Sequence record: NC_028899.1
Reading direction: 5' to 3' (one strand)
Length of the DNA: 64,000 nucleotides
Shown here: positions 1-64,000 of the stretch, piece by piece
How positions within the stretch are numbered: position 1 is the stretch's first letter
Layout: every line of letters begins with the position of its first letter
Program-made: the position numbers and the translations under genes
Notes under the pieces: model-generated
What the model was told of the DNA's origin: nothing
What the model saw: the letters and a program-made list of their open reading frames with translations, nothing else
Database searches by the model: none

Positions 1-1
1 G

Positions 2-253
2 AATTCGATGATACAGGAAGCCGGTTACCTTCGGCACCATGCGATAGTCGAATTTCTGTTGAATCTTCGCAGAAATGTAACTGTTGGGATCGTCTTCAAT
101 GTCGGGACGCTGATCCAGTGCCTGAGGAGTACCGAATACCACCACGGAGGATGGCAGTTTGTACTTGTTAGTTACATAGATCAGATCGCAGAGGGTTTCT
201 GTCTCCGGACGATTGAAGTCGTATGTCAGAATGAACTGGAAGATCGATGACAT
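2..253 (-). CDS. Partial ORF running off the left edge; probable virion structural protein (MSSIFQFILTYDFNRPETETLCDLIYVTNKY...)
   Basis: Translated by hand from the ATG at 253 (minus), preceded by GGAG. Open to the window edge. Product is a guess from context. Confidence 0.55.
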   Translation of the reverse strand, partial: MSSIFQFILTYDFNRPETETLCDLIYVTNKYKLPSSVVVFGTPQALDQRPDIEDDPNSYISAKIQQKFDYRMVPKVTGFLYHRI

Positions 254-322
254 ATGACTCCGTTCGGTGGTTAAAAAAACAAAAAAATATACTCGGCTCA
301 AACGATTAATGCTGCAGACATA

Positions 323-348
323 CTATCCAGGACTTCAGTCCTGGATAG
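323..348. terminator. Hairpin CTATCCAGGAC-TTCA-GTCCTGGATAG, flanked by CATA/TATG
   Basis: Perfect 11-bp inverted repeat just past the stop of 363..659. Confidence 0.7.
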
Positions 349-362
349 CAGTCTATGTACTT

Positions 363-659
363 TTACCGAGCCGGCTTACGGGCCGGTGCGATACCACTGT
401 ACGAGTACAGGTGGGTCGCTTCGATGCCTGCCATCTTGGCGTGGAAGAACAGTTCCGTGATCAGTTCCGGTGTCATTTTCGGGGCGATGGTGTGGCCCTT
501 GAAGAAGAACGAAATCGTGATCGGGTTCTTGGCTCCTTCCTTGAGCCAAGTGCCGACGATGGCGCCGTGCTCGCCTTTACCAGCGGCTTCAGGGCCGAAG
601 AAAACTTCATGCTTCAGTTCACGGTTCTTGCCGAAAATTGCGCCCAGGATCTTTTTCAT
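363..659 (-). CDS. Hypothetical protein (98 aa)
   Basis: ORF between two hairpins, with GGAG upstream of the start. Confidence 0.6.
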   Translation of the reverse strand: MKKILGAIFGKNRELKHEVFFGPEAAGKGEHGAIVGTWLKEGAKNPITISFFFKGHTIAPKMTPELITELFFHAKMAGIEATHLYSYSGIAPARKPAR

Positions 660-689
660 TTGTAAACTCCATTCAACATTTTGAAAGTA

Positions 690-705
690 GGGGACCGAAG
701 TCCCC
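690..705 (-). terminator. GGGGAC-UUCG-GUCCCC hairpin
   Basis: UUCG tetraloop on the minus strand after the stop of 720..1130. Confidence 0.65.
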
Positions 706-719
706 CGATTTACGACTGT

Positions 720-1130
720 TTAGTCGTTGTCGTAATACTGCTGCTCACGCTCATAATCTTCCTGATCTTTCTTCAGGCGATTCTGATGCGTAGGCTGCGT
801 CTTACATCCGTTGCAGATGAACAACGGTTTGTCACCTTGTGGTGCGTAGAAGTCATACCACTTCCAGAGTACCCCTTCCTTTTTAGGGAAGGACAGATGA
901 CAGTCACGACACTCATGAGGTTCGTTATCTTCCGCCTCCTGAGCTTTCTCGTCGCATGCTTTGCAGCACACGTGAGAACTGACTGGGCCGAAAGAATCCA
1001 TCTCTCGACGCAGTGCAACTGCTAAGTTGATGTCGGCGTCAACATGCTCGCAGCCGCCATCTTCTTCCAGTCGCGCTTGTTTATACTCGGGCGACGATGC
1101 CGAGATGTCTGAGCGAGTGAACCAGTTCAT
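720..1130 (-). CDS. Cys-rich putative zinc-binding protein
   Basis: CEH, CCKAC, CRDC and CNGC motifs; AGGAG RBS. Confidence 0.7.
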   Translation of the reverse strand: MNWFTRSDISASSPEYKQARLEEDGGCEHVDADINLAVALRREMDSFGPVSSHVCCKACDEKAQEAEDNEPHECRDCHLSFPKKEGVLWKWYDFYAPQGDKPLFICNGCKTQPTHQNRLKKDQEDYEREQQYYDND

Positions 1131-1193
1131 GGTTTTCGCATTCTCCTAAAAAGGTTTTGAGCGAGAGCGATGCTCTCATTTTGGTCCAGCTAT

Positions 1194-1664
1194 TTACATC
1201 CCGTACTTGACCAGCAGGTCGTCGAACTTCCGGAAGAACTCTCCGCGGATGTACGTGACGCCGCCGAACTCGCGAGCACTGACGCGATCGTCGGGATTGA
1301 TGCGGTAAGCGTGAAGCATGACGTCTGCGATCATCGGTTCCAGTTTGCGGACGAACGGAGTATTGTAATCCGCATCGAAACCGAAATGGCTGAGAACCGT
1401 CAAGTACGTATTGACGTCGATCGCCGAATGCAGACGAGTCTCGTAAAAGGTACGAGCATCATCGGCCTTGACACGAAAGCTTGCATCCATCAGCCACTTG
1501 TCGACTTTGATCAATGCAACTTCGCTTTTCAAATCGTCGTTCGAAACTGCAAACGGCTGAAAACGAAGATCGACCATGCCGCGTGGAGTACCGCCGAAAG
1601 TCTGTTCCATCGCTTCCTGCATTTCACCGGCGTAAATAACCTGAACCACTTTGATCGTGCTCAT
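1194..1664 (-). CDS. Hypothetical protein (156 aa), first gene after an early-type promoter
   Basis: ORF with GGAG RBS. Confidence 0.7.
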   Translation of the reverse strand: MSTIKVVQVIYAGEMQEAMEQTFGGTPRGMVDLRFQPFAVSNDDLKSEVALIKVDKWLMDASFRVKADDARTFYETRLHSAIDVNTYLTVLSHFGFDADYNTPFVRKLEPMIADVMLHAYRINPDDRVSAREFGGVTYIRGEFFRKFDDLLVKYGM

Positions 1665-1717
1665 TCCGACTCCATTTTAAAAGGGAACGAAAGCCTTTGT
1701 GTGGCTTTATCCTTTTC

Positions 1718-1738
1718 GTTATATATCAATGAAAAAAT
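1718..1738 (-). promoter_or_regulatory. Putative early (virion RNAP) promoter
   Basis: Minus strand ATTTTTTCATTGATATATAAC matches the motif recurring at 7 sites and resembles the phiKZ early TATATTAC motif. Confidence 0.65.
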
Positions 1739-1752
1739 CTAAAGAGAGACAT

Positions 1753-1785
1753 AGACGAGGATAGGGCTTTCGCCCTATCCCGTCT
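1753..1785 (-). terminator. Hairpin terminator followed by TATGTC
   Basis: AGACG-A-GGATAGGGC-TTTC-GCCCTATCC-CGTCT after the stop of 1792..3174. Confidence 0.75.
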
Positions 1786-1791
1786 TTTCGT

Positions 1792-3174
1792 TTAATCCAA
1801 ACCGACAAGACCTGCCTGATTGGGATCGTCCGCTCTCACGAAGATCACCATGGCAATAAACGAACGGTAGCCATTTGCCAGCAAACCTTTACCGTTCATC
1901 TTCGTTTGGATATGAGCCTTAAGCAGCACGCCGTTGACTTCCTTCACCTCGCCTTCGTTCAAGAACATGATCTTCACGTTCAAGCCAGGTTTGATGAGTT
2001 CCGGATCTGCATTTTCCCATTCGACCGTGTAGAAGTGACCTTGACTACGAGCCAGTCGGGAAGTAGCGAGATATGGATTAGCAGTGATGTTTTCAGCCGA
2101 CATGCGAACATTGTTCTTTCCGTTAGGAGCTTGCTCACCAACGAATTCACTGTTGTTCTTACTGCGCTGTACAAGCGCTGTGTTATTGCCATCCTTCGAG
2201 AAGCCCTGGACGATCTGGTTGGCATCTGCAAACATAACGCCATTACCAGCGTTATCCTGGATCTGACTCTTGTCAGATTGGATCTTCTTGTTACCTGTGG
2301 ACAGGATGGTCGTAATGCCATTCTGCGTGAGGTAAGTCTTTTCGATTTGAGGATAACGTTTAGCAGGAACCGAGATGACGATCAGTTTCTCTTTCGCATC
2401 GTCGAACCCTGCGGTGTCGTAAGGCGGATACACGTACCAGATACGGTCATGGACAAACTGCGCCATGCCGGTCGGGAATACGCCGCCTGTTTTCTTTTGT
2501 ACGTAATCAGCCAGATCCGACAACATAACACCATGGTCGATGATGACCTGAGGCCACTTATCAGTAGCCGCAGATGGGTGCATGTTCACACCCAGAAGCT
2601 TCTCATCGTCATCGAGTTGCAACTCAGCGCAATGCATCGTGATTGCATTCTTGATGACATCGGCATTGGTCGTATTGGTGTAGTTACCACCAACCGATAC
2701 CTTAGCAATGTCGTCAAGCAGTTTCGGTTTCAGCTGAATGTCGATTTCCACGAAGTCAATCAAATTCTGGACTTCGCGACTCAGGCTTTCTGAGTTATTG
2801 TCTTCCGCCATGTAGGGACGGGCTTTCGGGTCGATTGAGACATTGAACGTCTCGACAGTCACGGAACCAGGTTGGTCGGACTTGTCGTAGTTTGTATAAT
2901 TGAGGAGTTCCGTTTTCAGGATAAACTCCAGATTTCCCTTAGCCGGGTAAATCTGCGTGGTGTAGTCGCCAAGCAACATCACCACTCGCATCATTTTGAC
3001 TGCACCGTAAGCGAGTTCGTAATCGGCATGCTCATCGATGTCGGTGATCTTGATCACATCGAACGTCTGAGAACCGATCTTGAACTGCCCGGTATAGCTG
3101 TAGAAATTGGGAGAAACGCTGGACTGCATGACTCGTTGAATCTCGAAATCCAGCGGTGTGCTATCGACAATCAT
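1792..3174 (-). CDS. Virion structural protein, phiKZ gp101-like (tail/baseplate candidate)
   Basis: 460 aa; size and synteny at the end of the gp98-101 block. Confidence 0.6.
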   Translation of the reverse strand: MIVDSTPLDFEIQRVMQSSVSPNFYSYTGQFKIGSQTFDVIKITDIDEHADYELAYGAVKMMRVVMLLGDYTTQIYPAKGNLEFILKTELLNYTNYDKSDQPGSVTVETFNVSIDPKARPYMAEDNNSESLSREVQNLIDFVEIDIQLKPKLLDDIAKVSVGGNYTNTTNADVIKNAITMHCAELQLDDDEKLLGVNMHPSAATDKWPQVIIDHGVMLSDLADYVQKKTGGVFPTGMAQFVHDRIWYVYPPYDTAGFDDAKEKLIVISVPAKRYPQIEKTYLTQNGITTILSTGNKKIQSDKSQIQDNAGNGVMFADANQIVQGFSKDGNNTALVQRSKNNSEFVGEQAPNGKNNVRMSAENITANPYLATSRLARSQGHFYTVEWENADPELIKPGLNVKIMFLNEGEVKEVNGVLLKAHIQTKMNGKGLLANGYRSFIAMVIFVRADDPNQAGLVGLD

Positions 3175-3875
3175 TGCACGCGATCGTTAATACCGTTGCG
3201 ATCCATATATGACAGGAAGATGTCACGCATGGACGGACGTTCCGGCAACTTCTTCTCTTCCTGATTCTCGGCAGGCTTTTCGTCGACACGACGAGCAGGA
3301 GAGTATTGGTTGTGGACCGTATAGTGGTCGTCTTTTGCCTTGTTGCGGTTCTTGATCCGGTTGTCGACTGCTTCGAACATTTTGTGCAAATCGATGATTT
3401 CGCGCTGCACACCTTCGGGAATGAAAGTGCGGGCGAACTCTTCTCCGTACTCATGACCAGCGTACTGATACACGGCTTCGGCGAATTCGTCGATCTGAAC
3501 CAGATCTTCAAACGGCACATTGTGATTGAACACCGTCGACTGAATGCGCTTGGCCCAATCGAAGGTGTAATCCTGGCAAATCTCGTAGATCGCTTTCGTA
3601 TCGTCACGACGGATGATCGAGACCATCGTGTGTTCGTGATAATACTCCACCATCTGAGCGATAGTGATGTAACAGGGAGCAGCCTGTTTCATCAGCTCCC
3701 GGTCTACGTTTTGGTTACCCGAAGTGGGTAGGCCATAGCGTTCCAGGTACGCCGTACCATAACGAGCGATACGAGGTACCCGACAATACCAGACCCGCCC
3801 CCACAACGGATACCGAGGATCATCCATCGGGATGCTACTCGGATTCGGCGCTGGACGTTTCTTCTGTTCTGTCAT
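3171..3875 (-). CDS. Conserved chimallivirus protein, phiKZ gp100-like
   Basis: Synteny; 4-nt ATGA overlaps with both neighbours. Confidence 0.55.
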   Translation of the reverse strand: MTEQKKRPAPNPSSIPMDDPRYPLWGRVWYCRVPRIARYGTAYLERYGLPTSGNQNVDRELMKQAAPCYITIAQMVEYYHEHTMVSIIRRDDTKAIYEICQDYTFDWAKRIQSTVFNHNVPFEDLVQIDEFAEAVYQYAGHEYGEEFARTFIPEGVQREIIDLHKMFEAVDNRIKNRNKAKDDHYTVHNQYSPARRVDEKPAENQEEKKLPERPSMRDIFLSYMDRNGINDRVQ

Positions 3876-5221
3876 AACCTTCTCAAGTTGTACTTGATCA
3901 GCAACAGCAGCAACGGGAAGTAGTAGAACTTCTCCACATGTCCCCAGTTGTAGCTGTCGTCACACAGTTTCAGAATATCGCTGGCTGCGATAATTTTAAA
4001 GTCAATGTAGTCGAGCAGCAGGCTTTCGAGCAGCGACAGGTTCGTGTTGTCACGCGTATAGAACGCCTGAGAAAGCACGTAACCATCAAGCATGTTCACC
4101 GGCTTGATGTTCGGCATGACCCCTACGCTACCATCCGTCGGAGGCGGCACGGGCACATACGGCGGCATCGTGGACACGATGTTCACCGGCAGCACAGGTT
4201 TCTGGATTTCCTTGGACATCATGAAATCCACATTGGTTTTCGCATCAAGCGGATACACCACTTGAGCAATACCGTTGTAGCGCATGCTGGCAAGCAATGC
4301 CGAGCGATGGAAGTTCACACGAGACGTAACGCCCGTCTTCGTGTAAATCATTTTCATGAGCTTCGGATCACGATTGGACAACATCGTCCAGAGACTCAGC
4401 GAGCCGATTGCTCCATCGTCACCGATGTTCAGTTCACGGATCGACTGGATATGCACGTCGTCAAACGAGTCCATGATCGACTTGACGAAATCCACGAGAC
4501 CATGGTCATACGTCGGCACATCTTGCATGGGCACGACGAGCGTCATGTACTCACGGCTGAAATACTGGTTGAAGTACAACTGAATCATGTCGTACCAATA
4601 GGCCGCGAGCTTCTTGCCGTTCTCGTAGTCCTCTTCGACCAGCAACGGATTCTGCAAATTCAGCAGGAAATCCTTGACGAAGTAGTACGTGACCTGAGTC
4701 TTCTGTTCCAGATCGTTGATACGAACCCGATCGTTGATCGCGACCAGCTGGTATTCGATGGTGTGCGCATGATCGAGGAAGATCTGCATCGCCGTGACTT
4801 TCGTCACTTTGAAGATACCCTCGCGACCATCTGCTACACCGGCTCGGAACATGTCGCCTTCCTGAGGAACCAGGAACGGATACACGTTCGACATACCCTG
4901 CATCGTGATTTCGTTGGTAGCCGGATCCTGCGAGACTTGAGTCAAGTCCTGCGTGACCTTCAGTTCCATCGACCAGATGCGGCGATACTGTTGTTGAACT
5001 GCCGGCAAGGAAATATCCTGACCTTTCAGTTCGCTATTCTGATCGAGGATCTGTGAGTAGTAATCCACCACCCACGGCGAGCCTTCGATATACGCGATCA
5101 GATCGCTCTGAGGCGTATAAGTGGTATCGATGACAGCAGTCTTGACACCTGGCTTAAACGGACGAACGATGTCCGGTTTGGGCAGGTTAGGAGACTTGTC
5201 GGTATCTTCCCAAAGTGGCAT
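3872..5221 (-). CDS. Virion structural protein, phiKZ gp99-like
   Basis: 449 aa; synteny; LIAYIEGSPWVVDYYSQ and PQEGDMF segments resemble neck/head-completion proteins. Confidence 0.6.
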   Translation of the reverse strand: MPLWEDTDKSPNLPKPDIVRPFKPGVKTAVIDTTYTPQSDLIAYIEGSPWVVDYYSQILDQNSELKGQDISLPAVQQQYRRIWSMELKVTQDLTQVSQDPATNEITMQGMSNVYPFLVPQEGDMFRAGVADGREGIFKVTKVTAMQIFLDHAHTIEYQLVAINDRVRINDLEQKTQVTYYFVKDFLLNLQNPLLVEEDYENGKKLAAYWYDMIQLYFNQYFSREYMTLVVPMQDVPTYDHGLVDFVKSIMDSFDDVHIQSIRELNIGDDGAIGSLSLWTMLSNRDPKLMKMIYTKTGVTSRVNFHRSALLASMRYNGIAQVVYPLDAKTNVDFMMSKEIQKPVLPVNIVSTMPPYVPVPPPTDGSVGVMPNIKPVNMLDGYVLSQAFYTRDNTNLSLLESLLLDYIDFKIIAASDILKLCDDSYNWGHVEKFYYFPLLLLLIKYNLRRL

Positions 5222-5229
5222 TACGTCCT

Positions 5230-6780
5230 CTATTTCTTCGTGATTTCATAAACGCCATTGACTGTTGAGAACTGCACAGTCTTCATGGCACGATTGATGA
5301 CTCGACCACGCATGCATTCTGCAAACTGATCGAAAGTACGAGCGTTCAGGCCCTTGGCGATGTACTGACCGCAAGGACGATCGGAAGTCGTCGGTGCGAT
5401 GTAATCGACGATCTGATCGAACGCACAGCGTTGGGCTCTCAGACGCGCTTTAGCGTCTTCTGTGAGGTTTGTGAAGTCAGTTGACACCGACACACGGACG
5501 TGGTAGTACCGACGCTTATTGAGCGATCTGGTGCTCCACACGTTGAGGTTCTCGTCTACACGGATCCAAGACGGATCCATGAGGTTACGGCCCATGTACA
5601 AACTGACGTTTACAGCCGAATTGCGAGGCTGCGTTACGTACTGGGCTTCTGAGGCGATGAACTGCTTCATGCAGTCACTGAACTTGAATCCGTACGAATC
5701 TGCTTCGAGATCCGTCAGGTTCAGTAGCAAGTTAGGCTGACCATCTGGTTCGTCTCCCACGAGCACAAGAGTCGTTACCATGCGCATCGTCTTATCGACG
5801 ACATTGCGAGGCATGAACTCATCGAACGTCGGGAAATAACGACCCGGGAAATCGTTGTACGGAGCACCGACGTTTTGCATCGACTCGAAAGACTTCAGGT
5901 GAGCAAGCGACCACGACCGCGAGGTCTGGTGATCTTTCAGGCGTTGAAATCCTTCTTCATTCCGATACTTCTTGTCGAGGATCTGATTGTGAATCACAAT
6001 CGGATACATGAAGTGGACATCCTTCGGTTTCTCGTAACGCAAGACGTAAGGGATTTCGACTTCCCACACGTCCGTCTCATCCTTGCGTTGGCCGAAGTCC
6101 GGTTCAGCACCGATGTCGAAGAAACCGATACAACGACACTGCGTCTCTTTGAAGACGCCCAGCGTATTCTTGCCGGTCTGGTCGGTGAGCACACCCCAAC
6201 GCGGGTTCACCCATTTCTGGAAGAACTCATCGAATGTGTCGCCATAACCTGCCACGTTTTCCGTCATCTGCCAGATGGCTTTCAAGATAACCATGAAAGA
6301 TTCAGGCATCGAGAAAGAATACTGGAGTGTGTGGAGCCAAGTATCCTCGCGATTCGGGATCTTCATGATCATGTAATCGTACCAGCGACGGGCGTCCGTC
6401 TTGTTCTTGGCACGATAGTGAATCGTAAACTTCATTTCCACCGATGCATAGATCGGTCGCATTTCGACTTCGAGATCTCGATTGAGGAAAAGCGGAATCT
6501 GTTCGGCCTGTTTGGTCACCATCGCGGGCAACCAGTCTTGTACGTAGTTCTCCGTGATTTCCACGAAGATCTTGTCGGTGGAAGGAAAGCGCACGCTTTC
6601 GTTTTTCTTCGAGATGTAGCCGTGAGGCTGAGCCACCGTATCCGTATAGCCCGGATAATTGATGGTCATATCGGCAGGCAATCCCATCCGGTCGATCAGA
6701 ATTTCCTGAACCGTTGCAACAGCAATCGCACGGCTTACCGACTGATCGGATTCCAGGATAGGTCGTTGTACTTTGGGCAT
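5230..6780 (-). CDS. Virion structural protein, phiKZ gp98-like
   Basis: 516 aa; synteny. Confidence 0.6.
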   Translation of the reverse strand: MPKVQRPILESDQSVSRAIAVATVQEILIDRMGLPADMTINYPGYTDTVAQPHGYISKKNESVRFPSTDKIFVEITENYVQDWLPAMVTKQAEQIPLFLNRDLEVEMRPIYASVEMKFTIHYRAKNKTDARRWYDYMIMKIPNREDTWLHTLQYSFSMPESFMVILKAIWQMTENVAGYGDTFDEFFQKWVNPRWGVLTDQTGKNTLGVFKETQCRCIGFFDIGAEPDFGQRKDETDVWEVEIPYVLRYEKPKDVHFMYPIVIHNQILDKKYRNEEGFQRLKDHQTSRSWSLAHLKSFESMQNVGAPYNDFPGRYFPTFDEFMPRNVVDKTMRMVTTLVLVGDEPDGQPNLLLNLTDLEADSYGFKFSDCMKQFIASEAQYVTQPRNSAVNVSLYMGRNLMDPSWIRVDENLNVWSTRSLNKRRYYHVRVSVSTDFTNLTEDAKARLRAQRCAFDQIVDYIAPTTSDRPCGQYIAKGLNARTFDQFAECMRGRVINRAMKTVQFSTVNGVYEITKK

Positions 6781-6822
6781 AAGTGAGTCCCGTATTGGTT
6801 CTATGTCAAAAGATCAAACGAT

Positions 6823-6854
6823 ATACTACTCCTGGCACCGGCCAGGAGTAGTAT
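6823..6854 (-). terminator. Hairpin terminator
   Basis: ATACTACTCCTGGC-ACCG-GCCAGGAGTAGTAT, 14-bp stem. Confidence 0.75.
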
Positions 6855-6857
6855 CGA

Positions 6858-7271
6858 TCAATCACGCTGCATGTAATCGGGTAAATCAGGAAATGGCTGG
6901 ATCGTTCCTTTCAATCCATGGGAACAGTCCGAAAGGAAGAATACTTCACCAGGTTTAGCGCCGTTGCACCCTACCCAGGTATGACAGCGCTGACACTCGA
7001 AATCGTGTTCGTCTTCCGGATGCTTTTCATTGAACGTACACCAGCAATCATCGCCAGCTTTATGCGAAGAACAGTAGTGGCCTGTTGTCACCAGTACACT
7101 CGGACCAAATACGGGGTTGTTCACATCGCCATTCCACGTCCAGTTTTGTCCTGGGCGACCACCTGCCGTTGTGATCTGGTGTGAGGTTTTGCATCCCTGA
7201 CACCAATACGTCAAACCACTACGTCCCTGGCTGTCTGCCCAGCTACGTAGTTTCTTTGAGAGCAGTCCCAT
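6858..7271 (-). CDS. DUF6527-like Cys/His protein
   Basis: WCQGC..H, WTWNGD...P.FGPSVLV, CH and SDCSH motifs typical of DUF6527. The ATG at 7271 is preferred over the upstream TTG. Confidence 0.65.
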   Translation of the reverse strand: MGLLSKKLRSWADSQGRSGLTYWCQGCKTSHQITTAGGRPGQNWTWNGDVNNPVFGPSVLVTTGHYCSSHKAGDDCWCTFNEKHPEDEHDFECQRCHTWVGCNGAKPGEVFFLSDCSHGLKGTIQPFPDLPDYMQRD

Positions 7272-7307
7272 AATCTTCTCAACGAGTATTGTCCAAAAGA
7301 TCAACGC

Positions 7308-7335
7308 CTACCAGTAGCCTTTCGGCTACTGGTAG
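7308..7335 (-). terminator. Hairpin terminator
   Basis: CTACCAGTAGCC-TTTC-GGCTACTGGTAG (GAAA loop on minus). Confidence 0.75.
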
Positions 7336-7345
7336 ATGTCAATGC

Positions 7346-7585
7346 TTAATCGTCGTTGCGCGTACGCTCACGGAAGCCGCTATGGCTCTGCATGCGGGTC
7401 TTCAGGTCCTTGTTGCGACCATCGATACCGACAGCATGTCCGACTTCCTTGACGGCATTGCCGATTGCTCGGCCGGTGCCTTTCACGAGTTCACCTACGT
7501 TCCCTACGTCGTCTTTCAACGACTGAGTGAACGAACTCATCGAGGCTTGTTGTTTGGTGGGACGGTCGTGGCGGGAGAAACCCAT
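7346..7585 (-). CDS. Small hypothetical protein (79 aa)
   Basis: ORF starts 2 nt after the upstream stop; amphipathic VG-rich repeat. Confidence 0.5.
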   Translation of the reverse strand: MGFSRHDRPTKQQASMSSFTQSLKDDVGNVGELVKGTGRAIGNAVKEVGHAVGIDGRNKDLKTRMQSHSGFRERTRNDD

Positions 7586-7587
7586 GA

Positions 7588-8898
7588 TCAGTGTCCGTGC
7601 TTCTTCAGTTCGACCTGGTTGCCGTTCTTCATGTTGAAGGCGAGCACATAGGTCGTGAGGTTGATGAAAGCATTGACGACGCCGTCGACCAGGCCGTAAT
7701 ACATCAAGGCCGGTTGATCCATCGTCTTCTGGAAGAACTTCAGATCGTACATCATCACATCGCGCTCGGTCTTCTTCTCCTTGCTGGAGAACAGATTCGC
7801 GCCATGCTTCTTGATCTTCGCTTCCACTGCCTTGATGAACGCTTCCTTGTCGGCCTGATACTGACGCATCTTGTCGGCAAGTTTCTCGCGCTGCTGGTTC
7901 AAGAACTGAATGTTCTCGATGAGCTTGTCCGGATTAGCGGCGTCGCCATCCAGCACAGCGTACTTGTTGAGGTTGATCACACCCTCGACTTTCGTCTTGC
8001 TCACGCGCAGCTGGTCCACCCAACGCAGGTTTTCCTTCATGGCATCGCGACTTTTCGGATCGTACTTCGGCGGCTCTGCCATCTGGATGGTCACGTAGGT
8101 ATTGTCGCCGAATTCTTCCGACGCATACACCTTCACGTTGCCATTCTTACCGCGTGTTGCGGCCAGGATCCGACCATCGTGCGTTTCGTGGAAAGCGATG
8201 GGCATCGGCTTGGATTCGATCTTCTCACCGATGATGCTTTCCTTGGCGGACTTGTTCAGTTCGCCTTGAGCCGTGAACACCTTGACCATTTCGCTACCGA
8301 TCTGAGCCAGATAGGTCGCATTCATGATGCCATGATTGGTCGTGATGTTCTTGAGGATCTCGGGCTTGGAGAGGTCGCACTTCTCGAAGTAGCCATGGGG
8401 ACCAACCGGATAGGGAGCAGACTTCTTCTCCTCGTCCGTACGCTTTTCAGCAGCGTCTTTGACTTCTTCGGCTTTTTGCTTCAGTTCACCGACCTTCTCT
8501 TCAGCATCCTTGTTGCGAGTGAAGATCCGCTTGATCAGACCCCACACCCACTGGAACGCTTTCTTGATCGAGTTGATGATCGACATGAAAACGTTCTTGA
8601 CGCCTTCACCAAAACCCTCCAGAGCAGCATGACTCAGGTCATGCGTCTTGAAGGATTGGAGATCGGGCATCGCTTTGTACGGGGCACCGCCGATGCGTCC
8701 CAGTCGCAGGAACGATTCGACCGAGTGTTGGACGAGTTTGTAAGCCGTCTCATCGAGTCCCTTGTCGCCATCTGCCATCAAGTCCTGGGTATAGACCAGC
8801 GATTCCAGAGACTGAACAGCGGTTTCGACTTTCTCGTTATCGTGAGCATACGCCTGGAGGTCCATTTCCAGATCGTCGGCATAAGTGAGTGTGCTCAT
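7588..8898 (-). CDS. Internal head protein, phiKZ gp93-97 paralog family
   Basis: Acidic N-terminal propeptide ending in ALE (S/A/G-X-E prohead protease site), then GFGEGVKNVFMSIINSIKKAFQWVWGLIKRIF amphipathic helix. Confidence 0.7.
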   Translation of the reverse strand: MSTLTYADDLEMDLQAYAHDNEKVETAVQSLESLVYTQDLMADGDKGLDETAYKLVQHSVESFLRLGRIGGAPYKAMPDLQSFKTHDLSHAALEGFGEGVKNVFMSIINSIKKAFQWVWGLIKRIFTRNKDAEEKVGELKQKAEEVKDAAEKRTDEEKKSAPYPVGPHGYFEKCDLSKPEILKNITTNHGIMNATYLAQIGSEMVKVFTAQGELNKSAKESIIGEKIESKPMPIAFHETHDGRILAATRGKNGNVKVYASEEFGDNTYVTIQMAEPPKYDPKSRDAMKENLRWVDQLRVSKTKVEGVINLNKYAVLDGDAANPDKLIENIQFLNQQREKLADKMRQYQADKEAFIKAVEAKIKKHGANLFSSKEKKTERDVMMYDLKFFQKTMDQPALMYYGLVDGVVNAFINLTTYVLAFNMKNGNQVELKKHGH

Positions 8899-8926
8899 CT
8901 TTTTACCTTAAGTAGACGTCATAAGA

Positions 8927-8958
8927 GATACTCAGGGACCCGAAGGCCCCTGAGTATC
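8927..8958 (-). terminator. Hairpin terminator followed by TATG
   Basis: GATACTCAGGG...CCCTGAGTATC with a UUCG-containing loop on minus. Confidence 0.7.
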
Positions 8959-9002
8959 CCGTTTGACTAGACCGAAGTCAGTCTACCGCACGAGGCGAAG
9001 GA

Positions 9003-10319
9003 TTACTCCTTCGTTTCGTACTGGCGTGCCGACAGCTCAGCGTACTGCAGTGCCGAGCTCATGCCGCGGATCGAGTGCGAAGCGAACGAAGCCGCCGGCT
9101 CGTCCATCAGCTTGCGGAACATCGTTGCCGATGCCTTCGCCTTCTTGCCTGCGTCGCCCTTCGAATCGCCAGCTTCACGAGCCGCGCCCGACGCGAACTT
9201 TTCCAGCTTCGCGATGAACTTCGACTTGTTGTTGTTGATTTCGGTCAGGTTGCGCTTGTACTCGCTGACTTCGCCCGCGAACTTCTCGATCGCTTCCGCG
9301 AAGCCGCGGATTTCGTCGACGCCCAGGACCTTCAGGGTCTTGCCTTCTTCCTTCTTCTCGGAGAGGCTGACCGAGCCGGCCTTGATCTTGTTCGCAGCTT
9401 CTGCCGCAGCCTTCGCGTCGTCGCCGCCGCCAGCGCCCGGCACTGCCAGGTAGACGACCGTTTCGCCCGGGAAGCGCGAGGTCACGAAGACCTTGACGTC
9501 GCTTTCAGCCGTCACGCGCTTCATCGTGCCGCTGTCGGCCGGCTTGAGGCCGTATTCGCCCGGAGCCGGCATGATCGGCGTGACCGTCGACAGATCGGTC
9601 ATCTTGCCGAACGCGTCGGTGAACTTCTTCTGCGCTTCGAACAGCTTCTTGCCTTCGCCGGCGAGACCTTGCAGGTCCGAGATGCTGACCGGGTTGCCGT
9701 TGATGCGCACCGCGTTGTACAGGCTGTCGTTTTCGAGCGTCGACTCTTCGGCTTGGCCGCTGAGACGGGTCGTCGATTCCTTCAGCTTCTTCGCGCGGGC
9801 TTCGAGACGTTCGGCGGCGCCGAAGATCTTGTTGAAGAAGTTGCGCACCCACTCGATCGACTTCTTGATCGCATCGACGATCGATTGCCAGATCTTCTTG
9901 GCGGAGACTTCCAGCGCTTCGACCGTCGCACGGCCCAGCGCTGCGCGGTTCGAACGGGTCTTGAACGACTCGCTCGACGGGATGCCGAGTTGCTTGTACG
10001 TCACGCCGATGCGGGCGACCTTGAGCAGCGTTTCGACGGACGTTTCGATGATCTCGGCCGTGTTCTCGTCGATGCCTTCGCCTTCGTTCGCTTCCGCGAC
10101 TTGTTCGGCGATGGTTTCCAGGCCGTCGGCGGCGACAGCTGCCGCGTCGATCTGGTCGTTGCCCGTGTTGATCGCTGCTTCGTCGGCGTTGATTTCGCTG
10201 ACGGCCGATGCCAGGGTGTTGGTTTCGTCCGGAGCGATTGCGTCAGCGCCGGTCATGGTGTCTGCGGCGTCGAAGTTTTCGTTCGAGTGCAGGATGCCGC
10301 TTTGCGGAAGGAAAGACAT
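9003..10319 (-). CDS. Internal head protein, phiKZ gp93-97 paralog family (likely abundant)
   Basis: Acidic propeptide, SSE and ALE cleavage motifs, KKIWQSIVDAIKKSIEWVRNFFNKIFG helix; strongly biased codon usage. Confidence 0.75.
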   Translation of the reverse strand: MSFLPQSGILHSNENFDAADTMTGADAIAPDETNTLASAVSEINADEAAINTGNDQIDAAAVAADGLETIAEQVAEANEGEGIDENTAEIIETSVETLLKVARIGVTYKQLGIPSSESFKTRSNRAALGRATVEALEVSAKKIWQSIVDAIKKSIEWVRNFFNKIFGAAERLEARAKKLKESTTRLSGQAEESTLENDSLYNAVRINGNPVSISDLQGLAGEGKKLFEAQKKFTDAFGKMTDLSTVTPIMPAPGEYGLKPADSGTMKRVTAESDVKVFVTSRFPGETVVYLAVPGAGGGDDAKAAAEAANKIKAGSVSLSEKKEEGKTLKVLGVDEIRGFAEAIEKFAGEVSEYKRNLTEINNNKSKFIAKLEKFASGAAREAGDSKGDAGKKAKASATMFRKLMDEPAASFASHSIRGMSSALQYAELSARQYETKE

Positions 10320-10451
10320 GTGGATTACTCCATTGCAATGAAGGTTACTAAGAGGCCCTTAGTTTAAAACACCTACTCACGTAGGATCCTGAAAAACGTG
10401 CATTCTAAACTATATGCCTAAAACGCCACGCTTTAGTTTCTCACCAGACTA

Positions 10452-11036
10452 TTAAGAGCCGAAAAACACGCGCAGCGAGATGAGCATGTCGCTCAAACCG
10501 TCACGCTGACCGAGCCAGGTGCGCAAGAAGTCCCGGATCAACACGGGGTCATTGCGGTAACCATTGACCAGATATTCGCGCGTTGCGACGCCAATCGTCC
10601 AGGCGTTATGTTTGCCGATGTCCAAGGTATCCAGGAAGATCATGGGATGATACTTCCGAAAACCCGTATACACGTAGCAGACCGTCTCGTCGACGAAACG
10701 ATTTTGCATCGTGTCAAAATATGGGTTTTGTTTTTGTTTTTCGATCCATTCGTTGATGGTCAAGGTACCGAAAGCACGCAGAGCTGCCACATACAGGCGT
10801 TCGCGGAAAGCGAAGTCCTGCTTGAGCACACTTTCGTGCTTCAGGGTCTCTTTGTAGAGCTCCTCAATCGCCTGATTCGGAGTGAGGTCGTTATCCTCCG
10901 ACTCCAAGGTAATCCGGCGAGTTGCGGTACCTATAAGATCCACCTGAATGGGTTTGTTGACCTGTGCCTTACGGTACTCGATGGGCGCACCGAGAAAGCC
11001 GTTCGGATAGAGCTTCAACCCACCGAAGATTTTCAT
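10452..11036 (-). CDS. Conserved chimallivirus protein, phiKZ gp91-like
   Basis: Synteny; 1-nt overlap with the upstream stop. Confidence 0.5.
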   Translation of the reverse strand: MKIFGGLKLYPNGFLGAPIEYRKAQVNKPIQVDLIGTATRRITLESEDNDLTPNQAIEELYKETLKHESVLKQDFAFRERLYVAALRAFGTLTINEWIEKQKQNPYFDTMQNRFVDETVCYVYTGFRKYHPMIFLDTLDIGKHNAWTIGVATREYLVNGYRNDPVLIRDFLRTWLGQRDGLSDMLISLRVFFGS

Positions 11037-11926
11037 TACTGCATCTCCTCTTCGGCCTTGTTGATTTTGTAAATCAGTCCTTCCGACTTGTCGCGCAGGA
11101 TTTTGATCTCCTTCTCGATCTGCGGATTGGACTTGCCTTGTTTTGCTTCTTCCAGCAGCAGGATGCGTTGCTGGATGCGCCGGAGGTCTTCTTGCGCTTC
11201 CTTATAACGCCATGCCTGGAATTCAGCGATCCACTTGCCGATGTGGAAGAACGGGTTCAGGCTGACCGGGATGAAGCCCATCTTGAACGGGTCCATTTTC
11301 AGTCGGCCAAACAGCGCGTTGTTGTCGTCGCTGTCCGGATCCACCTTGACATTCGGGATGTCGTCGAACTTCTGCTTGAAGTGATCGTCCGACAGTGCTT
11401 CAAGGGTTTCCAGGAAGAACGGGAACCGATCCTCGACCCAGGCAGCTTCGCCCTTCGTGAGGTTATCCTTCTGGTAATCCTCGTACATGCCGACCGCTTC
11501 CGTTTCGTACACCGTAACTGCTTCGATGAACTTGCGGATGAAACGGTTCATGAACGCAGCATTGTCCACCAGCTGCATCATGACTGCCGAGCGATGATCG
11601 ATCGACATTTGCGAAACCGTTTCGGGCATCGACTTGCGAATTTCCTGGCCGAGGATGTCCAGGTTCTTCTGCACCTTGTGGAGGCGATCACGCAGGTCTT
11701 CGATGACGCTCGCGTTGCGACCCAGACGGAACGCTTGGCGATAACGCTCTTCGTAACCGATGACCACTTCCGACTTCGGCTTGATCGTTTTGAATGCCGC
11801 AGCAGCGGTGCCGACGATCGGTACGACCTTGGTGCTCAGATCTTGCTGGACCACGTCCAGCGAGGAGAGTACCTCGTCCTTACCCGTCACACCCTTGAGC
11901 GACTTGACGTATGCGTTGATATTCAT
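11036..11926 (-). CDS. Head/inner-body protein, phiKZ gp90-like
   Basis: 296 aa; synteny; C-terminal coiled coil (NPFFHIGKWIAEFQAWRYKEAQE). Confidence 0.65.
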   Translation of the reverse strand: MNINAYVKSLKGVTGKDEVLSSLDVVQQDLSTKVVPIVGTAAAAFKTIKPKSEVVIGYEERYRQAFRLGRNASVIEDLRDRLHKVQKNLDILGQEIRKSMPETVSQMSIDHRSAVMMQLVDNAAFMNRFIRKFIEAVTVYETEAVGMYEDYQKDNLTKGEAAWVEDRFPFFLETLEALSDDHFKQKFDDIPNVKVDPDSDDNNALFGRLKMDPFKMGFIPVSLNPFFHIGKWIAEFQAWRYKEAQEDLRRIQQRILLLEEAKQGKSNPQIEKEIKILRDKSEGLIYKINKAEEEMQ

Positions 11927-11942
11927 GTTGGCGGCCTTGCTG

Positions 11943-13037
11943 TTAGAAGCTCGGGGCGTTGCCGAGCTGGTAAGCTTTCAGAATATCGGTGATCGAGGCA
12001 CCTTCCTTCTGGTTGGACGCCTTGCACTCGCGGATCGACAGATCCGACACCGACGGGATGCCGGTCGTGTAGAACTGCACACGGTCGTATTCCGTATCCA
12101 TCACCGCCACGATGAACAGACCCGTTTCGTCGAACAGGCGCTGGCGTGCCTTGAAGTTGCTGAACTTGTCGTTCATCAGCAATTCGACCTTCTTGATGGT
12201 TTCCGCGCTGGTCACCACCAGGTTGGTCGCATTTGCCACCGACGGGTTCAGGCTCAGGAAGCCGGCGAACTTGTTGCTGCGACGCTGGTTCGTCAGAGCG
12301 GTATAGAGACCGTTCTTGTCGTCCATCAGACGCTTCTTGTGTTCCTTCACCAGATCGCGTGCCGTGAGCAGGTCGATCAGGTTGATCTGACCCGACTGGT
12401 ACTTGATCCAGCGCGAACCGGCGCTGTTGTCGGCATGACCCGTCGCCAGGAACTCGGCGAGCAGGCCCGGCACCATGGTGTTCGCGTTCAGGCGAATCAT
12501 GATCGGCAGAGTCTGCTTGTTGGCGCCGCTGGAGATCTGGACTTCGAGCAGCTTGCCCACCGACAGATTCGAAGCTTCCTTGATCACTTCAGTCGAACGC
12601 GCCGCGAGGCCGCCCGGTTCCATGATGTCGTTTTCTTCGACGCTGCGCGCTTCGTTCGACGGGTTGCCGAAACGCGGCAGGCGGTGTTTGAAGCCCTCGT
12701 TGGAGATGCTCCAGATCGCGCCGGCGGTATCGACCACGCTGTCTTTGACGGAACGGTTGGGGTTGAGTTTGTCCAGATGGCGAGCCACTGCGACATTGTC
12801 GATGCTGACCGTGAGCATGTTCCAGGCCAGCAGATAGTATGCCGAAAAAGCCGAATGCAGTGACTGGGTCACTGTGCTCGTATTTTCGTTGAAAAGCACA
12901 CTGGAGTCGACGATGAGGTTGGGTTCCACACGGGACGGGCGGGTGTAGTCGACGTACGAATCGGCTACGCCGGAACGCCACGCGTCAACTACCTTGCCGA
13001 CGGTAACGAGGCCGGCTTCTCCGAACTTTTCAAGCAT
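11943..13037 (-). CDS. Head/inner-body protein, phiKZ gp89-like
   Basis: 364 aa; synteny; SYVDYTRPSRVEPNLIVD segment; divergent from the next gene. Confidence 0.65.
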   Translation of the reverse strand: MLEKFGEAGLVTVGKVVDAWRSGVADSYVDYTRPSRVEPNLIVDSSVLFNENTSTVTQSLHSAFSAYYLLAWNMLTVSIDNVAVARHLDKLNPNRSVKDSVVDTAGAIWSISNEGFKHRLPRFGNPSNEARSVEENDIMEPGGLAARSTEVIKEASNLSVGKLLEVQISSGANKQTLPIMIRLNANTMVPGLLAEFLATGHADNSAGSRWIKYQSGQINLIDLLTARDLVKEHKKRLMDDKNGLYTALTNQRRSNKFAGFLSLNPSVANATNLVVTSAETIKKVELLMNDKFSNFKARQRLFDETGLFIVAVMDTEYDRVQFYTTGIPSVSDLSIRECKASNQKEGASITDILKAYQLGNAPSF

Positions 13038-13070
13038 GATTTCATTCCTCGGGATAACAGGACTTTTAAA

Positions 13071-14381
13071 GTGGATAACAGATTAGATCTAACGATTGAC
13101 CAGATCTATCAACTCGGCAAAAATGGTTCTGAGGACCTTGCAGCCGGGCTGGAGCGCATTTACAACGCGACTCCGCTCGGACCGCTGCCGAGTAACATGG
13201 TCAACACGATTTACGGTATCAACCACCGACAGACTCAGCTGGCTTTGCCTTTCAACCGCGACAATTATGGTTTGACATTTTTTACGCGGCCAAGGATGAA
13301 CCTGACCACTAACAACATGCGTTTTGTTAGGCAAATGTATCCGTTGTTGAACACGGAGCCAAGGTCTATTCAGCGGATTATTCGCTGCTTGCTGGATCCC
13401 TCACTGGCATATCCAGACACGCAGTATACCAACATCCAACCTGTCAAGTCGCCCTACGTGGACGACCTGAATATGTTTATTCCTCTGCTGTCAAATCTTT
13501 GCCTGACAGTTTCCGGCTGGCCTGATTTCGTCGTCGATACTCATACGACGCCCGAGGGTCATTACCGGGAATCGCACAGCATGATCGACAGCAGTGTTGA
13601 AGTGAAAAACACATACGAATTGTCGGTGTCCTTTCGGAACATACCGAATAATCCGGTCACATTATTGTTTTATTTCTGGATCTTCTACGCATCGAAGGTC
13701 TTCGAAGGTGAAATGATTCCGTATGGCTCCTCGCTGTACGAAAATGAGATCGATTACAACACCCGGATCTACCGACTGGTACTTGATCCGACCAAACGAT
13801 ACGTGCAACATATCCTGTCGACGGGTGCTTCGTTCCCGCTGAACGCTCCTGTTGGTGCGCTTGGCAACTTCGATCACGAGCAGCCCTTCAATGAATCAGG
13901 GGATAACGTCAACATCCGTTTCCAATGTATCGGGATGGATTACAACGATCCGATTCAGATCCAGGAATTTAACACTGCCGTCTCGATCATGAATCCTGGC
14001 ATGGATGACGCATTCCGTGACCAGTATTACATCAAGATTCCTTACCAGATCCTTTCGTTCTTCAACATGCGTGGTTATCCGCGCATCGAGAAGAGCACGA
14101 TGGAACTGGAATGGTACGTGTCCTATGCGATGTTCCAGTCGTATGCCAGCCAGCTGGCTGACTTTGCGAATATCCAGGGTATGCGCAACCAGACGTTCTT
14201 GCAATATATTTCCGCCTCTAGTGTCAATGATTATAAGAAAGCGTTGAGTGACATGGATAGCTCCGTGCCTAACGCTACCTATAACGGCGGGCTGGTCAAA
14301 CGAGCCGTCAATGGCGAATTTAGCCAGGATGAACTCGACCAGATTTCTCAAGCATACTTCGCTTCCAATGGAGCCAATTAA
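13071..14381 (+). CDS. Virion structural protein, phiKZ gp88-like (tail/baseplate candidate)
   Basis: 436 aa, GTG start; synteny; GLTFFTRPRMNL segment. Confidence 0.65.
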   Translation: MDNRLDLTIDQIYQLGKNGSEDLAAGLERIYNATPLGPLPSNMVNTIYGINHRQTQLALPFNRDNYGLTFFTRPRMNLTTNNMRFVRQMYPLLNTEPRSIQRIIRCLLDPSLAYPDTQYTNIQPVKSPYVDDLNMFIPLLSNLCLTVSGWPDFVVDTHTTPEGHYRESHSMIDSSVEVKNTYELSVSFRNIPNNPVTLLFYFWIFYASKVFEGEMIPYGSSLYENEIDYNTRIYRLVLDPTKRYVQHILSTGASFPLNAPVGALGNFDHEQPFNESGDNVNIRFQCIGMDYNDPIQIQEFNTAVSIMNPGMDDAFRDQYYIKIPYQILSFFNMRGYPRIEKSTMELEWYVSYAMFQSYASQLADFANIQGMRNQTFLQYISASSVNDYKKALSDMDSSVPNATYNGGLVKRAVNGEFSQDELDQISQAYFASNGAN

Positions 14382-17299
14382 TGGGCACGATTCGTGACTT
14401 CATGAACGACGCGCTAGCCGCGTCGTATGACCCTAGCGGTCAGTACCGGGCTTCGATGCGAACACTCACAGCGATCATGAACGGGGAGGTGGATGACATC
14501 TCCCCTGCCAACCCTGTCGTGTACGCGCTCGAAACTCAAGGCGCCCTGATTGCAGCGTTCACCGAGAACATGCAATCGGAAACGCGGCGTCTGTTGCAAG
14601 TGGCGGCGCTGACTCCTCAGGACCTCTACCCGCACATGGCAGATGTCCACTTCACCAACATCTTCAACCTGCCGGCGAAGACGACTTTCACTCTGATTCT
14701 GGATAAGAAGGAAATCCTGAATTCGATGAAACCGATTGCCGGCACGATGTCGAGTAAGGTGACGATTCCTCGCGACACGTACTTCACCATCTCGGACTAC
14801 GTCTTCGGTATTCACTATCCGATCGACATCATCCAACAGGTGCATGGCGGCATTCGCGTGGCGTACGACACGAGCCAGACCACACCGCTGCAAGCACTCA
14901 CGACGAACATCCTGAAGACCCGGGAAGTCATGCGTGACGGCGTGACGTATCTGGCCATCGACATCGATGTGTTCCAGTTCGTCATTGCGAGCAGCACGCC
15001 GACAGTGACGCAGGGCACGACGTTCAGCAAGAACATCGCAATCACGGATCTGTACTACGCCACGCGTGTCTATCGCACGCTTTCGGACGGTACGCAACAA
15101 GAGATCCCCGTCACGTACAGCGAGAAGATCTACGATCCGCTCAATCCGTGTGCCGTGGTGAAGCTGCTCGATGGCGTGGTGAACGTATCCATCCCGCAGA
15201 TCTACATCAACAACCAGCAGGTGTTGGGCGAACTGCGCATCGACATCTACACGACGAAGGGTCCGTTGCAAACGGATTTCAGCAGCTACTCGATTGGCTC
15301 GATCGGCTATCGCTTCCGCGACCTCAACAAGAACGCGGATACGACGTATACGGCTCCGATGCAGCAGCTGGATACCTGCACCGTGCTGGGCGAGCAACCG
15401 GTCTCTGGTGGCGTTCTGGCGATGACGTTCGACGAACTGCGCACAGCTGTGATTTCTGACGCGATTGGCGATCCGACTCTGCCGATCACGCCTGCGCAGA
15501 TCCAGAACTACATCACGCGCTTGGGCTACGACGTCATCAAGAACATCGATATCGTGACTGACCGGGTGTTCCTGGGTTCGAGGAACATGCCTGATCCGAC
15601 GGATCCGTCTTTGCTGACGGCCGCGAATGCATCCATCGAAACGATGAATGCTTCGTTCACCGATCTAATCGGCAATTCGGCTGTGGTCGACAACACCTCG
15701 GATTCGAATTCGGTCACCCTCACGCCGTCGGCGATCTACCAGTTGGTGGATGGCACGCTCAAACTGGTGGATGATAGCACGCTGACTGCGATCAAGCAGA
15801 TGCGTAGCGATCTGAAGGCTACCTACATCACGAACGGGAACTTCCTCTATTCGCCGTTTTACTACGTGCTGGATAAGAGCAACAACCAGTTCCGTCTGGC
15901 ACCTTACTACCTGGATAACCCCCAGGTTCTGTCTCAGACATTCCTTCAGGACAATGAAGGCACGCTGCTGCAGGTCAATACCAACGGTTACGACTTGCTA
16001 AAGACGGCAACGGGTTTCCAACTGAAACTCACGGTCAAATCCAACGACGACTACAAGGCCCTTCAGGACCAAGACGTCCAGTGTATTCTGGGCTTCAAGT
16101 CGCCGACTGAAGAAGATCCTTGCTGGTTGGTCGGTACGCTCTTTGGCACCGATCCTCAGAGCAAGGAGCGGATCTTTACGTTCGATCTGAACACCCAGTT
16201 TGCCATGGATGTGAACGATCGGATCGATTTCCGCAACTTCAAGATGTACGACACCACGAACAAGACGATCTATGCGGATCTCACGCAGGACTTCACTGTT
16301 ATCTATGCGACGCAATCGCAAATGGGTAACTTGTTCGTACCGGGTATGATCGACGCATTGCTGCCGCGTTATCTGGTCGGTGCTAACAGCAAGGCGATCT
16401 GTGAAGAACGTCTGACGCTGAAGTTCGGTGACGCATTGTCGAACCTCTGGGCTCGTGCGCGTTCGGTCGCATCGACGGTCGAATACGAAACGTATCCGAC
16501 CGATCAGATCCTGCGCTATTCGTCCGATCAGTGGAAGACCGATCCTGCAACCGGCAACCAGATCTTCATGGTCGATGGTAAACCCACTCGCGTTTTGCTT
16601 CATGCGAAAGGGGATCCGATCCTGGACGACAATGGTAATCAACAGATCCAGTTCCCGGCGGGCTCGGTGGTCTATGACTACACGCAGAATCCTCCGGTGC
16701 CGGTCGTCAAGAACGTGCGTTATCTGAAACACCGCTTCGAGCTGTTCCTGATCGAAGGCGTGTACGCTTTCAGCAATGACGACATTGCCGTAGCCTATCG
16801 CAACACGGTGGCCCAGCAAGTGGCTTCGTGGGTGACGACGGACATGGTGAGCGTTCAGAAGGCTTCGATGGACAAGTCCCGTGTCTATTTCTATCCGAAG
16901 ACCATCTTCGGTACGATCGAAGTCATGGTGGCTGATGGCATCGTCCAGCAGATCTCGGCGGGTCAACGTTTCGACGTGGCTCTGACGGTGTCCAAGGAAG
17001 TCTATCAAAACGAAGTGCTGAAGGCACAGCTGGTGACGCAGACGACGACGACTATCGCCGCTTATCTGACGAACCAGACTCTGGCCAACAGCGACATTGT
17101 CGAAAATCTACGCGTTGCGTATGGTGACGACGTCCTGGATGCTCAAGTATCGCTCTTTGGTGATGCTGCAAACATCCCTGTGATGCAGTTGGTCAACGAA
17201 GTACATCGTTGCGGTATTCGTAAACGCCTGGTTTCTCGTGATGACGATAAGCTGGTCGTGGAAGAAGACATCAACGTGACCTTCAGTGTCATTTCGTAA
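14381..17299 (+). CDS. Large virion structural protein, phiKZ gp87-like (baseplate wedge candidate)
   Basis: 972 aa; coupled to the previous gene (TAATG); synteny. Confidence 0.65.
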   Translation: MGTIRDFMNDALAASYDPSGQYRASMRTLTAIMNGEVDDISPANPVVYALETQGALIAAFTENMQSETRRLLQVAALTPQDLYPHMADVHFTNIFNLPAKTTFTLILDKKEILNSMKPIAGTMSSKVTIPRDTYFTISDYVFGIHYPIDIIQQVHGGIRVAYDTSQTTPLQALTTNILKTREVMRDGVTYLAIDIDVFQFVIASSTPTVTQGTTFSKNIAITDLYYATRVYRTLSDGTQQEIPVTYSEKIYDPLNPCAVVKLLDGVVNVSIPQIYINNQQVLGELRIDIYTTKGPLQTDFSSYSIGSIGYRFRDLNKNADTTYTAPMQQLDTCTVLGEQPVSGGVLAMTFDELRTAVISDAIGDPTLPITPAQIQNYITRLGYDVIKNIDIVTDRVFLGSRNMPDPTDPSLLTAANASIETMNASFTDLIGNSAVVDNTSDSNSVTLTPSAIYQLVDGTLKLVDDSTLTAIKQMRSDLKATYITNGNFLYSPFYYVLDKSNNQFRLAPYYLDNPQVLSQTFLQDNEGTLLQVNTNGYDLLKTATGFQLKLTVKSNDDYKALQDQDVQCILGFKSPTEEDPCWLVGTLFGTDPQSKERIFTFDLNTQFAMDVNDRIDFRNFKMYDTTNKTIYADLTQDFTVIYATQSQMGNLFVPGMIDALLPRYLVGANSKAICEERLTLKFGDALSNLWARARSVASTVEYETYPTDQILRYSSDQWKTDPATGNQIFMVDGKPTRVLLHAKGDPILDDNGNQQIQFPAGSVVYDYTQNPPVPVVKNVRYLKHRFELFLIEGVYAFSNDDIAVAYRNTVAQQVASWVTTDMVSVQKASMDKSRVYFYPKTIFGTIEVMVADGIVQQISAGQRFDVALTVSKEVYQNEVLKAQLVTQTTTTIAAYLTNQTLANSDIVENLRVAYGDDVLDAQVSLFGDAANIPVMQLVNEVHRCGIRKRLVSRDDDKLVVEEDINVTFSVIS

Positions 17300-17315
17300 C
17301 AAAAAAAAGATGAAC

Positions 17316-17349
17316 CATACACACCTGGGCTTGCGCCCAGGTGTGTATG
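17316..17349. terminator. Bidirectional hairpin between convergent genes
   Basis: CATACACACCTGGGC-TTGC-GCCCAGGTGTGTATG, 15-bp perfect stem, with an A8 run upstream. Confidence 0.85.
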
Positions 17350-17360
17350 TGCTCTTTCGT

Positions 17361-19091
17361 TTACAGACCAGTGATCTTGCGCAGATCAGCAGCAGATGCA
17401 GCCGAGATTTCCATCGAGCCGTGCTCGTCGTCTTCGCCATCGGTCGTGAACGACACACGAACGCGATCAGCACTCACCCATTGCGAAGGCAGCAGGTGTG
17501 GACGCACGATGTTCTCATCCATCTCCTTGGTCGTCTCGACCAGTTCTTCAGCCAATTCTTCCAGCGAAGGAGGAATCATTTCACCGAACTTGTTGTAGAA
17601 ATGAATGATCTCGCCGGCGTTCTTGCGCAGCGTATCGACGATCTGGTAACCGTGCTTGCTGACTTCCGCATAGACGCGGGAGATTTCAGCATAGACGCGC
17701 ATCAGGCCCACGAAGTTGGTCGACAGAGCACGGTGGATACGCATGATCTGCTGAGCACGCTTATCCTCGTCCTTGCTTCCTTCGTACTTCGTCGTCTTCG
17801 ACAGATGATTGGCCAACGATTCGAGTTTCTTCAGCGTGGGCTCGCCCTTCTGGAGCAATTCGATAAACGTGATGAGGCGCACGAAACGCACTTCACGCAT
17901 ACGACGCACGCCCAGGTGGTAGCCCACGAGCAGTTCTTCGAGATCGTTGTAGTTCGGTTCTTGCGAACCGTACTCGGCGATGTCGTCCTTCAGTTGCTGG
18001 GCCCAGTGAGGGATCGTATCGAACGTGTACCCGCCAAACTTCAGCGTGTTCTTGTCCAACACCATTTCTTCCAGGACCTTGAGCGAGCTGCTGAACTTCA
18101 TGGCTTCAGAGGTGTTCTCGCTGTTGCCACGATCGTCCGTGTGCTCGAACATATCTTCGAGCAGTTGCAGTTGTTGCGTCACGAGAGACGCTGCTTCAGC
18201 AAAGCCGTCGAACGAAGCCATCACCAGATCCACAGCCTTGTTACGCAGGCCGTAAATCAAGCGGGCGTACTTGCTGGGATTGCGCATGTAGCGATAAGCT
18301 TCTTCGCCACCTTCCATCGTCGTGAGGATCTCGGCCAGATTCACCGAGATGTGGTGCTTGCGCGACGGTACCGGATCGATGCCCTTGATGAGATCATCGG
18401 TGTTTGCGATGAGATCGTTCTTGAGCGCCTGAGGAATACGAGAGTTCTCGATTTCCTTGTGGTCGAGTACCGCCGGCACTTCCATCTCGATGTGCTGGGT
18501 CTTCGCTCCCTGGACCGCCTTGATCGTTTTCTCGACCGCGTGATCCTGGTTCTCCAGCTTCTTCTCGGATTCCTTGATGCCTTCCTTCGCCTTGTTCAGA
18601 TCACCAGAGCCACCGCTTTCCGATTCGCCACCGAAGAGCCAGTTGATGAACTTATAGATCAGAGCGACGAGGAACGCGATCGCTGCTGCAATCACGACCC
18701 ACATCTTGGCGGAGATCGATTCCAGGCTCGGCTTGTAGCCCACGCCGGACACGTCTTCCGTGAAACCGTTGGGCTTCACGAACGATTCCATGTCCGGAAC
18801 AAGCTCGATCAGTTCATAAGCCATACCACGACTCATGCCCTTGGCTTGTTTCATGCGACCGTAAAAGTCGCACAAACGGTTGACGTAAGCTTCGGTGGAG
18901 ACGATGAGATCGATGTCGTCTTTCATCTCCGGGAACTCGTTGGCAAGCTCCGGTTGCTTGAAGATGTCGACGTTCGGAATCTCGAACCCGCTGTTGGGAC
19001 CGCCGTTCGCAGCCGACTGCATGGCTTGTTTACGGATGTCCTCGTTATCGTTGAACTTGTCCCAGGTGAAAATGGAATCGCCTCGCATCAT
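17361..19091 (-). CDS. Processed head (ejection-type) protein, phiKZ gp86-like
   Basis: SLE cleavage motif followed by hydrophobic MWVVIAAAIAFLVALIYKFINWLFG; synteny. Confidence 0.6.
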   Translation of the reverse strand: MMRGDSIFTWDKFNDNEDIRKQAMQSAANGGPNSGFEIPNVDIFKQPELANEFPEMKDDIDLIVSTEAYVNRLCDFYGRMKQAKGMSRGMAYELIELVPDMESFVKPNGFTEDVSGVGYKPSLESISAKMWVVIAAAIAFLVALIYKFINWLFGGESESGGSGDLNKAKEGIKESEKKLENQDHAVEKTIKAVQGAKTQHIEMEVPAVLDHKEIENSRIPQALKNDLIANTDDLIKGIDPVPSRKHHISVNLAEILTTMEGGEEAYRYMRNPSKYARLIYGLRNKAVDLVMASFDGFAEAASLVTQQLQLLEDMFEHTDDRGNSENTSEAMKFSSSLKVLEEMVLDKNTLKFGGYTFDTIPHWAQQLKDDIAEYGSQEPNYNDLEELLVGYHLGVRRMREVRFVRLITFIELLQKGEPTLKKLESLANHLSKTTKYEGSKDEDKRAQQIMRIHRALSTNFVGLMRVYAEISRVYAEVSKHGYQIVDTLRKNAGEIIHFYNKFGEMIPPSLEELAEELVETTKEMDENIVRPHLLPSQWVSADRVRVSFTTDGEDDEHGSMEISAASAADLRKITGL

Positions 19092-19102
19092 GGCGGTTCA
19101 CC

Positions 19103-19579
19103 TTAGGAAATCGAGATCTTGCCGGTCTCGCGCAGCTTCGAGATCAGCAGGTTGGCCAGTTGCAACACGCGGCCAGCCGACAGACCCGTTTCCTTGATCG
19201 CTTCCCAGACTTCGACCGACATGATCGGAGCCAGGCCCATGGCGGTTGCCATGAAGTCGAATTCCGGATTGGCGTTGTAGTCGCACGCGTCACCGTTCAG
19301 GATGCGGCTGCGCAGCAAGAACATCATCTTGGCTGCATCGCACGCTGCCATCACGTCGATGAGGAGTTCTTCGTTCAGGAACGAGACCGTACGAGCCACG
19401 TTGCCCGCGTGTGCATCTGCGAACACCGTCATCGGGTTCAGTTCGTTACCGATCTTCGGCACGAGATGATTGCCGATCGCCATGCCGACGATAACCGGCA
19501 GGATCAAACGACGTTTCACGGTGTCGGGCAGCATGAGGCTGACCTTGCCCGCAAATGCTTGAATTTCGAGATTCTGCAT
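19103..19579 (-). CDS. Virion protein, phiKZ gp85-like
   Basis: 158 aa; synteny. Confidence 0.5.
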   Translation of the reverse strand: MQNLEIQAFAGKVSLMLPDTVKRRLILPVIVGMAIGNHLVPKIGNELNPMTVFADAHAGNVARTVSFLNEELLIDVMAACDAAKMMFLLRSRILNGDACDYNANPEFDFMATAMGLAPIMSVEVWEAIKETGLSAGRVLQLANLLISKLRETGKISIS

Positions 19580-19596
19580 GATGGATGACCTGTTGT

Positions 19597-20907
19597 TTAG
19601 GCGTTACGGAATTTGTTTGCGTAGTAGAACAGCTTGTTGGACGCCATGTCTTCGAGCTGTTGCTGGAATTCGATTTGCTTGCGCTTGTTGACGCCCGTCG
19701 GAATCAGGTAGTCGTAGACCAAGCCCACCAGCTGGGTATGGTCTTTCATGTTTTCGTTGACCTTGTCGATCACGTCGATGTCCTGACGAATACGTGCCGA
19801 GTCTTCCTTCGGCAGATCCGGACTCTTCAGTTCGTTCACGAGGTCGTTGCGGATACGCTTGAAACGCGCACCGGCCTTGTCGTACCAGTCGTGGTGGCTG
19901 TCGGCGAGCAGCAGGCCGGCGAGCAGCGCAAACGTCGTGTAGGCAGACCACAGCTGGCCCGTAGCCACTTCGAAGATACCGAGGCCGAGAACAGTGAGCT
20001 TCAGGAATTCGACGAAGAAGTAGCTCACCCAGCCGCGGCGATAGATCGTGCCCTTGTAGAGCTTGTCCAGTGCCGTCACCAGATCGCGGGCTGCGCCATG
20101 ACGCGTTGCGAACTGATCCGACAGTGCTTCGAAGCTGTTGATGTCGTAGCCTTCCACGCCCGACTGGCTGCGGTTCTTGCGAGCCAGGTTCGTGATGATG
20201 ACCGTGTAGATCGTCGTGTTGTTTTTCTTGGAAAGCTCTTGCGCGTCGACGGCTTCCAGAGCCATCATTTCGCCAGCTTCCTTGATGATGATTTCGCGTT
20301 GGCCGGCATCGGTCGTACCGTCCAGTTCGCGCACCATCGTGATGAGGATCTGGTTGGTCGTACGGAAGCGCACGAGGTGTTCGTAGAACGACCACACGTG
20401 ACCGACTTCATGCAGGATGATTGCCGAAATTTCGGCGCTCGTGTATTCACGGCCGTCGAAGAGTTTGTAGAGCAGACCCTTGTTGCCGTAGATCATGGGG
20501 GCATTGAGCCACATCTTGATCGGCGGCAGATCTGCGAAGTAGCCGTCCACCCAACCTGCGTTCAGGTCGAGCAAACCGCGTACTTCCTTGTCCTTGCTCT
20601 TGCGCACGTCTGCCAAGCTCTTCTTCGAGAGCGTGGTGTCTTTCCAGCCGTAGCCTTCGAGCAGCGGGCTGTTTTTGTCGATGTGCGGTGGCTCCGTCAT
20701 CATCGGCATATCGCCGACCGAGATGTCGAAGCTGATGTTCGTAACGTCCTTGATGACTTTCGCAACTGCGATCTCGAACTCGGTGCGTGCCTTACCGTCG
20801 CTATCGGTACGGTACTTGTCGATGATCGCCGTCAACTCGCGATGGAGACGATCGTTCTGGAACGAGATGCTCTCCGGCGAATAGATGGGATTGATTGTGG
20901 TAAACAT
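19597..20907 (-). CDS. Virion zinc-metalloprotease-like protein (M48-type HEXXH), phiKZ gp84-like
   Basis: ILHEVGH, downstream EALSDQFA motif and hydrophobic segments. The ATG at 20907 is preferred over the upstream TTG. Confidence 0.7.
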   Translation of the reverse strand: MFTTINPIYSPESISFQNDRLHRELTAIIDKYRTDSDGKARTEFEIAVAKVIKDVTNISFDISVGDMPMMTEPPHIDKNSPLLEGYGWKDTTLSKKSLADVRKSKDKEVRGLLDLNAGWVDGYFADLPPIKMWLNAPMIYGNKGLLYKLFDGREYTSAEISAIILHEVGHVWSFYEHLVRFRTTNQILITMVRELDGTTDAGQREIIIKEAGEMMALEAVDAQELSKKNNTTIYTVIITNLARKNRSQSGVEGYDINSFEALSDQFATRHGAARDLVTALDKLYKGTIYRRGWVSYFFVEFLKLTVLGLGIFEVATGQLWSAYTTFALLAGLLLADSHHDWYDKAGARFKRIRNDLVNELKSPDLPKEDSARIRQDIDVIDKVNENMKDHTQLVGLVYDYLIPTGVNKRKQIEFQQQLEDMASNKLFYYANKFRNA

Positions 20908-21003
20908 GTTTTGGCCGACCTTTGTCAACGGTAATTAAAAATCAGACGACACAATTCTGTGCCTGAAATTGTCCTACGCCTCATAAAAAAGGTGCGAAAC
21001 GGG

Positions 21004-23097
21004 ATGAATCCTATTCTGTTACTCAATAAGAGGAACAAAACAGCAGTTTATCCACCGGATCTGCTGATTTTCGACATCGATCGAACCTGTCCGATTCTGG
21101 GAAATCCCTATCCGATGGGTGACCAGGATGATGTCGATGAACGAAATCACGTAATCGAAGAGTATCGAAAACACTTCGAAAAAGAGTACGCTCGTAATGG
21201 TGCTCTCACGAAAAGAATTCATGAATTTGCAGACTTGATTCGCAGCGGCAGGCGGATCGGTCTTAGATGCTGGTGTCACCCAAAACCGTGTCACGGCAGA
21301 ATCATCATCTCTAAGATCAAAGAACTCCTGGAAGGAACCATGTCGGAAGCGCCTAATAAACCGAACAAAGAGTTTTTGAATTACCCTTTCAATCCAGAAG
21401 ACATCGACTACACGGAATGTCGTTTCGCCATTCACATGCCTCGGCGTGGAGAGAATGGTATCGACCTCCATGCAGTCAAGGAAGTGATCCACTTCAAAGA
21501 CGGAACCTCCAAGCCTTGGGTCCGTTACGTTCCGAACTACAAATGCAAGTTCTGGACAACGCGTCCCCACTTACGTAAAGGGCAGTTTGCCCACAAACAA
21601 AAGAAAGAGTGGGAGCATCTCGACAATCTGGTCGAAGGTCAAGCCACTGCTTCGGATCTGCCGTTTGCGGTCGCCCGTGCTCTGGACCAGTTACGTCTCG
21701 CGCAGCGTTACTTCGATCTGAAGGATTCGCCTTACGTCTATGGTCTCGATATTCCATCGACGGTACAACTCAAGCACGACTATACCGTGCGCATGCAAGG
21801 CAAAGCCGATACGCCGTTCATTACGGCTTACTCCGATACTGAAACGAACATGCTCGGTATCGAAGAAGGCGCCAGCAAACACATCATCATGCAGTCGCTC
21901 TTCCACGAAGATGGTCGACTCTATACGGTGATTCTGAAAGACTTCTTGAAGACTTTGCCGGGTAATCCGGAACAGGCTTTGCGCGCGCTCTACGACGAAC
22001 ACATGCCTGAACAAGGTAAGGAGATCGTCAAGGAGTGGGAGATTCTGCTCGTTGATCAACCGATCGATATCGTGAAGGCCATTCTGCTTCGGTGCCATAC
22101 CTGGCAGCCTGACTTCCTGTCGTTCTGGAACATGATCTTCGACTTGGACAAGATGATCGAATGCGTTGAAGACGCTGGTTATCGTGTCGAGGACATCTTC
22201 TGCGATCCGCGCTTGCCGCGTGAGCTGCGTTATGCGTATCTGAAGCGCGCTAACCCGTCCAAGACGTCTGCGTCGGGCCGCCTGATGACCAAGAAGCCTG
22301 CTGATCAATGGCATAGCTTCCTGTGTCCTGCATCGTTTTACATCATCGACCAGATGGCGACCTATCGGTTCATCCGTAAGTCGAAGCAGCTGGAAAAGAG
22401 TTACGGTCTGGATGACATTCTGGGCAAGGAACTCAAAGGTCTCGGTAAGCTCAAACACAAGCCTGCTGAAGGTCTGACCAAAGCTGAATTTCACATCTTC
22501 ATGCAACAGAAGTATCCTGGCGAGTATGTGATTTATCACATCTGGGATGCGGTCTGTATGCACCTGCTGACGCTGAAGACGAAGGATCTGTCATTCTCGT
22601 TGCCAGGTACGACGGAGTTCTCGGACTTCATGAGCTTCGAGTCTGAACCGAAGCGTTACATCCACAAGTTCCACTTTTACGCATTGGAGAAGCATAACTG
22701 CGTAACAGGTGTGTCGAGTAAGGCACTGGTGCAAGAATACGACGACATGACCATTTCCACCAAAGGTCACATCGTCACGCTTGAACCTCATTTGACAGTC
22801 GATACTGGGCTTAAGGTCTTCAATGATTATCCCGGGTTACAGACGAACTTCTACGGTCATAATGCTGACTTGGACGTGAAGTCCAGTTATCCTTACGGCC
22901 AATGGGGTTTCAACATGTCGCGTATGACGACTGTTCGTGAACTCATCGAGATCGAAGGAGTGCGAGATCATACTCGTCGCATCCAAGGTCTGAACATTTC
23001 TGGTGGACGCAGTAATGCAGTTGAATTCTGTACTGAGATCTTCGGCCTTCCGAGCCTCGCTGAACTCGACAAAATCTACGATCAAGCAAATGCTTAA
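21004..23097 (+). CDS. DUF4326 domain fused in frame to the split family-B DNA polymerase exonuclease/motif-A subunit (phiKZ gp82-like)
   Basis: N-terminus has GNPY and LRCWCHPKPCHG (DUF4326). Then ExoI SDTETN, ExoII FWNMIFD, ExoIII YHIWDA and PolB motif A DLDVKSSYP. Internal ATG at 21340 has a GGAAGGA RBS. Confidence 0.85.
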   Translation: MNPILLLNKRNKTAVYPPDLLIFDIDRTCPILGNPYPMGDQDDVDERNHVIEEYRKHFEKEYARNGALTKRIHEFADLIRSGRRIGLRCWCHPKPCHGRIIISKIKELLEGTMSEAPNKPNKEFLNYPFNPEDIDYTECRFAIHMPRRGENGIDLHAVKEVIHFKDGTSKPWVRYVPNYKCKFWTTRPHLRKGQFAHKQKKEWEHLDNLVEGQATASDLPFAVARALDQLRLAQRYFDLKDSPYVYGLDIPSTVQLKHDYTVRMQGKADTPFITAYSDTETNMLGIEEGASKHIIMQSLFHEDGRLYTVILKDFLKTLPGNPEQALRALYDEHMPEQGKEIVKEWEILLVDQPIDIVKAILLRCHTWQPDFLSFWNMIFDLDKMIECVEDAGYRVEDIFCDPRLPRELRYAYLKRANPSKTSASGRLMTKKPADQWHSFLCPASFYIIDQMATYRFIRKSKQLEKSYGLDDILGKELKGLGKLKHKPAEGLTKAEFHIFMQQKYPGEYVIYHIWDAVCMHLLTLKTKDLSFSLPGTTEFSDFMSFESEPKRYIHKFHFYALEKHNCVTGVSSKALVQEYDDMTISTKGHIVTLEPHLTVDTGLKVFNDYPGLQTNFYGHNADLDVKSSYPYGQWGFNMSRMTTVRELIEIEGVRDHTRRIQGLNISGGRSNAVEFCTEIFGLPSLAELDKIYDQANA

Positions 23098-23108
23098 AGC
23101 ATAGCACT

Positions 23109-23136
23109 CTACTCCTAGCCGAAAGGCTAGGAGTAG
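23109..23136. terminator. Bidirectional hairpin between convergent genes, TATG on both sides
   Basis: CTACTCCTAGCC-GAAA-GGCTAGGAGTAG. Confidence 0.85.
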
Positions 23137-23148
23137 GTCTATGTCTCT

Positions 23149-23745
23149 TTACAACACGCTATAACCAGCAGGCGTATAGATTGGGTTCTTTACGTAATCA
23201 GCAATAGACGCTGTCGTCAAAGCATGCGGACTGGCTGCGATCGGATACACTGTCGTCACACCAGCCGTGTACGACGTCATGTATGAAGCGATCGTAATCG
23301 CGCCTTGCGAGACGCCGTTCTTGTAAAATACAGCAACACCATTTGTGAGGTCACATGCGAAACCGATGTTATCGCCTTGTACGAAAGCAGTACCGTAGCC
23401 AGTACGCGAGTCGGCACTGCCATACATAAGCTGTGAAGTACTGCCAGTACAATACCAGCAGAGTTTACCGCCAGTCTTCCATGGATCGTTCAGAGAAGCC
23501 GTGCTATTAGCCAAGCCAAGAACCGGACTGTACTGGTTATTGCCTTCGAACAACGTGGCAATAATTTCAAAATACCATTTGCCGGTCGATTTTCCGTTTA
23601 AGCCAAAGACAGCGCCACCGATATCACTCAGGTTAGCGGTGTAGTTGTTATTGGAAAGCGTAACGGTAGAAGCCTTCATGTTCGGGTTGAAACCCGAACT
23701 TAGAGGAGCGGCTACTTTCTTTTTTAACAGCATTGCGGCTAGCAT
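23149..23745 (-). CDS. SPRY/concanavalin-like domain protein
   Basis: GKWYFEI, GDNIGFACDLTNG...FYKNG and VYP motifs. Confidence 0.75.
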   Translation of the reverse strand: MLAAMLLKKKVAAPLSSGFNPNMKASTVTLSNNNYTANLSDIGGAVFGLNGKSTGKWYFEIIATLFEGNNQYSPVLGLANSTASLNDPWKTGGKLCWYCTGSTSQLMYGSADSRTGYGTAFVQGDNIGFACDLTNGVAVFYKNGVSQGAITIASYMTSYTAGVTTVYPIAASPHALTTASIADYVKNPIYTPAGYSVL

Positions 23746-23748
23746 AAA

Positions 23749-24354
23749 TCACCACCGTGAGAAACCGGACGGAATTGGATTGAGTAAACTACCTGTGGAG
23801 ATGAGATCGACAATACCGTTCGTACCAGTTGCGTAAGGACTACCGCACAACGGATAGAACGTATGTCCGACGTTACTGTACGTCGCCAGACTGAGTGTCG
23901 CGTATGGAGTTGTTCCGATATAGAACTGAACTGTGTTGTTGACTAGATCCAGAGCCACACCAACCGTAGCACCGGTCGTGAAGAATGTACCATAGTTAAT
24001 GGACTTACCAACTCCGTAGAAGACCACGCAGTTGCTAGGTGCGTTCGAATAAACCAGGACTTCATCCGGTCCGTTGTTATACGGATTGGTCAAGTCGGTA
24101 CGTTCGGAACAGATACCGACGACAGGCGCCGCTCCACCAGACCAACCGCTTTCAACCTGAATGATTTTGAATTCGGTATACCACTTACCGGTGGTCTTTC
24201 CGAGAGTCCCACGCACTGATGCATGAGATGAAGAATTAAGGGTTGCTCGAAGGTTTCCATTTGACAAGGTGGCACCCGAGCTTAATGCCGCTGGATCCCA
24301 TGTCTGAGTCGAATTCGGAATGACCTTTTTCTTCAAGAGCATTGGCTCGAACAT
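23749..24354 (-). CDS. SPRY/concanavalin-like domain protein (tandem paralog)
   Basis: WDP...TLSNGNL, GKTTGKWYTEF, GATVGVALDL and FYP motifs. Confidence 0.75.
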   Translation of the reverse strand: MFEPMLLKKKVIPNSTQTWDPAALSSGATLSNGNLRATLNSSSHASVRGTLGKTTGKWYTEFKIIQVESGWSGGAAPVVGICSERTDLTNPYNNGPDEVLVYSNAPSNCVVFYGVGKSINYGTFFTTGATVGVALDLVNNTVQFYIGTTPYATLSLATYSNVGHTFYPLCGSPYATGTNGIVDLISTGSLLNPIPSGFSRW

Positions 24355-24402
24355 AATGATCCTAATTCCGCGTGTTAATTGTCATAGGATCCGGACATAG
24401 GT

Positions 24403-24430
24403 CTCCTACTAGGCTTACGCCTAGTAGGAG
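24403..24430 (-). terminator. Hairpin terminator followed by TATGTCC
   Basis: CTCCTACTAGGC-TTAC-GCCTAGTAGGAG (GUAA loop on minus). Confidence 0.8.
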
Positions 24431-24435
24431 TATCG

Positions 24436-25164
24436 TCAATCGGTGATGTACTGCACGATGTTCACGACGGACTGCTTGACTGAATCCAGATCACGCGTTG
24501 CATCGACGGTGAAGAGCGGACCGGCTTCCAGCAACGTACGTTGGCTGAATTGAGTACGGAAGTTCTGGATGAGGTTTTCGAAGAACTCGTCGGGCTTCGA
24601 TTCGAATGCATCCTTCTCGCCCGATGTCGCGGTCACGCGTTCTTCTACCCGTGCGCGTGAAGTTGCCAGATCGATGTTCAAGAAGATCGTCGCATAGCCC
24701 TTGATCTGGTTGTAAAGCCATGCACGCTTGTCAAGCGGATAAGCGGCCAGGATGTTGGGCAGGTTCAGATGGTAGTCAAACATCTGATCACAGAGCTTCT
24801 TAGGGATTCCCTGAGTGTAGTGCTGGTACACCCACGTCGTATCGTTCCAACGGTCACTGACGACCACCTGACCAGCCAGAAGGGCAGGAATGATCGACTC
24901 GGTCAGTACACGTCGGCGCAGATACAGAATACACGACAGAACTGCCGGCATCGGGATACGTTGATGGATCCATGCATCGCGCATGAACGACGCTTCTTCG
25001 TCTTTCGGATACGCTGCTACGAGCGTATTCGGAATCCCTTTCTTCGACAGGTAGTCGCTGATGAATTGGGAAATGCTGCTCTTGCCACTACCATCGATTC
25101 CTTCGATGGTCCAGAAACGATTCTGGTTCGCACCGATTTCTTTAGCATCCGGAAAGAAAGCCAC
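24436..25164 (-). CDS. tmk: Thymidylate kinase
   Basis: P-loop IEGIDGSGKSS, VVSDRW motif, IFLNID...S..RV, TVDA. Confidence 0.9.
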   Translation of the reverse strand: MAFFPDAKEIGANQNRFWTIEGIDGSGKSSISQFISDYLSKKGIPNTLVAAYPKDEEASFMRDAWIHQRIPMPAVLSCILYLRRRVLTESIIPALLAGQVVVSDRWNDTTWVYQHYTQGIPKKLCDQMFDYHLNLPNILAAYPLDKRAWLYNQIKGYATIFLNIDLATSRARVEERVTATSGEKDAFESKPDEFFENLIQNFRTQFSQRTLLEAGPLFTVDATRDLDSVKQSVVNIVQYITD

Positions 25165-25203
25165 GGTCTTCCTCGCAATTTAGTAAAAAGAAAGCAAAAA
25201 AAA

Positions 25204-25227
25204 AATCCCCAGTGTTACCTGGGGATT
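25204..25227 (-). terminator. Intrinsic terminator
   Basis: AATCCCCAG-TGTTAC-CTGGGGATT followed on minus by a long T run. Confidence 0.75.
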
Positions 25228-25248
25228 AAGACATGCGCCATCCGAGGC

Positions 25249-26013
25249 TTACACGCGGCGCATGTAAAGGCTCAGAGGCACATAGGACGGATTCACGAAG
25301 CGGTACATTGCTGCACGCGCTTGTTCTTTACGGCGGATGTTATCGGCATAATCCAGCATCGTCGACAACTGTTCATTCGTTTTGGCAATACCCACGTGGA
25401 TTGCAGCGCCCCGATCGATCGACCAGTACTGCACGCCCACATTCCCGTTGTCGTAGCAGCGGATCTGCACGCCATCGGGTACGACGAGATCTTCAATCGT
25501 CAGCTGGTGATTGCGGTTGTACTTCACCGGATACCAGAGGTTCTTGTTGACTTCGTCTGTGACGAAGCGCAGGTTGTCGAAGTAATAATTGGCTGCTTCC
25601 AGAACCATCGACTTGTAGTCGGGGTTATAGAATTCCTTCGACAGTTCCGTACCACTGAAGACACGGATGATCACCTTGCGCGGTCCACGCTGTACTGCCA
25701 CCATTTTCGACGGCAGGATGAACACGCCATGGCCGGGAATGACCTTGACGCCTTCTTCCTTCTTGTCGAACAACTGCCGCAGTTTCCCGCGGCCGTTGAA
25801 TGCCTTCGACTGCCCCAGCGCCGTATTGTACATACGGAATGCTTCGGGCGTGATGGCGTCATCGACGACCGGAGTGAACAAGTGGTTCTGGCGAATACTG
25901 TTGACGCGCCATGCCTTCTCGTCACCCCAGTTAATCATGACCAGGTCAGAGTCAATGGGAAACTCGTGACCAACGATACGAACAACATTTTTGCCGACAG
26001 AGATTTGCTTCAT
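25249..26013 (-). CDS. Hypothetical protein (254 aa)
   Basis: ORF with AAGGA RBS. Confidence 0.7.
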   Translation of the reverse strand: MKQISVGKNVVRIVGHEFPIDSDLVMINWGDEKAWRVNSIRQNHLFTPVVDDAITPEAFRMYNTALGQSKAFNGRGKLRQLFDKKEEGVKVIPGHGVFILPSKMVAVQRGPRKVIIRVFSGTELSKEFYNPDYKSMVLEAANYYFDNLRFVTDEVNKNLWYPVKYNRNHQLTIEDLVVPDGVQIRCYDNGNVGVQYWSIDRGAAIHVGIAKTNEQLSTMLDYADNIRRKEQARAAMYRFVNPSYVPLSLYMRRV

Positions 26014-26058
26014 TGTCGATTATTCCTTGCAGATTTTGAAATTGAATACGTCGACGTG

Positions 26059-26787
26059 TTAAACGTCGATTTCCTCGGGGGTTGCTGCTTCCGGGGTTTC
26101 CCCCGTTGCTGCTTTCTGGCGAGCCACAATGATCCGCTTTGCCATCTCGACGGCCACCAGGAAGTGGGCGTGAGAAGTCAGATACGGATTCTTCGGCACC
26201 GATACAGTACTCGCCAAGCGCCGCGGATCGCCAGCCTGCTCATAGTTCTCCAGCGGTTCGGTTTTCTGGTAGGCGTCGATCATCTCCTTGACGGCGGCGA
26301 TGACCGAATCCACCCACACATACTTCATCTTCCATGCGGACTTGTAATACCGCTTGGCGTCTTCTTCGTTGAAGCCGGCGGCCGCGAGGGTCGTCAGGCA
26401 GCCTTGCTCGAAGATTTCGCGCGTGCGCACGGACAGCGGAATCGCGACGATGGTTCGTCCGACTTCCTTTTCATCCTGTTTACGGATGTTGACTCGAAGT
26501 TCCCACTCACCGAGTCGATGGGGTACGCGGCTCCAGCCGTGGAAGAACTGCACCAGGTCTTTCTGGCGTCCTTCTGCGACGATCCGCTCGATCTCTGCGA
26601 CGGCAGCTTCGTCAGCCGGCGACACAGAGGGCATGGGGTGCGGTCGCATCGGCGGGCGATGCGCGGTATGGTTATTTCCTCCACGGCTATAAGTTGCCGT
26701 ATGCGGCCGATGACGCTGGCCTTCATGTGACTGGGGCGTGTTTTTCTTGTTGCCGCCGAATCGATGAGTCATGTTGAGATAAGTCAT
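26059..26787 (-). CDS. Hypothetical early protein with a disordered basic N-terminus
   Basis: ORF with GGGAG RBS downstream of an early-type promoter. Confidence 0.7.
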   Translation of the reverse strand: MTYLNMTHRFGGNKKNTPQSHEGQRHRPHTATYSRGGNNHTAHRPPMRPHPMPSVSPADEAAVAEIERIVAEGRQKDLVQFFHGWSRVPHRLGEWELRVNIRKQDEKEVGRTIVAIPLSVRTREIFEQGCLTTLAAAGFNEEDAKRYYKSAWKMKYVWVDSVIAAVKEMIDAYQKTEPLENYEQAGDPRRLASTVSVPKNPYLTSHAHFLVAVEMAKRIIVARQKAATGETPEAATPEEIDV

Positions 26788-26883
26788 TTAAGACTCCCTA
26801 GACAATTTTGGTAAGCGAGGGATTCGCTTGTTTTAACCAACAGAACTAGAACCCAGCAAAAGTTTTAGCCGGAAATTCATTTT

Positions 26884-26906
26884 GATTATATATTGTTGAT
26901 TTTTTC
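26884..26906 (-). promoter_or_regulatory. Putative early promoter
   Basis: Minus strand GAAAAAATCAACAATATATAATC matches the recurring motif. Confidence 0.6.
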
Positions 26907-26951
26907 TGCATTATATCTGAATGCTAGAGAAATAAAAACAGACATAGACAA

Positions 26952-26979
26952 ATACCAGATGCCCGAAGGCATCTGGTAT
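26952..26979 (-). terminator. Hairpin terminator followed by GTCTATGTC
   Basis: ATACCAGATGCC-CGAA-GGCATCTGGTAT (UUCG on minus). Confidence 0.8.
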
Positions 26980-26981
26980 CG

Positions 26982-27533
26982 TCATTTCGCTGGCGGCTTT
27001 GTAGGAGTCGTCTGAGACAACTGACGCTCCAGATTCTTGAGGAGGCTGCTTCCTGCCCCGAACAGCTTAGCGGAATGCTTCTTGGCAGAATTAATCACCT
27101 TCAAGAAATCCCTTCGAGGATAATGAATCAGTTCATCGAAGGATAGCCCGAAGATCTCATGAACCCGGTTCTCAGCGAACTGGTCGAGCCGGAAGTCTAT
27201 CGGATCAACAACGGACAAGTCCTCAAGAGGAGAACAGAAGAGCAGAGGCCATGGAACAGCCTCTGTATCCGGCGCATCGTGATTGTAAATACCAAATGCG
27301 GTTTCGTACTTCATCCGCATGAACAACTCGGCATCTACCACGTTGGGTAGTCTGGCGGTTGTCATGGCATCCAGAATCACGTTTGCCGGATTGTATTGCT
27401 TGTCTTCTGCTCTCACCTTTTCGGGTGCTAGTCCGATGTGCCCTCCAGTGCTCGTGACGTAATCCCAAGCAACTTCTGCTCGACCAGCTGAAAAAAAACC
27501 GAAATCGCATCGATTGCGATCAGGCGCGGCCAC
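26982..27533 (-). CDS. Conserved chimallivirus protein (baseplate/tail chaperone-like); start uncertain, possibly reached by -1 frameshift
   Basis: Overlaps the upstream ORF by 106 nt; first ATG only at 27359; YETAFGIYNH and IFGLSFDELIHYP segments. Confidence 0.55.
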   Translation of the reverse strand: MAAPDRNRCDFGFFSAGRAEVAWDYVTSTGGHIGLAPEKVRAEDKQYNPANVILDAMTTARLPNVVDAELFMRMKYETAFGIYNHDAPDTEAVPWPLLFCSPLEDLSVVDPIDFRLDQFAENRVHEIFGLSFDELIHYPRRDFLKVINSAKKHSAKLFGAGSSLLKNLERQLSQTTPTKPPAK

Positions 27534-28951
27534 TTGTCGCCGGACTTGGTGTCCTCGTACTCGTTGACCGAAGTCGTCGCGATGATCGCGACTTGCGTGT
27601 TGTTGATGTACTCACTGATCGCCTTGAAGAACTTCGAGGAGATCTCGTCGGATGCCGACAGGGACGAGAGAACCTTGTCCACGTTTTCGCGCGTGGTATA
27701 AAGCTCGCCGTCTTCTTCGATCGACTTGACGTAGTGCGAATACTGACGCAGACGCGAAGCCTTAGCCAGCTGGCTAATGTACTGCATGCGCTTCTTTTCG
27801 TCTGCTTCGGCGCCCAGTGCTTCATGCACTGCCGCCTGGATCTCGTTGATCCACTTCTCGCCTGAGTCGAAGTACTCACGCAGGCTCGGCGTGTACAGAT
27901 GCAGCTTCACGCCATCGCCGATGTCGACAACCGTGTTCTGATTGAAGACAAACTGGTCCTTGTACTCCTTGACCATTTTCACGGTCATGGGCTGCTCGAT
28001 GCGCTTGACCATGTGCGCCAGCTGCTCTTCCTTGAACATCTTGGCGTTCATGAAGAGCGCCTTACGCAGATCGATGATCTGGTTGATTTCCTTGGCCGGC
28101 AGCTTGGTGTCTTCCGTAAAGACTGCACGCGACATCGGGAAGCCGTTCGGATAAACCGACGTAGCGACCGATTGCGCGATCAAGGGCAGATCGTTGATCG
28201 TGATGTGATCGACGATGTTTTCCTTGGGCAGGTCTTTGACGGTGGTCTCGACCATCGAGGCGAGCCATGCTTCGACGATCGCCTTGGCTGTGAAGACCGA
28301 GTTGTTCGCGAACATGAGGCCATGCGTTGCACGACCGAGCTTGACCGGCTCGGCGATGACCGCACGCCACAGGCCGATGATGTCGATTTCTTCGAGCGGT
28401 TTGACCGTTGCGTAGAACCCGGAGCCCACCAGCGGAACCTGGACGGGCGAACCCAGGCCCAGACGCGACTTCACCGACAGAACGATACGTTCGGAGCTCA
28501 TGTTCGAACCACGACCGCGGTTCGAGAACTTCGGACGACCGATGTTGATGTTGCTGCCGTTGTAGGTCAGCGCATTGCGCCATTCGGCGTTCGGGTCTGC
28601 CAGTGCATCTTCGAACACGCCATGCGACGGAACCGAACGGAAGCCGTTGAGTAGCGTCTGGTACCAGTTGACGGAGTCTTCGTGAACGTCGACTTCGCCC
28701 ATCTTGGTTGTCGCCATGTCGTCGTTCACGCGCGTTGCGGTGTCCGGCAGCAGCGGGATCAGAACGCCCTGGAACTTTTCGACTTGTTCGTCGGTCGCGT
28801 CGGACATGAGAGCGGTTTTGCTCTCGTAGTTTTTGTCTTGCTTGGGCAGCTGTGCGTTCTGCGGGTCGATATTGACCTGCGTCTCTTCCGGCATGACGAG
28901 ATCCGTTTCGTCATGCTGGCTGCCCGGGGTATCTTCCGGTGCGATTGCCAT
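27428..28951 (-). CDS. Conserved chimallivirus protein, phiKZ gp77-like (T4 gp26-like baseplate hub assembly candidate)
   Basis: 507 aa; VPLVGSGFYATVKPL is reminiscent of gp26-type chaperones; synteny. Confidence 0.5.
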   Translation of the reverse strand: MAIAPEDTPGSQHDETDLVMPEETQVNIDPQNAQLPKQDKNYESKTALMSDATDEQVEKFQGVLIPLLPDTATRVNDDMATTKMGEVDVHEDSVNWYQTLLNGFRSVPSHGVFEDALADPNAEWRNALTYNGSNINIGRPKFSNRGRGSNMSSERIVLSVKSRLGLGSPVQVPLVGSGFYATVKPLEEIDIIGLWRAVIAEPVKLGRATHGLMFANNSVFTAKAIVEAWLASMVETTVKDLPKENIVDHITINDLPLIAQSVATSVYPNGFPMSRAVFTEDTKLPAKEINQIIDLRKALFMNAKMFKEEQLAHMVKRIEQPMTVKMVKEYKDQFVFNQNTVVDIGDGVKLHLYTPSLREYFDSGEKWINEIQAAVHEALGAEADEKKRMQYISQLAKASRLRQYSHYVKSIEEDGELYTTRENVDKVLSSLSASDEISSKFFKAISEYINNTQVAIIATTSVNEYEDTKSGDKWPRLIAIDAISVFFQLVEQKLLGITSRALEGTSD

Positions 28952-28964
28952 GTGGCGTGTTCCT

Positions 28965-29660
28965 TTAGATGCGGATCAGATCGTGACCCATGCGCGGATC
29001 GACGTTGATCGGTTCTTGGGCTTCAGCAGCCGCCGAGAGAGCTTCTGCATCGATGCCGTCCAGACCTTCCTTCGGCTGCTCGACTTCTTCAGCCAGCTGA
29101 GGACGGTCGCCTTCTTCCAGCACGACGTCGGTGACGTCCGGCAGCTGGCCGTTCTTCATCATCTCGACGACGAGTGCGTCTTGAGCGTCGAGCAGCTGCT
29201 TGAGCGCTTTGTTGTAGATCTGGTTCAGACCGTTGATGATCGGTTGGAACGTGTTGAACAGATCGATGTCGAATGCCTGATAGGCTTCGAAGATGCGGAA
29301 TGCTTCCGACAGTTCTGCGTAGCTCAGGCAGAGCTTCTTCTTGTCGGCATGGCTGTCCCACAGCGCCTGGAAGTCGCCGGCCAGCTTTTCGGCGAGCGGC
29401 GGGATCTGGGCCTGCAATGCGTCGAACGCTTCCTTGTCGCCGTTCTTGGCGATCTTCATCAGCACGACCTTGTGGCGATACTGGCCGAAAAGGATCGCGA
29501 GCTTTTCGATGTTGCCTTGGCTGCGCGTATGGACGGCCTTCAGCTCGTACCAGCAGCGCGAGGTCTTCTCGCGATCGAATCGCTTGTTCTTGTCGGTGAT
29601 GCCGAGGGCAGCACGGCGTTCCGCGTCACGTTGACGACGGCCTGCGGATTTCACAGTCAT
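28965..29660 (-). CDS. Helical conserved hypothetical protein
   Basis: ORF with biased codon usage, in the gp77-gp79 interval. Confidence 0.6.
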   Translation of the reverse strand: MTVKSAGRRQRDAERRAALGITDKNKRFDREKTSRCWYELKAVHTRSQGNIEKLAILFGQYRHKVVLMKIAKNGDKEAFDALQAQIPPLAEKLAGDFQALWDSHADKKKLCLSYAELSEAFRIFEAYQAFDIDLFNTFQPIINGLNQIYNKALKQLLDAQDALVVEMMKNGQLPDVTDVVLEEGDRPQLAEEVEQPKEGLDGIDAEALSAAAEAQEPINVDPRMGHDLIRI

Positions 29661-29756
29661 TTTTCATATCCCCAATAGGAATTTTAGATGGTTCACCAGA
29701 CGATAACTTCAGGCAAATAAAAAAGTATTTATTTACTCTGTTGTGTAGATCCTCTG

Positions 29757-30671
29757 ATGAATAAGGAGAACACTATGCTCGACCCGAGCTTGGACAACTT
29801 TTTGGAAAACGCATTACCCGCAGAGAAGTACAAACTCTACGTCGACATCATCTCCTATCTGGAGAGCATAGAATACGACACGATCGAGAGTGAGCTTCTC
29901 AACCTCATTTTCATGTCGATCGGCGACGAGAACGAAAAAGTTCCGAAACCGGAATCGACCTGCGTCGACGAAATCTACGGCCACCTGCGCGAGTGTCTGA
30001 TCTCTCAGCTTTCGCAAAGCGGCGTGAAAGCCAACGAAGACGTCAAGCTAAAGGATGTGTACGATTTGGCCATCGGCCTTTTCCACATCGGCACCCACGA
30101 AGACATCGCAGGTATCGTGGCATGTTGCAGTCTCGACGAATCGCCAATCAATCGTCTGGCTGAAGTTCTCCAGCTGGTGACGACCGTCAGTGCCGATCAC
30201 TGGCTGATGGTGATCGACGAAATTCAACCCGAAGTCATTCGCCGCATCGTCGAAATGAGCAAACAGACGATCGACTCCGAGTACCAAGAGATGGAGAAGA
30301 CGGCTGAATATTTACAGAAAATCCGCATCTACTCCGAGTACTGCGTGAAGAACGGCGAAAGCGATCTGGAGATCTTCCGCCTGGTTCAGCGCGTTGTGCT
30401 GGGACAAAACTTTGAAGTGTATCTGCATTCCGGCGTGCTGCACGAACTCTTCGAAGGTGATGAGATGGACAAGCTGGCCAAGGAAATGTATGGCATGGCT
30501 TTGATCTCCAACGACGCATCGCAGGATCCGGTGGGAGCAATCCGGACCATCATCGAGCAGTACATCGAAGATACACGCCGTATCATCGAACTGAATTCGC
30601 AAGTGCAGCTGGTCAATGCCGAATTCGTCAAGTTCTATCAAATCACCAGCCAGGGCCTGAATAATGGATAA
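29757..30671 (+). CDS. Conserved protein, phiKZ gp79-like
   Basis: 304 aa, directly upstream of and overlapping the vRNAP subunit. The start may be the ATG after AAGGAG (MLDP). Confidence 0.6.
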   Translation: MNKENTMLDPSLDNFLENALPAEKYKLYVDIISYLESIEYDTIESELLNLIFMSIGDENEKVPKPESTCVDEIYGHLRECLISQLSQSGVKANEDVKLKDVYDLAIGLFHIGTHEDIAGIVACCSLDESPINRLAEVLQLVTTVSADHWLMVIDEIQPEVIRRIVEMSKQTIDSEYQEMEKTAEYLQKIRIYSEYCVKNGESDLEIFRLVQRVVLGQNFEVYLHSGVLHELFEGDEMDKLAKEMYGMALISNDASQDPVGAIRTIIEQYIEDTRRIIELNSQVQLVNAEFVKFYQITSQGLNNG

Positions 30672-31995
30672 GCGCGACTTTTTCATGCTTTGCATGAGAG
30701 AGGGCAAGTATCGGGACAAACGTTGGGTGATTCGTGCTTTCGCTTTGGTGCGGGAGAACAAAACACCCGAGACGTCCAAGCCTCTCGACATCATCCAGAC
30801 TCCCGCCGGACACTTTTACAAGCATCCGGAAAGTGGGGAACTCGAACAGATTCGCGGTGCAGTGAAACCCGGCAAGCCGATGTATGGCTTCAAGGAAAAG
30901 CTGACGGTGAAGAAGGGTGAATTGCCCGGACTTCTCAAAGACGAAGAAACCGATTATGGTCGAATCCTCTACCATTGCATCGTCTTCGTACATTCTTTCG
31001 GCGGCAAGGTACCGTTCAAAAATGTTCAGTTGAACATGAACGACTTTGAAGACGAACTCGCAAGTAAACTCGAAGATGACGTAATGGTCGTCGATAGTCA
31101 GGGTAATGTGGACCCGGACACGAGTAAAAATGAAAAGCCTGATCGTTTCTATCCTCGGGAGTTGGTCAGGTATTATGAAGCAATGGCATATACCCGCGGA
31201 TTGGCCATGCTTTGTGTACCTGCCGCTTCTCCTAAGTCGATGACTATCGATCCGAAGGTTCTGAAGCGGCGTGACGAGCTTTTCAACGATCCCAATATCG
31301 ATCTGAGCAATCAGGCGGTAGCGGCATCTGTGGAAAAGGAACTGGTCGACATGGATCGGGATTCGTTCAAGGACGATTCCGCTTCAGGCTTCCTGATCAA
31401 CAAAAAAGACTTTGCGGTTATCCGCAAGAAGCGTTTCATTTCTTTCGGCTCGGGGGCTGGGCTCACACCTGACTCGAAGACGGCATACGTCAAACGTAGC
31501 TTGAACGAAGGTGTGGATGTAAGCAAGTTCAAGGACTACAACGATGAAATGCGTACTGGTTCGTATAAGCGCGGCGTGGAAACGATGTTCGGTGGCGAAC
31601 TGGACAAGTGGCTGGTTCGCGAATCTTCGAACATTAGAGTTCTGCCGGATGACTGCGGTAGCACTGTCGGTATTCCGACCGAGATCAACGAACTCAACAA
31701 ACTCAAGTGGCTCGGCTTCAACATCGTCGAAGGCCGCTCCGTAACCAAGTTGTCTGAGGACAACATTGGCACTTATATGGGCAAGACTGTTCTGCGACGG
31801 TCCCCGGCTGCATGCTGGGCACCTAAACCGGACTATTGCACGGTGTGCCTGGGCGAAAAGCTCTCGATGAACCCGGATGCGATTTCGATTGCATTCTCGC
31901 AATACGGTCACGATTTCATGGGTGAATCCATGTCCGCAATGCACGGCAAATCCCTGTCGATTGCTCGGATGGATCTCGTGGCTGAAGCTTCTTAA
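30664..31995 (+). CDS. rpoC: Virion RNA polymerase beta-prime C-terminal subunit (phiKZ gp80-like)
   Basis: Bridge-helix-like RGVETMFGGELDKWLVR, DDCGS, RSPAAC...YCTVCLG zinc site, trigger-loop-like FMGESMSAMHG. Confidence 0.85.
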   Translation: MDKRDFFMLCMREGKYRDKRWVIRAFALVRENKTPETSKPLDIIQTPAGHFYKHPESGELEQIRGAVKPGKPMYGFKEKLTVKKGELPGLLKDEETDYGRILYHCIVFVHSFGGKVPFKNVQLNMNDFEDELASKLEDDVMVVDSQGNVDPDTSKNEKPDRFYPRELVRYYEAMAYTRGLAMLCVPAASPKSMTIDPKVLKRRDELFNDPNIDLSNQAVAASVEKELVDMDRDSFKDDSASGFLINKKDFAVIRKKRFISFGSGAGLTPDSKTAYVKRSLNEGVDVSKFKDYNDEMRTGSYKRGVETMFGGELDKWLVRESSNIRVLPDDCGSTVGIPTEINELNKLKWLGFNIVEGRSVTKLSEDNIGTYMGKTVLRRSPAACWAPKPDYCTVCLGEKLSMNPDAISIAFSQYGHDFMGESMSAMHGKSLSIARMDLVAEAS

Positions 31996-32018
31996 CTTTC
32001 TTTCTGGAGAACATTCAC

Positions 32019-32915
32019 ATGGCAACGGAACAACAAGGCGGTACGGACGTCGCTCAGCAAGACGCAACGCAACAACAAGCACCGCAGGGTGATGCAGCAC
32101 AGCAATCGGGTGCAACGCAGCAAGGCTCGACCGATACGGCTGCGAAAGATGCGCCGCCGGCTGACGGTGCGGGCGCTGCTCCGCAAGGCGACGCGGCAGG
32201 CGCCGATGCCACCAAAAGCGACGCTACGCAAGCTCCAGCTCCTTCGCAAGACCAAGCAGCTGCGGCGAGCGACACGAAACAAGCTGCTGTGACTGCCACC
32301 GTGCGCAAGACCATCCCGGCGCCGGCTGCTCAACAACAAGCTACGCGCGATGCATCCGTACAGCAAGCTCCCACGGCTGCTGTTCCGCAAAAGACCGTCG
32401 CCACTGGCGTGACCGTGCAGAAGACCGACAAGACGGAAGTCATCGACGATCGTCAACTGCCGGAAGTCGTGGCTGCGATGAAGGTCGCCAAGCCGGAGAC
32501 GCAATCCGCTCTGTACCAGGTCATCCAGTACGCGAGCGACATGAACCCGGCCAAGCGCAACGAACTCAAGCAGATCGAGCAAGCGCAAGCCAACCTGCGC
32601 GTGGCACTCTACACGCTGCTGTCGGCGGAAGACACCAACTTCAAGGTCGTCTACCAGGCACTGCTCGCAGTCGTGCGCGCGCACTCGAAGAAGTGCTTCG
32701 CCATCACGGCACGCAACCGCGGCCTGAACACGGTCAGCCTGCAAGTGATCGACAACAAGAACATGCGCTTCTTGACGAAGATCGTCGATCTGCTCGTCCT
32801 GACGGCCGGCACCAACGAAATCGAGCAAGTCAAGCAGCACTACGACTTCTCGAAAATGGCTGAATGGTGCCCGAACGTGCGCATTCAGCAGAACCTGACG
32901 TCGTACTACGCGTAA
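32019..32915 (+). CDS. phiKZ gp81-like protein with an Ala/Gln/Pro-rich disordered N-terminal half
   Basis: Low-complexity first ~140 aa and a helical C-terminal domain; synteny after gp80. Confidence 0.6.
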   Translation: MATEQQGGTDVAQQDATQQQAPQGDAAQQSGATQQGSTDTAAKDAPPADGAGAAPQGDAAGADATKSDATQAPAPSQDQAAAASDTKQAAVTATVRKTIPAPAAQQQATRDASVQQAPTAAVPQKTVATGVTVQKTDKTEVIDDRQLPEVVAAMKVAKPETQSALYQVIQYASDMNPAKRNELKQIEQAQANLRVALYTLLSAEDTNFKVVYQALLAVVRAHSKKCFAITARNRGLNTVSLQVIDNKNMRFLTKIVDLLVLTAGTNEIEQVKQHYDFSKMAEWCPNVRIQQNLTSYYA

Positions 32916-32930
32916 GCGTAAGACAGACAT

Positions 32931-32964
32931 AGACTACCTACCGCCTCACGGCGGTAGGTAGTCT
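32931..32964. terminator. Bidirectional hairpin, TATG on both sides
   Basis: AGACTACCTACCGCC-TCAC-GGCGGTAGGTAGTCT, 15-bp stem between convergent genes. Confidence 0.85.
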
Positions 32965-32977
32965 GCGTTTATGCCGT

Positions 32978-33820
32978 TTAGGCGTAACCCATCTTTTTTG
33001 CCTTGCGATTCTGCTTCTTCACACGTGCAGATCGCTGGCGCCGGTTCTTTTGATGTTCTTGATTGTCACGGCGCGCTTGAGCAGCGTAATTCGTACGCTC
33101 GATGTGTTTGACTGCATCTGCGAAATACTCGTCGACAGCTTTGCGGAAGAACTCTTTCGATACGAGTTCCCACTCAGTCATGTCTTCGTCCGTCAGATAG
33201 TCGAACGGCTTCGTGGCATAATCCATCGTAGTCTTCGCGATGTTCTGCGTAAAGAACGACAGGATAGCCACCGTCATCGCTTCGCAACGATCGCTGTAAT
33301 GCAGATGCTGGCGATGACGATAGAAAACGCCTTGAATACCTTTCAGACGGAAGTTGCTTTCGACGAAACGCATCAGTTCCATCCCGATGCCTGACAAGCC
33401 TTTTCGCCCAGAATACTCAATGATCGAGTCACATGCGTGCTTCATGACCACATGGAAGTAATTCGGCATGTAGGCGTCGATCAATGCTTTCTTCTTGCAG
33501 TTGTTCTCGTATTCCTGCATCGACCTTTCAGTGAGTTCGAGAACCGTCTGCGTGAATAGGAACAAAGACCAGTGATACGTCTTGGCCTGTTCCATCGTTT
33601 TGACCAACTTGTCTTTGAATTCCTTGTAGCGGAAACCTTGCAGTGTCCACTCGCGGTCTCGCTCGGCCTCATAAGCCTTTTGTATGTTTTCGATTGCGCG
33701 ACGATCCTTGCGATTCGGTTTCTTCGACTTGACTTTACGTTGTCGAGTCGAGAACCAGATAAATGCGAGGACGATTGCACCAAGAGTCAGTGCCCCGAAA
33801 AAGACGTGGTCGATGTTCAT
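32978..33820 (-). CDS. Membrane-anchored hypothetical protein with a basic C-terminal tail
   Basis: N-terminal TM segment VFFGALTLGAIVLAFIWF; K/R-rich C-terminus. Confidence 0.7.
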   Translation of the reverse strand: MNIDHVFFGALTLGAIVLAFIWFSTRQRKVKSKKPNRKDRRAIENIQKAYEAERDREWTLQGFRYKEFKDKLVKTMEQAKTYHWSLFLFTQTVLELTERSMQEYENNCKKKALIDAYMPNYFHVVMKHACDSIIEYSGRKGLSGIGMELMRFVESNFRLKGIQGVFYRHRQHLHYSDRCEAMTVAILSFFTQNIAKTTMDYATKPFDYLTDEDMTEWELVSKEFFRKAVDEYFADAVKHIERTNYAAQARRDNQEHQKNRRQRSARVKKQNRKAKKMGYA

Positions 33821-33848
33821 TTTAAAAAGCTCTTCTTAAAGGTTTATT

Positions 33849-34253
33849 TCATTCCGGAACATAAGAAAGTACAACGTAAGCGATACCAGGTTCGAGTCCG
33901 ATCTTGTCGCCAAGAATCGGAATCAAGCTGATACCGTCCAATGACGACATATAAAGCGCCGTCAGCCCAGCTTTGTCGTTTTCGAATTCACATTCACACG
34001 TGAATGCGCCATCGTCTTCGACAATTTTGCCAGCCTTAATGCACTGGCTAAAATCGGTTTTGGAGGGATTCTTCCCCTGGATGTACTGCTGGAGTGCGTA
34101 GGCCAAACGAGCCGGTCTAGCGCCCTCGTTGAAGGCCGCAAAGTGCTTTCTCCACTCATCCAGATCAGTCTCGTACTCAGGCGGTAAGAAAATGTCCACA
34201 ACCTGATTGGTACGAGACCGGATAGTCTTTTGAACTAACCGGTCCAGGCTCAT
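33849..34253 (-). CDS. Hypothetical protein (134 aa)
   Basis: ORF coupled to the upstream gene (GGAG RBS in its last codons). Confidence 0.65.
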   Translation of the reverse strand: MSLDRLVQKTIRSRTNQVVDIFLPPEYETDLDEWRKHFAAFNEGARPARLAYALQQYIQGKNPSKTDFSQCIKAGKIVEDDGAFTCECEFENDKAGLTALYMSSLDGISLIPILGDKIGLEPGIAYVVLSYVPE

Positions 34254-34254
34254 A

Positions 34255-34530
34255 TTACTCCTCGTTCAAAAGTAAAAGTACTTTGTTGAAAACATCTTGC
34301 CAGGTATCGAACGGGCCTTCAATGAGATTGAGTTCCAGTTCGGTTTCCAGTTCAGACAGAATGTCCATGTGATCCAGCGCATCCAGATCCCCGCTCTGGA
34401 AAGACAACGCCAGGAATTCACGGAACTCCGCACTGTTCTCGACCGCAGACTTGCGAACCGTTTTCGAATCGTACGACGCTACAACATTGACAAGCACTCG
34501 TCGTGCTTTTTGTGCTTTGGCCTCAGCCAT
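34255..34530 (-). CDS. Acyl-carrier-protein-like protein lacking the phosphopantetheine serine (DAL instead of DSL)
   Basis: SFQSGDLDALDHMDILSELETELELNL..FDTWQDV aligns by eye to ACP [35 protein letters not shown]; 91 aa, acidic C-terminal half. Confidence 0.65.
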   Translation of the reverse strand: MAEAKAQKARRVLVNVVASYDSKTVRKSAVENSAEFREFLALSFQSGDLDALDHMDILSELETELELNLIEGPFDTWQDVFNKVLLLLNEE

Positions 34531-34584
34531 TTTAAAACCCCGCCTTGTTATTACTGTTACTGGTTTCGGTCGAAAACCAAATAA

Positions 34585-34779
34585 TCAGTCGCGCTTTATG
34601 TTGTATAAATCTTTCAATTCAGGATGGCTGACGCGAAGTTGAATCATCCAGGAACTCGGCACGTCATTGAATTCGAAAAACATCTGAAAAGCCTGCCCTT
34701 TCTCGTCCACAACCTGACAGAGAATGTGTTTGTCCTGAGGCAGTTTCTTCATTTGTTCGATAATGTCTGCGGGAGTCAT
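34585..34779 (-). CDS. Small hypothetical protein (64 aa)
   Basis: ORF with GAGG RBS. Confidence 0.6.
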   Translation of the reverse strand: MTPADIIEQMKKLPQDKHILCQVVDEKGQAFQMFFEFNDVPSSWMIQLRVSHPELKDLYNIKRD

Positions 34780-34804
34780 AAGACCTCAAAAAAAATAAGT
34801 AGAC

Positions 34805-35295
34805 AGCAAAAAGGGCGGTACAGAGTGGCCGAAGCCACCCCATACCGTGCCTAAGATGAAACAGAACGTGCATCCCAAGGTCGTCGAACCTACCGTCCAG
34901 GAATTACAGACGACGACTATGGGCTGCAAGCTACTCAGCGAGTGTCTCCCGACATATCGCATAACTTACAACTGGTCCCGAAAAGACCCCTTACAATCGA
35001 TGCGGGCGTAACACACACGAAGGCCCAAGATACGCTCCGGCGCCGCGAACGCGCGCGGCGCCGATAAGCTGCCAGGCATCACCAAGCTCTTAAAGGAGAT
35101 CTCATATCGGCGGCACTAAAAGGCGGCCATGAGATGTGATTGCGATGCGGGATGGAAACCGATTTCGAGACCGATTCCTATCGCGCGTACGACATGTGTG
35201 TTTCGCAGGCTTTTCACCTGAGTGAGGGGCTAAGTGGCAACCAAGCGGCCAATCCCAACACATCTGACTTGCACAGATCTTCAGACGCCATCTTG
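34805..35295 (-). ncRNA. Candidate large structured ncRNA (~490 nt) ending in a UUCG terminator hairpin
   Basis: No credible ORF. Many stems (11-bp 35037-35064; ATCTCAT/ATGAGAT; CGCAT/ATGCG; GTCGTCG/CGACGAC), long-range pairs, a 9-bp pseudoknot candidate, and GU wobbles favouring minus. Confidence 0.6.
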
Positions 35296-35307
35296 TTAAA
35301 GAACGAA

Positions 35308-35344
35308 TCGGCTGAACGATCCCTCACGAGATTGGTCCAGCCGA
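35308..35344 (-). terminator. Hairpin after the Ala-rich gene (terminator or first domain of the ncRNA)
   Basis: TCGGCTGGAC...ATCTC-GTGA-GGGAT...GTTCAGCCGA followed by TTCGTTCTTT. Confidence 0.6.
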
Positions 35345-35354
35345 CAGATCACGC

Positions 35355-36383
35355 TTACGGTTGCAGCGCGTCGGTTTGGTCCGCTGCGGCGGCGTCGACT
35401 GCGGGCGCGGCAGCTTGTTCAGCCGTTGCGTCCGCTGCCGGTGCCTGTGCTTGAGCGGCATCGGCTTCCACCGGTGCTGCCGTTTGCGCCGCATCCGCAG
35501 CTTGCTCCGCCGGAGCGCCAGCGAGTGCCGCAGCCGTTGCCGGGTCTGCGTTCACTTCCGGCGTTTGCGCCAGAGCTTCCGGCGAGTGGTCGACTTCTTG
35601 CGAAGCGTCACCAGCCGGTGCAGCTGCTTGATCCGCAGCGGGGGCTTCAGCTTGAGCAGCGTCCGCTGCCGGGGCTTCTGCCTGTGCTGCTTGCTCACCG
35701 ACGGCGGGGTCGACTTGCGGGGCAGCTTCTTGAGCCACGCCTGCATCAGCCGCGCCGGCCGGTTGAGCTTGTGCAGCAGCGTCGTTCGTCACGTCAGCAG
35801 CTTGGGCCGGTGCTGCGGCTTGTGCATCTGCTGCGGGAGCGTCGACTTGTGCAGCATCTGCGGCCGGAGCCGTTTCTGCTGCTGCATCGCCTGCGACTTG
35901 CTCGGGTGCCTGTTCAGCTTGCGCTGCACCTGCGTCCACGCCAGCCGCGGGATCTTGTTGGGCGTCCGCTGCCGGAGCAGCTTGTTCCGCCGTACCGGCA
36001 TCCGCCGGTTGTTCTGCTTGAGCGGCGTCGGCTGCGGGAGCCGCGTCCGTTGCGCCAGCTTCTTGCGCCGGGGCGTCGCCCGCCGGTTGTGCTGCTGCGC
36101 CTGCGTCTTGTGCCTGACCTGCTGCGACCTGGCTGTCCAGTGCAGCTGCTGCTGCGCCGGCTGCTGCCGCTGCGGCCACGCCGTTGTCGCCGAGGCCGAG
36201 TGCTTCGTTCGTCTTGTCGCCGAGACCTTCGACGTTGTCCGTCACCACGACCGGATGCTCTTCCTTCTTCTTGTGGAAGAGGTTGACGATGCGGTCGACC
36301 ACGTGTTCGGGCAGTGCAGCGAGGGCTTCGACGGCCAGCAGTTCGGCTTTCAGTTCGTCGATGACTTTGTGGATGATACTCAC
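35355..36383 (-). CDS. Acidic Ala/Gln/Pro/Asp-rich intrinsically disordered protein with an N-terminal helix
   Basis: APAADAAQAE-type repeats; AAGGAAAG RBS; highly biased codons. Confidence 0.75.
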   Translation of the reverse strand: MSIIHKVIDELKAELLAVEALAALPEHVVDRIVNLFHKKKEEHPVVVTDNVEGLGDKTNEALGLGDNGVAAAAAAGAAAAALDSQVAAGQAQDAGAAAQPAGDAPAQEAGATDAAPAADAAQAEQPADAGTAEQAAPAADAQQDPAAGVDAGAAQAEQAPEQVAGDAAAETAPAADAAQVDAPAADAQAAAPAQAADVTNDAAAQAQPAGAADAGVAQEAAPQVDPAVGEQAAQAEAPAADAAQAEAPAADQAAAPAGDASQEVDHSPEALAQTPEVNADPATAAALAGAPAEQAADAAQTAAPVEADAAQAQAPAADATAEQAAAPAVDAAAADQTDALQP

Positions 36384-36434
36384 GATCTTTCCTTTATGGA
36401 AGGTTAAGTTGTACAGCGTTTTACCAGCAAAACG

Positions 36435-36629
36435 TTACTGGCTCATAGCATCTTGAGTCAGATGCAGAACCCCTGGCGGAGGCGAGTGCAAACGCGATCC
36501 GTCGTTCTCCTGAGTCGTCTCGCAGTACTGCGGAAACACCAGGCTGGAATCGTGCCAGAGGCGCCCACTAAAGTGGACGATGTCCTTTCTGCAATGAATG
36601 CAGATTGATTTTGTTTTGTTCTTTGCCAT
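36435..36629 (-). CDS. Small hypothetical Cys/His protein
   Basis: CIHC, H and C residues; ORF follows the upstream gene closely. Confidence 0.5.
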   Translation of the reverse strand: MAKNKTKSICIHCRKDIVHFSGRLWHDSSLVFPQYCETTQENDGSRLHSPPPGVLHLTQDAMSQ

Positions 36630-36637
36630 GGAGCTTT

Positions 36638-37021
36638 TTAAAGGCCGATGGGCTGGAACCAGATCACTCCGAGTACGGGGACCGACGCAATCACGAACGC
36701 GTAAGCAAGCTTACAGAACGTGTGTAGGAGTTGATCTCCCATTGCGCTAATGCGCTTTTGGACTCGAAGACAATCGATGGTCCAGTGAAGGATGAATTCA
36801 GCGAGCGCAAGTCGAAGCGCAAGTCCGGGATAAAACAACCAGACGACTCCGAACGTTCCGGCTGCCTGTATCAGACAGTGGGCACTCAAGCCGAACCACC
36901 ACGGGAAGACTTCCACCTGCTTGTTCTTGATGTCGGACAGGAATTGCCCTTGACCAGGAAAGTCGAAGTACAGGTGAACAGCCAGCAGTGCAACCACTGC
37001 CAAGATAAACGTCTCGAACAT
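36638..37021 (-). CDS. DUF3307-family membrane protein
   Basis: HLYFDFPGQ, HCLIQ, EFILHWTID and DQLLH motifs with TM helices; CAGGAG RBS. Confidence 0.75.
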   Translation of the reverse strand: MFETFILAVVALLAVHLYFDFPGQGQFLSDIKNKQVEVFPWWFGLSAHCLIQAAGTFGVVWLFYPGLALRLALAEFILHWTIDCLRVQKRISAMGDQLLHTFCKLAYAFVIASVPVLGVIWFQPIGL

Positions 37022-37039
37022 GGTCGCTCCTGAATGAAA

Positions 37040-37492
37040 GAAGGCGCAGCCTAAGCTTAGTCTACAAGGCCGTAAAGGATCTTACGTGCATATCCAGGAC
37101 GCCAATCATCTCGTCCATAAATTTGCATCAGTTCCTCAAACGACTCGTAGTACTCCGGATCCCATTGATCTTCAAGGCCGTAGCACGAGCAGTGAGACGC
37201 GTACACTTCGAAGAATTGCTTCTTCTCGTGATCGTATCCAAACACCACCGAAGATCCTTCATAATCCTGGCACTCATACCCTGCGTACAGGATCTGGTAC
37301 TTCGGATCATCTACGATTCGAAATTGCTCGAAAACATCTTCGCGCGATTTAAATTCGTCATGGAAAACGGGTTCTTTCGACAACAGCGTAGCTTCGTTCA
37401 TGATAATTCCAGTATTGAGTTAAGGAAAGCATTTCCTATACGCACTCTTTACTGAACTTCTCACTACCTAACCACGCCTAAGCTGCGCCTTC
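37040..37492 (-). repeat. 16-bp imperfect inverted repeat (37040-37055 / 37477-37492) bracketing ORF 37057..37401
   Basis: Minus RNA GAAGGCGCAGCUUAGG pairs fully with CUUAGGCUGCGCCUUC (14 Watson-Crick + 2 GU). Confidence 0.8.
37057..37401 (-). CDS. Hypothetical phage protein (114 aa)
   Basis: YAGYECQDYEGS...FEVYASHCSCYGLEDQW motif, recalled as seen in diverse phages. Confidence 0.7.
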   Translation of the reverse strand: MNEATLLSKEPVFHDEFKSREDVFEQFRIVDDPKYQILYAGYECQDYEGSSVVFGYDHEKKQFFEVYASHCSCYGLEDQWDPEYYESFEELMQIYGRDDWRPGYARKILYGLVD

Positions 37493-37500
37493 GAAGAAAA

Positions 37501-37590
37501 AGCCTGAGATCTATATCGCCGGGGGAGACGCTTTGTTAGAGCCGCATACCGTAGGAGGTTGGAGCATGCGCTCGAACTCGATCTCAGACC
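37501..37590 (-). ncRNA. Candidate 90-nt sRNA with anti-Shine-Dalgarno and C-rich loops
   Basis: 11-bp closing stem; long hairpin with loop UCCAACCUCCUACG; second hairpin with loop UCCCCC; U-run after. GU pairs work only on minus. Confidence 0.6.
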
Positions 37591-37630
37591 AAAAAAAATA
37601 GAAGGTGAACTGTGAAAGCTTCACCCCCTT
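37591..37630 (-). terminator. Intrinsic terminator between the two small RNA elements
   Basis: GGTGAAGCT-TTCAC-AGTTCACC followed by TTCTATTTTTTTT. Confidence 0.7.
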
Positions 37631-37640
37631 ATTAAAGAGG

Positions 37641-37750
37641 TGCCCAGAACGCATACCCGTCGCCGCGGGCGCATCCTGATTGGGTCTGTGTCATCGCCTG
37701 CGTGCGTTCTCGCCGCGTGGCTATGAAATCAAGACGATCGTTCTGGGCAA
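37641..37750 (-). ncRNA. Candidate 110-nt structured RNA
   Basis: Perfect 11-bp closing stem TGCCCAGAACG/CGTTCTGGGCA; inner GTCTTGATT/AATCAGGAT, TCAT/ATGA, GCG-AGAA-CGC and GCCCG/CGGGT stems. Confidence 0.55.
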
Positions 37751-37775
37751 ATGATAAAGACTTTCTGTTATTTTT

Positions 37776-38552
37776 TTATTTCCTTTTCAACTCATTCTGC
37801 CATTGCCAACGGCGGCAACGATAGAAGTATCGAATCATCATCTCCTGAGGACCGGAGTCATCATTCGATGATGGTGCTCGGTTGGCGATCTGCTTCAATG
37901 TTTCCGTGCGACGCTTCACGTAATGTTCCGTGATCGATAACGTCATTAACGGATTGACGATTTTCTTACCGCCATCGTCTCCATCATAAACCACGAATTC
38001 ATCTTTGCCGTCTTCGCCGAGATTCCACCGACAGATCACGACACCTTCTTTCTCGTAATAGGTCCGTATTTGAGTATAGCAATACGGACCCGACTTGTAT
38101 TCGTTATCGTGGATTACGAGATCGTCGTGTTTGGTCACGAGCTGGAAATGGTTCCGACGCAGTTCAGTGTACGCACTGCGACCGGAGATCCGCTGATACG
38201 CCAGTTCTGCCGCCATGATCCGTTCTTCCTTTCTGGCTTCTTGCCAAGGAATGAATTCTTTCGAATTCATTTCATAGAAGACCGTGAGGATGAATTTCAA
38301 CAACCGGTTCTGACGATGTCCTTGCGGATGGGCTGTCTCAGGAAGAGAGAACAGTCGAAGCAGCCGCTCGTCTACCTTGAACTTGTCTTTATTCGCGATT
38401 TCGTGTTCATCATTCTCGCGAATGAAAGCAGCAGGCGCCAGGTACATCTTTCCGGCCAAGTTCCTGTCTGTCGGCTTATCCGAAAGAATCTCGGACAGCA
38501 TGAAGTAAGGCCCAGCCAGCGTATTGAATTCTTGAATGACTTGCAGTAACAT
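37776..38552 (-). CDS. Hypothetical protein (258 aa)
   Basis: ORF with AGGAGAGG RBS. Confidence 0.7.
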   Translation of the reverse strand: MLLQVIQEFNTLAGPYFMLSEILSDKPTDRNLAGKMYLAPAAFIRENDEHEIANKDKFKVDERLLRLFSLPETAHPQGHRQNRLLKFILTVFYEMNSKEFIPWQEARKEERIMAAELAYQRISGRSAYTELRRNHFQLVTKHDDLVIHDNEYKSGPYCYTQIRTYYEKEGVVICRWNLGEDGKDEFVVYDGDDGGKKIVNPLMTLSITEHYVKRRTETLKQIANRAPSSNDDSGPQEMMIRYFYRCRRWQWQNELKRK

Positions 38553-38597
38553 CTTTGCCTCTCCTTTTAGGTAAGTAGGCCAAACTACGTTTTGAAA

Positions 38598-39107
38598 TTA
38601 AAGCTCGACAAAGTCGATCTTCGGACCATGTCTGAGTGAGCCACACCACTCGCTGCTATCACGCAGCTTACCATGAATGGTGGAAAGAATGATCCCGGCA
38701 CGATCAGACTGGCGGTAATACAACTTGGGAATCCACATGTTGCATTCAACCGCGATGTTGTCGACACTGACCAGTGCATTGACCGGCAGCATGTGATCGG
38801 TACGGCCCATGTTGTCACTATCGTTCAGCGCTTCTGCCATTTTCAAGAAGGTATTGCGCTGAGTCGTGAGAAAGCCATAGGCCGGATCATACACGCCGCA
38901 GTCTTCTGCCAGCTGATTGTTCTCGTTGACGAGTTTGATACACTCGTCGTAGGAAAGGGGGCCGATTCTGTCAAGATACACTGAAAGCACCATTTCGGCG
39001 CGGCGCTTCAGTCGTTCACTGCCTGGACCACGATCCTCCATCAGGTCCTTCAATTGTTGTTCACGGCGAAGACGCAGTTGGTCTTCGACTTCTTGTCGAG
39101 AAAGCAT
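38598..39107 (-). CDS. Hypothetical protein (169 aa)
   Basis: ORF in a tightly packed minus-strand operon. Confidence 0.7.
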   Translation of the reverse strand: MLSRQEVEDQLRLRREQQLKDLMEDRGPGSERLKRRAEMVLSVYLDRIGPLSYDECIKLVNENNQLAEDCGVYDPAYGFLTTQRNTFLKMAEALNDSDNMGRTDHMLPVNALVSVDNIAVECNMWIPKLYYRQSDRAGIILSTIHGKLRDSSEWCGSLRHGPKIDFVEL

Positions 39108-39110
39108 TTT

Positions 39111-39800
39111 TCAGCCCTTGTAAAGTTCGAACAACTCGGTGATCAAATCCGATTTGTCGATTTCACCCAGCTCGTATTCGTTGTAGATCGTGCTGGCATC
39201 CATGTACAGATCGTGGACATTGCCAGTGACGGGCCAACGCTTACCTTTTACGGTAAGAACGGAATGGTCAGGAACTTCTTCGCCTTGCATCGCCATCAGC
39301 AGGCGACCATTCATCGGGTGTTCGTAAATCGACAACGGTTCCAGATGCGACAGCATGTCGATACCCACGACGATCTGGTTCGTACTGTCAGCGGCGCGAG
39401 CGCGTTGCACTGCCATGACGCTCAGGCCCAACTGATTGAAGCGAACCCGATTCTCTATCTGGCGCAGATAATCGAAGACGCCTTTCATCAGCACACTCGA
39501 CGCGGGGTTGCTCGCAACGAATGCCATTGCTTCGAAGCCATCGGTTGAGGGATGGATGAACAGATGCTGCAACGGCACACCGTAAAAGCTCGGTTTCCAT
39601 TTGCCCTGGTGTTCTTTGACAAACGAATGGCCAAACGGTCCGACGTGCATGAACTCTTGCAGCAGGAAATCGACGACGAAGTTCAGTTCATCGTCTTCGG
39701 GAGCATCGGGGTCACGCATGAACCAGAAGTCGGTGGATCGGAAATTGATTTCCTCTTCCATCTGGTCGTAGCGTTCTTTGTGTTCAGAACCTAACAACAT
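39111..39800 (-). CDS. Hypothetical protein (229 aa)
   Basis: ORF with GGAGG RBS. Confidence 0.7.
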   Translation of the reverse strand: MLLGSEHKERYDQMEEEINFRSTDFWFMRDPDAPEDDELNFVVDFLLQEFMHVGPFGHSFVKEHQGKWKPSFYGVPLQHLFIHPSTDGFEAMAFVASNPASSVLMKGVFDYLRQIENRVRFNQLGLSVMAVQRARAADSTNQIVVGIDMLSHLEPLSIYEHPMNGRLLMAMQGEEVPDHSVLTVKGKRWPVTGNVHDLYMDASTIYNEYELGEIDKSDLITELFELYKG

Positions 39801-39850
39801 AGGCCCTCCATTTAAGTAGCCAACTGATTAGTGCTGGCATTAGAAAAAAA

Positions 39851-39874
39851 GATCCCGTCGTACTGACCGGGATC
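39851..39874 (-). terminator. Intrinsic terminator
   Basis: GATCCC-GTC...GAC-C-GGGATC followed on minus by a T7 run. Confidence 0.65.
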
Positions 39875-39926
39875 GGATATTAAGTGCCTACCCATTATCT
39901 CGCGAACGAGATTGGGAGCCGCCATA

Positions 39927-40580
39927 CTACTTGTTCAGCATTTCCTGCTTCTTGGAGTAACGCTGAGTGGCGTTGAAGAAGAACGACTGCATCGACACGA
40001 AGAAGTTTTGCTTGCGCTCACGCGGCATATAAACTTCGTTCTTGCTGCGGTCGTATTCGAAACCGAACAGCCGACAGGCCATGACGAAGTCATACTGACA
40101 GCCTTCCGACCAGACCGGTTCCATGCCGATGAATTCGCGTGCGCCGGAAACATCCGACGTGCAGGCCAAAACTCCCGCGAAGCCGTTTTCCGTAAAACTG
40201 TAGCGATCGTGAATGATCACGTTCATACCAGGAACAACAACGATGATGTACAGCCGCCGATGAGTCCTTTCGTCCAGGAAACGAACCGTCTTGCCTGCCA
40301 CCACGGTCTCGCCATCATGGCAAACAAAGGTAGCCGACGCCAGCGGATCGAAGTATCCGGTACTGTTGCTGACTTCTTCTGTCGGCAATTTAGCGGTGAT
40401 CTCGTAATCCGCATGCATGCAGCCGACGGCGAAGAGATTGTTCAGACCCGCAATCTTGTCGCGACCCTGATCGTAGTTGCTCTTCATCGAAGCCTCGACA
40501 TCGCTGTCGTGTACGCGTACAACAAGGATCGAGTCGGCATTCGAATCGGCGAGAACGGCGGCATTTTGGTTTTGGCTCAT
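39927..40580 (-). CDS. Hypothetical protein (217 aa)
   Basis: ORF with GGAG RBS. Confidence 0.7.
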   Translation of the reverse strand: MSQNQNAAVLADSNADSILVVRVHDSDVEASMKSNYDQGRDKIAGLNNLFAVGCMHADYEITAKLPTEEVSNSTGYFDPLASATFVCHDGETVVAGKTVRFLDERTHRRLYIIVVVPGMNVIIHDRYSFTENGFAGVLACTSDVSGAREFIGMEPVWSEGCQYDFVMACRLFGFEYDRSKNEVYMPRERKQNFFVSMQSFFFNATQRYSKKQEMLNK

Positions 40581-40639
40581 GTTATTTCTCCAGGTAAATT
40601 ATGGCAGGGAAATATCCCCATTAGGTTTTGCTTCTACTG

Positions 40640-40867
40640 TCAGACAGCAGCTTGGAACGTCAGAGTGTCGATCTTACCGACGCGGTAAAGGGCGCGTTCA
40701 ATACGCAGCAAGCGGTGATCGATTTTCTTGCTAACGGCCATAAAACCACCAAGGCTAATGCCTGAGGTGCGAGCTGCTTCCTTAGCTGCTTTCAGTTCTG
40801 CATACTTCGCGAACAGCTTGTTAACGCGAGTAGCGAAGGTGATCTTTTTCAGAATGTTCTTAAACAT
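40640..40867 (-). CDS. Small basic early protein (75 aa)
   Basis: ATG at 40867 with CGGAG RBS, directly downstream of the early promoter motif. Confidence 0.65.
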   Translation of the reverse strand: MFKNILKKITFATRVNKLFAKYAELKAAKEAARTSGISLGGFMAVSKKIDHRLLRIERALYRVGKIDTLTFQAAV

Positions 40868-40931
40868 GTTGTTCTCCGAATGACTACATTTTGGAAGGTA
40901 TCTCTGCTTTCTTTTGCAGAAGGTCACCGGA

Positions 40932-40952
40932 GTTATATATAGTTGAAAATCT
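40932..40952 (-). promoter_or_regulatory. Putative early promoter
   Basis: Minus strand AGATTTTCAACTATATATAAC. Confidence 0.65.
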
Positions 40953-40985
40953 TTATAATGAGATTTTAAAGACAAAAAAATAAGC

Positions 40986-41015
40986 ACACTACCAGGGCGT
41001 GAGCCCTGGTAGTGT
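40986..41015 (-). terminator. Intrinsic terminator after the helicase
   Basis: ACACTACCAGGGC-GTGA-GCCCTGGTAGTGT; T7 tract on minus. Confidence 0.8.
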
Positions 41016-41020
41016 ATGCT

Positions 41021-42631
41021 TTAAACGCCGAGTGTTGACGTGTGATGCATCGTCGTGGAGATCAATGCTCGTTCTTTCATCAGTTCCCGTTTGGACCGAT
41101 GATAGGTCATGTGCTTCGCAATGTTCATGCACACAAAGTACACAAACGTCGGAACACGATCCGAACCGTAAAGTCTCTTGAGATCGCGTAAGCGGCCAAG
41201 ACTTTGGAGGTTGGACTGAATCGAATCGATAGCAACCGTCAAGATCACCGTCGTCAGATTCGGGATGTCGATAGCAGTGCCAGCCTTTTGCAAGGTAGCG
41301 ATGATCACATCCGCCTGCAGAGCTTTCTCTAAAGAGTCTCCCTGGTTGTATTTCGCGAACGTCAAGTCAGGCATCATCTGCTTGTAGTAAAACATCGCGT
41401 CTTCGCACATCTTTCGAGTTGCAAAGTAGATGAGACACTTTTCGCCTGGCTTTCTTTCGAAGAAGTACGTCTTGCGCATTACATCGTACACCATCAACAA
41501 ATACTGCTTGAACAGTTTCGTTGATCGCTGCAAAGACTTCTCAAATTCCACATGGGAATATGATGTTCTTCCACGGGCCGTAGTCTTAAGACGACGAGGC
41601 TCATGGATGTCATACAACCACGCGATAGATCTGATATACTTCTTGTACTCAGGAACGACCATCCGGTTTTTATTCGGATAAGCCATCTGGTACATGTCCA
41701 TCATGAACTGATTGCGGCTAATCAGCGTAGCGGACAAAGAAAGTGACTGCTCGATGTGGCAATACAAATCGAACAGGAAGTTCGCATGAAAGTCCTGATG
41801 CGTTTCGTCAATGATTCGAAAACCAAAGCCGCATGCCTGCATGAACTCCCAGGGATAAATTCTGAACCCAGGAACATATTCGCCAGGAGGCAATTTCTCA
41901 TGTTCCGTGATCCAGTTACGCATCGTGGCGTTTGAGATCAATACGATCGTTGGTTCCAGCCAACCATCCATGAGACCATTAATCAGCCACTGCAACCTCG
42001 CAGATCCACCATCGTTCTTTTCTCCACCAATGGTGATGACCTGAGTGGGTGCGATATCGCACTGTTTACTGATGTCCTCGACCCACTTATCCAGGTAACC
42101 TGGCTTCATGAAGCCGACTGTTCTCAGACCCCAGAATGCAGCCGCGAACAGCGACAAAGCGGATTTACCGCCACCGGTCTGGAGACCTAACAGTTTTGAA
42201 ACGATGTCAGGATTCTTCAACTGCTCAAGGATCGGTACTTGATCGTCGAACGGTTTAAAGTGATCCTTAATCTTGATTTCTACTTTTGCCGATTCGTAGA
42301 CCGGCTCAATTGTGTAAGTTACATCCTCGGGTTTCGCGCCTGCTCGCTCCAGGATTTTCTTGAAGTCGGGCAAGCTGTTAATGTGAAAACGGTACTCCAG
42401 ATCGGGATGCCCCCAATCGTATTCGAGCGGAGGTTCGTTTATACTTGTTCTTGTCGGCGGAGAAGAGTAGGAATCTTTGAAGTCGAGATACTTCTCGCCT
42501 CCTGCTTCATCCCAGTCCCAATACTCGAACCAGGAAGCAAATTTTCCCACGATCTTCCGCGCCGCCGGAGAGGGTTCGCCAAACTTCACCGTGTAGTGAT
42601 GGCTAAACACTCTGACGATTAGCTTACTCAT
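41021..42631 (-). CDS. Superfamily 2 (DExH) helicase, phiKZ gp75-like
   Basis: Walker A LQTGGGKS, IIDETH, LSAT, TAIDIPNL and QSLGRLR motifs. Confidence 0.9.
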   Translation of the reverse strand: MSKLIVRVFSHHYTVKFGEPSPAARKIVGKFASWFEYWDWDEAGGEKYLDFKDSYSSPPTRTSINEPPLEYDWGHPDLEYRFHINSLPDFKKILERAGAKPEDVTYTIEPVYESAKVEIKIKDHFKPFDDQVPILEQLKNPDIVSKLLGLQTGGGKSALSLFAAAFWGLRTVGFMKPGYLDKWVEDISKQCDIAPTQVITIGGEKNDGGSARLQWLINGLMDGWLEPTIVLISNATMRNWITEHEKLPPGEYVPGFRIYPWEFMQACGFGFRIIDETHQDFHANFLFDLYCHIEQSLSLSATLISRNQFMMDMYQMAYPNKNRMVVPEYKKYIRSIAWLYDIHEPRRLKTTARGRTSYSHVEFEKSLQRSTKLFKQYLLMVYDVMRKTYFFERKPGEKCLIYFATRKMCEDAMFYYKQMMPDLTFAKYNQGDSLEKALQADVIIATLQKAGTAIDIPNLTTVILTVAIDSIQSNLQSLGRLRDLKRLYGSDRVPTFVYFVCMNIAKHMTYHRSKRELMKERALISTTMHHTSTLGV

Positions 42632-42708
42632 CGTGCAAAAAACCCCATAGGCATAGCTCAAAGGATTGAGCCACTGTATGTTTTATCGAGGTTCGATTAG
42701 AAAAATTA

Positions 42709-42732
42709 ATGGGAGAGCCGAAGCTCTCCCAT
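42709..42732 (-). terminator. Hairpin terminator
   Basis: ATGGGAGAGC-CGAA-GCTCTCCCAT (UUCG on minus), followed by TAATTTTT. Confidence 0.75.
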
Positions 42733-42738
42733 CCCTAT

Positions 42739-43563
42739 TTATGCTGCTGCGAACGGACGCTGTCCGCGCTTACCGTAGCCGTTCAAATAGAACTGCCTGA
42801 TGAAGTCGTGCAATTGAGGATCTTTCTCCATTGCTTCGCGCAGAGAGACCCAGCCCTCGTTCTGATAAACCTTTTGAATCTTCAACTGGAACGGTTGGGA
42901 CTTGATGTACTCGTCCGATTTTTTCAGTGGATCGTCATAACGAACGATATCCATCGGCGTTCCACCAACTGTCCACGACACTCGAACGGTTCGGATGTTC
43001 GGGTAGTAGTTCAGTGTTCGAGGTGTGTTGTAAACAACGCCAGGCAGGTCTTCCGGCATCCTGGTATAAACACCCTGACGTTCGTACTGGAAATCATTCT
43101 GCTCCAATACAGCCTGCAAGGAATCTTTACCGAAATGATGATAGGCTGCGGCGATCAGCATCAAAGTACGATCCGCAAAAATAACTTCCGGATTGAACTC
43201 TTTCGTTTCACCGGCAAACGGGCGCCAAAGCAACCGAGTGTACAGATGCAGCAGATACGTACGGCGCAGACCTGGTTCGAGACCGGACAAGCTTGCAACG
43301 CCGACCTCAACCATGTGGGTTGGAATATTGACACGGCGAACCTGATTGGGCTGTCTACCCAGCACGACAGCAATAGGAACGTCGAGGAAACGCGTGTCCG
43401 TACCAACACGGTAATTATCAAGATCTTTCTTATACGAAACGTAGAATGTCTTCACACCGGAACTTTGTGATTCCAGAATGACTCCTGTTTCTTCTTTGTC
43501 AGCAGCGACAAAGTTGAACATGTCGATGATCTTACATTCCATTACTTCATTGTGCGTTGACAT
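42739..43563 (-). CDS. Hypothetical protein (274 aa) inserted between the RNAP and helicase genes
   Basis: ORF with GGAG RBS. Confidence 0.7.
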   Translation of the reverse strand: MSTHNEVMECKIIDMFNFVAADKEETGVILESQSSGVKTFYVSYKKDLDNYRVGTDTRFLDVPIAVVLGRQPNQVRRVNIPTHMVEVGVASLSGLEPGLRRTYLLHLYTRLLWRPFAGETKEFNPEVIFADRTLMLIAAAYHHFGKDSLQAVLEQNDFQYERQGVYTRMPEDLPGVVYNTPRTLNYYPNIRTVRVSWTVGGTPMDIVRYDDPLKKSDEYIKSQPFQLKIQKVYQNEGWVSLREAMEKDPQLHDFIRQFYLNGYGKRGQRPFAAA

Positions 43564-43650
43564 CTTTTAAAAGCTCCATTACGGATTTACGCCCCCTAAA
43601 GCGGGAGCAAGGGAATAGCCGTTTTGACCCACGGCTGAGGGTTACTACAC

Positions 43651-45648
43651 TTACACCTTCGGCAACAACTCCGGATGGAGAATCGCATCCATCGGATGAT
43701 CAGGACGGTTTTTGTTGATGAACGACTCAACCGAACTGAAAATGATGGTGTGCTTTTCGAAAGCCATCGTAGCAGCGAGCGAGCGCATCGCCATGGCGCG
43801 AGACATAACGCCAATGCCTTTCTTACTCCACGGCTTAGGCAGTGCATACTGACCAGCAGCAGCCGAACGAACCATGATCCCATAAACTGCAACTTCGACC
43901 TGCGCCATGTTAATGGACAGTTCCTTGTTGAGCAGTTCGTAGGTATCGATGAGGAATGCATCCACGTCGGTAAACTGATCGCGAACTTCTTCCCGTTTCA
44001 CTTCCGACTCGATATGGGATTTGAATCCCAGCGAGAAGTCAATGAGCGAATCGTTCTTCATGGGAACATAAGCGAACGGTTTGGTGACATCCCATTTACT
44101 CATGTCGATCACGAAATTGTTCTTCGCGTCGATTTCCCAATACTGCTCCTTCACGTACTTGAGCATCTCGTGAGAGAAGCTTGCCATACGTTTGCCGGTG
44201 CCGAGGATGAACGGACGACGGTCAATGTACATGCCGTAATCCACTTCCAGCGCCATCGAGCCGATTTCCGTAATCCGATTGATCGAGACACGATCGATAT
44301 CGGTCAAGTACATCACGTCCGTCAACGACTTTCCTTCGTCGTGGCCGATGATCATCTTGTACGGCTTACCTTCCAGATGGTCTGTGAAGTAATACGAGAT
44401 TCCGTCCTTACCAACAGACAGGAACTTCGCATCTTCATCGACGACGCGCAGCTTTTGCACCACGCTATTTGCCAGGTAATGCTTTTTCGACAACTGACGC
44501 TGAATGATGAATGCGTACAGGTCGGTGGTCATCAGCTGACCGAGGTTGGTGCGTTTCGGGATCGTGAGACTGATCGCACCCAGACAGCACTCACACACGC
44601 CATTCGGATCTGGGTGAGCGCAGTGCAGGATGCTACGCATGTGGATGATTTGTCCGATCAGATGCTCGTCGGTACTCTTCAGTTCCATCAGCGTCTGGGA
44701 CGGATCCCTCGGGTCGTAGTAATACTTCCCGTCGAGCAGGTCCAGATCCGAACCAGTCAGATCGTTGTGCTCGCGAATCTTGAACGGGATGAAGCCCGTC
44801 GTCCCACAATCACCCGGATGCACATTCATCAGGATCTCGTTCAAGATCTCCTGACGCCGAGACTGATACACTGCATCTTCCAACTCGGCTTTGGTGGCTT
44901 CGATGGCCTGGGATGCCTTACGCGATTCGACCATGTTGTCATACAACGAGCGATGGCCGTCGGTATAATTCGACATCAGCGGATACTTGAAAATCTCTCC
45001 GCCCAGATCCTCGATATAACCAGTCGGTGCAATTGCTTGAACCAGCTGGTTTGTCTTGATGACGCCTGCACGAGCCATGCGGACCGCACGGTTGTTCTTG
45101 ATTTCGGGAATTTCCGATTTCGCGATTAACTTGGTGATGCCTTGAGTCGTTCCCAACACCGACTCTTCCGTGGGCCGCATCTTTTCGAGAAGCTCTGCGA
45201 TCTCGGGCACCCTGAACAACTTGATAACGTCTTTGATGGACACGGTCGAAACCGACGTACCCATCTTGACTGCCAGCAAATTGTACATGACATTCCCATA
45301 CTCGTAAAACTCTTTGGTGAGTTCTTCGAGCAGGTCGTAGTCACCGAAGCGGCCGGTCTTCTTGTACGCTTCGTAGATGTCCCAGTGCATGATGTTCAAC
45401 AAGTCCATATGCATGTTCTTGTGGAACGTCTTCTTCTTCATCGAATGCGAGATGTGATGTCGCATCTTCAGCGGGATCGGACGCTTGCGAATCCAATCCC
45501 ACATCGGCATCGTGAAGTTGGTTTCACGATCGTTGGTGAGCAGCTGGCCGTCCTCGAACTCCAGATAAAATTCACCCGTCAACACCTCGCTCAATTCACG
45601 AGATGAATATTGCAAGAGTTCCTGCGCTGGAAAGATAATGTCCGTCAT
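43651..45648 (-). CDS. rpoC: Non-virion RNA polymerase beta-prime C-terminal subunit (phiKZ gp74-like)
   Basis: ESRKAS...DAVYQSRRQ bridge helix, GDCGT, RSILHCAH...GVCECCLG zinc site. Confidence 0.9.
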   Translation of the reverse strand: MTDIIFPAQELLQYSSRELSEVLTGEFYLEFEDGQLLTNDRETNFTMPMWDWIRKRPIPLKMRHHISHSMKKKTFHKNMHMDLLNIMHWDIYEAYKKTGRFGDYDLLEELTKEFYEYGNVMYNLLAVKMGTSVSTVSIKDVIKLFRVPEIAELLEKMRPTEESVLGTTQGITKLIAKSEIPEIKNNRAVRMARAGVIKTNQLVQAIAPTGYIEDLGGEIFKYPLMSNYTDGHRSLYDNMVESRKASQAIEATKAELEDAVYQSRRQEILNEILMNVHPGDCGTTGFIPFKIREHNDLTGSDLDLLDGKYYYDPRDPSQTLMELKSTDEHLIGQIIHMRSILHCAHPDPNGVCECCLGAISLTIPKRTNLGQLMTTDLYAFIIQRQLSKKHYLANSVVQKLRVVDEDAKFLSVGKDGISYYFTDHLEGKPYKMIIGHDEGKSLTDVMYLTDIDRVSINRITEIGSMALEVDYGMYIDRRPFILGTGKRMASFSHEMLKYVKEQYWEIDAKNNFVIDMSKWDVTKPFAYVPMKNDSLIDFSLGFKSHIESEVKREEVRDQFTDVDAFLIDTYELLNKELSINMAQVEVAVYGIMVRSAAAGQYALPKPWSKKGIGVMSRAMAMRSLAATMAFEKHTIIFSSVESFINKNRPDHPMDAILHPELLPKV

Positions 45649-45653
45649 ACGAC

Positions 45654-47936
45654 TTAACCTTCCTTGTTAAAGAGTTTTCGAATGAAGCCGCTTGCGCGTT
45701 TGATTGCGCTCGTGGCCGTACGCGCCATGCGCTGGAACGTACTGGTCGACTCGAACAGGTGTTCCCGATTCTTGTCGATATAGGAGTCGCGGTTGCCGAT
45801 ATCCGGATCCTTGTATTTTTGGAAGACGAACTTGTAGCCGTTGCAGTCGAGAATGTGTTTGAAAAGTTTGAGGGCCCGGTTGTTGCCAAGCGGGACATGA
45901 TTGCGATCGACGCCCCGATCGATGTTGGTCGGCGTATCCGAATCGAGAACCGAATACACATACTCGCGGTGAGTTGCGAGCGAGTTGTTTCGATCCAGCA
46001 GGTCTGCTGCAACTTGACCACCACAATACGACATGATGATCCGCAGTTCTGCTTCGGAGATTGCCTTGACTGCTTGAGTCTTTGCCGGGTTCGAATACTT
46101 GTCCGAACTCGTGACCTGACCGAGAACACCCAGATGCTGAACCTTGGCCGTATTGGTTGCGATCCAGTCGTCGGAGATCTTCTCCAGCAGCATGAAGTAC
46201 TTGTGACCCATCTCGATGTCTTCTTCGGTCCATACCCACTGACCGGAATAATCGCGATACTCCACAGGCCCAACACGAGGCGGGAATTCTTCTTCACATG
46301 CTTCAACCGCTTGACGCCACGCGGTCATGTTGTGCGTCGGACTGAGGATGTGGATGCATGGGAACTTCAGCAACCACGACAGATGCAATGCACGCTGTTC
46401 GTCGGAATCGAACTGCATGCTGGTATAATGCTCGTGCATCGTCGGGCTGAGAATCTCATACAGCCGCATCAGATCCGACCAGACCTTGTCATATGCCTGT
46501 TGTTGCTTGGGCATATCTTCCACAACCTGCTTTTGGCTAGGCCGATCCTCAGGTCCGAGATTGATCGTGTCACGAACCGTCACCAGGAACTCACGAGTCA
46601 CCTGATTGAAATACGGCTCATACAGACCGCCGAAGTTTTGCCGGTTAAACGGCGACTCCGGAGACATGACCACTTCGGCACGAACACCCCACTGGTTACG
46701 CGGCATTTCGTCGTCAGGCAGAACGTGACACACAACGCCCTTGTCGCCTGCACAGCCGGTTGCCTTGTTGCCGATGTTGGGCAGGATCTGGTACTGGATC
46801 TTGAACTCGACACGCCAATCGTCGATCGGTGCTTTGTGATACAACTTCTGCACCACGTCACCGATGTCGTAATCGGTCATCGCGCATGCTTCCAGAACGA
46901 GACGATGGAATTCGTCCGTCAGATACATTTCGCCTCGACGAGCCTTGTACTGAATGTTGTACTCTTCGAGGATTTCGCGATAGAAGCGGTCGGTCAGTTC
47001 CTTGTAATACTCGACCTGGTCGTTCATGCCGTTGGGCAGGGAACGGTTATCGTGATAGACCATGATGTCGATGATCTGCCCTTCGCCTGCGCGAGTATAG
47101 AGCTTGTCATCATACGTCATGTCGAGCATCATGGTGTCATAGATACCCATGCTCGTCACTGCGAGTCGATCGTCGAACTCGCGAGTGGCCATCAGCAGAC
47201 CGTCAGGACGAATCCATTCGCCAACGTCTTTGAAGATTTTGTAACGCTTTCTCGGATCCTCTGCCTTCGGATCGCCGAACATGTTCAGGCCATAACGGTT
47301 TTGGCCCCAGCTAGCGGTACGAGTCTCAATCATGTTGAAACTCATCTTCTTCAGAGCGGATTCGGAAATCAGAATACCATCTTCAGACACTGCCGGGTGA
47401 CTCATGTTGGCGAACATGAGATTCAGGCCATAACCATAACCGCCGCCGGATTTGATCGACGGCGATGTGAGGAATTCGGTCCCCTCCTCAAAACTTGCCC
47501 CTTTCGCAATGCGAGCCCAATCGCTCGTCTTGTTATACTGGAAGCCGAAGTACTGATGCTCCAGCGAATAGTCACGCAGGTCCAGGCAGCCGATTTGACG
47601 CGTTTTCAAATCAACATAAATTGCGATCCTTTGAGGATTCTTGATCGTGCTGCCAATGGTACGCGAACGCGGAAAGCGATCGACGACTCGAAGGATTTCG
47701 ATATCGCTCGGCGCTTTGACGGAAAAACAATACTCCCCGAATCGTGCTTCGGTCCCGGTCTGCCAGTAGCGTTCTTCGGAACCTGAGATGACAAGTGCTT
47801 GCGGCAAGTGGCCAGCGAACATCACCTTCCGAGGACCGCTATTTACATCGACCCATGGGTCCATCGAATTGTTTGATAGAAACTCCGCATAGAGTTCGCT
47901 TGGATGACGCGCTAATGTTGTCATTTGACCATCCAT
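45654..47936 (-). CDS. rpoB: Non-virion RNA polymerase beta C-terminal subunit (phiKZ gp71-73-like, uninterrupted)
   Basis: NSGPRKVMFAGHLPQAL, SEDGILISES, GNKATGCAGDKGVV...DEMP, SPFNRQNFG and AISEAE motifs. Start is ATG 47936 or 47924; the TTG at 47984 lies in the leader. Confidence 0.92.
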   Translation of the reverse strand: MDGQMTTLARHPSELYAEFLSNNSMDPWVDVNSGPRKVMFAGHLPQALVISGSEERYWQTGTEARFGEYCFSVKAPSDIEILRVVDRFPRSRTIGSTIKNPQRIAIYVDLKTRQIGCLDLRDYSLEHQYFGFQYNKTSDWARIAKGASFEEGTEFLTSPSIKSGGGYGYGLNLMFANMSHPAVSEDGILISESALKKMSFNMIETRTASWGQNRYGLNMFGDPKAEDPRKRYKIFKDVGEWIRPDGLLMATREFDDRLAVTSMGIYDTMMLDMTYDDKLYTRAGEGQIIDIMVYHDNRSLPNGMNDQVEYYKELTDRFYREILEEYNIQYKARRGEMYLTDEFHRLVLEACAMTDYDIGDVVQKLYHKAPIDDWRVEFKIQYQILPNIGNKATGCAGDKGVVCHVLPDDEMPRNQWGVRAEVVMSPESPFNRQNFGGLYEPYFNQVTREFLVTVRDTINLGPEDRPSQKQVVEDMPKQQQAYDKVWSDLMRLYEILSPTMHEHYTSMQFDSDEQRALHLSWLLKFPCIHILSPTHNMTAWRQAVEACEEEFPPRVGPVEYRDYSGQWVWTEEDIEMGHKYFMLLEKISDDWIATNTAKVQHLGVLGQVTSSDKYSNPAKTQAVKAISEAELRIIMSYCGGQVAADLLDRNNSLATHREYVYSVLDSDTPTNIDRGVDRNHVPLGNNRALKLFKHILDCNGYKFVFQKYKDPDIGNRDSYIDKNREHLFESTSTFQRMARTATSAIKRASGFIRKLFNKEG

Positions 47937-47974
47937 TTCTGTTTTGAAAGTGAGCACTGTCTGAGACTTCTTGA

Positions 47975-47996
47975 CAGTATCCAATTGATGATATAT
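47975..47996 (-). promoter_or_regulatory. Putative early promoter plus conserved leader
   Basis: Minus strand ATATATCATCAATTGGATACTG, 21/22 identical to 60165-60186. Confidence 0.65.
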
Positions 47997-48031
47997 TTCT
48001 CTAATATTTTATATAGGACTCAAAGATAACC

Positions 48032-48373
48032 ATGCCAGCCCTCATCGATAACATCGACAACTCCGGTCCGGCGATCTATTACACGGACACATTCCGACAG
48101 ATGATCGAAGACCACCTGCTGGTGATCTCTTCGATGTCAACGACGCAAACCAGAACGATCACGGATGACGACTGGGCGACGTTGTACAGATTTGAAGGAG
48201 ACTTTTATGGTCTTCTTAATGCGTTGGGTTATGACCGACGCTATCATTGGACGATTTTGCGAATGAATGGCTATCGTAGCCGTTTTGAAGCAACCGACCA
48301 GATCACAACACTGCTGTTGCCTGACTGGGCCTACATCGACAAGTTGGCTCAGCTGAGTAAAGAAAAGAAGTAA
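48032..48373 (+). CDS. Conserved small chimallivirus protein (LysM/baseplate-wedge-like candidate)
   Basis: YRFEGDFYGLL...YHWTILRMNG motif; AAAGA upstream; own terminator. Confidence 0.6.
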   Translation: MPALIDNIDNSGPAIYYTDTFRQMIEDHLLVISSMSTTQTRTITDDDWATLYRFEGDFYGLLNALGYDRRYHWTILRMNGYRSRFEATDQITTLLLPDWAYIDKLAQLSKEKK

Positions 48374-48386
48374 GCAACAAAAGAAA

Positions 48387-48420
48387 ATGATACTGACTCC
48401 CGTTAGGGAGTCAGTATCAT
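48387..48420. terminator. Bidirectional hairpin between convergent genes
   Basis: ATGATACTGACTCCC-GTTA-GGGAGTCAGTATCAT, 15-bp perfect stem. Confidence 0.85.
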
Positions 48421-48432
48421 GCTTATGCCGTC

Positions 48433-50061
48433 TTAACGACGGTAGTAACGGTCACGCCGATCATAGCGATCGTCACGATCGTAATCGCGATCTCGCGAAC
48501 CACGATCACGCAGATCACGAATACCACGACGACGACCATCGCGGTCATAGTCTCGATCATCACGGTCATAACGGCTACCACGACGACCACGATACTCGCG
48601 ATCTTCTTCATCGCGCAATGCCGAACGCAGAGCCGGATTGTCTTCGAAGACATCACCGGATCTTTCGCGACGACGATCATCCCGATCGTAGTCACGGTCG
48701 CGTCGATCATAATCACGATCCCGTTCGCGATCCCGACGATCGTAGTCACGATCACGGGCACGACGGTCATCGTAATCACGCTCACGACGACGCTCACGCA
48801 ATTCGCGCTCTTCTTCTTCGCGACGCTCACGTTCGAGTCGTTCTTCACGTTCACGCAATTCACGCTCACGCCGTTCGAGTTCACGACGTTCACGGTCTGC
48901 AATGCTGCGGGCTTCACGTTCGCTCGTTACTGCCCGATCAGTACCTGAAGCCTCGTGGGTTCTGTCGGGCAGTGCTTTTCCCAGGCTTTCGCCGGTCGAC
49001 TTCGGGGCCGGAGCGCCGAGAATCATGCGACCACGAGGAGCCGGAGGTTGGCTAGGGCGCTCTTCACGAGCTGCGCCGAGGCGACCGCGTTCACGGACTT
49101 CTTCGGCACGACCCATGTCGCGTTCTTCACGACGACGATCGTCTTCTTTCTCGCGATCCATCTCTTCGCCATGTTCATTGGCGTTGAGTGCAGGAATCGT
49201 GCGAGCCAGCTTTTCGACCATGTCCTTGCTGTCGAAGATTTCCTTCCAGATCCCGATCTCTTCCGGGAACTGCAAGATCTCCGGCAGATCGACCTTGTCC
49301 ATATAGGGCTGGGCCGATTCCACCAGAGCGTCGACGACGTTCAGGGTTGCACGTACGAGCGACTCGATGAACGGAGCCGAACGCGAGTTGATGCCGACGT
49401 TGAAGAATTCCGGATCGGATGCCAGATTCGGGAAGATGAACTCGAACAGCTTGATGAGCATCTCGCGATTCTTGTTCGACAGCTTGACGCCGTTGATCGG
49501 TTCCTTTTCCGGCTTCTTCAGAGCTTCGTAGATCGGGAAGGTCACGATACCGGCACGACCATAAGTCGTGCCCTTGACCACCCCGCCGCGCTTGATGAAG
49601 ATGTTGATAAACATGTCCGCGTTGTTGCGGGACTTCGTGTTCTTCTGAATCGACTCGAAGTCTTTCACCAGCGTATGATCGCACTTCGACAGCGCGTTCA
49701 GAACCTGAGCCTGCTCGGTCGTCAGGTTCTTCTGGTTGTCTTGGTCGTACGCGATTGCGATCAACTCCTTCATGAAATACGCAATCGACGCGTTCAGACG
49801 TTGCACGTACTGGTCGCGCAAGCTGGCCACCATGTCACTGATGCCCAGATTGAACGATTCGCGCAGCGGATGGAAGCCCACGCGATTGTCCCAGTTCTTG
49901 TTCTTCATCTGCTCGCGAGTGGGCAGAAACACACGCTTGCCGTTGATCGTGGCAGGCATGAGTTGGTCGCCGAGCTTCACCGAGACGTAGCCGTCCTCGT
50001 CAGCCACCATCCAGCCCAGGTCCAGCAGAATCTTGTAATAATCGATGATCTTGTCACGCAT
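48433..50061 (-). CDS. phiKZ gp70-like protein with a long R/D/E-rich disordered C-terminus
   Basis: Synteny (between the PicA-like gene and nvRNAP beta); RDYDRR repeats. Confidence 0.7.
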   Translation of the reverse strand: MRDKIIDYYKILLDLGWMVADEDGYVSVKLGDQLMPATINGKRVFLPTREQMKNKNWDNRVGFHPLRESFNLGISDMVASLRDQYVQRLNASIAYFMKELIAIAYDQDNQKNLTTEQAQVLNALSKCDHTLVKDFESIQKNTKSRNNADMFINIFIKRGGVVKGTTYGRAGIVTFPIYEALKKPEKEPINGVKLSNKNREMLIKLFEFIFPNLASDPEFFNVGINSRSAPFIESLVRATLNVVDALVESAQPYMDKVDLPEILQFPEEIGIWKEIFDSKDMVEKLARTIPALNANEHGEEMDREKEDDRRREERDMGRAEEVRERGRLGAAREERPSQPPAPRGRMILGAPAPKSTGESLGKALPDRTHEASGTDRAVTSEREARSIADRERRELERRERELREREERLERERREEEERELRERRRERDYDDRRARDRDYDRRDRERDRDYDRRDRDYDRDDRRRERSGDVFEDNPALRSALRDEEDREYRGRRGSRYDRDDRDYDRDGRRRGIRDLRDRGSRDRDYDRDDRYDRRDRYYRR

Positions 50062-50074
50062 TTTTTAGGTTACC

Positions 50075-51523
50075 TCAATAGTTGAAGCCGCGACCTTGGT
50101 TCGAGCCCATGCCAGTTGTAGAAAGGATTTCGTCGAACAGATTGTTGAAATCGCGCGACGTATCACGGATGTCTTGCCGATCGTTGGTCAGGATCGGAGA
50201 CGTGAGCGAATTGCAGAAACACGGGAACACATAACGGCCGAGATCCTGCCCGTCGTAATACATCGTAAAGTCCACTTCCCCGAATACGCGGCACTTCACT
50301 TGCAGACCGATATCGAACCGGTCATCGGCGGTCATCGGATACATCAGCTCGTCGATCAGGCGTTCCTCGAACTGATCCACAAACCAGGACAGATCCATGT
50401 CCTTCACGAACGACTTGGCATCGGTCGGAACGAACTCGAAACCGCCGTTGAGCGTCTGGTTGTGAACCTGGAAGCTGATCGCGTGCAGGCCGGTTTCCAT
50501 CATCAGGGCCGGGACTGCAATCTGAACCAACGCCGCCAGCTTGTCTTCTTCTTCCTGACCATCCAGCGGATTGGTCTCGCGATGATACATCGTCATGTCG
50601 CGAGTCAGGTCGTCGAACAGCTTCGTTTCGGTCCGGCGCTCAGCTTCCGGATCCAGACGCAGCAGATCGTCGAACGTGAAGTTGTCGGTCGTCGTGGACA
50701 GGCCGCGAATGTTCGACATCGCACGCAGGAACACGTCGTCGGAGGTATAGGACTCTTGCACATAGCCCTGAGCCGTAGCATTCACGTCCAGGACCGAATT
50801 CCCATACTCCATGTTGTCGACAGCCTTGCGGCGAGCATCGAGAACCTTGGACATATAACGCGAACCGATTCGATTCGAGTTACTGGACTTCACCGCGTTC
50901 TTCGACAGCGTCGTTCGCAGATCGGTCACATCGTCGACCAGTTCCAGCGTCTGCTCGGCATCAAGCGCCGAATAGACATCTTCCGGACGCATCGTGAAGA
51001 GCTTGTCGCTACGACGACGCAGGCCGGCATTTTCACGATCGGACAGAACATCGTTCGCATTGCAGGGCATGAACACGGAACGATAGCCACCGCGACCATT
51101 CGGGACCTGACGCTCTTGCAGCAAGAACGTATTGTTGACATAGAACTCCATGTCATGATCCACGTGACGCGTGGTGAAGCCGACCGAATTGGTATAACCC
51201 ATCAGGACCTGCTTCATCTTGTCGCCGGTGCCGATGTGGATTTCCAACGTCAGAATGAACCGGCCGCGACGCTCGGACCAGCCATTCGGTACTTCGATGA
51301 CGCCGCGCGGATGCATGTCCGGCACCATGAACTGATTTGCGATCGAAGCCAGGATCGACGGAGTGAAACGTTTGGACTTCTGGAAGCGCTCGTCGATGCG
51401 ATCCAGCAGATCGCCACGAATTTCCGTTTTGTACGGCCGAAGAACCTGATCCTGATACGTAGCCGACTCGGCGATGATAAGTTCTTCAACGAAAATTTTG
51501 ATGTCTTGACGACCAGTACGCAT
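50075..51523 (-). CDS. picA: Phage-nucleus protein import factor PicA/Imp1 (phiKZ gp69-like)
   Basis: 482 aa, between the gp68-like and gp70-like genes. Assignment is mainly by conserved gene order. Confidence 0.65.
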   Translation of the reverse strand: MRTGRQDIKIFVEELIIAESATYQDQVLRPYKTEIRGDLLDRIDERFQKSKRFTPSILASIANQFMVPDMHPRGVIEVPNGWSERRGRFILTLEIHIGTGDKMKQVLMGYTNSVGFTTRHVDHDMEFYVNNTFLLQERQVPNGRGGYRSVFMPCNANDVLSDRENAGLRRRSDKLFTMRPEDVYSALDAEQTLELVDDVTDLRTTLSKNAVKSSNSNRIGSRYMSKVLDARRKAVDNMEYGNSVLDVNATAQGYVQESYTSDDVFLRAMSNIRGLSTTTDNFTFDDLLRLDPEAERRTETKLFDDLTRDMTMYHRETNPLDGQEEEDKLAALVQIAVPALMMETGLHAISFQVHNQTLNGGFEFVPTDAKSFVKDMDLSWFVDQFEERLIDELMYPMTADDRFDIGLQVKCRVFGEVDFTMYYDGQDLGRYVFPCFCNSLTSPILTNDRQDIRDTSRDFNNLFDEILSTTGMGSNQGRGFNY

Positions 51524-51538
51524 TGCTTAGCCCCTATT

Positions 51539-53110
51539 TTAAAAAGTGTACAGCGAAATGAACTGCGCATTCCGCAGCTGCATGTAGATGGCATAGTCAG
51601 CCAACCGATTCCGAATGTCGTAACCCACTCGGTGAGTTTTGTTTGCAGCGCTGCCACGCAGCTCCGCGATTTGCTCCTCAGCCATGTTCAGAAACCACGT
51701 ATGGTCAGACAACTGCTGAGCCAAATCCATGATTTCATTGACAGCGTCGTTGTTGGGCTTCACCGCCTTTTTCGTCGGATGACGACGGTAGTACGGATAA
51801 AGCTCATTGAGTTTATCGATTTTGTCCTTCGTGATGTGAGCACGCGACTCGGAACTATACGAGCCATAGCCTTCTGCATTCATGCTTCGTGCAGTCGGAA
51901 TGCCCGCCAGATCCTTGAAGTCCGTATTCCACAGAACGAATTGAGCAATGCCAGCCAGGCGCAAGATGCTGGACTTGTTGATGTCCCACATCGAGCGAGC
52001 ACTGACGATCGGACTGACGACCCACTGGATGATTCGGATCTGACATTCTTCCAGTGTGTGGCTGCTCATTGCATCAGCAGCTTCCATCGCACGATCAAGC
52101 TCGGCGATTTCTTCTTCCGACAATTCGTTCTTCAGCAACAGCCGCGCTGCGATCTCCCGATAATACTCGGTCCACTTCTCGATTGCGGTGAACTCACCCG
52201 GCGGAACCAAAGGCTTGTTCTTGTACTTCTCCGCACGCGACGAAGAGTCTTCGCTCGAATCGTCCTCGTTCGGATTGATCTTTTCAAGAATCGCGTTCTG
52301 ATGGCTTTCGTTTTGCGAGAGCCGATTGCGAAGCGTCTTGTGGATGATCTGCACGAGATGCGTGTCCGACGGTTGACGCGTGAAGCTTGCGATCACCAGG
52401 AAGCGCACGAGGATGTTCGCTACCAGGTTCGTCTGGAACACATCGGAACCAATGCCGTCGATGGATGCTCGAATGTTGATGTCGTCTTGTTTGACGTTCT
52501 TCGCCACATAGTGGTTCAGACGCTGCATTGCCGGCGACTCAGCAATCGAACTCTTCGAGATCGTGAAGTACGCATTCAGATCTCGGAATGTCGGACCAGA
52601 TTCCTTTTTCGTGATTTCTGCGAACTCACCCCAGATCGGAGCGATCGAGCGCAGCTTAATCACCATGTACACGAGTTCCCAATAGTCCGTGATCAAATAC
52701 GTCTGCTCACGGCTGCCGGGTTTCTCGTGCGAAAACTTGTACTCTGCATCCAGATCTTCAGGAATCCAAATGCCTGCATGATAACGAGTCCAACGCTCGA
52801 AATCTTCCGTGTCGTGGAGATCGATGATCTCGTTGACGATCGGACGCAACTGGAGAATCAACGGGTTGACGTTGAATGTCTCGTTGAAGACGATCTTTGC
52901 CTGGCGATACAGATCGAAGATTTTGTCCTGAAGTTCGATGTCGATCCGCGACCAGTACTTATTGATTTGTTGAAACGGTTCGTATGTTCCTTTCTTGAAT
53001 GCTTGTCCATAAACCGATCCGCTGAACTCCAGGGTTTCCCCACGGTGTTCGATCAGGATCATACCGTTACCAGCGACGCCTGCGTGTTGGAATTTCGCTT
53101 GCATCGACAC
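51539..53110 (-). CDS. Non-virion RNAP fifth subunit (promoter-specificity, phiKZ gp68-like)
   Basis: 523 aa; KPGSREQTYLITDY and PIWGEF segments; synteny. Confidence 0.75.
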   Translation of the reverse strand: MSMQAKFQHAGVAGNGMILIEHRGETLEFSGSVYGQAFKKGTYEPFQQINKYWSRIDIELQDKIFDLYRQAKIVFNETFNVNPLILQLRPIVNEIIDLHDTEDFERWTRYHAGIWIPEDLDAEYKFSHEKPGSREQTYLITDYWELVYMVIKLRSIAPIWGEFAEITKKESGPTFRDLNAYFTISKSSIAESPAMQRLNHYVAKNVKQDDINIRASIDGIGSDVFQTNLVANILVRFLVIASFTRQPSDTHLVQIIHKTLRNRLSQNESHQNAILEKINPNEDDSSEDSSSRAEKYKNKPLVPPGEFTAIEKWTEYYREIAARLLLKNELSEEEIAELDRAMEAADAMSSHTLEECQIRIIQWVVSPIVSARSMWDINKSSILRLAGIAQFVLWNTDFKDLAGIPTARSMNAEGYGSYSSESRAHITKDKIDKLNELYPYYRRHPTKKAVKPNNDAVNEIMDLAQQLSDHTWFLNMAEEQIAELRGSAANKTHRVGYDIRNRLADYAIYMQLRNAQFISLYTF

Positions 53111-53143
53111 TCCTTTTAAAAATTTCCTAGCTAATACCAGGGA

Positions 53144-53164
53144 ATGATATATCGTTGAATTTCG
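53144..53164 (-). promoter_or_regulatory. Putative early promoter
   Basis: Minus strand CGAAATTCAACGATATATCAT. Confidence 0.7.
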
Positions 53165-53180
53165 TTTAAAAGAGAGTTTT

Positions 53181-53208
53181 CACATGGGTGCCCGAAGGCA
53201 CCCATGTG
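53181..53208 (-). terminator. Hairpin terminator
   Basis: CACATGGGTGCC-CGAA-GGCACCCATGTG (UUCG on minus). Confidence 0.8.
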
Positions 53209-53237
53209 TCTGATTAGTGGTTCCGTTGGGCTACTGC

Positions 53238-54002
53238 TTAGAACGAGATGTCGTCGAAATCGGAACTGCCTCCGGAGAAGCCGCCACCCGATGCATCGGA
53301 ATCGCTTTCGTTGTCGCCGCCCCAACCACCACCGCCGCCACCGCGATTGCTGTTGTTGCCACCCTTGTTCCAGTTGCCGCCGCCACCACCGCCGCGGTTA
53401 CCGCCGCCGCCGAAGTTGCCGCCTTGTTTGGGTTCCGGATGCTTGTACGTATTGACCGAAACCATGATCATCGCGTCGGACACGAACTTGTAGATCGCGC
53501 GTGCCACGAGAATCGAGACTTCTGCTTCTTGCATCGGCTCGCCGTTGCGGGCCAGATGGTGCCAGTACGTCGGTGCGAACTTGAAATGGATCTTCGGCCG
53601 CGACTGGTTTTCCAGGTCTTCGACCAGGATGTACACGATGCCTGCGGGGTTCTTGCCCACTTCGACACGTGCGACGTCGACACGCTTCTTGTCCTGGCCG
53701 CGCATCGATTGGCAGAACATTTCGAGCTTGATCGGCTCTTTCGACTCGGTCACCTGCCGCAGTTGTTCCAGGTGGATCTGCATGTCGAGCACGCCCATCT
53801 TCGCCTGGATACGACCGAAGTTGTTGTCCTTGTCGTTCGGGTCACGGGTGAACACCGTGATGCCGGGGTTGTCGTTGTTCGCGTAGTAGTGCAGTTCCGA
53901 GAAACCCTTTACGCCCTTCACGGGACAAGGGGTGGACAGCACAACTCGCTTCGAGTCGAGAAGGTTCTTGTCACGAGCCTTCGGTTTGAAATCGCCTGCC
54001 AT
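53238..54002 (-). CDS. chmC: Nucleus-associated ss-nucleic-acid-binding protein ChmC-like (phiKZ gp67-like)
   Basis: Immediately upstream of the gp68-like gene; beta-rich core and Gly/Asn-rich disordered tail ending DFDDISF. Confidence 0.65.
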   Translation of the reverse strand: MAGDFKPKARDKNLLDSKRVVLSTPCPVKGVKGFSELHYYANNDNPGITVFTRDPNDKDNNFGRIQAKMGVLDMQIHLEQLRQVTESKEPIKLEMFCQSMRGQDKKRVDVARVEVGKNPAGIVYILVEDLENQSRPKIHFKFAPTYWHHLARNGEPMQEAEVSILVARAIYKFVSDAMIMVSVNTYKHPEPKQGGNFGGGGNRGGGGGGNWNKGGNNSNRGGGGGGWGGDNESDSDASGGGFSGGSSDFDDISF

Positions 54003-54061
54003 GGCTACCTCTTGAATGGTTGGTTGTCGGACTCCAGATCATAGATAGACCTGGTAAAAGA

Positions 54062-54898
54062 TTACATCATGTCTTTCACGGTAGCCGTGAAATACGGATT
54101 TTTCAGCTGATCCAGGTTCATCCGGATTCGAGCGTCGGTAGTCAATGCGCTCCAGCCGTATTTCGTTGCAAGATCGACGATAGCTTTGCGAAGCTTGGAA
54201 TCCATCGGCGAGAAGAATTCCTTTTCACCAAATATCCGTGCGAAGTATTGGGTGAACGGAATCATCGAGAGTTCTTTACCGTTGTTCAGTTTCGTGTACC
54301 ATAACGAACGGTTCTTGATTGCTCCCGTATGCGATTCGATCAGGTCCAGTTCCTCGAAGGACTTATAGGACAACAGATCCCACGCAATGTGTGTTTGGAT
54401 CAGAAAGTTTCCATCCTTCTTATCCGGCGCGATATCGGTATCGAACGACTTGACGTAGTCCTTACCCACATCGTCCAGGAATTGCTGAATGGAGTCTTCC
54501 ATACGCTTACGTTCTTCCACCTGTTTCGGCGTGATATCCGATTTAAAGATGGAGTGATGCTTGTATCGCGTATAGATGGCTTTATAATTGCAGAGGTACA
54601 AGCTCGGGTCGATCTTGGTATCTGCGAGAACGCGTTTCACCGCTTCCCATTCGTCGTGCATGAGTTCTGCAATGACGCCGGGTTTAAGCAGAATATTGAT
54701 GTCAGCCGTAAACGAGCCGACGATGTTTCGATAGAGCGTACGGGCATTGAGCCAGTAGTGATCGTATTTCAGATGAGGCGCTTCATCCCACTTACGTTCC
54801 GGATGAATATTCATCAAGGATTCGAGAGCGAGAGAAGTCGGCACATTCACCGGAAACTGACCACGCGCCATCTTCTCAGTGAATGTGAAGACGTTCAT
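54062..54898 (-). CDS. Conserved chimallivirus protein, phiKZ gp66-like (5'-3' nuclease-like fold suspected)
   Basis: Synteny; NARTLYRN, THIAWDLL and IESHTG segments. The ATG at 54898 is preferred. Confidence 0.55.
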   Translation of the reverse strand: MNVFTFTEKMARGQFPVNVPTSLALESLMNIHPERKWDEAPHLKYDHYWLNARTLYRNIVGSFTADINILLKPGVIAELMHDEWEAVKRVLADTKIDPSLYLCNYKAIYTRYKHHSIFKSDITPKQVEERKRMEDSIQQFLDDVGKDYVKSFDTDIAPDKKDGNFLIQTHIAWDLLSYKSFEELDLIESHTGAIKNRSLWYTKLNNGKELSMIPFTQYFARIFGEKEFFSPMDSKLRKAIVDLATKYGWSALTTDARIRMNLDQLKNPYFTATVKDMM

Positions 54899-55059
54899 TG
54901 TGTCCAAATTCCCAGATGAATAGCTGCAATCAACCCAACCTCACGCTTAGTGGGATGATTATAAATGGTCGAATTATTCAGAGCCAGCAGAGGCCAATCA
55001 TTCTGAGTGAAAGGGTAAGTCCTCTTCTTAAAATGCCTCAGAGGCTGACCATTCATCAT
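54895..55059 (-). CDS. Possible 54-aa ORF below the track cutoff (MMNGQPLRHFKKRTYPF...IHLGIWTQ)
   Basis: Fills the gap exactly: starts 5 nt after the upstream stop, and its TGA overlaps the next ATG (ATGA). Confidence 0.4.
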   Translation of the reverse strand: MMNGQPLRHFKKRTYPFTQNDWPLLALNNSTIYNHPTKREVGLIAAIHLGIWTQ

Positions 55060-55064
55060 TTCAA

Positions 55065-55532
55065 TCATGATATCCTTACGAAGCTATCGATCCACTTCTC
55101 CAAGAACTCACGTTCCGTCGGACGAACAATCATTCCACCGAAAACAAGATGGCCGGAATACCGGATCGAGGGATTCCCATATGGCGTCGTCTCACCTATA
55201 CCGCGAGGAATCGTAGCCTTTTCCATGAAACGTGAGGGGCTGGCTGGCGGTCGAGGATACTTACGGATCATATCCGCCAATGTACTCAACTGCCAGTACT
55301 TGGTAAAGAATTCCGTCATATCGGAAAAATCGATCGGCGACGACTTTCCGACATTGCTCGCTTTATGAACAACCATTTCGACACCAGCGATGCTATCGAT
55401 ACCGTTGTTCGGATAACCGATGTAAGGACCATTCGAGATCCATTCGGTTTCATTTTCCGGTTGGCTTTTCGGCAACGGTGCATGACCGTTGCGCTTAAAC
55501 TGGTTGATATACGAAAAATTCGGACCGCTCAT
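55065..55532 (-). CDS. Hypothetical protein (155 aa)
   Basis: ORF with GAGG RBS after the SbcD-like gene. Confidence 0.6.
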   Translation of the reverse strand: MSGPNFSYINQFKRNGHAPLPKSQPENETEWISNGPYIGYPNNGIDSIAGVEMVVHKASNVGKSSPIDFSDMTEFFTKYWQLSTLADMIRKYPRPPASPSRFMEKATIPRGIGETTPYGNPSIRYSGHLVFGGMIVRPTEREFLEKWIDSFVRIS

Positions 55533-55538
55533 GATTCC

Positions 55539-56735
55539 TCACATAACGGATGTCATCAGTTCGTCAAAGTACTCACGCTCAGCATCATTGTTAAGCGTAA
55601 TTCCCAGACGTTCCAGAATGATCGATTTAATGTTCGACGAGTCGATGGTGAAAGGCACGTAATCAGCCTCGTCAGTAGTTTCTAACACAGTCGACGTGTC
55701 AACCTCATCCTCGTCAAGAATCTTCTTCGAGAAGTGAATGAATGGGTACATCGACTGATAAGACTCTATGCCAGCCAGAACCGGATGTCCACGGCGAGCA
55801 GCAAGCCTAAGATGAGAATGAGGACGCAGATTATCGCAGGTGTCCATGACCTGCTTGTGCGCAGCGTCAAGATCCTCAGCAACCTCCAGCGTCTTAAAAT
55901 CCATTGCATGTTCGTTAACCTGGAACGTAGCTTTAAAGTTCCCGTCGCGATTAACTACTGCATGAACGAACCCTTTCGGAGTCTCCATGCCGTGTCGCTG
56001 ACGGTCTGGTGAACCTTGGATTATGATTCTTCCTTCTCTCCGGAATTCGTGGTCGTGACCAACGAAGGTCAAGTAACGCACCAATTTCAGATATTCTTCC
56101 GAACTATGGAAGCGTGAGTGTCGGCCAACCGGTACTTGGAATTCGAAGAAGCCATGAATGAGAGCAAAGTCCACTTTGTCAAGCGCACGAGCTTCCATCA
56201 TGTCTTTTACCTGACGAAGCGTAACTTCGTCAGAAGTATTCTTTTCGTCCGGAATCACGAGCAGGTGAATATCCCAATTCTCCAGATACTCGATCGAAAC
56301 TTCCTTGACGTAACGCAGTCTGCATTTATCTGCTTCCTCGGCCGCATCATTAATAGCGACAAAGAGGTGAGATTGCAAACGATCGTGAGAGGGCGTGCCT
56401 TCAATCACGACGACATCGACGTCTGCTCTCGCACAACGAGCTAACAGACGCCGTATCCATGAAACAATGAACGGAACATCCCGATGGTTAACCGGGAGAC
56501 CTCGATCAAACACATCGCCGACAATAAAGAGGATGTTGATTCCCTTCAGAAAGTCGAACGACAACATGTGATCGAGGCCCTTGACCATGAACTCGGCCGG
56601 ATTGGATGCGCATCCCAGATGAATGTCCGAGATGCTGGCAACCTTAATCTGTGTCCAGTTCGTAGTCGCCGACGTCTGCAGCGTTGCGACCGCCTGCGCT
56701 ACTGAGGCCGACAGCTTTGTCTTTGTTGGGGTCAT
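55539..56735 (-). CDS. sbcD: SbcD/Mre11-like metallophosphoesterase nuclease (phiKZ gp65-like)
   Basis: DIHLG, GDVFD, GTPSHD, IHG, GHDH and QGSPDR motifs. Confidence 0.85.
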   Translation of the reverse strand: MTPTKTKLSASVAQAVATLQTSATTNWTQIKVASISDIHLGCASNPAEFMVKGLDHMLSFDFLKGINILFIVGDVFDRGLPVNHRDVPFIVSWIRRLLARCARADVDVVVIEGTPSHDRLQSHLFVAINDAAEEADKCRLRYVKEVSIEYLENWDIHLLVIPDEKNTSDEVTLRQVKDMMEARALDKVDFALIHGFFEFQVPVGRHSRFHSSEEYLKLVRYLTFVGHDHEFRREGRIIIQGSPDRQRHGMETPKGFVHAVVNRDGNFKATFQVNEHAMDFKTLEVAEDLDAAHKQVMDTCDNLRPHSHLRLAARRGHPVLAGIESYQSMYPFIHFSKKILDEDEVDTSTVLETTDEADYVPFTIDSSNIKSIILERLGITLNNDAEREYFDELMTSVM

Positions 56736-57366
56736 TTTGAAGGTTGATCAGATTCAGGATCTTGTCATGCTTGCCATAGCGCTCGAAGATCGCGTTCCAG
56801 ATACGGATGTTCTCGTACACCTGCTCGGTCGGCTTGTCCTTGATGTGCAGGCCCGAGAGCTTACGGTTCAGGAAGACCTGCGAACCGGCTGCGTCGAATT
56901 CCTTCAGGCGGGAGTAATGCCGCTCGATCAGCGTCATCGATTCGCCACCCGGCTTCGCCTGTTCGAGGATCGACGTATCGAACAGTGGCGGTACCGTGAA
57001 GAGAACATTGCCTTGCGTGTCGACGATGTCGACGGAGACTTTTTCGCCGCCTGCGACTTTTTCGAGCCAGGTCTGGTAGTTCACGTGAGCGGTCGGTGCA
57101 ACTTCGCCGGCGAACAGAGGCAGGAAATGCTCGACGAACAGTTCTTCCGGGAATTGCGAATTCTGCTCGACCAACGTCAGTTGATTCGAAATGCCGCGGA
57201 TGTCGATGCCGATACCCATGCGACGGTTCTTTTGCAGAGCTTCGAATACTTCCATCGCCTGCTTTTGGCGCGGATGAGGTTGGGCGACGTCGGTCGGCGG
57301 CTCAGCTTGACGCGGAGCGGTGTTGTCGAGTTTGTTGTCGAGTTCTTCTTGGGTTTTCGGTTTCAT
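56644..57366 (-). CDS. Conserved chimallivirus hypothetical protein
   Basis: 240 aa in the core block; VLFTVPPLF segment. Confidence 0.65.
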   Translation of the reverse strand: MKPKTQEELDNKLDNTAPRQAEPPTDVAQPHPRQKQAMEVFEALQKNRRMGIGIDIRGISNQLTLVEQNSQFPEELFVEHFLPLFAGEVAPTAHVNYQTWLEKVAGGEKVSVDIVDTQGNVLFTVPPLFDTSILEQAKPGGESMTLIERHYSRLKEFDAAGSQVFLNRKLSGLHIKDKPTEQVYENIRIWNAIFERYGKHDKILNLINLQNDPNKDKAVGLSSAGGRNAADVGDYELDTD

Positions 57367-57773
57367 GTCGGGCTTCCGGTTGCATCGAGTTTATAGATGC
57401 GCTGGACTTGAGTGCCCAGCAGGTCAATTGCTCGTGCGAGGGTGTACGGAACACCATTCGCTACGAAACTACATCCTATTTGGATGGTCTGTTTCGAATT
57501 ATCTTCCGAATCCGTGTAGATTCGACAGTCCATCTGGATATTCGTGAACTGAGTCGCGAAGTAATCGTTCAGATAGGAATTCAGTTGCGACGTAAGTTCG
57601 CCGTCCGAGGCTGCATCTGCGATCAGTGACTGATAAGAAGTCACTTTCGACTTGTCTTTGTAGAAATGCGTCTGAGACTTCTGCGTCGTGAAGAAATGGG
57701 CGAGCATGAAGTCTGCTTTTTCAAGCGGATTCTCCACCCAACCACTGGGAGAAAAGGTCGGTAATACGGCCAT
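57363..57773 (-). CDS. Conserved chimallivirus protein, phiKZ gp62-like
   Basis: PTFSPSGWV...KAD...HFF..QKSQ segment; synteny; ATG at 57773. Confidence 0.55.
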   Translation of the reverse strand: MAVLPTFSPSGWVENPLEKADFMLAHFFTTQKSQTHFYKDKSKVTSYQSLIADAASDGELTSQLNSYLNDYFATQFTNIQMDCRIYTDSEDNSKQTIQIGCSFVANGVPYTLARAIDLLGTQVQRIYKLDATGSPT

Positions 57774-57798
57774 GTTAGCACCCGAAAGCAAAAAAAAA

Positions 57799-57829
57799 AT
57801 ATGGTCAGGGGTTTATCCCCCGACCATAT
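57799..57829 (-). terminator. Intrinsic terminator
   Basis: ATATGGTC-AGGGG-TTTA-TCCCC-CGACCATAT followed on minus by a T10 run. Confidence 0.75.
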
Positions 57830-57836
57830 CCGAACA

Positions 57837-58493
57837 TTACATGTTCTCGTTCAACACCGAAGTCGGATCTTTCTTTTTCGCCGCATAATGCGCTTCGAGC
57901 ACATCCCACGTCGTCAAGATGTCGCCTTGTTCGATCACATCCAGAGGACGTTCGTCGTCTTCCGGCAAGAACAGATCGTGATAGGCGACCCATGCGTCGT
58001 CGCCGAAGCGATCGAAGTTGTTCGTGATGCCATGACGATCTTCCGTCCAGATGACACCATCGATCACACGCATGAAGTCCGGATCGTCGAACCCGCGACG
58101 ACCAGGGTGATAGTTGCGATACGAATCCGAATAGCCGTCGATTTCCTGATTGGCTTCCAGGATTCTCGACATGATGTTCGCCATGAGATAGCGCTGCATC
58201 GTCGGCTTGGCACGTTGCAGATCGTCGATTGTCCTGAGCGGACGCACGATATCCTTACGCATCGGATCGGCAGTATCGCGAACCCGGGCACGAATACGCC
58301 GCAGTGCTCGTTCGCCATTATAGCGTTCGAACACTTCGCGCGAGTCCTCAAAGAACCCATTGAAGAGTTCCGTGATTCTCGGCGCATAGCGTTCTACCCG
58401 GTCTCTCAGATAACCGAGAGTTCCCTGATGGGGTTCTCCAAACAATTCGGCGTCGATATCGTCTTCGCTGATATAACCGCCTCTGATTCCCAT
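57837..58493 (-). CDS. Conserved chimallivirus protein, phiKZ gp59-like
   Basis: 218 aa coupled to nvRNAP beta-prime N; YLMANIMSR...IDGYSDSY segment; synteny. Confidence 0.55.
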   Translation of the reverse strand: MGIRGGYISEDDIDAELFGEPHQGTLGYLRDRVERYAPRITELFNGFFEDSREVFERYNGERALRRIRARVRDTADPMRKDIVRPLRTIDDLQRAKPTMQRYLMANIMSRILEANQEIDGYSDSYRNYHPGRRGFDDPDFMRVIDGVIWTEDRHGITNNFDRFGDDAWVAYHDLFLPEDDERPLDVIEQGDILTTWDVLEAHYAAKKKDPTSVLNENM

Positions 58494-60124
58494 TAGTGCA
58501 GTGTCCTTACGCTAAACATTTTGTACATCCGATCCAACTTCTGGGGATCGGGTCTGCGCGCTGCTTCGCTGTAGTTGTACAGATGGTTCACCACAGACGA
58601 GACGATCGGCTTGGGCAACGGCATGTTGTCGCCGATCTTGCGCGGGCCGGACAGTTTCCACGCACCGAAATGCGGGGCCAGATAACGGAGTTCGTCCGTC
58701 GTCCAGTTGTCCATAGTCAGGAAGCCAAACATCTGATCGCCATCGAAGTCCGCGTTCGGGCCAGCAACCGAGATGATCGGATAGCTGATCGACATGATCT
58801 TCGGATTGGTCTTGATCTTCGTGATGAACATCCGCTGAATCGAAGTACGATACATAGACGGATTGCGGCCGAAGATACACGGGATACCGCGCTTGGGCGG
58901 ATACTTACGTGCGTCATAGGCGCCTTCACCAATCGGCTGACCAATCAGTTTGCCATCCTGGATCGACGCTTCGATCGTCGGAGACAATTCATACGGCGAT
59001 TCATCCAGCAACTCGTCGAAGAGCTCTTCGAGAAGCGGATGATGAACGTGCGTATGCGCATTCAGGAAATACGCTGCGTCATTGTGACCGAAGCCACGTT
59101 TGAACAGCTTACCCATCAGGTGCAGACGGAACGTCGTGACTGCCAGAGCCCACGGCAGATGAATCTCATCGTGATGATGCGGCTCCGTGAGCGAGTTGAT
59201 AACCGCCCGGAAGCTGAACCAACAGCGAGTCGCATATACGTGTTTTCGAACGAGGCCCGGTTTGCCGGCGATGAAGTTCTTTTCATAGTCACGTCCGAAC
59301 TCGGACAGTGCTTCGGAAAGCTTGGACGCACGATTTTCCTTTTGGGCAATCGAGAAGTCCTTGATCTCGCTGTCGATGCCGGAGATGTTCCGCACCGCAT
59401 CGATAATCGTCTTCAGCGTCGTATCCATGTACGTACCGAACTTGGTGTTTTCAATCACCAAGATGGTCTTGTTGTGGATCGGCACATACCGGGAGAAGAT
59501 GCGATCGCGATACATTGCGATGAAGATCTGCATCTCCTTGAGTTTTTCTTTTTTGTCCTTTGTTGAACTGAATTGTGGAAACTCACAAAGCTGACCGATG
59601 ATCCAGTCAAAATTGTGATAGAAGAAGTTCAGCCCCCGACGAATGCCGCGATTTTCGAGTTCGTCCATCCATCGACCATGATGCTGGCGATTCGGACGAT
59701 AGTCCGTATTCGTCAGATACTTGATGATGTTGAACTTCTGATTGCTGTTGTTCGAGAGGCTGAAGAAGTCCGACAGAAGCCGCCATGCCTGAGGATTGAT
59801 CAGGGCATCGACGCCTTCAGGCCGCTCAACCCAGATGATGGGCTCAAGCGGTTTGTCGAGCATCGGCTGGACCGCAGTCTTGCATTTTCGACAGATGGTC
59901 CCCTTTCCCTTTCTGTCGATGTGATGCTGGCCGATGGTTGCTCCGCACGAACACTTCGGAATAGTGTCGAGCAGATCGGTGTCGTTATACGTCACGAAGA
60001 AATTCTCGTCGAACGTCGATTTTTCCGTTTCGAGCGTATCGAGGACCTTGTTGACGATGATCGGGTCTGTTGTTATTTGCGAGAATAGCTCGTCATAGTT
60101 CTGCATTTCCAAATGTGTGCCCAT
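58493..60124 (-). CDS. rpoC: Non-virion RNA polymerase beta-prime N-terminal (catalytic) subunit (phiKZ gp55-56.1-like, uninterrupted)
   Basis: NADFDGDQM catalytic motif, GRNPSMYRTSIQ, N-terminal CSC...CRKC zinc finger; AAGGAGGT RBS. Confidence 0.95.
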   Translation of the reverse strand: MGTHLEMQNYDELFSQITTDPIIVNKVLDTLETEKSTFDENFFVTYNDTDLLDTIPKCSCGATIGQHHIDRKGKGTICRKCKTAVQPMLDKPLEPIIWVERPEGVDALINPQAWRLLSDFFSLSNNSNQKFNIIKYLTNTDYRPNRQHHGRWMDELENRGIRRGLNFFYHNFDWIIGQLCEFPQFSSTKDKKEKLKEMQIFIAMYRDRIFSRYVPIHNKTILVIENTKFGTYMDTTLKTIIDAVRNISGIDSEIKDFSIAQKENRASKLSEALSEFGRDYEKNFIAGKPGLVRKHVYATRCWFSFRAVINSLTEPHHHDEIHLPWALAVTTFRLHLMGKLFKRGFGHNDAAYFLNAHTHVHHPLLEELFDELLDESPYELSPTIEASIQDGKLIGQPIGEGAYDARKYPPKRGIPCIFGRNPSMYRTSIQRMFITKIKTNPKIMSISYPIISVAGPNADFDGDQMFGFLTMDNWTTDELRYLAPHFGAWKLSGPRKIGDNMPLPKPIVSSVVNHLYNYSEAARRPDPQKLDRMYKMFSVRTLH

Positions 60125-60164
60125 CCAACCTCCTTCTAAGCACGATTGTAAAAAGACTTACAGC

Positions 60165-60200
60165 CAGTATCCAATAGATGATATATCGTTGTACTTTTTT
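60165..60200 (-). promoter_or_regulatory. Putative early promoter plus conserved leader
   Basis: Minus strand AAAAAAGTACAACGATATATCATCTATTGGATACTG. Confidence 0.7.
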
Positions 60201-60293
60201 ACATATAGAGAACTGTGTATAAAAAAACACAACGATAAACCAAAAGAAAAATCCCAAGACTACTTGGATTTTTCTCATTGTCCTGCGCAGACA

Positions 60294-60572
60294 TCAACGC
60301 GCGGACAAACGATTGCTACGTGCCAATGACTTGGCATTCATCGCACGAAACATCACATCTTTGGCGGCATGCTCGAAACTCGACATGCGACGATCATAGT
60401 CGCATTCGATAATGTTCAGAGCAACGCTAAGCTCCACGAGAGGGAGTTCAGGAAATTTAGAGACAACTTCCTTAAAAGCTTCTTGCGATGTTGCGCCTTT
60501 CTCACGCGCATCGTTGTAAGTATCACGAATGTCAGCGAAGGCAATCAGGGTAGCATTTATGGTCTTATTCAT
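60294..60572 (-). CDS. Small hypothetical protein (92 aa)
   Basis: ORF between chimallin and beta-prime N. Confidence 0.55.
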   Translation of the reverse strand: MNKTINATLIAFADIRDTYNDAREKGATSQEAFKEVVSKFPELPLVELSVALNIIECDYDRRMSSFEHAAKDVMFRAMNAKSLARSNRLSAR

Positions 60573-60601
60573 TATGTTTCACTGGTTGACGGCAAAAGAA
60601 A

Positions 60602-60633
60602 AATAGAGAGATCCCCGAAGGGATCTCTCTATT
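60602..60633 (-). terminator. Chimallin terminator
   Basis: AATAGAGAGATCCC-CGAA-GGGATCTCTCTATT, then TTTCTTTT on minus. Confidence 0.85.
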
Positions 60634-60664
60634 CATGGAGGTACTACAGGCTTACGCCGGCAGC

Positions 60665-62611
60665 TTACCAGCGGTTGTCGTTGCGATCGCTGCGATCGTA
60701 GTAACGATCGTCGTAGCGGTCACGCGACTGACGCTGATTGCGATACAGACCACCGCTACCCGGACGGGACAGGATCGTATCGATGTTGCCGTACGTGGTG
60801 CGATAGCGATCGCTGCCATCGCGGCTGGACGACGTCGGGTTGAGCGACAGCTTGCAGCGGTTGATCGCCTCGATCAGCGCTTCGTCGAAACGGACGTCCC
60901 AGTTGTAACGCTGGTGGAAGCCCGTGATCACAGCGGTCGGCACGAAGTCACGGATGATCTCGTAGCGTTCCGACTGCGACAGCGTGCTGTCGTCGTTCGT
61001 CGATGCAGCCATGCCCCACTTCTGGATGAGAAGCAGGTCGTCTTCTTTTTCCGGACGCAGCATGTTGAGCAGCGCCAGATAGTCGAAGTCGCGCAGGTCC
61101 AGACGGACGCCGCGGTCACCTTCCGTGTAGTAGCCAGCGTGGATACGCTCGACATGGCTGTCGAGGATCGGTTCCGTACGACCGTACAGATCCTCGAAGT
61201 GGCCGTCGGTCAGAACGCAGGCCGCATCGTAGATGCGATCCATTGCCTTCTGGCTGCCTTGGGCCGCTGCCATGAGGTCCACGTGCTGCCACGTGGAGGC
61301 GCCGCATTCCGGTACGTCGATCGAGTGGATCACGCCGGGACGCACGGTGGTGCGCAGCAGAGCTTGACGCTTCGCAGCGGTGAAGCTCGCGTTCTTCGTT
61401 TCGAGGCGCTCGCCGAAACCGCGCTCCATGTCCTGGAGGTTGGGCTCGATGGCCAGCGCGCCGATGTTGCGCATGTCGTCTTCGCCGGTCGACAGGTTCG
61501 GTTCGAACGCACGCATCACTTCAGCGGACTCGCCCACCGCATGAGCCGTGGCGTGAGCCAGGAGCATGGTCGTCGGCGAGAAGTCGACGGTGTCGGTGAA
61601 CGTGTTGATGAAGCGCAGCGCGTACAGCTGGCATTCTTCGTTGCGACGATCGCTACGGCGAGCGTAGAGGTCGTTGCGAGCCGATGCACCTTCAGCCGGC
61701 GCATAGACGAAGTCGAAGTAGCCGCCGACACGCGAGATGCGGGTGCCGGTAACCAGCTGGTCGATCGGATCGCGGCTGTTGCGGCCGCGGTTTTCGCGCG
61801 AGATGAGATCGATGATCACGTCGGCACGGACCGGCAGATGGCCACGATCGTAGATGTGGTTCTGGCGGTGCTGGATGTGGATCGCGTTGTAGCTGTCGTC
61901 TTCCGAGGTCAGACGCAGTTGCGGCGCGTCCGGATCGTTGCGGTCGATGGCCGTCTTGATCGCGGCGAACGAGTTCTTCACGCAATCGGCGATCGCTTGC
62001 GGATCGTCCTTCGCGCTCGGGAAGCCGTCGTAGATCACTTCGGCATCGGCCGTGAACAGGTTCTTGCCCGGATAGGCACGACCCAGCACTTCCTTGACGA
62101 CGTCGCGAACCTTCGAGTCGTAGCCGTCGCCCGGCACTTGCACGATGGTCACGCGATTGCCGCGGAAGGTTTCTTCACGCGGACGCAGCGGTTCTGCCGA
62201 ACCCGCGAGCAGGAACGTGTGGTAGCCGACGCCGAGGCTTTCCTTGGCGCGCTTCGTACCCGCCACGACGATGCACGAGAACGGGATACCGGCGACGCTG
62301 GCGTCGATCGGGAACACCTGGCAGTTCAACATGTTGTTGTCGTCCTTCGCCGGCATTGCTTCGACGAAGTCGCGACGGAACTGCTCCAGTGCTTCTGCAG
62401 TACCCGACATCGCGATGGGAGTCGGGTTCATGCGGCCGATGCTGGACAGCGATGCGAAACGCGCACCGCTGCTTTCGCGACGGCTGTCTTCACGACGGCT
62501 TTGACGCTCGTCTTGTGCTTGTTGCGAACCCCGGCGCTGTTCGCTGTCGTCTTGCGCACGACGCATTGCTTCACGAACTTGGGAGGGTTGGTCCTTGCCT
62601 TCGATGCTCAT
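60665..62611 (-). CDS. chmA: Chimallin (phage nuclear shell protein, phiKZ gp54-like)
   Basis: ~648 aa directly upstream of nvRNAP beta-prime N, under an early promoter, with very biased codons. LPVRADVIIDL, RVGGYFDFVY and SIDVPECGASTW segments. Confidence 0.85.
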   Translation of the reverse strand: MSIEGKDQPSQVREAMRRAQDDSEQRRGSQQAQDERQSRREDSRRESSGARFASLSSIGRMNPTPIAMSGTAEALEQFRRDFVEAMPAKDDNNMLNCQVFPIDASVAGIPFSCIVVAGTKRAKESLGVGYHTFLLAGSAEPLRPREETFRGNRVTIVQVPGDGYDSKVRDVVKEVLGRAYPGKNLFTADAEVIYDGFPSAKDDPQAIADCVKNSFAAIKTAIDRNDPDAPQLRLTSEDDSYNAIHIQHRQNHIYDRGHLPVRADVIIDLISRENRGRNSRDPIDQLVTGTRISRVGGYFDFVYAPAEGASARNDLYARRSDRRNEECQLYALRFINTFTDTVDFSPTTMLLAHATAHAVGESAEVMRAFEPNLSTGEDDMRNIGALAIEPNLQDMERGFGERLETKNASFTAAKRQALLRTTVRPGVIHSIDVPECGASTWQHVDLMAAAQGSQKAMDRIYDAACVLTDGHFEDLYGRTEPILDSHVERIHAGYYTEGDRGVRLDLRDFDYLALLNMLRPEKEDDLLLIQKWGMAASTNDDSTLSQSERYEIIRDFVPTAVITGFHQRYNWDVRFDEALIEAINRCKLSLNPTSSSRDGSDRYRTTYGNIDTILSRPGSGGLYRNQRQSRDRYDDRYYDRSDRNDNRW

Positions 62612-62714
62612 CTTGATGTTTTCCTGTTTTGGAAGAAATGAAAAGTAGGTACGCATACCAGGATTAGTCACGTACGAGAAAGAATTGATCCGATTCCAAT
62701 GGCAGATCAACTTT

Positions 62715-62735
62715 GTAATATATCAATGAAATTTG
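62715..62735 (-). promoter_or_regulatory. Early promoter for chimallin
   Basis: Minus strand CAAATTTCATTGATATATTAC contains the exact phiKZ early consensus TATATTAC. Confidence 0.8.
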
Positions 62736-62911
62736 TTTAAATCGCACGATATACCACTGCACGCGAACATAGGTGCTGCAACACGCAGATGGTTTCATCT
62801 GCACAGTATAGGGGAAAAACAATAAGTTTTTATATCCCTAGACATTTCCCGGTCGCGCGTTCATGCTATGACTACGATTGCTAGAAAATTATCTTACATG
62901 GATGTGCTCGA

Positions 62912-63991
62912 ATGCTCAGCATCTTCAATGACCTTCACCCCCGGATGAAGGGTGTCATCAAATTCCCTGAGTGGACATTCATCCGCGATGGGATCATGAT
63001 GAACCTGGATCACACGAACAAGTACTACCGCAGTAGTGCTTATGCGGTTGGGTCGGATCACGAACTGATCAAATTGCTGTTCGGTTTGACCACGAGTACT
63101 GAACTCGATCTGGCTACCTATTACAAACGAGTCGATGCGAAAGCTTTGACTGTTGCACAACAACTGGGCTTTACGACTTCTATCAGCAAAGGACATGTTT
63201 TCAACAATGTGTTCTTTGGCGGCAAGAGTCGCGAGGTCATCATCGTTCATAACGAGACATTCGATCCGGAAGACGTAACGGCGCATTGGCAAGATGCACA
63301 GCCGATTCGGATCCTGCGTCATGGCTTTGACTTCATCGATTGCTTTCCTCTGCAAGGTCAGATCGAGAGCAATGGCGTGAGTGTCTTTGCCATCAATCTG
63401 TCTATGCTCGGGGTTCAATACCGAGCGTTTCGTCAGTGGCAGAAACAATTCAATGCAGGAGAAGTGGGTCGCAGTTCGATCTATCACTTCTGCTATTCGT
63501 ATCCGCTGAACAACATGATTTATGATGCGTTGGACCACTCGATGTTCAATCGACTGATCCGACTGCGTCAGAATCTTCCCACGAGCGACAACCAGTATCG
63601 TCATCCGTTTCACGTGACGAACTTTACGGTTCGTGCAGACAGAATCCTTCAGAAGGTTCTGGAAGTACTGGTTGCAAATCCACTCGATTTGTACAACATG
63701 TGTGCTACGATTCCTCTCGTGAATCAAGGCAGCTTGCTGAACCTGCTTCGGCTTCCGGACATCTACGAATCTCGGCAAGTGAACTGGGCCATTTACATGG
63801 CTCGGATCGAAATGCTGATGTTCCTGATGAGTTTCGATCAGAATCTGAAGATGATGAACCAAAGCGAACTGAGTAAGATCAAGTATGAACTGAATCTGTA
63901 TCTGCGAGACGGTACGATTCAGTCTGCTGTTCCTCACGAAATGTTCGTCCGGCAAAAAGCAGTGATTGAACAAATCGTTGCCAAAATGTGA
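62912..63991 (+). CDS. Conserved chimallivirus protein, phiKZ gp52/53-like
   Basis: 359 aa, divergent from chimallin; synteny. Confidence 0.6.
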   Translation: MLSIFNDLHPRMKGVIKFPEWTFIRDGIMMNLDHTNKYYRSSAYAVGSDHELIKLLFGLTTSTELDLATYYKRVDAKALTVAQQLGFTTSISKGHVFNNVFFGGKSREVIIVHNETFDPEDVTAHWQDAQPIRILRHGFDFIDCFPLQGQIESNGVSVFAINLSMLGVQYRAFRQWQKQFNAGEVGRSSIYHFCYSYPLNNMIYDALDHSMFNRLIRLRQNLPTSDNQYRHPFHVTNFTVRADRILQKVLEVLVANPLDLYNMCATIPLVNQGSLLNLLRLPDIYESRQVNWAIYMARIEMLMFLMSFDQNLKMMNQSELSKIKYELNLYLRDGTIQSAVPHEMFVRQKAVIEQIVAKM

Positions 63992-64000
63992 ATCATACAC

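Follow-up and report, generated by a model that had tools for sequence, protein, structure and literature searches.

We found that ORF203 of Ralstonia phage RSF1 encodes a protein that has the fold of an acyl carrier protein (ACP) and descends from a type II ACP, a conclusion that we regard as established, and that the position of the phosphopantetheine serine is occupied in it by an alanine (Ala51). Because of this alanine, phosphopantetheinylation of the RSF1 protein at the canonical site is impossible, and judging from its sequence it is unable to carry the cofactor there. The variation among its homologs is better read as dispensability of the attachment serine in the whole family than as a decoy invented by RSF1. 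Binding to other proteins is the most likely mode of action of the family, and our leading interpretation of the sequences, which we hold tentatively and with some doubt, is that it constitutes a cofactor-independent ACP-fold binding module and not a carrier.

The window analyzed here, a stretch of 64,000 nucleotides, is the last 64 kb of RSF1 (AP014927 / NC_028899; genus Chiangmaivirus; 222,888 bp), and window positions, as used in Table 1, equal the positions of the RSF1 record minus 158,888; over 3 kb around ORF203, the two sequences are 100% identical. The relatives of RSF1 include the phages RSL2, RsoM3USA and FLC4 and the Burkholderia phages FLC6, FLC8 and SURPRISE13. The annotation of SURPRISE13 lists a tubulin-like protein, split multisubunit RNA polymerases and a putative nuclear shell protein, on the basis of which the RSF1 group can be assigned to the phiKZ-like, nucleus-forming jumbo phages. 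Members of the ORF203 family were found only in RSF1/RSL2-type (Chiangmaivirus-like) jumbo phages, in a single copy, and the homologs, all of which come from related jumbo phages, span 35–97% identity. The family HMM, run over the window and the complete SURPRISE13 genome, detected no paralog of ORF203. RSF1-like sequences were also present in soil and rhizosphere metagenomes and in assemblies of root RNA libraries, which shows their natural occurrence; a contig assembled from an RNA library does not prove transcription. Reads were compared for four runs, two of soil DNA and two of root RNA libraries, and the codon of residue 51 was not among the differences displayed.

Table 1. Positions of the features of the ORF204–ORF201 region in the 64,000-nucleotide window
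Feature	Position	Strand	Basis
ORF201, 280 aa; closes the unit; N-terminal segment hydrophobic	32978..33820	(-)	sequence
ORF202, 134 aa, translationally coupled downstream gene; candidate partner	33849..34253	(-)	sequence, synteny
ORF203, ACP-fold gene, 91 aa + stop; phrog_31629	34255..34530	(-)	ORF and translation, PHROG match, fold model
GAGGAG, C-terminal Glu-Glu codons of ORF203, doubling as the ORF202 Shine-Dalgarno sequence	34258..34263	(-)	sequence
Acidic helix II ('recognition helix') of ORF203, residues 50–65	34336..34383	(-)	column conservation; mapping via HMM alignments to ACP
GCG codon of Ala51, the residue that opens helix II and stands where ACP has its phosphopantetheine serine	34378..34380	(-; plus-strand cgc)	sequence, profile alignment to ACP DSL, model
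ORF204, 64 aa; facultative gene that opens the unit	34585..34779	(-)	sequence, comparison
Strong hairpin resembling a terminator (14 pairs, then a T-run), upstream of ORF204	34816..34847	(-)	sequence

ORF203 matched the profile of phrog_31629, a family of unknown function, over its full length (residues 1–91 of 91, E 5e-58), and this was the sole family match obtained with its own sequence. The GenBank form of the gene product has 80 aa and starts at V12. The N-terminal residues MAEAKAQKARR are kept as protein in every homolog, and the 91-aa form is used in other records; we therefore took 91 aa as the correct length. As a more general observation, the RSF1 and RSL2 GenBank records place starts too far downstream, giving 80 instead of 91 aa for ORF203 and 85 instead of 134 aa for ORF202, and the longer forms of both are supported by N-terminal residues that all relatives conserve. 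ORF203 is an acidic protein (pI 4.46), with 13 D/E against 1 K/R in residues 46–91 and a mildly basic N-terminal half. A first-pass annotation of this DNA had described an acidic protein with an alanine codon, GCG, at 34378–34380, and both the sequence and the translation confirmed this description; the stretch that it quoted, GDLDALDHMDILSELETELE, is present in ORF203 as given. Its characterization of the product as ACP-sized held in part, in that the protein is indeed small and acidic, but it differs from AcpP in having ~14 extra N-terminal residues, which form a basic and almost invariant start of helix I, and ~7 extra residues in loop 1, and in lacking a separate helix III.

The fold was modeled with AlphaFold2 from the family alignment (pLDDT 87.2, pTM 0.77). 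The model contains helices at residues 2–20, 27–30, 33–40, 51–65 and 77–90, and its helix II begins at residue 51, as in ACP. When the model was compared with known structures using VIA-align, 14 ACP chains scored Z 6.1–9.8 over 65–80 residues, and the next non-ACP chain scored Z 2.2. A Foldseek-independent scan of 48,161 representative PDB chains gave a similar picture, Z values reaching 9.9 and the top 50 consisting almost wholly of carriers (ACP, PCP or DltC); the alignments of the model to ACP/PCP chains covered 70–82 residues (Z 6.1–9.9), which places the protein within the carrier fold. The proposal in the first-pass annotation that the protein mimics ACP, for which a structure prediction was the suggested check, thus agrees with the top ranking of carrier proteins by both VIA-align and the chain scan. 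The structure neighbors of ORF203 in the ESM Atlas were PP-binding clusters (TM 0.60–0.68), and the top matches in a Foldseek search of the PDB were ACPs, with weak E-values (best 0.35, in the PDB and in BFVD). A Foldseek search of the AFDB clusters with the same model was uninformative.

We further examined the relationship to ACPs at the level of sequence profiles. A profile built from 13 homologs and run against all PDB sequences yielded 105 matches, and all 60 of the matches listed were carriers, namely 59 ACPs and one D-alanyl carrier protein (best E 0.0024); in these alignments, the DSL of the family lined up with the DSL of ACP. The Pfam PP-binding family PF00550 was matched by 10 of the 20 family members (best E 3e-5), and the NCBIfam ACP models TIGR00517 and PRK00982 by 14 of the 20 (best E 1.6e-6). 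RSF1's own ORF203 matched neither Pfam PP-binding nor the NCBIfam ACP models even at E ≤ 10, and its sequence identity to cellular ACPs is ~13–22%. With the RSF1 sequence itself, no match to PF00550 was thus obtained, and homology is shown through the relatives, the family profile and the fold. Some homologs already carried such a label from automatic annotation: 'acyl carrier protein-like superfamily protein' in the case of SURPRISE13 gp207, and 'acyl carrier protein' in that of one JGI gene.

That an alanine stands at the phosphopantetheine-serine position of this ACP-fold protein, as the first reading of the DNA had suggested, was supported by the sequence, the profile alignment and the model. 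Over 20 family sequences, residue 51 is S in 10, A in 4 and T in 2, and F, P, Q and L occur once each; the site ranks 75 of 91 by entropy/conservation and is thus among the most variable columns. The preceding Asp (D50) is invariant across the 20 sequences. Among the seven isolated phages, Ala is confined to RSF1, and Ser is present in the remaining six. The 13 closer relatives carry Ser (9), Thr (2) or Ala (2), and the canonical LDSLD is present in 9/13; the Thr-bearing members show 55–76% identity, and Ala also appears in an independent metagenome contig of 219,912 bp, whose copy of ORF203 is 97% identical. An exhaustive profile search added eight more full-length members with 35–54% identity, in which the site reads A, A, F, P, Q, L and, in two members, S. 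On a maximum-likelihood tree, in which many deep branches were unresolved, the site had changed at least nine times, with Ala arising at least three times and Thr twice.

These results do not bear out the idea that an invariant Ser was specially replaced in RSF1. The first-pass annotation had also held that the presence of Ser in all close homologs would imply a private mutation or a sequencing error; the isolated phages come near to this pattern (6/7 Ser), but it fails in the wider family. The serine conserved in PF00550 is replaced by Ala51 in RSF1 and in the 97%-identical copy. A sequencing error was rejected as the source of Ala51, because the second assembly has the same Ala, which accordingly represents a trait of the lineage. 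As for the homologs with a canonical LDSLD, which make up half of the family, they could well be modifiable by host AcpS, and a carrier or holo-dependent role may exist in those phages.

We next consider how the rest of the protein has been conserved. Within helix II, D50, E60 and E62 are invariant and D53, D56, I57 and L65 are nearly invariant among the 20 sequences. In the alignments these invariant and nearly invariant residues fall on the acidic and hydrophobic positions of helix II in ACP, so that the acidic docking surface is retained; the conservation of its acidic residues may partly reflect constraints of the fold. All family members have 91–93 aa. The dN/dS ratio of ORF203 (Nei-Gojobori) was 0.27–0.31 between RSF1 and six relatives and 0.15–0.17 between Ser-bearing lineages (SURPRISE13 versus the RSL2 group). 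Together with the constant length, these values, which are well below 1, indicate that ORF203 is maintained under purifying selection. The difference between the two comparisons (~0.29 versus 0.16) perhaps reflects some relaxation on the RSF1 branch after the loss of Ser. The dN/dS of ORF202 was lower, ~0.09–0.10 by the same method. Within the Ala clade, ORF203 shows 3 non-synonymous and 5 synonymous differences, compared with 0 and 4 in ORF202. For the same phage pairs, identity was 70–79% for ORF203, 89–92% for ORF202 and 52–68% for the fast-evolving ORF201.

The gene is embedded in a conserved minus-strand unit. The stop codon of ORF203 (TAA, 34255–34257) is followed by 1 nt and then by the ATG of ORF202, and the spacing is 1–3 nt in homologous loci. 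The role of GAGGAG as a Shine-Dalgarno sequence may explain the conserved ...LNEE end of ORF203. The order of genes encoding 64 aa, 91 aa, 118..139 aa and ~280–300 aa is kept down to 35% identity; so is the order of three convergent genes that follow the unit, which include a piece of the non-virion RNA polymerase beta-prime subunit. ORF202 follows the ORF203 homolog in every locus examined, shows stronger conservation than ORF203 and contains FLPPEY as an invariant motif. Neither ORF202, ORF201 nor ORF204 matched any Pfam family, and Atlas feature searches with ORF202 and ORF201 returned sub-threshold leads only. A structure model of ORF202 had a pLDDT of 48.5 and provided no usable structure; the complex prediction for ORF202 and ORF203 gave an ipSAE of 0.01 with ORF202 poorly modeled, and this value counts neither for nor against an interaction. 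ORF201 is probably anchored in the membrane via a hydrophobic stretch, FFGALTLGAIVLAFIWF, and varies from 52 to 68% identity among relatives, as given above. ORF204 is absent in FLC6, FLC8 and one RSF1-like contig from a soil metagenome, and is present but unannotated in SURPRISE13. In the soil contig without ORF204, position 34587 is joined to 34789, with 24 other letters in place of the intervening sequence. Given the hairpin located just upstream, ORF204 to ORF201 may form a separate transcription unit.

We then compared the ORF203 family with known ACP systems. It resembles AcpP (PF00550; TIGR00517/PRK00982) in its carrier fold, in the start of helix II at the attachment position and in being small, acidic and free-standing, and the two share the helix II pattern D-x-L-D-x-x-(D/E)-(I/L) ... 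E-x-E-x-x-(L/F). In addition to the insertions described above, it differs from AcpP in having Ala for Ser in RSF1 and a variable site across the family, and in being encoded by phages with no carrier-pathway genes nearby. Other phage ACPs, those of Erwinia Eneladusvirus phages, Flavobacterium jumbophages and Caulobacter phage Seuss, are also small ACP-fold proteins of large phages with no obvious pathway; however, they have no detectable sequence relation to the ORF203 family, and their structural similarity to it is weak (TM ~0.5). Mitochondrial ACP (NDUFAB1/ACPM), which is a structural subunit of complex I and of LYRM complexes and thus provides an example of such a use of the ACP fold, was among the best structural and profile matches. 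Interactions of mitochondrial ACP use the acyl-phosphopantetheine arm. In this respect it differs from the RSF1 protein, which cannot bear such an arm. A further likeness is to the apo-ACP of E. coli, an ACP fold that acts without the prosthetic group on an ACP-client enzyme and hence offers a precedent for a permanently apo protein.

A non-modifiable Ser36 mutant of ACP has reportedly been used to show the inhibition of glycerol-3-phosphate acyltransferase by apo-ACP. In the ORF203 family, the ACP-derived fold and the acidic face of helix II have been kept and the serine is not under selection; as the binding module that we tentatively favor, the small acidic protein would bind its partners through the ACP-like helix II. 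The mechanism that we prefer among those considered, which by analogy is plausible though still doubtful, is that of a decoy of host ACP clients, in which the phage protein and host ACP would compete for the basic sites where ACP docks on its client enzymes in lipid and envelope synthesis. According to a review, apo-ACP inhibits glycerol-3-phosphate acyltransferase and stops the growth of E. coli; this is a phenotype of overexpression of the host's own ACP, and ORF203 is a decoy candidate by analogy only. SpoT, by contrast, is described in that review as showing no interaction with apo-ACP. SpoT, which the first-pass annotation had listed as a possible target of the decoy, is accordingly disfavored, and inhibition of the acyltransferase is a better precedent for a decoy in RSF1.

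A more elaborate form of this proposal, which we consider rather unlikely as a whole, is that the nucleus-forming RSF1/RSL2 phages possess a dedicated mimic of ACP that no longer needs the cofactor serine; it would occupy the ACP-docking sites of host lipid or envelope enzymes (PlsB, or LpxA/LpxD or Fab enzymes) and, with the co-transcribed membrane protein, would throttle or redirect host membrane synthesis during infection.

The repeated replacement of the serine (by A, T, F, P, Q or L), with the acidic helix II and the gene preserved, is hard to reconcile with a carrier role. We nevertheless considered the possibility that the protein is a true holo-carrier in most relatives, with a private loss in RSF1, such that the Ser-less copies of RSF1, P0015, P0021 and others are decaying or dead. 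The textbook LDSLD in 9 of the 13 closest homologs, the matches of family members to ACP models down to E 1.6e-6, the raised dN/dS on the RSF1 branch and the presence in the genus of a large radical-SAM / 2OG-oxygenase cluster are consistent with this possibility. However, Ser was lost at least seven times, and the Ser-less copies have nonetheless kept their length, the invariant residues and the synteny, with a dN/dS well below 1, the Ala clade included. Moreover, the radical-SAM cluster is retained in RSF1 (85% identity) and occurs in phages without an ORF203 gene, and neither a PPTase nor an acyl-loading enzyme is annotated in SURPRISE13; indeed, its genome annotation, which includes Pfam and SUPFAM terms, lists no PPTase, FAS, PKS or NRPS gene. 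We therefore judge this explanation to be quite improbable.

The gene neighborhood bears on another explanation, namely that ORF203 is an adaptor or a structural or regulatory subunit that docks on ORF202 or on the membrane-anchored ORF201, as mitochondrial ACP does in larger complexes. Such a role, which we regard as the main alternative, although a minority possibility, would fit the stop and start codons lying 1–3 nt apart with the Shine-Dalgarno sequence inside the last two codons of ORF203, the gene order of 91 aa, 118..139 aa and ~300 aa kept to 35% identity, the high conservation of ORF202 (dN/dS ~0.09), and the PDB fold matches, among which are ACPs with a structural role in complex I and in other assemblies. 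Against it, ORF203 evolves much faster than ORF202 (70–79% versus 89–92% identity), which is unusual, although not impossible, for obligate partners. The same rapid evolution is often seen in genes for host interaction, and together with the strongly acidic C-terminal half (13 D/E versus 1 K/R) and the variable accessory DNA formed by ORF204 and its surroundings, it could suggest an acidic nucleic-acid mimic or anti-defense protein, in which the ACP fold would be a scaffold for a negative surface that blocks a host DNA-binding defense or restriction protein. Nothing specific favors this last explanation, however, and the invariant acidic residues are exactly those of ACP helix II, with no DNA-like ladder of charges; we regard it as very unlikely.

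A literature search for the ORF203 family, serine-less phage ACPs, phage inhibitors of ACP and ACP in Chimalliviridae found no study, although ACPs of other jumbo phages are mentioned in passing; the SURPRISE13 paper does not discuss the gene. What appears to be new here is the polymorphism of the attachment site within one orthologous family, which, as far as the sequences indicate, argues directly for cofactor independence. RSL2 and RSF1 provide a natural pair of Ser and Ala alleles. ACP is among the most connected bacterial proteins, with links to the fatty acid, phospholipid, lipid A, biotin/lipoate and Fe-S pathways; if the cofactor-independent binding module is real, a phage copy of the ACP docking face without the cofactor would constitute a natural, genetically encoded probe or inhibitor of this network. 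If the decoy proposal were also true, serine-less ACP modules in unrelated phages might represent a general and undescribed phage strategy against the host ACP interaction network.

Several other features were observed in the same region and elsewhere in the genomes. ORF204.1 (36383 to 35355 on the minus strand, i.e. 35355–36383 (-)) encodes a low-complexity protein of 342 aa rich in Ala, Gln, Asp and Pro; DNA matches to relatives break at this gene and metagenome sequences show indels there, which indicates that it is variable in length. ORF205 (36638–37021 (-)) encodes a small multi-pass membrane protein whose homologs in SURPRISE13 and metagenome contigs are annotated as DUF3307; it lies in the same minus-strand block and, with ORF201, gives the block a membrane flavor. 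The radical-SAM cluster (~73.8–86 kb in the RSF1 record; L009:23000-36300 in SURPRISE13) is conserved in the genus; besides four radical-SAM genes it contains two DHFR-like genes, two 2OG-Fe(II) oxygenases and a cupin. A link between the Ser-less state and the loss of this cluster was considered and rejected, because RSF1 retains it; as the cluster is also found in phages without a gene of the ORF203 family, the two do not co-vary. A radical-SAM homolog with 35–44% identity is present in Agrobacterium phage Atu_ph07, Sinorhizobium phage Phosso and a Pseudomonas jumbo phage.

Follow-up and report, generated by a model that had tools for sequence, protein, structure and literature searches.

Conserved RNA structures on the sense strand of a gene-shuffling accessory operon in the nucleus-forming Ralstonia phage RSF1

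Introduction

Does the accessory operon ORF211-ORF201 of Ralstonia phage RSF1 carry genuine structured RNAs between its genes, and what might such elements do in a phage of this kind? In chimalliviruses transcription takes place in a protein shell, apart from translation, and the RNA candidates reported to date are a couple of short UTR-derived ones, all of them from phiKZ. It is rare for a large structured RNA to have a well-supported fold and no known function, and each new case has repaid study. A first-pass annotation of the DNA analysed here, the final 64 kb of the RSF1 genome (the window), had proposed that four structured elements within 3 kb form an undescribed RNA island of a chimallivirus. 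The attribution to a chimallivirus is borne out by the nuclear shell protein chimallin and the split RNA polymerase subunits encoded in the window, and by the membership of RSF1 in the genus Chiangmaivirus. In the literature on this genus we found no transcript data and no mention of the four elements. We compared the locus across nine sequenced Chiangmaivirus members and metagenome contigs (L079, L088 and L089), a set that holds only about six independent lineages, the five FLC genomes being near-identical.

Results

All four elements are real RNA structures on the minus (sense) strand of the operon, and they lie where the first-pass annotation had placed them, with small corrections. The structures are strand-specific, are conserved while the flanking genes change and carry compensatory substitutions; in elements A, B and C structure-preserving substitutions exceed controls on one strand, and element D keeps its shape. 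Single-sequence folding scores are not special in this genome, since most intergenic gaps of the window fold with z-scores of -3 to -7, and A alone gives an equal z-score on both strands. Strong intergenic hairpins followed by TTAT or T-runs are the norm across RSF1, and the terminators mapped by experiment in phiKZ are of the hairpin plus TTAT type (PMC10914365). It is through conservation and covariation that the elements exceed this background. Because structured intergenic hairpins are the rule here, the term 'island' was too strong and partly overstated, although the four elements that it covered are real.

Element A lies in an ORF-free gap of 575 nt (35354-34780). No other long stretch of the window is truly non-coding, and the two other large annotation gaps have ORFs inside. 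The structured element seen here by the first-pass annotation is present, but its size of ~490 nt had to be corrected to a conserved core of ~510 nt, which the alignment places at ~35297-34788 on the minus strand. The core was found in all nine sequenced genus members and in one metagenome contig, L079. It is situated between a stop codon, that of ORF204.1 or of an ORF in L079, and an intrinsic terminator. The body (34854..35297, minus strand) is a multi-domain structured RNA comprising hairpin H1 with AGAUCU in its loop (35288-35260), a small hairpin (35220-35206), a CGAAA linker, a long-range helix (35202-35189 with 35024-35010) enclosing three branches, hairpin d (35006-34977) and a long 3' hairpin (34939-34861). 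The terminator that ends A (34788..34853, minus strand) has a 14-bp stem and a UUCG loop, followed by CCCUUUUUGCUG and CUUAUUUUUUUU; its helix (helix 19) is 99% paired with compensatory change in 4 pairs, and the ribosome-binding site and ATG of ORF204 follow within 10 nt. On the other side, directly 3' of the ORF204.1 stop codon, is a conserved hairpin of 11 pairs (35307..35345, minus strand), 5 of them with compensatory change, which was flagged as terminator-like and is possibly a weak terminator. In L079 an ORF replaces this hairpin, and its stop codon lies 10 nt upstream of the A core, leaving no space for a separate promoter.

A protein-coding region or pseudogene was considered for element A and rejected: the relatives share no ORF, indels of 1, 2, 5, 16 and 17 nt separate them, and there is no 3-base periodicity, variable sites being distributed over the three phases as 85/88/75. 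Judged by its sequence, element A is non-coding. In the alignment, from which the consensus structure scored on it was itself derived, 23 of the 164 predicted pairs show compensatory change and 96.1% of cells are paired, compared with 38-44% in slid controls, and none of 500 shuffles reached the observed covariation. Including the extra metagenome lineage gave 96.4% paired cells and 23 compensatory pairs, as against 1-6 in slid controls. The covariation check that the first-pass annotation had proposed thus found compensatory changes in A far above both slid and shuffled controls. Strand specificity is seen in the 216 G-U cells as against 10 A-C cells and in the consensus folding energy, which is -165.9 kcal/mol for the sense and -120.7 kcal/mol for the antisense strand. 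Across A, RSF1 is 75-80% identical to its relatives, not above neighbouring coding DNA.

The distant contig L089, whose proteins flanking the syntenic gap are 23-65% identical, retains in that gap the small hairpin, the CGAAA and a 9-bp long-range helix, all in register. The helix reads ACGCCCGUA/UACGGGCGU in L089 and ACACACAUG/CGUGUGUGU in RSF1, a difference of four double changes. By sequence alone the L089 match to A is not significant (nhmmer E = 1.4 against 0.68 Mb).

Helix B had been described as a 16-bp helix enclosing a whole ORF; the helix and the enclosure of ORF206 (37057..37401, minus strand; 114 aa, phrog_8792) are real, but the arms are 17 nt long. The 5' arm (GAAGGCGCAGCUUAGGC, 37476..37492) and the 3' arm (GCUUAGGCUGCGCCUUC, 37040..37056), both on the minus strand, form 15 Watson-Crick and 2 G-U pairs, and the 3' arm begins directly past the ORF206 stop, 19 nt upstream of the ORF205 ribosome-binding site. 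The duplex extends to ~26 interrupted pairs at ~-42 kcal/mol, and ranges from -36 to -42.5 kcal/mol in five phages. Two pairs are compensatory between the RSF1 and FLC types, and all five cassettes retain both G-U pairs. Both wobbles become C.A mismatches on the opposite strand and so, with the G-U excess in A, the claim that the wobbles are valid on the minus strand only holds. The ORF206 cassette is present in five of nine genomes and absent in four, with indel boundaries that coincide with the B arms; helix B is therefore the boundary of an exchangeable cassette, which the first-pass annotation had missed. Apart from its two inverted sites, the window has no further copy of the B arm. In four unrelated phage families, homologues of ORF206 are flanked by tRNA genes, and in the relative L088 a tRNA-Ser adjoins.

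The closed-stem RNAs that had been given as 90 and 110 nt are both present, at 84-89 nt (element C) and 109 nt (element D). Element C (37502..37590, minus strand; z = -3.1) is a closed stem with two inner hairpins, in which 94.6% of cells are paired (23-39% in slid controls); covariation is moderate, with 4 compensatory pairs compared with 0-1 in slid controls. Its 12-nt anti-Shine-Dalgarno-like loop (CCAACCUCCUAC, 37551-37562, minus strand) is invariant except for one C/U change, has ACCUCCU in common with the 16S anti-Shine-Dalgarno sequence and is complementary at 11 of 12 positions to the ribosome-binding site of the RNA polymerase subunit gene ORF227. Element D (37641..37749, minus strand) is a closed three-helix RNA with an 11-bp closing stem (TGCCCAGAACG/CGTTCTGGGCA) that starts 27 nt past the ORF207 stop codon, and it has a minimum free energy of -51.1 kcal/mol (z = -4.8) that none of 200 shuffles equalled. 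Versions from five lineages have the same closed shape (z of -3.1 to -5.1) and vary in the interior. Across genomes the pairing of the closing stem is 97%, its only variation is between G-C and G-U, and we found no compensatory change there. An intrinsic terminator follows D at 37628-37591 on the minus strand (37591..37628), formed by the hairpin GGGGGUGAAGC...GUUCACCUUC and then UAUUUUUUUU; its position is kept in all nine genomes, using two unrelated hairpin sequences. Four nucleotides before the D stem, eight of the nine genomes have TATG; RSF1 itself has TATC.

The elements persist in a zone of gene flux, in which ORF207, ORF206, ORF204 and a 64-aa ORF are gained or lost between relatives. 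ORF204 is deleted in three phages, ORF207 is present only in RSF1, and L079 has an additional ORF beside A. ORF207 of RSF1 and ORF200 of RSL2 are inserted at the same site. Downstream of A, every relative, L088 and L089 among them, has the same ORF203-ORF201 block, and the upstream neighbour varies; A is retained when either neighbour is lost or replaced. This character of the region had gone unremarked in the first-pass annotation.

Searches of databases gave no match to a described RNA, in line with the earlier suggestion that the elements are undescribed. The Rfam 15 covariance models had no match at gathering score in the whole 64-kb window, and at E <= 10 region 34500-38000 gave only four chance-level matches (11-21 bits, where gathering scores are 58-100). 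Rfam searches of the relatives L088 and L089 returned nothing but one tRNA. ARAGORN found no tRNA in the window, and RF00005 none in 34500-38000. Profile searches with A, C and D matched only the elements themselves, each relative's genome having a single matching place. Of the two recurrent promoter-like motifs of the RSF1 genome neither occurs inside 34500-38000, and on the sense strand the closest occurrence is at 40941.

Discussion

We favour, at a probability of about 40%, the reading that the elements are the stable non-coding backbone of a gene-shuffling operon, made up of terminator-capped 3' modules and processing stems. The operon would be read from the promoter-like motif ~3 kb upstream, a putative promoter assigned by motif recurrence alone, giving long transcripts punctuated by partly leaky intrinsic terminators. 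D and A, each with its terminator, would cap nested transcripts with structured 3' ends, protecting them against 3' exonucleases and possibly being released as 3'-UTR-derived RNAs; A is the strongest candidate for a stable non-coding RNA that functions in its own right. The long-range stem formed by the cassette flanks could be a site of RNase III-type processing or of insulation, uncoupling the ORF206 message from its neighbours. C would stand at the start of the read-through RNA, where its loop could pair with ribosome-binding sites. In support, the elements persist through gene flux, A is non-coding with conserved structure and its own terminator, L089 keeps the core, and the position of the D terminator is kept though its sequence is swapped. 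The UTR-derived non-coding RNA candidates of phiKZ provide a precedent (PMC10914365; PMC13282480). Against the backbone reading, 17 contiguous base pairs are at the low end for RNase III, and the host enzyme may be excluded from the phage nucleus. Moreover, the elaborate structure of A, at ~500 nt, goes far beyond what is required to protect a 3' end, which favours a trans-acting role.

That non-coding RNAs acting in trans are encoded by A, and perhaps by C and D, with A as a scaffold, sponge or protein partner and C pairing with ribosome-binding sites, is a possibility that we take seriously while thinking it probably incorrect. The size of A, its multi-domain architecture and its many covarying helices go beyond the needs of a terminator or 3' cap, and its retention despite loss or replacement of either neighbour, with the core kept in a distant relative, points the same way. 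The near-invariant C loop also fits, although a match to a Shine-Dalgarno-like target is expected with any strong ribosome-binding site. TATG is the phiKZ late-promoter consensus overlapping +1 (PMC7618050), so that D plus terminator could be a ~150-nt transcription unit; however, the motif is merely 4 nt long and is TATC in RSF1, and no promoter motif of the recurrent classes precedes A or C. It is rather doubtful that A goes further and founds a new class of large (~330-560 nt), trans-acting structured RNA of nucleus-forming jumbo phages, forming with C and D an 'RNA gene cluster' where other large phages have tRNA arrays. In such a class A might act as a scaffold or decoy, or self-associate through its invariant palindromic AGAUCU loop, and the tRNA-array-associated ORF206 family suggests a link of the cluster to a tRNA-array site. 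A role of D and A as attenuator- or riboswitch-like cis-regulatory leaders, whose terminators gate read-through into ORF206/ORF205 and ORF204-ORF201 respectively, is unlikely. In each, indeed, an intrinsic terminator comes immediately after the structured domain and precedes the ribosome-binding site of the next gene, and the genes downstream of A are constant while its upstream neighbour is variable. But there is no Rfam match to a riboswitch or leader even at E <= 10, we looked for a conserved antiterminator pairing between D and its terminator and found none, the D terminator sequence is swapped wholesale between lineages with the D stem unchanged, and in L089 the terminator and the next gene are ~100 nt apart, separated by an AT-rich spacer.

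Action at the DNA level, as single-stranded or inverted-repeat recombination sites (PeSL- or attC-like), transposon ends or a replication origin, is improbable. Gene gain and loss are concentrated in the region, ORF206 has an inverted repeat at its indel boundaries, ORF207 and ORF200 share one insertion site, and single-stranded DNA hairpins also tolerate G-T wobbles. Yet the structures lie on the strand that is transcribed and finish in terminators, the window has a single copy of each element and of the pair of B arms, with one matching place per relative genome, and cumulative GC skew has no inflection near 35 kb. Among the ten ORFs of ORF201-ORF208 there is no credible recombinase or transposase family, only a weak second PHROG 'integrase' label on ORF206. 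Three identities of this kind were rejected. The D stem, CCAGAAC ... GTTCTGG, fits neither the RYYYAAC nor the GTTRRRY core of an integron attC; a transposon or MITE does not fit a single-copy element whose cassette junctions, in filled compared with empty sites, show no consistent duplication of a target site, and ORF206 has no transposase signature; and PeSL-type cassettes have multiple direct-repeat copies, whereas the B arm occurs at two inverted sites and A, C and D once each. Least credible, and already disfavoured, is the absence of any function, the elements being neutral leftovers, either decayed genes or chance hairpins, whose apparent conservation would reflect close kinship. Their carriers are one genus and a few metagenome contigs, A is no more identical than adjacent coding DNA, and high z-scores are generic in the genome. 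However, compensatory changes lie far above slid and shuffled controls, the G-U:A-C ratio in A is 216:10, elements are retained while adjoining ORFs are deleted, and L089, whose flanking proteins share 23-65% identity, preserves the core helix through four double changes.

What is gained is a covariation-backed model of a ~500-nt RNA, two smaller elements and a long-range stem around a mobile gene. A is a concrete candidate for non-coding RNA biology in nucleus-forming phages, outside the catalogued RNA families, and the region illustrates that a non-coding RNA scaffold can outlast the genes that it separates. These phages can be grown on laboratory Ralstonia and Burkholderia, so function is directly testable.

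Several known systems resemble the RSF1 elements in part. Like RSF1, phiKZ is a nucleus-forming jumbo phage with its own RNA polymerases and has structured RNAs in UTRs by hairpin plus TTAT/T-run terminators; its candidates include 3'UTR_PHIKZ298 (~110 nt) and 5'UTR_gp40 (~196 nt) (PMC10914365). Those RNAs were seen on Northern blots and by Grad-seq, whereas the RSF1 elements are known from sequence; A is also 3-5x longer and multi-domain, and a DNA search matched no phiKZ record. GOLLD (RF01998) and ROOL (RF03087) are, like A, several hundred nucleotides long, multi-domain and phage-encoded. They are often found near tRNA genes, and A's neighbour ORF206 belongs to a family typical of tRNA arrays in other phages. 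Neither covariance model matches A even at E <= 10, however, and A is narrowly distributed (one genus and a few contigs) and ends in a terminator inside an operon.

Helix B resembles the RNase III stems of the T7 intergenic R sites and of 16S/23S rRNA in being a long-range sense-strand duplex, about two turns of double-stranded RNA, formed from the flanks of the enclosed unit. It differs in that it is a candidate by sequence with 17 contiguous pairs and encloses a single mobile accessory ORF rather than rRNA; access of host RNase III to the RNA of a nucleus-forming phage is also uncertain. With the T4-type PeSL cassettes the locus shares conserved non-coding stem-loops around exchangeable ORFs in a hyperplastic region (PMC2839356, PMC4122927). 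PeSLs are many similar direct-repeat recombination substrates, whereas the B arms are a unique inverted pair. The T4 tRNA cluster contains small stable structured RNAs, species 1 and 2 (rnaC/rnaD), beside small ORFs. Here too, as in phage tRNA arrays, structured RNAs lie by small ORFs, and ORF206 homologues lie between tRNA genes, but the RSF1 window has no tRNA, and C and D are not tRNA-like (ARAGORN, Rfam). Composite hairpin and TATGTC motifs occur elsewhere in the RSF1 genome.

The locus and its relatives

At 100% identity the 4-kb region matches Ralstonia phage RSF1 (NC_028899.1; genus Chiangmaivirus; 222,888 bp), and subtracting 158,888 from a record position gives the window position. 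The first-pass annotation had assumed a chimallivirus, correctly so, since the window encodes chimallin, the nuclear shell protein, and several split RNA polymerase beta subunits. We found the locus in 8 more genomes of the genus (FLC4-4C, FLC4-5C, FLC4-11C, FLC6, FLC8, RsoM3USA, RSL2 and SURPRISE13) at 70-80% DNA identity. Every gene from ORF211 through ORF201 lies on the minus strand, and all four RNA elements that had been proposed for this accessory operon, here called A to D, are present on that strand. When ORF208 and ORF202 were compared by tblastn with 50,697 phage records, there were no matches beyond the same genus.

Most intergenic gaps of the window have folding z-scores between -3 and -7 because they carry strong terminator hairpins, and A has a z of about -3.4 on either strand. 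The stability of a single sequence is insufficient to show more than chance, so that comparative data are decisive.

Element A

Element A occupies a gap of 575 nt (35354-34780, minus strand), with a conserved core at 35297-34788 that terminates in a 14-bp UUCG-loop terminator. It is non-coding, with no ORF common to the relatives, alignment indels of 1, 2, 5, 16 and 17 nt, and substitutions without 3-base periodicity; nowhere else in the 64 kb is there a long stretch that is truly non-coding. That A might belong to a set of large non-coding regions was rejected, since the other two annotation gaps of ∼600 nt contain ORFs; neither of these gaps has sequence similarity to A.

For the nine genomes RNAalifold predicted 164 pairs in A, with compensatory change in 23. 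Counting each predicted pair in each genome as one cell, standard pairs filled 96.1% of cells, compared with 38-44% in slid controls, where pair partners were displaced by 1-3 alignment columns. Double changes affected 23 pairs versus 0-7 in these controls, and the observed covariation was reached by none of 500 column shuffles. The consensus energy was -165.9 kcal/mol for the sense strand and -120.7 for the antisense strand, and the pair cells held 216 G-U against 10 A-C combinations, in keeping with the earlier statement that the wobbles are valid on the minus strand only.

A more divergent A lineage was found on the metagenome contig L079 via the neighboring ORF202 protein. There an extra ORF, whose stop codon lies 10 nt before the A core, takes the place of the first hairpin, and the element has a ∼50-nt insertion as well as compensatory changes in the terminator stem. 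With L079 added to the alignment, 96.4% of cells are paired and 23 pairs show compensation, versus 1-6 in slid controls. As an out-of-sample check we used Logan contig L089, which is more distant still, its flanking proteins being 23-65% identical to ORF209, ORF208, ORF205, ORF206, ORF203, ORF202 and ORF201. Directly upstream of its ORF203-like gene is a syntenic ORF-free gap of 421 nt that contains CAGGUGAGAGCCCUG-CGAAA and then, in register, ACGCCCGUA ... UACGGGCGU; the RSF1 counterpart is CAGGUGAAAAGCCUG-CGAAA and then ACACACAUG ... CGUGUGUGU. The two have a small hairpin, a linker and a 9-bp long-range helix in common, with four double substitutions, and the L089 gap has a terminator and UUAUUUUUUU at its 3' end. 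The nhmmer profile of A gave E = 1.4 over 0.68 Mb for L089, weak by sequence alone, so homology is argued from synteny, from a motif that matches at 18/21 and from the in-register helices, and we consider it probable that the L089 gap is homologous to A. We also noted on a second distant contig, L088, two more ORF-poor, highly structured stretches, 4274-4829 (556 nt) and 5340-5686 (347 nt), which flank a tRNA-Ser and an ORF206-like gene; the second stretch ends in a terminator and has GCGGGUACUGU and UAGACGAAU in common with the A-like element of L089.

The A profile had no match in the window outside A itself. Exact searches with conserved blocks of A, C and D, run over IMG/VR and a GTDB set holding one genome for each species, returned only RSF1, RSL2 and chance 15-18-mers. 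The Rfam comparison suggested in the first-pass annotation gave no RNA family for the elements at gathering or permissive thresholds, either in the window or on L088 and L089; none of the elements belongs to a catalogued RNA family, and ARAGORN detected no tRNA or tmRNA in the window. In the available parts of the isolation and genome literature on RSL2, RSF1 and Chiangmaivirus, promoters, terminators and non-coding elements are not discussed, and reviews on phiKZ say that some non-coding RNAs are expressed and nothing further. Since A appears neither in Rfam nor in this literature, it is an RNA family without earlier description, one whose general kind is known. Among the closest precedents are phiKZ, with its UTR-derived ncRNA candidates and hairpin-TTAT terminators, the large ornate phage-associated RNAs GOLLD and ROOL, the RNase III stems of T7 and of rRNA operons, the PeSL cassettes of T4-type phages (PMC2839356, PMC4122927) and the stable RNAs of the T4 tRNA cluster.

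Element A is mosaic in the alignment: RSL2 resembles RSF1 in a variable hairpin (35229-35259) and the FLC group in the remainder, and other segments are common to RsoM3USA and SURPRISE13, which indicates recombination inside the RNA gene. The loop of its first hairpin (35260-35288) carries an invariant palindrome, AGAUCU, through which loop-loop self-pairing could occur; the same hexamer is part of the closing stem of C (37504-37587).

Elements C and D

Element C (37590-37502, minus strand; fold z = -3.1) has a mean column identity of 87% in the nine-genome alignment. RNAalifold predicted three helices with 29 pairs in all and compensatory change in 4; 94.6% of cells were paired versus 23-39% in slid controls, and double-change pairs numbered 4 versus 0-1. 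The 12-nt apical loop, CCAACCUCCUAC, is invariant but for one C/U change and has ACCUCCU in common with the 3' end of 16S rRNA. Within the window the loop is most complementary (11/12) to the ribosome-binding site of ORF227, an RNA polymerase subunit gene; this match is a lead only, since any strong Shine-Dalgarno site would do about as well. We observed that the Logan contig L092 (1.2 kb, assembled from a public run) has as its position 1 the first base of C (∼37590), after the T-run of the D terminator; the assembly could have broken at the homopolymer, or, should the run be RNA, a transcript could end there.

Element D (37749-37641, minus strand) is closed by an 11-bp stem and folds with an MFE of -51.1 kcal/mol (z = -4.8). 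Its 5' 25 nt hardly vary, nor does the 3' strand of the closing stem. The interior differs by lineage, with four or five versions that fold at z values of -3.1 to -5.1, all into the same closed shape: closing stem, long second helix with an apical GC-rich hairpin, and short third hairpin. The closed form originally described for D is thus kept across lineages, but the closing stem has no double change and varies only between G-C and G-U, so its covariation support is weak. Tested as conserved structured RNAs, A, C and B qualify, and D does so in part only. The D terminator (37628-37591, minus strand; a hairpin and UAUUUUUUUU) has a constant position in all lineages while using two unrelated hairpin sequences, which argues that termination here is selected. 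In 8 of 9 genomes TATG stands 4 nt before the D stem, RSF1 having TATC. The phiKZ late-promoter consensus is TATG overlapping +1 (PMC7618050), and the motif before D, of four bases only, is weak evidence for a candidate promoter. The possibility that C and D are tRNA-like was rejected by Rfam and ARAGORN.

Helix B and the ORF206 cassette

Element B is formed by two arms, 37492-37476 and 37056-37040 (minus strand), around ORF206. The helix that the first-pass annotation had drawn is real, but its arms are 17 nt each rather than 16 bp, with 15 Watson-Crick and 2 G-U pairs, and the duplex extends to ∼26 interrupted pairs (∼ -42 kcal/mol). When RSF1 is compared with the FLC/RsoM3USA type, both sides of two pairs have changed (A-U to G-C; C-G to U-A). 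Both G-U pairs are retained in 5/5 cassettes and become C.A mismatches on the other strand. Each arm occurs once in the window.

BLAST against the relatives and direct reading showed the operon region to be hyperplastic. The ORF206 cassette with both B arms is found in RSF1, FLC4-4C, FLC4-5C, FLC6, RsoM3USA and contig L092, and is missing from FLC8, FLC4-11C, RSL2 and SURPRISE13; filled and empty sites, when compared, had no consistent target duplication. Interpreting B and D as transposon or attC structures was rejected, as target duplication, core sites and a credible recombinase were all lacking. ORF207 occurs in RSF1 only, RSL2 having another insert at precisely that site, and ORF204 (34585-34779) has been removed by an in-frame deletion in FLC6, FLC8 and FLC4-11C. 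The two inserts, ORF207 (258 aa, 37776-38597) and RSL2 ORF200 (100 aa, 5580-5905 of L008, the RSL2 sequence), lie 3' of the ORF208 stop codon and TTTCAAAAC, and have a common C-terminal ...FYR.CRR...K tail and 3' flank, AAATAAAAAAATAA. The ORF204 deletion leaves a four-codon mini-ORF (ATG AAG CGA GAC TGA) with the same ribosome-binding site, and A, upstream, is untouched in the three deleted genomes.

ORF206 (37057-37401) is phrog_8792, with homologs in 127 phage records and the invariant family motif SHCSCYGLEDQW. tRNA genes flank a homolog on both sides in Pectobacterium phage CBB, E. coli phage phi92 and the Proteus phages Pm5461 (T4-like) and M4H10_20 (T5-like), representing four unrelated phage families, and the ORF206-like gene of L088 is 80 nt 3' of tRNA-Ser; in four other phages the homolog has no adjoining tRNAs. 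ORF206 had no family in Pfam or NCBIfam, a PDB sequence search gave E = 0.43, and a confident AlphaFold model (pLDDT 89.3) had no significant fold match (best E = 0.2).

Transcription context and possible roles

Two sense-strand intergenic motifs recur in the window. A strong hairpin directly followed by TATGTC occurs in six cases (322, 1753, 24399, 26946 and 32931 on the sense strand; 23140 on the plus strand) and resembles the hairpin-TTAT terminators (PMC10914365) and TATG late promoter (PMC7618050) of phiKZ; it is probably a composite terminator/late promoter of the genus. CAAC-N-ATATAT-M-A-Y, found seven times (1727, 26894, 40941, 47997, 53153, 60187 and 62724, sense) with start codons 35-70 nt downstream, probably represents an early or middle promoter. 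Both motifs are missing from 34500-38000, the nearest sense-strand CAAC-N-ATATAT-M-A-Y being that at 40941. This distribution suggests, without being proof, that ORF211-ORF201 is a single long unit with internal terminators after ORF210, D and A.

We give a probability of roughly 0.4 to a mechanism in which the elements would serve as RNA-level punctuation and 3'-end modules of the ORF211-ORF201 unit. D and A, each with its terminator, would form the structured 3' ends of nested transcripts and might be released as 3'-UTR-derived RNAs. B would be a long-range stem of the RNase III type, serving to insulate the message of the mobile ORF206 or to excise it, much as ORF206 homologs in the tRNA arrays of other phages may be freed by the flanking tRNAs, and C would be a structured element near the 5' end of the read-through RNA. 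A serious rival, possible in our judgment, is that A acts in trans, because it is large and has an elaborate, covarying architecture. Attenuation we regard as improbable; inspection of alignments and folds by eye found no conserved antiterminator pairing between D and its terminator. A role at the DNA level is very unlikely, and the elements, when tested as PeSL, attC or transposon structures, matched none of these. A, C and D have been retained through all gene gains and losses of the region; that the elements are neutral we find scarcely credible. Compared with these alternatives, punctuation with 3'-end modules remains our preferred reading. The finding itself is real and worth follow-up, while a coherent module of all four elements and a link to nuclear RNA export, both raised in the first-pass annotation, are speculation.

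Annotation of the surrounding genes

Several ORFs of the window differ from their annotation. The NC_028899 annotation gap at 6757-7345 contains an unannotated 148-aa ORF (6858-7304, minus strand), and in that at 13038-13664 ORF184 is mis-started and can begin at 13071. ORF202 and ORF203 (33849-34253 and 34255-34530) are annotated as 258 and 243 nt, the ORFs common to the relatives being 405 and 276 nt. The product of ORF204.1 (35355-36416, minus strand) is a low-complexity protein, rich in Ala, Gln, Asp and Pro, whose short N-terminus is structured; the ORF measures 756 to 1353 nt in the various relatives and is unannotated in the RefSeq record of RSL2. At 36435-36629 (minus strand) the RefSeq annotation of the window omits a conserved ORF of 64 aa, rich in Cys and His (MAKNKTKSICIHC...), which is present in contig L079 and deleted in FLC8 and FLC4-11C.

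What the first reader, a model, noticed from the sequence alone, without database searches (positions are those of the whole stretch)
34805..35295. ~490-nt highly structured, possibly pseudoknotted ncRNA of no recognised class
Seen: an ORF-free gap with AAGAUG/CAUCUU closing pair (35289-35294 / 34853-34858) and CAUCCC/GGGAUG long-range pair (35149-35154 / 34871-34876). It also has an 11-bp GC hairpin (35037-35064), AUCUCAU/AUGAGAU, a long CGCAU...AUGCG arm with a UUCG tip, and GUCGUCG/CGACGAC. AACACACAU (35194-35202) can pair 9 bp with GUGUGUGUU (35010-35018) inside another hairpin loop, a pseudoknot candidate. There is a T-loop-like GGUUCGA (34884-34890) and a 3' UUCG terminator. I do not see tmRNA, RNase P, SRP or group I/II consensus motifs. 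Inference: a large ncRNA comparable in size and complexity to the ROOL/GOLLD phage-associated RNAs, or a new ribozyme or scaffold.
Basis: partly seen in the sequence, partly recalled or inferred. Interest (0 to 1): 0.8.

Follow-up and report, generated by a model that had tools for sequence, protein, structure and literature searches.

The report
New large structured RNA in jumbo phages
The gap holds a real, roughly 490-base folded non-coding RNA gene that is kept in every sequenced relative of this Ralstonia/Burkholderia jumbo phage, matches no known RNA family, and has no known function.

Summary
The window is the last 64 kb of Ralstonia jumbo phage RSF1 (Chiangmaivirus, phiKZ-related). The ORF-free gap 34780-35354 carries a ~488-nt RNA on the minus strand (about 35294 to 34807). 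It is conserved end to end at 73-81% identity in eight other Chiangmaivirus genomes and one soil metagenome contig.

- **Not coding:** there is no conserved ORF, indels are not multiples of three, and substitutions show no 3-base periodicity.
- **Structured:** my hand model has 88 pairs. 97.6% of cells pair, against 35-49% when partners are slid; 15 pairs change on both sides; 0 of 500 shuffles reach the covariation score.
- **Strand:** 125 G·U cells place the RNA on the minus strand.
- **Architecture:** three 5' hairpins; a 10-bp long-range helix closing a four-way junction; three 3' hairpins; a strong intrinsic terminator.
the "pseudoknot" is that nested long-range helix. The CAUCCC/GGGAUG pair and the T-loop are RSF1-only and are rejected.
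- **No known class:** Rfam 15 gives nothing even at E<=10, and ARAGORN finds nothing. My two covariance models find no copy in the loci fetched from the nearest outgroup phages.
- **Not tied to the next gene:** ORF204 is deleted in FLC6 while the RNA stays intact.

This is most likely a stand-alone, trans-acting structural RNA of a new family. Its function is untested.

The parts
34807..35294 (-). Whole proposed ncRNA, about 488 nt, read 35294 to 34807. The 5' end is inferred from where conservation with the metagenome copy begins; the 3' end is the terminator U-tract.
   Evidence: Conserved end to end in 9 phage genomes and 1 metagenome contig. Has no conserved ORF. Covaries. The comparative model is within 2.6 kcal/mol of the MFE.
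35297..35345 (-). Hairpin plus U-rich tail immediately after the ORF204.1 stop. Probably the upstream gene's terminator. Its tail, CGUUCUUUAACAA, is an invariant AT-rich block that could also be the RNA's promoter.
   Evidence: Covarying stem at columns 20-30/48-58. Flagged as terminator-like. The block is invariant in all nine phage genomes aligned but absent from the metagenome copy, where an ORF runs into the RNA.
35260..35288 (-). S1: 7-bp stem GCGUCUG/CAGAUGU with a 15-nt loop that carries the invariant palindrome AGAUCU (35275-35280).
   Evidence: G.U to U.G swap. CUGAAGAUCUGU is invariant in 9 of 9 sequences.
35223..35259 (-). S2: variable two-tier hairpin.
   Evidence: Each lineage folds to the same topology with a different sequence.
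35206..35220 (-). S3: 5-bp stem with a GAAAR loop, followed by the invariant GCGAAA.
   Evidence: A-U to G-C covariation.
35193..35202 (-). S4 5' strand, AACACACAUG.
   Evidence: Pairs with 35010-35019. 100% of cells pair; C-G to U-A and U.G to C-G changes occur.
35147..35186 (-). S5: long hairpin with internal loops. The tip GUCUCGAWA is largely conserved.
   Evidence: A hairpin is predicted in every lineage with changed stems.
35078..35140 (-). S6 sub-domain. AUCAC/GUGAU closes S6 (AUCUCAU/AUGAGAU) and mini-hairpin S7. The S6 tip hairpin carries two GCCGCC copies.
   Evidence: S6 and S7 covary. S7 is replaced by CCCGAAC/GUUCGGG in the metagenome copy and is deleted in SURPRISE13.
35023..35077 (-). 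S8: GC-rich arm (core 35038-35063) with the invariant tip CGCGCGCGUUCGCG.
   Evidence: Three pairs change on both sides. The tip is invariant in 9 of 9. The metagenome copy adds about 43 nt that fold as an extra hairpin next to it.
35010..35019 (-). S4 3' strand, CGUGUGUGUU.
34966..34996 (-). S9: UUGUAA/UUGUAA plus GGUCUU/GGGACC hairpin. It is preceded by the conserved GCCCGCAUCGAU, which contains the palindrome AUCGAU.
   Evidence: 99% of cells pair, with only one-sided U-A to U.G changes. Covered by CM R1.
34938..34960 (-). S10: GCGA-UA-UGUC-GGGA-GACA-C-UCGC hairpin. RSL2 and the FLC phages have a different hairpin at this place.
   Evidence: UGUC/GACA to CGUC/GACG covariation. The same module occurs in the Ripduovirus non-coding region.
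34865..34932 (-). S11: long three-tier arm, AGCUUGCA/UGCACGUU, CCCA/UGGG and GUCGUC/GACGAC, with a variable tip.
   Evidence: Two pairs change on both sides; 98.8% of cells pair.
34848..34864 (-). Linker CUGUUUCAUCUUAGGCA.
   Evidence: P0 has 7 bp in RSF1. It has one mismatch in the FLC phages, RsoM3USA and the metagenome copy, and one A-U to U-A swap. RNAfold forms it under the comparative constraints.
34807..34847 (-). S12: intrinsic terminator. A 14-bp stem with a UUCG loop, then CCCUUUUUG.
   Evidence: Four pairs change on both sides.
34796..34802 (-). CTACTTA motif between the RNA terminator and the ORF204 ribosome-binding site. It may be the next gene's own promoter or start-region element.
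   Evidence: All 4 exact copies in the 64-kb window lie on the minus strand, each just upstream of a gene start.

Best explanation
This is a stand-alone gene for a ~488-nt highly structured non-coding RNA, transcribed from the minus strand like its neighbours and ended by its own strong intrinsic terminator. It founds a new RNA family, so far confined to Chiangmaivirus jumbo phages of Ralstonia and Burkholderia plus one soil metagenome relative.

The fold has three parts. The 5' domain has three hairpins. The central domain is a four-way junction closed by a 10-bp long-range helix. The 3' domain has three hairpins.

Shown here: it is non-coding, it is conserved, it covaries on one strand, it has a terminator, it is absent from known families, and it does not depend on the downstream gene.

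Inferred: it acts in trans as a folded structural RNA. That could be a scaffold or decoy for phage or host proteins, or a self-associating particle. The invariant loops would be the contact surfaces (AGAUCU in S1, the twin GCCGCC hairpin, the CGCGCGCGUUCGCG tip, GCCCGCAUCGAU). On this reading it does not work by antisense pairing or as a leader for the next gene.
For: - **Identity and conservation.** The window is RSF1. The gap is covered 95-100% at 76-81% identity in all other Chiangmaivirus genomes and is unannotated there. A soil contig has it at 73%. A neighbouring 374-nt gap is only patchily conserved, 28-95% covered.
- **Non-coding.** ORFs differ between genomes. Gap lengths include 1, 2, 4, 5, 17, 22 and 47. 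Variable columns by position mod 3 are 81, 76 and 70.
- **Structure.** Of 88 pairs, 97.6% of cells pair against 35-49% for slid partners. 15 pairs change on both sides, and 0 of 500 shuffles reach the score. Variable hairpins S2, S5, S7 and S10 keep their place and topology with different sequences.
- **Strand.** 97.6% of cells pair on the minus strand against 82.3% on the plus strand; 125 cells are G.U.
- **Transcription unit.** A 14-bp terminator with a U-tract is present and covaries.
- **Independence.** ORF204 is reduced to MKRD* in FLC6, which keeps the RNA intact. A CTACTTA motif recurs upstream of other genes and sits after the terminator.
- **No known family.**
- **No repeats or iterons.**
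- **No antisense targets in the window.**
Against: - There are no expression data. The 5' end and the promoter are not established, and no phiKZ-type late TATG motif lies upstream (PMC7598289).
- Only about six distinct lineages are available, so many pairs are invariant and the shuffle test overstates significance for related sequences.
- The single-sequence z-score is modest: -2.1 for the sense strand and -3.3 for the antisense strand.
- The RNA sits directly upstream of an operon on the same strand, so a leader role is not excluded.
- The trans-acting scaffold function is pure inference. No partner is known, and all neighbouring proteins are uncharacterised.
Confidence: 0.6

Rival explanations
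1. It is a cis-acting leader or attenuator. The folded RNA is the 5' untranslated region of the ORF204-to-ORF201 operon, and its terminator is opened or closed by a bound factor or ligand to control read-through.
For: It lies on the same strand as the downstream genes. The terminator ends only about 28 nt before the ORF204 start. This promoter, structure, terminator, RBS layout is the classic one for attenuators.
Against: ORF204 is deleted in FLC6 with the RNA unchanged. I saw no conserved alternative pairing for the terminator's 5' strand, though I did not run a systematic search. At 440 nt with 11 helices, it is far larger than known leaders. A recurring CTACTTA element lies between the terminator and the RBS, which suggests the operon has its own start signal. 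No riboswitch or T-box model matches.
Confidence: 0.18
2. It is a catalytic RNA: a new self-cleaving or self-processing ribozyme, or a degenerate intron-like element.
For: The RNA has a large multi-helix junction architecture with GNRA-type loops (GGGA in S10, GAAAR in S3) and strictly invariant joining regions.
Against: No group I, group II, RNase P or small-ribozyme model matches even at E<=10. The flanks are separate genes, each with its own stop or start. A terminator-like hairpin follows the upstream gene and the RNA has its own terminator, so there are no exons to join. No covariation-supported pseudoknot was found.
Confidence: 0.06
3. It is a base-pairing regulatory RNA or sponge that targets phage or host mRNAs or sRNAs through its conserved single-stranded loops.
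For: There are long invariant unpaired stretches, such as CUGAAGAUCUGU and GCCCGCAUCGAU. The 3' linker is antisense to an AAGAUG start-like sequence.
Against: No complementary site with 1 mismatch or fewer was found for six of the seven conserved loops searched in the 64-kb window. The S1 loop had one such site, and the looser hits are few. Only 29% of the phage genome and none of the host genome were searched. The size and junction architecture are atypical for seed-pairing sRNAs.
Confidence: 0.08
4. It has no RNA function. It would be a DNA-level element (origin, packaging or protein-binding site), or merely a structured 3' tail of ORF204.1.
For: It follows ORF204.1 directly, and no promoter has been identified.
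Against: G.U-tolerant compensatory changes on one strand only are a signature of RNA, not of duplex DNA. There are no iterons or tandem repeats. The cumulative GC skew shows no turn at the locus. In the metagenome copy, and in SURPRISE13 by gene length only, a different gene lies upstream of the same RNA.
Confidence: 0.05

Closest known systems
ROOL and GOLLD (large ornate phage- or prophage-associated RNAs; Rfam families; cryo-EM nanocages, bioRxiv 10.1101/2024.12.08.627333)
   Same: Both are phage-borne, several hundred nucleotides long, built of many helices supported by covariation, and of unknown function. This RNA has invariant palindromic loop sequences that could in principle make kissing contacts.
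   Different: There is no sequence or structure match to their covariance models. The host range differs: lytic jumbo phages of Betaproteobacteria. No tRNA genes lie nearby. At 488 nt it is shorter than GOLLD. Oligomerisation is untested.
Small RNAs reported in phiKZ-like phages (201phi2-1 sRNA005 and the phiKZ gp182 5'UTR sRNA, PMC11512511; predicted 75-nt phiKZ sRNA, PMC8244752)
   Same: They are non-coding transcripts of phiKZ-related jumbo phages, found between a start site and an early terminator.
   Different: Those are under 250 nt, mostly derived from 5'UTRs and tied to a tail gene. This RNA is about twice that length, has a four-way junction, and is independent of its downstream gene.
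ORF-free structured region of Ripduovirus RP12/RP31 and of FLC1-1B/FLC4-3B
   Same: It occurs in the phages named in the literature as the closest relatives of RSL2 and RSF1 (RP12/RP31, PMC5468394) and in FLC1-1B/FLC4-3B. It is 470-540 nt, ends in a terminator and is highly structured (z -4.4). It shares a hairpin module, stem-(N)A-YGUC-GGGA-GACR-C-stem, including the identical 14-mer AUGUCGGGAGACAC, and a GUCGUAC just after a long-range helix.
   Different: It was not detected by either covariance model or by nhmmer. It lies at a different syntenic position, downstream of the ORF195/196 homologues. It carries an invariant CCUCC-containing loop that RSF1 lacks. Homology is unproven.

Membership tests
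ROOL / GOLLD / OLE / raiA / HEARO (large bacterial and phage ncRNAs in Rfam) | Match to the family covariance model at or near its gathering score | tested here: not met
   cmscan of the whole window at gathering thresholds gave 0 matches. cmscan of 34500-35500 at E<=10 gave only two noise hits outside the RNA.
ROOL / GOLLD | Phage or prophage location, commonly next to tRNA genes | tested here: inconclusive
   The phage location is met. There is no tRNA anywhere in the 64-kb window.
ROOL / GOLLD | Protein-free homo-oligomeric assembly | not testable with these tools
   The only lead is invariant unpaired palindromes (AGAUCU, GCGCGC, AUCGAU). About 7 palindromic hexamers are expected by chance in 488 nt (my estimate, 1/64 per hexamer).
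tmRNA | tRNA-like acceptor/T-arm plus tag reading frame | tested here: not met
   ARAGORN found none. The GGUUCGA "T-loop" is RSF1-only.
RNase P RNA, SRP RNA, 6S RNA | Match to the Rfam model and its conserved core motifs | tested here: not met
Group I / group II intron | Match to the intron core model, and flanking exons that join into one reading frame | tested here: not met
   No model match. The upstream gene ends with a stop and a terminator-like hairpin. The downstream gene has its own RBS and start, and is dispensable.
Riboswitch or transcription-attenuating leader | Constant association with the regulated downstream gene, and a terminator that competes with an alternative pairing | tested here: inconclusive
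   The immediately downstream ORF204 is deleted in FLC6, but the operon continues with ORF203. I saw no conserved antiterminator pairing, and no systematic search was made.
Intrinsic (Rho-independent) terminator (3' end only) | GC-rich hairpin followed by a U-tract | tested here: met
   A 14-bp stem with a UUCG loop, then CCCUUUUUG. Four pairs change on both sides.
Seed-pairing sRNA | Conserved unpaired seed with complementary targets | tested here: inconclusive
   No target with 1 mismatch or fewer was found for six of the seven loops searched in the 64-kb window; the S1 loop had one such site. The rest of the phage genome and the host were not searched.

The most novel reading that the evidence does not exclude
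The RNA is a new class of self-assembling "ornate" RNA. Its invariant, unpaired palindromes would form intermolecular kissing contacts: AGAUCU in the 15-nt S1 loop, GCGCGC at the S8 tip, and AUCGAU in the S4/S9 joiner. These contacts would build a dimer or higher oligomer that serves as a protein-free particle or scaffold during jumbo-phage infection. That would be functionally parallel to ROOL and GOLLD but evolutionarily independent. The Ripduovirus element could be a second, distantly related member.
Probability: 0.12. Interest if true: 0.85.

Novelty: new variant of a known kind. Interest (0 to 1): 0.62.

Why it matters
Structured RNAs of more than about 400 nt with no known function are rare in bacteria and phages. 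Historically, those whose function was solved turned out to be ribozymes, ribonucleoprotein cores or, recently, RNA-only cages.

This one sits in phiKZ-related jumbo phages, which carry their own multisubunit RNA polymerases. Almost nothing is known about non-coding RNA in that lineage. The sRNAs reported from its model phages are under 250 nt, and the review I read (PMC13282480) says only that phiKZ expresses non-coding RNAs.

The RNA is compact enough for in-vitro transcription, chemical probing, mass photometry and cryo-EM. It could also be removed from a phage genome to read out a phenotype. It gives a concrete, testable entry point to RNA-based functions in jumbo-phage infection. These phages are also being developed as biocontrol agents against bacterial wilt and rice seedling rot, so knowing which of their conserved elements are essential has practical value.

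Tried and rejected
- **Rfam 15.** Gathering thresholds on the whole window, and E<=10 on 1 kb around the RNA, gave nothing relevant. ARAGORN found nothing.
- **Collection scans with two invariant motifs.**
  - IMG/VR returned only RSF1 and RSL2.
  - In GTDB genomes, one motif gave 0 hits and the other gave a single 24-nt hit inside an ORF of a Verrucomicrobiota MAG. That hit has no further similarity, and about 0.3 such hits are expected by chance (my estimate for 21 specified bases), so I rejected it.
- **Neighbour proteins.** tblastn with ORF202 and ORF203 against phages found Chiangmaivirus only. The metagenome scan with ORF202 gave one contig, which does carry the RNA.
- **blastn with the divergent metagenome copy.** No new phages.
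- **Outgroup phages.** nhmmer against the RP31 locus, and two covariance models (R1 for the 3' domain, R2 for the 5' domain) against RP31, Xoo-sp14, FLC4-3B and FLC1-1B loci, gave no hits. There is no second copy in the window either.
- **Small-ORF hypothesis.** Rejected. The 25-codon ATG ORF at 35291 loses its ATG in RsoM3USA.
- **Sigma-70 promoter scan.** Nothing on the minus strand upstream of the RNA.
- **Recurring motifs as promoters.** TTT[CT]AAAAT-like and CTACTTA are enriched upstream of genes, but I could not show they are promoters.
- **Antisense target search.** No convincing target in the window. One 1-mismatch site for the S1 loop at 52750 was not examined.
- **Literature.** No description of this RNA or locus.
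- **Full-length z-scores.** A z-score run over all homologues timed out.
- **RNAalifold.** With ribosum scoring it gave spurious long-range pairs, so I did not use it.

Full report
**Where the window comes from.** A blastn search of 34780-35340 matches Ralstonia phage RSF1 (AP014927.1, positions 193668-194228) at 100%. The window is the last 64 kb of that 222,888-bp record. RSF1 belongs to the genus Chiangmaivirus and is a phiKZ-related jumbo phage. The window encodes several multisubunit RNA polymerase beta/beta'-like subunits.

The finding lies in a 575-nt gap (34780-35354). The gap sits between two minus-strand genes, ORF204.1 (35355-36416) and ORF204 (34585-34779). Nothing is annotated there in RSF1, or at the homologous place in any relative.

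**Checking the observation.** Rfam 15 gives no hit at gathering thresholds anywhere in the window. At E<=10 around the gap it gives nothing relevant. ARAGORN finds no tRNA or tmRNA. The single-sequence fold is only moderately better than shuffles, with z -2.1 on the minus strand and -3.3 on the plus strand. The case therefore rests on comparative data.

**Homologues.**
- The whole gap is conserved, 95-100% covered at 76-81% identity, in RsoM3USA, RSL2, FLC6, FLC8, FLC4-4C, FLC4-5C, FLC4-11C and SURPRISE13.
- A metagenome scan with the neighbouring ORF202 protein returned one soil contig, Ga0206354_10093819. It carries the RNA at 73% identity.
- Two motif scans of IMG/VR found only RSF1 and RSL2.
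- Two motif scans of GTDB genomes found nothing except one 24-nt chance match inside an ORF.
- The flanking small proteins are confined to the genus. The next relatives share only about 33-35% identity in the RNA polymerase beta' subunit.
- As a comparator, a nearby 374-nt gap (37402-37775) is conserved only in patches, 28-95% covered.

**It is not coding.** ORFs of 25 codons or more differ in position and frame between genomes. Gap lengths include 1, 2, 4, 5, 17, 22 and 47. Variable columns are spread evenly over the three codon phases, 81, 76 and 70. The 25-codon ATG ORF at the 5' end loses its ATG in RsoM3USA.

**Structure.** I combined RNAalifold with segment-wise folding of each lineage. 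This gave twelve helices:
- S1, whose 15-nt loop is invariant.
- S2, a variable two-tier hairpin.
- S3, with a GAAAR loop.
- S4, a 10-bp long-range helix (35193-35202 with 35010-35019) that encloses the next three arms.
- S5, a long hairpin.
- S6/S7, a sub-domain closed by AUCAC/GUGAU.
- S8, a GC-rich arm with an invariant tip.
- S9, S10 and S11, three 3' hairpins.
- S12, the intrinsic terminator.

On the well-aligned helices (88 pairs, 787 cells), 97.6% of cells form standard pairs. When the partners are slid by 1-3 columns, 35-49% do. Fifteen pairs change on both sides, and 0 of 500 shuffles reach the covariation score. With only about six distinct lineages the shuffle test is generous, but the slid-partner control and the spread of compensatory changes over nine of ten helices are convincing.

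The variable hairpins give a second kind of evidence. S2, S5 and S10 keep their position and topology while their sequences are replaced. S7 changes from CUC/GAG to UCC/GGA to CCCGAAC/GUUCGGG. The metagenome copy inserts about 43 nt that fold as an extra hairpin beside S8.

The comparative model, imposed on RSF1, costs only 2.6 kcal/mol relative to the unconstrained minimum.

**Strand.** There are 125 G.U cells, spread over 25 of the 88 pairs. Read on the plus strand these become A.C mismatches, and pairing drops to 82.3%. The RNA is therefore made from the minus strand, the same sense as the flanking genes.

**Boundaries.**
- *3' end.* A 14-bp, UUCG-capped hairpin followed by CCCUUUUUG, with four pairs that change on both sides.
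- *5' end.* Conservation with the metagenome copy begins at (A/U)AGAUGG, about 35294. Upstream of that, the metagenome contig has a different sequence: a 103-codon ORF whose stop lies inside S1.
- *Upstream in the phages.* A covarying hairpin plus U-rich tail follows the ORF204.1 stop. Its tail, CGUUCUUUAACAA, is invariant in all nine phage genomes aligned.
- *Promoter.* None can be named. There is no sigma-70-like site and no phiKZ-type T(-3)ATG(+1) late motif (PMC7598289). An AT-rich motif resembling TTT[CT]AAAAT recurs upstream of many genes in the window, and the RNA has a similar TTCTTTAACAAG. This is only a lead.

- *Confirmed.* The GC hairpin, AUCUCAU/AUGAGAU, GUCGUC/GACGAC, the AACACACAU/GUGUGUGUU pairing and the terminator.
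- *Re-read.* That last pairing (S4) is nested, not a pseudoknot.
- *Rejected.* CAUCCC/GGGAUG, because CAUCCC is RSF1-only and both strands belong to local covarying helices. Also the GGUUCGA "T-loop", which is RSF1-only.
- *Unresolved.*
  - CGCAU/AUGCG is impossible in RSL2 and the FLC phages and competes with S10.
  - The AAGAUG/CAUCUU closing helix has one mismatch in three lineages and one compensatory swap in the metagenome copy.

**Is it a leader for the next gene?** The terminator ends about 28 nt before the ORF204 start, so a cis role must be considered. Two observations count against it.
- In FLC6, ORF204 has been deleted down to a 4-codon remnant (MKRD*) while the RNA, its terminator and the following sequence are intact. 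The annotations suggest the same for FLC8 and FLC4-11C: the gap between the ORF203 homologue and the RNA is the same length, and no ORF204 is annotated.
- The heptamer CTACTTA lies between the terminator and the ribosome-binding site. All four copies in the 64-kb window are on the minus strand, just upstream of a gene start. This suggests the operon has its own start-region signal.

I rate the leader model at about 0.18.

**Other rivals.**
- *DNA-level element.* Disfavoured by the strand-specific G.U pattern, the absence of repeats and the lack of a turn in the GC skew.
- *Intron.* Excluded by the independent flanking genes and the lack of any model match.
- *Antisense regulator.* Not supported within the window, but the rest of the phage genome and the host were not searched.

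**Distribution beyond the genus.** I built two covariance models, R1 for S9-S11 and R2 for S1-S3. They recover the RSF1 and metagenome copies at E of 1e-26 to 1e-41. They find nothing in 25 kb of RP31, 19 kb of Xoo-sp14 or the FLC4-3B and FLC1-1B loci, and no second copy in the window. Whole outgroup genomes were not scanned.

**A side discovery.** RP12/RP31, FLC4-3B and FLC1-1B have their own 470-540-nt ORF-free, terminator-ended, strongly structured region (z -4.4).
- It shares with RSF1 a hairpin module, stem-(N)A-YGUC-GGGA-GACR-C-stem. This includes the identical 14-mer AUGUCGGGAGACAC, and the inner stem shows the same U-A to C-G variation in both groups.
- It also shares a GUCGUAC just after a long-range helix.
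- It lies at a different syntenic place, downstream of the homologues of RSF1 ORF195/196.
- It is not detected by either model.

Whether the two are distant homologues or share a module is open.

**Comparison with what is known.** In size, helix count, phage location and lack of known function, the closest known kinds are ROOL and GOLLD. Cryo-EM has shown those to be protein-free homo-oligomeric cages held together partly by kissing loops (bioRxiv 10.1101/2024.12.08.627333).

This RNA is not a member of either family, because the model tests were not met. It does have three invariant or near-invariant unpaired palindromes: AGAUCU, GCGCGC and AUCGAU. These make self-association a testable idea, but about seven palindromic hexamers are expected by chance at this length (my estimate).

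The sRNAs reported for phiKZ and 201phi2-1 are under 250 nt and are mostly derived from 5'UTRs (PMC11512511, PMC8244752). None of the papers found by my four literature searches, or read from them, describes this locus.

**Verdict.** This is a real, conserved, ~488-nt structured non-coding RNA gene of a new family, restricted as far as can be seen to one genus of jumbo phages plus a soil relative.
- Confidence that it is a genuine structured RNA: about 0.85.
- Confidence in the full statement, including a trans-acting structural role: about 0.6.

It is a new family within the known broad kind of large phage-borne structured RNAs. The function is unknown and needs the experiments listed under next steps.

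Noticed in passing
L013 7501-8042 (RP31, minus strand); L017 1489-1962 (FLC4-3B); L018 1686-2154 (FLC1-1B): Ripduovirus-type phages have their own 470-540-nt ORF-free, terminator-ended, strongly structured region (z -4.4). It contains an invariant ~40-nt block, ACGUUAAGAUGUCCUCCACCUGGUUUUACAUUCGU, which includes an anti-Shine-Dalgarno-like CCUCC. It shares a GGGA-hairpin module and GUCGUAC with the RSF1 RNA. It lies downstream of the homologues of RSF1 ORF195/196, a different syntenic site.
   Followed up: partly
window 37402-37775 (minus strand): A second ORF-free gap, 2 kb upstream, folds well (z -3.5) and has a long hairpin with a U-run at about 37475-37590. Only positions 171-274 of it are conserved in all relatives, and the rest is lineage-specific. 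It may hold a shorter ncRNA or regulatory hairpins.
   Followed up: partly
window 8909, 34796, 38572, 39813 (all minus strand): The heptamer CTACTTA occurs four times in 64 kb, always on the minus strand and always just upstream of a gene start. A second AT-rich motif, TTT[CT]AAAAT(G), is enriched in intergenic DNA (23 of 56 loose matches fall in the 11% that is non-coding) and often sits just upstream of start codons. Both are candidate promoter or translation-start signals of this phage.
   Followed up: partly
L004 1427-1500 (FLC6) against window 34585-34779: ORF204 (64 aa) is deleted in FLC6, leaving the remnant ATGAAGCGAGACTGA. FLC8 and FLC4-11C have the same spacing and no annotated ORF204, so the same deletion is likely there but was not read. 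A conserved hairpin, GGUUUUCGACCGAAACC, follows ORF204 or its remnant.
   Followed up: partly
window 35355-36416 (minus strand): ORF204.1, directly upstream of the RNA, has a roughly 75-aa N-terminal domain followed by a long Ala/Glu/Asp/Pro/Gln-rich low-complexity acidic region. The gene at this position ranges from 252 to 450 aa among the phage genomes by annotation. It has no Pfam or PHROG match.
   Followed up: no
L012 1138-1449: In the soil metagenome contig, an extra 103-codon ORF lies between the ORF204.1 homologue and the RNA. Its stop codon falls inside the 5' strand of S1, so the upstream context of the RNA is not fixed.
   Followed up: no
window 33849-34253, 34255-34530 and 13071-14381: Some RSF1 gene starts in the GenBank record look too short. 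ORF202 is annotated as 33849-34106, but a 134-aa ORF is 89-92% identical in all relatives. ORF203 is annotated as 34255-34497, against a conserved 91-aa ORF. The 627-nt "gap" before ORF184 is spanned by a longer ORF starting at 13071.
   Followed up: partly
L015 6009-6032: A 24-nt exact match to the S3/S4 motif lies inside a 378-codon ORF of a Verrucomicrobiota MAG contig. There is no further similarity, so this is a chance hit.
   Followed up: yes
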